From positions 1 to 52,014 of the forward strand of contig JALHNY010000006.1 in the NCBI GenBank assembly GCA_022843285.1: 52,014 nucleotides of DNA. The letters run 5' to 3'. Below, piece after piece: positions 1 through 52,014 of this stretch; the first letter of the stretch is position 1; each line of letters begins with the position of its first letter. This DNA is from Minisyncoccota bacterium. GTDB lineage: Bacteria > Patescibacteriota > Minisyncoccia > UBA6257 > 2-01-FULL-56-20. The position numbers were made by a program, and so were the translations under genes. The notes under the pieces are model-generated. The model did not search any database. It saw only the letters and a list, made by a program, of their open reading frames with translations, and was not told where the DNA came from.

Positions 1-17510: not shown

Positions 17511-18005
17511 TTACGACTGCTGCGACTTCTGCTGCAGGATGTACAGGAACGAGCGGACCGGCGCCTGGAGCATGCCCATGAACTGGGCGAGCACCACCTC
17601 GCGCGGCGGCAGCGTTCCGATGAAGAGAACCGTGGACTTCTCGACCGGAGCCTTGGCTGCGAAATCGTAGCCGCCGAGAACCTTCTCGTTCTCGAGCTTG
17701 AGCTCCTTGAAGAACTTCACGACCGGACCGCTGATGCCCTCCACGCCGCTCGGCGCGAAGACGGCACCAACCGTTCCGTCGTAGTCCCCCGGCTCGAAGG
17801 GCATGCCCGAGTCGCGCATGGCGACGCCGAGCAGGCGCTTCTTGCAGACGACCATGCGGCCACCCTCCGCGCGGATTGCGCGGCGCAGCTTCATGAGCTG
17901 CGCGACCGTCACGCTCTGCACGTCGGCGAAGACTGCCCCACCGCCCTCGGCGATGAGCGCCTTGGCCTCCTCAATTGCTTCCTGCTTCTGTGCTTTTGTC
18001 TTCAT
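17511..18005 (-). CDS. rplJ: 50S ribosomal protein uL10
   Basis: LRRAIR..VCKKRLL, IGTLPPREVVLAQFMGMLQAP; precedes rplL; start moved to MKTKAQK. Confidence 0.93.
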   Translation of the reverse strand: MKTKAQKQEAIEEAKALIAEGGGAVFADVQSVTVAQLMKLRRAIRAEGGRMVVCKKRLLGVAMRDSGMPFEPGDYDGTVGAVFAPSGVEGISGPVVKFFKELKLENEKVLGGYDFAAKAPVEKSTVLFIGTLPPREVVLAQFMGMLQAPVRSFLYILQQKSQQS

Positions 18006-18041
18006 GAAATCGTGTTTTCGTGTGGTATCGACCTTGGTATG

Positions 18042-18125
18042 AAAAACCCGCGACAACGCGGGAGGGCGGCAGGGAACCTGCTCACTCCTCGGCAGGGCTT
18101 ACGGGGTGCCTGCGGTCATCGGATT
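18042..18125 (-). promoter_or_regulatory. L10 leader cis-regulatory RNA with intrinsic attenuator
   Basis: GACCGCAGG...CCTGCCGAGG core matches the L10-leader pattern; followed by CCCGCG-TTGT-CGCGGG-TTTTT (18062-18042). Confidence 0.8.
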
Positions 18126-18133
18126 TCGTGACC

Positions 18134-18162
18134 ATACTAGCCCAGGCCTCCCCAGATATCAA
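18134..18162 (-). promoter_or_regulatory. rplJL promoter, TTGATA-N17-TAGTAT
   Basis: Correctly spaced hexamers just upstream of the L10 leader, overlapping the SDR stop. Confidence 0.7.
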
Positions 18163-18938
18163 CGGGGCCCCTGGGCTCGGCTCACCAGCCTGGCGACCCA
18201 GGACCGGGGCAGGAACCTGATCCCGAATGCGATGGCCTTCGCCCTGACCCCCGGAATGGCAACCCGCTTCCCGCGCATGAGCGCCCGGTACCCGTGCTCC
18301 GCAACTTTCTTCGCCGAGTAGAGCTTGCGGCCCGCTACCAGCTTAGATCGTTCCATGCCCGAAGACTTCATGAACGGCGTCGCGGTGGGGCCCGGGCACA
18401 GCGCCGTCACGGTCACGCCGTGGGGAGCGAGCTCCACGGAGAGCGCCTCGGACATGGACAGCACGTGGGCCTTCGTCGCGTAGTACCCGGCCATCCACGG
18501 CCCCGGCATGAACCCCGCGAGCGAGGCGACGTTCAGCACCTTTCCCCTGCCCCTGTCCGCCATCTGCGCTCCGATCATGCGCGCGAGCATCGTCGGCACC
18601 ATGACGTTCGTGCGGACCATCGCGCGCAGCTTTTCGGGGTCAGCATCGATAAAGCTGCCGTACATGCCAATCCCGGCGTTGTTCACGAAGACGTCCACCA
18701 CGACGCCCTGCTCGCGCAGCGCGTCGACCAGGGCCTCGGGCGCGCCGGGCATCGCGAGATCCAGCGGCAGCACCGTCACGACGATGCCGTACGCCGCGGT
18801 GAGGGCATCGCGCACGGCGCCGAGGCGATCCACGTTCCGCGCCACGAGCACCAGGTTGTACCCGCGCTTCGCAAAAACGCCGGCCAGCTCCATGCCAATC
18901 CCCGAGGAGCCTCCGGTGATGAGAACGGTTTCTTGCAT
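18159..18938 (-). CDS. Short-chain dehydrogenase/reductase
   Basis: TGGSSGIG, VNNAG and YYATK (YxxxK); start moved to MQETV. Confidence 0.93.
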   Translation of the reverse strand: MQETVLITGGSSGIGMELAGVFAKRGYNLVLVARNVDRLGAVRDALTAAYGIVVTVLPLDLAMPGAPEALVDALREQGVVVDVFVNNAGIGMYGSFIDADPEKLRAMVRTNVMVPTMLARMIGAQMADRGRGKVLNVASLAGFMPGPWMAGYYATKAHVLSMSEALSVELAPHGVTVTALCPGPTATPFMKSSGMERSKLVAGRKLYSAKKVAEHGYRALMRGKRVAIPGVRAKAIAFGIRFLPRSWVARLVSRAQGPR

Positions 18939-18942
18939 GGGC

Positions 18943-19485
18943 CTAGCTCTTGCGCACCTGCGCGTGCGCGAGGAGCGCACCGACGAAGGCGAACCCCGTG
19001 AGGGACATCACCGGAATGGTCAGGTACCCGAACTCGTACACGAATCGCTGGTCGCACGAGACCACGCCGGGCCCGGGCGCCGGGCACGGGATGAGGGACG
19101 ATCCCCCGGACTGCAGCCACACGTGGTTGAGCGCGATGAGCCCACCCACGCCCGCCAGCACGAGGGCGTACGGGATGATGCCGCGGTCTTTCTTCCACGC
19201 GGCGATGCCCAGGACGAACGCGAGCGGAATCATGAAGGCGCGCTGGTACCAGCAGAGCGTGCACGGCGGCCAGCCAATGACGTCAGAAAAGACGAAGCTC
19301 GCTATGACCGCTCCCGCGCTCACCAGGAACGCGAGCGTGAGCCCGTGCCTGTGAATCCAGCTGGTGAAGCTGTCTCGCGAGCGGTTGCGGTAGTCGCGGA
19401 GCAGGAGCAGCGCGAGGACGACGGTGGCGATCTGCCCGAAGACTACCGCGATGCTCGTGAGCGTGGAAAAAGTCTGCGGGTCCAT
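18943..19485 (-). CDS. dsbB: Disulfide bond formation protein B (DsbB/BdbC family)
   Basis: PCTLCWYQR, four TM segments, second Cys pair, YLTIPVMSL. Confidence 0.9.
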   Translation of the reverse strand: MDPQTFSTLTSIAVVFGQIATVVLALLLLRDYRNRSRDSFTSWIHRHGLTLAFLVSAGAVIASFVFSDVIGWPPCTLCWYQRAFMIPLAFVLGIAAWKKDRGIIPYALVLAGVGGLIALNHVWLQSGGSSLIPCPAPGPGVVSCDQRFVYEFGYLTIPVMSLTGFAFVGALLAHAQVRKS

Positions 19486-19488
19486 GGC

Positions 19489-19893
19489 TCAGCTGTCAGC
19501 GGGAATCGTGCACCCGGTCTTCTCGGCGAGCTGCTCGAGGGACATCGTGCCCGTCTGGCTGCTGCCGTCCGCGAAGTACCACGTCGGGTACGACTTCACG
19601 CCCTTGTCGATGCACGCCTGCGTCTGCGTCTTTCCGTCCGGCTGCGAGCACTCCACGTACGGGAGCAGGCGCGACGAGCGCGCGAAGAGAGCCTTCTGCG
19701 CCTGGCAGTGCGGGCACCAGAACGCGCCGTAGAAGGTGGCACCCTTCTCGCCGAGGCAGGACGCGAAGCTATCGAGCTTCGTGCTCTGCTGGTTCAACGC
19801 CAGGAGCCCCCACCCCAGGAGGGCGGCCGCCACGATGCCGATGGCGATGTACAGGTACTTGTATGAGGTCTTCTTGGCGGTCTGGTACTTCAT
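19489..19893 (-). CDS. Membrane-anchored thioredoxin-like protein (CPHC)
   Basis: FYGAFWCPHCQAQKALF, YVECS and SYPTW motifs; N-terminal TM. Confidence 0.85.
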   Translation of the reverse strand: MKYQTAKKTSYKYLYIAIGIVAAALLGWGLLALNQQSTKLDSFASCLGEKGATFYGAFWCPHCQAQKALFARSSRLLPYVECSQPDGKTQTQACIDKGVKSYPTWYFADGSSQTGTMSLEQLAEKTGCTIPADS

Positions 19894-19911
19894 GGGACCC
19901 AGTGTAGCAGA

Positions 19912-20535
19912 TTAGCCTTCCGCCAAAATGGACTCGACTTCGTCCATGATTTCGTTCCACTTGCGCTCCGCGCGGCGGCGGGCGGCTAGGCCCGGCAGGT
20001 TCTCCTCGTGGAAGCGCACCGAGGCCTTCCCGCTGGCGGACGGCACGACGCTCATCTGGAACGTGCGCTGCGGCACCCCGGGCTCCACCACGGCAATCCT
20101 CACACGGATGCCGGGTGTCAGGCCTCGCACCTCCACCTTCTTGCCGTGCAGCTGCTGCTTCGCACCCTTCACGAGCTCGAGCTCGGTGCCGTCCCCGGCC
20201 CAGGCCTCGAGGCCGATGCCCGCCGTGAGGAGGCTCCAGGCGCGCTCGGGTGAGACGGAGAACGTGCGCGAGATGCCGAACTCGAACCCCGCTCCCGACG
20301 TCTGCCCGAGCAGGCGGAGCCCGCGGGCGCGCTCGTAGTTAACCGTGATCGCCTGCTGCCACCAGCTAGCCTCGACGCCGTGGCGGCGCAAGAAGCCCAC
20401 GCGCTCTCTGTGGCTCCAGAGCTCGGCGTGCTCACCGTCGAGCATCGCGTACCACTCCGCGCTGGTCTTCCCAGTTGCGCGGACGGTTGCCTCGTCGCTG
20501 ATGCGAGTGGCCTGTTTGGTTGGGCGCTTAGCCAT
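19912..20535 (-). CDS. SRPBCC/AHSA1-like domain protein with small helical N-domain
   Basis: ATGKTSAEWYAMLD, WWQQAITVNYE, ISRTFSVSPERAW and VRFHEENL; start moved downstream of tRNA-Trp. Confidence 0.7.
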   Translation of the reverse strand: MAKRPTKQATRISDEATVRATGKTSAEWYAMLDGEHAELWSHRERVGFLRRHGVEASWWQQAITVNYERARGLRLLGQTSGAGFEFGISRTFSVSPERAWSLLTAGIGLEAWAGDGTELELVKGAKQQLHGKKVEVRGLTPGIRVRIAVVEPGVPQRTFQMSVVPSASGKASVRFHEENLPGLAARRRAERKWNEIMDEVESILAEG

Positions 20536-20547
20536 GTCAGTTGTGTT

Positions 20548-20621
20548 TGGCGGGGGCACAAGGAATCGAACCCTGATCGACGCTTTTGGAGAGCGTTGTC
20601 CTACCGTTGAACGATACCCCC
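20548..20621 (-). tRNA. tRNA-Trp(CCA)
   Basis: Acceptor GGGGGTA/TGCCCCC, G73, encoded CCA; anticodon arm ACGCT-CTCCAAA-AGCGT. Confidence 0.95.
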
Positions 20622-20637
20622 TACGACCACCCTAAGC

Positions 20638-20820
20638 TTAACGCTTTCCGGTGATCTTTACCTCCTTGTGCACCGTGTGGGTGCGGTCCCACGGACAGAA
20701 CTTCGAGAGCTCAATCTTGCGGGTGACCTTCTTCTTGTTGCGGTGCGTGTAGTAGTTACGGCGCTTGCAGTCCGCGCAACGGAGGCCGATGAGGTTGTCT
20801 GCGTATTTGACCTTTGCCAT
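20638..20820 (-). CDS. rpmG: 50S ribosomal protein bL33
   Basis: LRCADCKRRNYYT..KIELSKFCPWDRTHTVHKE; lies between tRNA-Thr and tRNA-Trp. Confidence 0.95.
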   Translation of the reverse strand: MAKVKYADNLIGLRCADCKRRNYYTHRNKKKVTRKIELSKFCPWDRTHTVHKEVKITGKR

Positions 20821-20848
20821 GTGAGTGAGTGTTGAGTGTTTATGCCTG

Positions 20849-20921
20849 AGCCGATGACAGGATTCGAACCTGCGGCCTTTTCCTTACCATGGAAATGCTC
20901 TACCAGCTGAGCTACATCGGC
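20849..20921 (-). tRNA. tRNA-Thr(GGT)
   Basis: Acceptor GCCGATG/CATCGGC; anticodon arm TTTCC-ATGGTAA-GGAAA; CCA not encoded. Confidence 0.95.
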
Positions 20922-20947
20922 AGCTTACGTCAGAGCTAAGCCGGCAA

Positions 20948-20976
20948 TTTATAGCAATTTCAGGGTTTTTGCGCAA
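20948..20976 (-). promoter_or_regulatory. Promoter TTGCGC-N17-TATAAA (extended TG) for tRNA-Thr(GGT)-rpmG-tRNA-Trp
   Basis: Overlaps the 3' end of the LAGLIDADG-like gene. Confidence 0.65.
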
Positions 20977-21637
20977 TAGCCCCTGTTCCAGCCTGTCTCT
21001 GGTAGAGAAGCTCAGCGGGCTCTCCAAATTCACTCGCCTGCCGCTCCAGGCAGGCGAGCATGAGATTCCTGAGTCTCACGTTATGGTAGGAAACCGTCGC
21101 CACCCCGTAGCGGCTCCGATGCCGGTACGTCCCCTGACCACGCCGCTCGGTTACGAAGGTCTTATAAAACTGCGCGGCGGGTACACCCAACTGAGTCTCC
21201 CAAAACCTCTCCACGCTTTCTGATTCTAAATCGGGAAAAATCTGCAACTGCACCCTTGCCAGTGATCGGCTCACGCCAAAAAATTTTTCTACAAACTTCA
21301 TGAAACTCTTCAAGAGCCTGGGGTCAGAATTCCCCAAGCGAACAGCGTTGGGGTTTGCCTTATTGCCCTCTCCCCAATAGAGCCCCAGCCCTAAACCGAA
21401 CAACCGACAATCTTCCGCACTCTCTGGTTGAGTAAACTTGAACGGATCCCCACCTGGGTTATGCCGGACGTACACAGCCTCTCCAATATTGCGCTTCACC
21501 ACACCCATACCCTTGAGCCTGTGGTTAATCCCCTGTGCGGAGCATCCGGCTCTCTCTGCAATCTGTGCAGCAGAAAGTTGCTCGCCCACGTACATTGAAC
21601 GAATGGATTCGTCTGAAAGCTTGATACGATTCGCCAC
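20960..21637 (-). CDS. HTH + single-motif LAGLIDADG-like endonuclease-fold protein
   Basis: LSAAQIAERAGCS (HTH); FGLGLGLYWGEGNK..LGNSDPRLLKSF..FWETQLGVP; lower GC than neighbours. Confidence 0.7.
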   Translation of the reverse strand: MANRIKLSDESIRSMYVGEQLSAAQIAERAGCSAQGINHRLKGMGVVKRNIGEAVYVRHNPGGDPFKFTQPESAEDCRLFGLGLGLYWGEGNKANPNAVRLGNSDPRLLKSFMKFVEKFFGVSRSLARVQLQIFPDLESESVERFWETQLGVPAAQFYKTFVTERRGQGTYRHRSRYGVATVSYHNVRLRNLMLACLERQASEFGEPAELLYQRQAGTGAIAQKP

Positions 21638-21684
21638 GCCTCACCCTAGCAAGCGAGCCATCAAGAATCCGTCAAAATGCTGTG

Positions 21685-21757
21685 AGCCGGAGACAGGATT
21701 CGAACCCGCGACCTGCTGTTTACAAAACAGCTGCTCTACCAGCTGAGCTACTCCGGC
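21685..21757 (-). tRNA. tRNA-Thr(TGT)
   Basis: Acceptor GCCGGAG/CTCCGGC; anticodon arm GCTGT-TTTGTAA-ACAGC; CCA not encoded. Confidence 0.95.
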
Positions 21758-21903
21758 GCGCCCTGCCGTTCCTCACGTTGACAGGGACGCGCAGAGGGTA
21801 GCACGCCGGGCCGAGGGCTGGAAAACAGCCCCGAGCCAGCCACCTCACGGATGCCCCACCCTGGCAAGTTCCCTCCCCGCCCCGGACGTTTTACACTAGC
21901 CCC

Positions 21904-24900
21904 ATGGGTCGCCGCTTCGTCCACCTCCACGCGCACTCGCACTACTCGCTGCTGGACGGACTCGGCAAAATTCCGAACCTGGTGAGCCAGGCCAAAGAGC
22001 TCGGCATGGACGCCCTCGCCATCACGGATCACGGCGTCCTGTACGGCGCGGTCGAGTTCTACGAGGAGGCGAAGAAGGCGGGCATCAAGCCCATTCTGGG
22101 CATCGAGGCGTACATCGCCCCGAAGCACCGCACGGACAAGGTGCCCGGTGAGAAGTACCACCACCTCGTCCTGCTAGCCGAGACGTACGAGGGCTGGCAG
22201 AACCTCGTGAAGCTCTCCTCGCGCGCGCACCTCGAGGGCTACTACTACAAGCCTCGCCTGGACCGCGAGCTCCTGCGCGAGCACCGCGGCGGCATCATCG
22301 CGCTCTCCGCGTGCATCGGCGGCGAGGTGAACACCGCGCTCCTGCAGGGCCGCTACGACGACGCGGAGCGCATCGCGCGCGAGTACGAGGAGATTTTCGG
22401 GAGCGGCAACTTCTTCCTCGAGATCCAGCACCACCCCGGCATCCCCGAGGCGAACGTTGTGCGCGAGCGCGCCATCGAGCTGTCCCGGAAGCTCGGCATC
22501 CCCCTCGTCGCGACGGGCGACCTGCACTACGTGAAGAAGGAGGACGCGCCGTACCACGACGTGCTCCTCGCGGTGCAGACGGGGGCCACCGTGGACGACG
22601 CCAACCGCATGCGCATGACCGACGCGGACTTCTCCATGGCATCGCCCGAGGAGATGGCAGAGCGGTTCGCCGACGTCCCCGAAGCCGTGGACAACGCAGC
22701 GGCAATCGGAGACCGCTGCAACGTGGAGCTGCCGCTCGGCACCCCGCTCCTCCCCAAGTTCAAGACCCCGAACGGCGAGTCTTCCAACGAGTACCTGGGC
22801 CAGCTCCTCGCGGAGAAGCTCCCCTCCCGCTACCCGGGCCGCGAGCACGATGACGACGTCCTCGAGCGCCTCAGCTACGAGCTCTCCGTCATCGAGCGCA
22901 CGGGCTTCGCGGACTACTTCCTCATCGTGTCCGACCTCGTGAACTGGTCCCGCGAGCGGGGCATTGCCGTCGGCCCGGGCCGCGGCTCCGCGGCTGGGTC
23001 ACTCGTCTCGTACGTGCTCGGCATCACCGGCGTCGACCCCCTCCGCTGGGACCTCCTGTTCGAGCGCTTCCTCAACCCCGAGCGCATCGAGATGCCCGAC
23101 ATCGACCTGGACTTCGCCGACACCCGCCGGGACGAGGTCCTGGACTACGCGCGCCGCACGTACGGCGCGGACCACGTCGCGCAGATCATCACGTTCGGCA
23201 CCATGGCGGCGCGCGCCGCCGTCCGCGACGCGGGACGCGCCATGGGCATTCCCCTGCCACTCTGCGACCAGATCGCCAAGCTCATTCCGGGCGGCCCGAA
23301 GGGGCTCGACGTCGCCACCGCGCGCAAGCAGATTTCCGAGCTCCAGGAGCTCGAGGCGAGCAACCCCGACGCCAAGAGGCTGCTCGACGTTGCCGAGCAC
23401 CTCGAGGGCGTCGCGCGGCACGCGTCCGTCCACGCGTGCGGCACGGTGATCTCGGACCGGCCGCTCACGGACATCGTGCCCGTGCAGCTCGCGCCGCAGA
23501 ACCGTGAGGTCACCATCACCCAGATGGACATGATCGACGTCGAGAAGCTGGGCCTCCTCAAGGTGGACCTCCTCGGCCTCTCCAACCTCACCATCATCGA
23601 GGAGACGAAGAAGCTCATCCGCGAGCTCCGCGGCGAGGAGATAGACATGGACAACGTCCCCCTCGACGACGAGCCCACCTTCGAGCTCTTCCGCAAGGGG
23701 GACACCGCCGGTTTCTTCCAGTTTGAATCTGGCGGCATGCGCAAGGTGCTCAGGGAGCTCCAGCCCACCGTCTTTGACGACCTCGTCGCCGTCGTGGCGC
23801 TCTTCCGCCCCGGACCGATGGACCTGATCCCGAGCTTCATCGCCCGCAAGAACGGCACCGAGCCGGTGACGTACCTGCACCCCCGGCTCGAGCCGATCCT
23901 CAAGAACACGTACGGCATCGGCGTGTACCAGGAGCAGATGATGCGCATCGCCACGGACCTCGCCGGGTACACGCTCCCGGAGGCAGACAAGCTGCGCAAG
24001 GCAATCGGCAAGAAGATCAAATCCCTCCTGGACCAGCAGCAGGAGAAGCTCGTGAAGGGCATGGTCGCGAGCGGCATAGACCAGCGGACGGCCAACGCCA
24101 TCTGGGAGCTGTTCCCGCCCTTCGCCCGGTACGGCTTCAACAAGAGCCACGCCGTCTGCTACGCGCTCATCGGCTACCAGACCGCGTACCTCCGCGCCCA
24201 CTACCCCATCGAGTTCATGACCGCGCTCTTCAACGCGAGCCGCGGAGACGTGGAGCGCATCGCCATGCTCGCGCACGAGGCGAGCTCGGCGGGCATCTCG
24301 CTCCTCCCGCCGGACATCAACCGCAGCGGCGCCTGGTTCCTCCCCGAGGACGGCAACGTGCGGTTCGGGCTCTCCGCTATCAAGAACGTCGGGGCGGGCA
24401 TCACCGAGGCAATCGTGGCGGAGCGCGCGGCGCGCGGCCCCTTCGTGACGCTCGAGGACTTCATCGAGCGCACCTGCCAGCACAAGGACTTCAACCGCCG
24501 CTCGCTCGAGAGCCTCGCCAAGGCGGGCGCCCTGGACTACTTCGGACCCAGCCGCGGCACCGTGGTGGGCAACCTGGACACGCTCATCCAGTGCGGCTCC
24601 TCGCACCGCAAGCGCACCGAGATGCACCGCACCTCCCTCTTCGGTGCGCTCTCGGATAGCGCACCCCGCGTCCAGCTCACGCTCGTAGAGGTGCCCGACG
24701 CGGACCCCCGCGAGAAGCTCACCTGGGAGAAGGAGCTCGTGGGCATGTACCTCTCCAGCCACCCGCTCGCGGAGCACACCGAGCTCGCCGCCAAGATTGG
24801 CGCCATCACCATTGCGAACGCCCGCGAAAAGACGCCCGAGAGCAAGGTGCGCATCATGGGCATGATCAGCCGCGTGCAGAACATCGTCACGAAAAACGGC

Positions 24901-25089
24901 GACCCCATGGCGTTCGCCGTGGTGGAGGATCTCTCCCCGGACCCGGTCGAGGTGGTCGTGTTCAGCCGCGTGTTCGAGGAGACGCGCCACGTGTGGGTCC
25001 AGGACCAGATCATCGCCATCGAGGGGCGCATCAGCCACCGCAACGACGAGGTCAAGCTCATCGCGGACAAGGCGAAAGTGCTCGCGTAG
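21904..25089 (+). CDS. dnaE: DNA polymerase III alpha subunit
   Basis: PHP motif HLHAHSHYSLLDG; GPGRGSAAGSLV, PDIDLD, LLKVDLLGL and YGFNKSHA; C-terminal OB fold. Confidence 0.98.
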   Translation: MGRRFVHLHAHSHYSLLDGLGKIPNLVSQAKELGMDALAITDHGVLYGAVEFYEEAKKAGIKPILGIEAYIAPKHRTDKVPGEKYHHLVLLAETYEGWQNLVKLSSRAHLEGYYYKPRLDRELLREHRGGIIALSACIGGEVNTALLQGRYDDAERIAREYEEIFGSGNFFLEIQHHPGIPEANVVRERAIELSRKLGIPLVATGDLHYVKKEDAPYHDVLLAVQTGATVDDANRMRMTDADFSMASPEEMAERFADVPEAVDNAAAIGDRCNVELPLGTPLLPKFKTPNGESSNEYLGQLLAEKLPSRYPGREHDDDVLERLSYELSVIERTGFADYFLIVSDLVNWSRERGIAVGPGRGSAAGSLVSYVLGITGVDPLRWDLLFERFLNPERIEMPDIDLDFADTRRDEVLDYARRTYGADHVAQIITFGTMAARAAVRDAGRAMGIPLPLCDQIAKLIPGGPKGLDVATARKQISELQELEASNPDAKRLLDVAEHLEGVARHASVHACGTVISDRPLTDIVPVQLAPQNREVTITQMDMIDVEKLGLLKVDLLGLSNLTIIEETKKLIRELRGEEIDMDNVPLDDEPTFELFRKGDTAGFFQFESGGMRKVLRELQPTVFDDLVAVVALFRPGPMDLIPSFIARKNGTEPVTYLHPRLEPILKNTYGIGVYQEQMMRIATDLAGYTLPEADKLRKAIGKKIKSLLDQQQEKLVKGMVASGIDQRTANAIWELFPPFARYGFNKSHAVCYALIGYQTAYLRAHYPIEFMTALFNASRGDVERIAMLAHEASSAGISLLPPDINRSGAWFLPEDGNVRFGLSAIKNVGAGITEAIVAERAARGPFVTLEDFIERTCQHKDFNRRSLESLAKAGALDYFGPSRGTVVGNLDTLIQCGSSHRKRTEMHRTSLFGALSDSAPRVQLTLVEVPDADPREKLTWEKELVGMYLSSHPLAEHTELAAKIGAITIANAREKTPESKVRIMGMISRVQNIVTKNGDPMAFAVVEDLSPDPVEVVVFSRVFEETRHVWVQDQIIAIEGRISHRNDEVKLIADKAKVLA

Positions 25090-25090
25090 C

Positions 25091-25130
25091 AAAAGGGCGG
25101 ACACAGCGGTCCGCCCTCTCTTTTTTTTTT
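25091..25130. terminator. Bidirectional intrinsic terminator
   Basis: AAAA-GGGCGGAC-6 nt-GTCCGCCC-TCTC-T10 between convergent genes. Confidence 0.85.
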
Positions 25131-25140
25131 GCTCGCCCGG

Positions 25141-25629
25141 TCACGCTGCGAGCTTCACCTCTTCTGCCGCACCGGAATCCGGTGGCGGCTTTGGTCTGAA
25201 CGCGTCTATGGGGATGGGCTCCCTCTCGTCAGGGTCGGAGCCATCGTCTGATGGGTCTCCCCTGAACTGATCCCTGAACCACATCACCCAGTGCGCAAAG
25301 TTCAGCGCCGCGGTGCCGAGCAACCCCCACCAGAGCACGGCGCGCAGCCACTCCCAAACCGGCAGGTCCTCCAAGTAGTACAGGGAGACAGCCGAGAAAC
25401 CGGCGTAGGTGCCGTAGAAGAACAGGCTCACCACGAGCTTGAACGTCGTCATGCTCTGAGCGATGCTCGCGCTCCACTGCTCAGCAGGCTTCGTGCAGAA
25501 AACGCTGAGCAGCCAGAGGACGGTGAGCAGAGCCCACACCCTCACATTGAAATACGACAGGGATAAAAACCCGTACGCGGTAAACACGAGGCTCACAGCG
25601 CCGAGCCCGTTAACGATTTTCTGTACCAC
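25141..25629 (-). CDS. Hypothetical multi-TM membrane protein
   Basis: About four hydrophobic segments and an acidic tail; GTG preceded by GGGAGGT at 6 nt. Confidence 0.7.
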   Translation of the reverse strand: MVQKIVNGLGAVSLVFTAYGFLSLSYFNVRVWALLTVLWLLSVFCTKPAEQWSASIAQSMTTFKLVVSLFFYGTYAGFSAVSLYYLEDLPVWEWLRAVLWWGLLGTAALNFAHWVMWFRDQFRGDPSDDGSDPDEREPIPIDAFRPKPPPDSGAAEEVKLAA

Positions 25630-25669
25630 CTAGATACCTCCCGAGAAAAGAATTTGAATAGCTGGGCTA

Positions 25670-25697
25670 CTTATACCACGAACTCAGTTACTGGCAA
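25670..25697 (-). promoter_or_regulatory. Promoter TTGCCA-N16-TATAAG (TGG before -10)
   Basis: The -35 begins at the first base after the lysS stop codon. Confidence 0.6.

Positions 25698-52014: not shown

Follow-up and report, generated by a model that had tools for sequence, protein, structure and literature searches.

The ORF, its tRNA Neighbors and a Promoter-Like Element

The 52,014-nucleotide stretch of DNA analyzed here (the window, at its full length) carries on its minus strand an ORF that lies between two tRNA-Thr genes; all of the features described below are on that strand. Upstream is tRNA-Thr(UGU) (21684–21757), which was found by ARAGORN and scored 70.7 bits against the Rfam tRNA model. 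After a gap of 46 nt comes the ORF (20960–21637), which has a GTG start and encodes 225 amino acids with a helix-turn-helix (HTH) and a LAGLIDADG-like core. A 38-nt spacer after its stop codon leads to tRNA-Thr(GGU) (20848–20921; ARAGORN and Rfam), and this is followed by two further host genes, rpmG for ribosomal protein L33 (20638–20820), the homologue of which in loci L205–L207 matches Pfam Ribosomal_L33, and tRNA-Trp(CCA) (20548–20621; ARAGORN). The N-terminus of the ORF product, when read from the GTG, aligns with those of relatives P0002–P0008. A 211-residue version of the ORF is listed by one source and fits an ATG at codon 15 (21595).

The first-pass annotation, made from the letters of the DNA, had described a lower-GC gene between co-oriented, similar tRNA-Thr genes with no intron or intein around it, and this description held. 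Both tRNA genes are on the minus strand; compared over 75 nt they show 79% identity, and they have in common the sequence blocks that had been quoted for them. At 53.8%, the GC content of the ORF is lower than the 64.0% of the window, and there is no intron or intein around it within the window. That Tyr and Gly tRNAs often occupy this interval in other bacteria, as had also been stated, fits the thrU-tyrU-glyT-thrT order of E. coli, in which the Tyr and Gly tRNAs lie between the Thr tRNAs, and a tRNA-Tyr is located upstream in many of the related loci. Apart from the tRNA genes themselves, no inverted or direct repeats flank the ORF. An IS-like element was ruled out because terminal inverted repeats are lacking.

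The 3′ end of the ORF bears a promoter-like element that points toward tRNA-Thr(GGU). The TTGCGC-N17-TATAAA that had been placed in the last codons is indeed present, with its 17-nt spacing, although only the −35-like TTGCGC (20971–20976) is within those codons and the −10-like TATAAA (20948–20953) lies beyond the stop codon, in the spacer. The two hexamers match the consensus at 3/6 and 5/6 positions, and TGC precedes the latter in the manner of an extended −10; a consensus promoter scan did not call the pair. In an alignment of four relatives, TTGC-N17/18-TATA[AT]AT is kept together with a following GCTTAG block in the tRNA leader (20936–20941), with TTGC and GCTTAG invariant and TGnTATA[AT]AT conserved, in a region where the adjoining ORF DNA is only ~50% identical. 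The GCTTAG block may represent the region of the transcription start. It had been proposed that the ORF persists by supplying this promoter, which our data do not bear out. This is because DNA identity with a close relative recovers at ~20990, a short way before the −35-like hexamer is reached, so that the motif looks like conserved host flank overlapped by the 3′ end of the ORF, and because most relatives have no spacer between ORF and tRNA at all.

Domains of the Predicted Protein

The N-terminal HTH spans approximately residues 9–43 (21509–21613), with helices at residues 9–18, 23–30 and 34–43 in AlphaFold2 (AF2) models. As annotated earlier, an HTH is present; it is weak in the window copy (Pfam HTH_20, E 0.02) and clear across the family, in which HTH_23 and HTH_28 match 18–19 of 30 members. 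Matches in PHROG are to the HTH portion of HNH endonucleases. Pfam matches for this domain also include HTH_SB, HTH_7 and HTH_Tnp_1 in addition to HTH_23, and profile searches of the PDB return Sleeping Beauty and resolvase chains. Based on this resemblance to transposase and resolvase HTHs, the protein might serve a minimal insertion element directed at the 5′ flanks of tRNA genes, as its site-specific transposase or as an integrase-like enzyme. We consider this very improbable, as the ORF is flanked neither by terminal inverted repeats nor by a target-site duplication, no DDE, serine-recombinase or tyrosine-recombinase domain was detected, and the only enzyme-like similarity is to the homing endonuclease I-DmoI.

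That similarity resides in the core domain (residues 66–205; 21023–21442), as delimited by an AF2 model and a family search. The core carries a LAGLIDADG-like motif, LFGLGLGLYWGEGNK (residues 79–93; 21359–21403), which was recognized from invariant columns and from alignment to I-DmoI. Across 30 aligned close relatives GLGLYWGEGNK is invariant, and Glu90 and Lys93 (GEGxK) do not vary in any of the three alignments that were made, of 30 close, 46 distant and 36 mixed relatives. The segment LFGLGLGLYWGEG is predicted to be helical in the AF2 models, and the LAGLIDADG-like helix ends in the conserved acidic Glu90, which aligns with the Glu of GLYVAEGD in I-DmoI.

Single-sequence searches of Pfam, NCBIfam and the PDB returned nothing for the core domain, and a profile of close relatives returned only HTH-type noise from the PDB. 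In contrast, the profile of the 46 distant relatives matched I-DmoI with an E-value of 6.5e-5, the sole PDB endonuclease found, over half a domain, from the second LAGLIDADG motif through helix α2; in this match the profile GLYwGEGdK...NsDpellkifikFl aligns with GLYVAEGDKTLKRLRIWNKNKALLEIVSRWL. A second family profile again matched I-DmoI (E 1.4e-3), and Pfam LAGLIDADG_3 was found below its threshold in 6 of 30 members (best E 0.005). The structural comparison neither confirmed nor refuted a LAGLIDADG fold. The AF2 core model (pLDDT 87.6, pTM 0.83) has the topology α-β-α-β-α-β-β-α, and the canonical α-β-β-α-β-β-α fold would require an assumed insertion of ~40 residues between β3 and β4. A weak colinear match in the second profile alignment bears on this insertion. 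When two AF2 models, full-length and core, were compared with the PDB by Foldseek, no LAGLIDADG structure appeared in the top 50 matches, and no match of any kind reached E ≤ 1e-3. The best PDB matches, to OmpA-like and IspF folds (E 6e-3), had TM scores <0.4 and were judged not meaningful. Comparison with BFVD gave weak matches only (E 0.02–1.1, none at E ≤ 1e-3), among them viral homing endonucleases, a phage protein annotated as intein-containing and viral polymerases, which may carry inteins. The invariant motif, the half-domain profile match and the weak LAGLIDADG_3 and BFVD matches speak for a LAGLIDADG-type homing endonuclease; the PDB comparison by Foldseek and the topology of the model speak against it.

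Attachment to tRNA Genes and the Separate History of the ORF

We found 470 homologues of the ORF, a typical relative having 198 residues, and the core domain has 3,743 representatives at E ≤ 1e-3 when clustered at 50% identity. No Pfam or NCBIfam family covers this domain, and the names listed for sampled family members and for their neighbors were all “hypothetical”. The family occurs mainly in Patescibacteria, in hundreds of bacterial genomes, and at least one copy is in an actinomycete; tblastn searches of a phage collection with two family members as queries produced no match.

Among the family members sampled, nearly every one has a particular tRNA gene directly 3′ of it. In agreement with the earlier view of an element beside tRNA genes, tRNA-Thr(GGU) is directly 3′ of the ORF in all 78 assessable genome loci, and the ORF stop codon is usually inside that tRNA gene, at an offset of −10 or −11 nt in 39 of 67 loci. 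Other paralogues that were sampled lie closely in front of genes for tRNAs of Thr, Tyr, Trp, Met, Gly, Gln, Ile or Lys, with ~20 of 21 at −38 to +118 nt from a tRNA compared to 3.3% of control ORFs. Several paralogues can be present in one genome, each on a different tRNA. In contrast, a tRNA was found within 300 nt upstream in only 25 of 75 loci, so the general feature is the downstream tRNA rather than a tRNA pair. This qualifies the proposal that a pair of tRNA genes serves as recombination flanks, although one comparison does fit it: between loci L078 and L196 the flanking tRNAs are 98–99% identical and the other flanking DNA is only ~73–81% identical.

L196 is a clean empty site relative to L078, and ORF-less alleles, which had been predicted, proved common. 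Among loci located through a group I intron in the tRNA alone (see below), 39 had the ORF and 49 did not, and a tblastn tally gave 32 intact copies, one frameshifted copy, ~8 truncated remnants and 40 loci with no trace. Near-identical genomes differing in the ORF alone were not found at ≥85% identity; the best usable pair with and without the ORF is ~81% identical downstream. The Logan contigs L210–L212 are interrupted at this locus.

Comparison with L205 revealed that the history of the ORF differs from that of its neighbors. Proteins encoded by the flanking genes are 90–97% identical (dS 0.29–0.75), and the ORF product is 65% identical. The pS of the ORF is 0.77 (0.85 for the core), which is saturated, against 0.24–0.48 for neighboring genes; its deviant base composition could inflate this saturated value. 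DNA identity declines gradually from the 5′ end to ~50% in the 3′ half of the ORF and is sharply restored ~30 nt before the stop codon (~20990), upstream of tRNA-Thr(GGU), with the trough confined to the ORF. In all four relatives the GC content of the ORF is 8–15 points under that of the host genome. Together, the 78/78 tRNA context, empty sites, decayed copies and elevated synonymous divergence support the initial view of a free-standing homing element beside tRNAs, and the family appears, from these sequence comparisons, to behave like a mobile selfish cassette.

Other features of the same loci would also fit a gene with a host function. Four relatives in which the neighboring genes have diverged to 53–82% identity retain the ORF at a syntenic position, which indicates that it can persist for a long time, as a mobile gene or as a host gene might. 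The alternative offered earlier was a domesticated regulator of tRNA operons. On this view the gene would encode a DNA-binding protein of LAGLIDADG descent that controls or marks such operons, and would be inherited vertically and kept for a host function. Its analogue would be WhiA, a protein of near-universal presence in its lineages in which two LAGLIDADG domains, both degenerate and without the catalytic acidic residues, are combined with an HTH at the C-terminus. The ORF shares with WhiA the combination of LAGLIDADG-type and HTH domains and its place as a bacterial chromosomal gene. Beyond the retained synteny, such a role would be consistent with intact ORFs and strongly conserved motifs in hundreds of genomes, a pN well below pS and the conserved promoter-like element at the 3′ end of the ORF. 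However, its presence is patchy, with empty sites and decayed copies, multiple paralogues per genome sit on different tRNAs, synonymous divergence far exceeds that of neighboring genes, and the GC content is persistently foreign. In addition, the domain order is reversed relative to WhiA, and the catalytic-type Glu/Lys pair is invariant, whereas WhiA-like domesticated proteins have typically lost such residues. We therefore regard domestication as quite improbable.

Group I Introns and the tRNA Leader

A group I intron of 169–256 nt interrupts the adjacent tRNA-Thr(GGU) in 51 of the 78 ORF-bearing loci; in the window that tRNA gene is intact by ARAGORN and Rfam and has no intron. The intron follows nt 36 of the tRNA, ~27 nt from the ORF stop codon, and is well supported: U·G is invariant at the 5′ splice site, the intron ends in G, and 35 of 51 pairs show compensatory changes. 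It was not called by Rfam at the curated threshold (at an E-value threshold, Intron_gpI scored 20.9 bits against a cut-off of 50), and ARAGORN likewise misses the intron-bearing tRNAs. A paralogue at locus L150 precedes a tRNA-Tyr that is split by a different group I intron.

The protein could accordingly be a trans partner of the tRNA-Thr(GGU) intron, either a collaborative-homing endonuclease or a maturase, with the window copy left after intron loss; as an endonuclease it would cut intronless tRNA-Thr(GGU) at the intron insertion site, and ORF and intron would spread together. This would account for the proximity of a well-supported intron in 51 of 78 loci, a count made within ORF-bearing loci only, and for the L150 arrangement, and both LAGLIDADG maturases and collaborative homing have been documented (PMC3984707). 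Nevertheless, we think it unlikely. Of the 78 loci with the ORF, 27 have an intronless tRNA, among them the window and its three relatives; the ORF is absent from 49 of 88 loci with the intron, and most other paralogues precede intact tRNAs. Moreover, anticodon stem-loops, including the commonest, are shared between intron-bearing and intronless ORF-bearing alleles. Self-immunity through a diverged anticodon stem in the intronless ORF-bearing alleles was considered and rejected: because these stem-loop sequences overlap those of intron-bearing alleles, there is no sign of immunity by target divergence.

The ORF is probably a homing endonuclease gene of the LAGLIDADG type that is free-standing and encodes one motif and an N-terminal HTH; within a large family that has yet to be named, it falls in the tRNA-Thr(GGU) branch. 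The predicted nuclease would dimerize via its LAGLIDADG helix and cut alleles that lack the ORF, either within the conserved tRNA-Thr(GGU) gene or next to it; repair of the break from an ORF-bearing allele would then introduce a copy of the cassette, for which one or more highly conserved tRNA genes would act as homology arms between diverged genomes. As RNase P cuts off the 5′ leader of a tRNA, an insertion there would do no harm, in the same way that splicing protects the hosts of intron- and intein-borne endonuclease genes. In the lineage of the window, the ORF 3′ end would overlap the promoter-like element of host tRNA-Thr(GGU) and rpmG rather than the tRNA.

Features of this proposal have parallels in known systems. 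I-DmoI and LAGLIDADG_3 proteins share with the ORF product a helix ending in an acidic residue and Gly-x-Lys (GLYVAEGDK compared to GLYWGEGNK), followed by a short hairpin and an amphipathic helix, although the similarity is below Pfam thresholds and without a LAGLIDADG match in the PDB by Foldseek. I-DmoI is, however, an intron-encoded monomer with two motifs, whereas the ORF is free-standing and its product has a single motif, so that a homodimer is expected, together with the N-terminal HTH and the apparent β3–β4 insertion. The homing endonuclease SegB of phage T4, of the GIY-YIG type, is encoded by a free-standing gene among clustered tRNA genes; its site includes the tRNA TψC motif, and it drives inheritance of itself and neighboring tRNA genes (PMC2330249). 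The ORF, if it encodes a nuclease as predicted, would resemble SegB in its location among tRNA genes; SegB belongs to another nuclease family, is found in a phage rather than cellular genomes and is one gene, unlike the thousands of clusters at tRNA 5′ edges with stop codons inside the tRNA. Intronless and collaborative homing have been described (PMC3984707), with collaborative (trans) cases including F-CphI with a psbA intron and mobE with I-TevIII (PMC3984707, PMC6083498, PMC2790892). These differ from the present system in that the tRNA in the window is intronless and ORF and intron are independent in many loci. LAGLIDADG endonucleases carried by CPR rRNA-gene insertions (PMC11270868) are of the same phylum and broad enzyme class and are also associated with conserved structural-RNA genes, but lie within insertions or introns, whereas the family described here occupies the 5′ leader and not the RNA gene proper, and Pfam LAGLIDADG models do not recognize it. 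Among the papers that were searched, none described group I introns in CPR tRNA genes or LAGLIDADG genes that flank tRNAs there.

We tentatively suggest a broader reading, for which we would claim somewhat less than an even chance: that, after self-splicing introns and inteins, the tRNA 5′ leader offers homing endonuclease genes a third “phenotypically silent” niche, in which thousands of HTH-LAGLIDADG genes would have radiated by docking at individual tRNA genes. The genes would often share the first 10–38 nt of the tRNA, and RNase P would strip the cassette RNA from the tRNA precursor; it may also remove the ORF stop codon, which would limit ORF expression. The conserved tRNA gene would be both target and homology arm. 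Targets shared with the unnoticed group I introns of Patescibacteria tRNA-Thr(GGU) and tRNA-Tyr could provide raw material for mobile introns.

If these proposals are correct, a large uncharacterized protein family of ~3,700 clusters at 50% identity would be given a name, and the RNase P-trimmed tRNA leader would be a new habitat for selfish endonuclease genes, which would explain extra genes in the tRNA neighborhoods of ultrasmall bacteria. They would also expose group I introns in the tRNA-Thr(GGU) and tRNA-Tyr genes of Patescibacteria; genomes with these introns would be scored as being without those tRNAs, since ARAGORN and the curated Rfam threshold miss the introns. The many natural cases in which a free-standing endonuclease gene is paired with an ORF-less intron at the same target would represent the intermediate that has been proposed on the way to mobile introns, and the HTH-added single-motif LAGLIDADG enzymes, each tuned to a different conserved tRNA sequence, would constitute a ready panel of meganuclease specificities.

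The ORF and its tRNA neighbors

The ORF (20960-21637, minus strand) encodes 225 aa from a GTG start, and the N-terminus initiated there aligns with those of its relatives; an alternative call of 211 aa in one source fits an ATG at codon 15. As described in the first-pass annotation, the gene lies between tRNA-Thr(UGU) (21684-21757, minus strand) and an intronless tRNA-Thr(GGU) (20848-20921, minus strand), both placed by ARAGORN and Rfam, and is of lower GC content (53.8% versus 64.0% for the window). Gaps of 46 nt and 38 nt separate the ORF start from tRNA-Thr(UGU) and the ORF stop from tRNA-Thr(GGU), respectively, and the two tRNA-Thr genes are 79% identical across 75 nt. No inverted or direct repeats were found flanking the ORF except the tRNA genes themselves. 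Short stretches at its 3' end (20992-21019; 11-15 nt, 87-93%) are complementary to the D-arm and T-arm/acceptor of the flanking tRNA-Thr, and may represent chance or a tRNA-derived relic. A divergent dnaE lies on the other side of the locus, and rpmG (20638-20820) and tRNA-Trp (20548-20621) follow tRNA-Thr(GGU). In many bacteria secE-nusG is expected after tRNA-Trp; in the window the next gene (19912-20559; 207/215 aa) is a "YndB with AHSA1/START domain" protein in one source, followed by thioredoxin-like and DsbB genes, an order kept in the relatives L205-L207.

A genome scan for the ORF identified 402 loci, and sequence was retrieved for 80 of these. In all 78 that could be assessed, tRNA-Thr(GGU) was directly 3' of the ORF, versus a tRNA in the same position for 3.3% of 1,253 other ORFs (at least 150 aa) from the same loci. 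Paralogues were sought with an HMM across all the DNA retrieved, and five representatives were checked on their contigs; those found in this way stop -38 to +42 nt from co-oriented tRNA-Thr(UGU), Tyr, Trp, Met, Gln, Gly(GCC), Ile(UAU) and Lys(UUU) genes. The full range among other paralogues was -38 to +118 nt. One 295-aa member (L202:168-1055) overlaps tRNA-Gly(UCC) in antisense orientation. Its contig (features at 168-1055 and 3913-4055) further carries a series of small unannotated ORFs along with a Pfam LAGLIDADG_2 gene, and may therefore represent a mobile element or phage-like region.

The offset between ORF and tRNA-Thr(GGU) was -10/-11 nt in 39 of 67 loci, and in many cases the tRNA sequence itself codes for the ORF C-terminus (..LPM*, ..KPL*), the overlapping frame running through GCCGATG to a stop formed by the TAG of GTAGCTCAG. 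In those 39 loci (L003, L005, L009, L014, L033 and others) this TAG occupies tRNA nt 8-10; the two genes thus overlap by 10 nt, and the acceptor stem dictates the last three residues of the ORF. Judging from this arrangement, RNase P cleavage at the tRNA 5' end would strip the ORF stop codon from the transcript.

A LAGLIDADG-like protein family

Searched singly, the ORF protein had no match in Pfam, NCBIfam or the PDB beyond a weak HTH. At E<=1e-3, 470 homologues were retrieved (~198 aa, ~45% identity), all labelled hypothetical, and those with organism names are Patescibacteria/CPR. The N-terminal 45 residues form a helix-turn-helix (HTH_23/HTH_28 matched in 18-19 of 30 members), and residues invariant across 30 relatives include GLGLYWGEG.K, D105, D136 and N186. 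A profile of the core domain (residues 66-205), searched against 1.84 billion representatives, retrieved 3,743 clusters at E<=1e-3, of which 1,605 also passed E<=1e-10. The 46 distant members examined have in common the HTH and an "LYWGEGxK...NSDP" core with invariant Y, E, K, N, W and G; no Pfam family spans this core, and no source consulted had a name for them. The actinomycete Actinocorallia lasiicapitis has a 441-aa member (L208:2501-3826) 118 nt ahead of tRNA-Gln(UUG), so the family extends beyond Patescibacteria. No members were found in phage records by tblastn with two family members as queries.

The LAGLIDADG-like assignment of the first-pass annotation is partly supported, by profiles but not by structure searches. 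A distant-member profile matched I-DmoI (E 6.5e-5), aligning the family segment GLmLYwGEGdKtkkntvslsNsDpellkifikFl with I-DmoI GLYVAEGDKTLK-RLRIWNKNKALLEIVSRWL, a stretch that covers the second LAGLIDADG motif of that enzyme and continues to the end of helix alpha2. The Glu and Lys of this alignment, which we take to be the catalytic E117 and K120 of I-DmoI, are invariant in the family. I-DmoI chains were again the sole match of a second family profile (E 1.4e-3), and LAGLIDADG_3 matched 6 of 30 members, below threshold, at corresponding profile positions. The AF2 models (full length, pLDDT 79.9; core, pLDDT 87.6 and pTM 0.83) have the topology a-b-a-b-a-b-b-a. No LAGLIDADG enzyme was among their top 50 Foldseek matches in the PDB, the best being OmpA-like and IspF folds at TM<0.4. 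Matches to viral models were weak (E 0.02-1.1, none at E<=1e-3) and included some homing endonucleases, one annotated intein-containing phage protein and viral polymerases possibly with inteins. We infer that the core derives from a LAGLIDADG domain, with ~40 residues inserted between beta3 and beta4.

Group I introns in the adjacent tRNA genes

In 51 of the 78 ORF loci, tRNA-Thr(GGU) is split after nt 36 by a 169-256-nt insertion (…CCATGGT/…G/AAGGAGT…), which is why many were missed by ARAGORN; the gene is intronless in the other 27, including the window. Elements resembling group I R and S (CGAACGACTGACAAGGG and AAGATACAGTCTA) are present in the insertion, which ends in G and has a U.G pair at the 5' splice site without exception; in-silico splicing gave back tRNA-Thr(GGU) in 148 of 155 cases. 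The Rfam Intron_gpI score was only 20.9 bits; alignment of 30 diverse copies yielded 51 pairs, 35 with compensatory changes. Many Patescibacteria carry the intron, which was seen at L009:2225-2411 and at 147 further loci such as L016, L031 and L066. It escapes ARAGORN, and Rfam at its curated threshold, so these genomes would seem to lack tRNA-Thr(GGU). At L150, the one apparent exception to the tRNA adjacency of the paralogues, a paralogous ORF (139-759) precedes a tRNA-Tyr(GUA) (~770-1075) that begins 8 nt past the ORF stop and is interrupted after U35; the group I intron there is a different one, with a GATATAGTCC element.

Mobility, promoter and interpretation

The empty-site alleles proposed as a check in the first-pass annotation do occur. 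A metagenome scan for the intron alone returned 120 loci; where 850 nt or more of upstream DNA was available, 39 had the ORF and 49 did not. By tblastn there were 32 intact ORFs, one frameshifted, ~8 remnants (truncated or internally deleted ORFs abutting the tRNA) and 40 loci without trace. Locus L196 has tRNA-Tyr, tRNA-Thr(UGU), a 71-nt spacer and tRNA-Thr(GGU); in L078 the same tRNAs (98-99% identical) are present with the ORF replacing the spacer.

The closest relative of the window, L205, has synteny in common with it. Flanking proteins are 90-97% identical (dS 0.29-0.75), versus 65% for the ORF (pS 0.77; 0.85 in the core). DNA identity drops gradually from ~80% at the ORF 5' end to ~50% over its 3' half, then rises sharply near 20990, a point upstream of tRNA-Thr(GGU) that lies ~30 nt short of the ORF stop. 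The GC content of the ORF is 8-15 points under that of its own genome in four of four relatives. Three Logan contigs from related samples (L210, L211, L212; DnaE at least 90% identical) all break off either in tRNA-Thr(UGU) or in the first 50 nt of the ORF, at a distance of 171-317 nt upstream of dnaE; these assembly breaks hint at strain-level variation.

The promoter proposed for the last codons of the ORF, TTGCGC-N17-TATAAA, is present at 20976-20948, but only its -35-like part is within codons. It scored poorly against consensus, and a consensus promoter scan made no call. A TTGC-N17/18-(TGn)TATA[AT]AT element and a GCTTAG block are kept in four relatives, and a real promoter driving tRNA-Thr(GGU)-rpmG is therefore plausible. 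The idea that the cassette supplies it was not borne out: identity with L205 recovers just upstream of the element, which therefore looks like host flank overlapped by the ORF rather than cassette cargo. The tRNA-Thr(GGU) leader (20922-20947 and the spacers of L205-L207) has the conserved GCTTAG(G), then a short hairpin whose arms differ among relatives (e.g., TTAGGTC..GACCTAA in L207).

The ORF is faithful to its site, polymorphic, subject to decay, and has a history decoupled from its flanks. A domesticated regulator is a possible alternative because the gene persists in synteny in the lineage of the window. The literature searched, with incomplete coverage, held no published description of the ORF family or the tRNA introns. 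The closest functional precedent is SegB of phage T4 (PMC2330249). That the ORF is so often paired with a group I intron lacking an ORF of its own brings collaborative homing (PMC3984707) to mind. However, ORF and intron are also found apart, and the classes cannot be told from each other by their anticodon stem-loops. Overall, the best-supported interpretation is that the ORF encodes a free-standing homing endonuclease belonging to a new family, derived from LAGLIDADG enzymes, that targets tRNA gene loci, here tRNA-Thr(GGU). Its protein would dimerize and cleave its target at the tRNA locus, homology arms would be provided by the tRNA genes, and RNase P may render insertion harmless.
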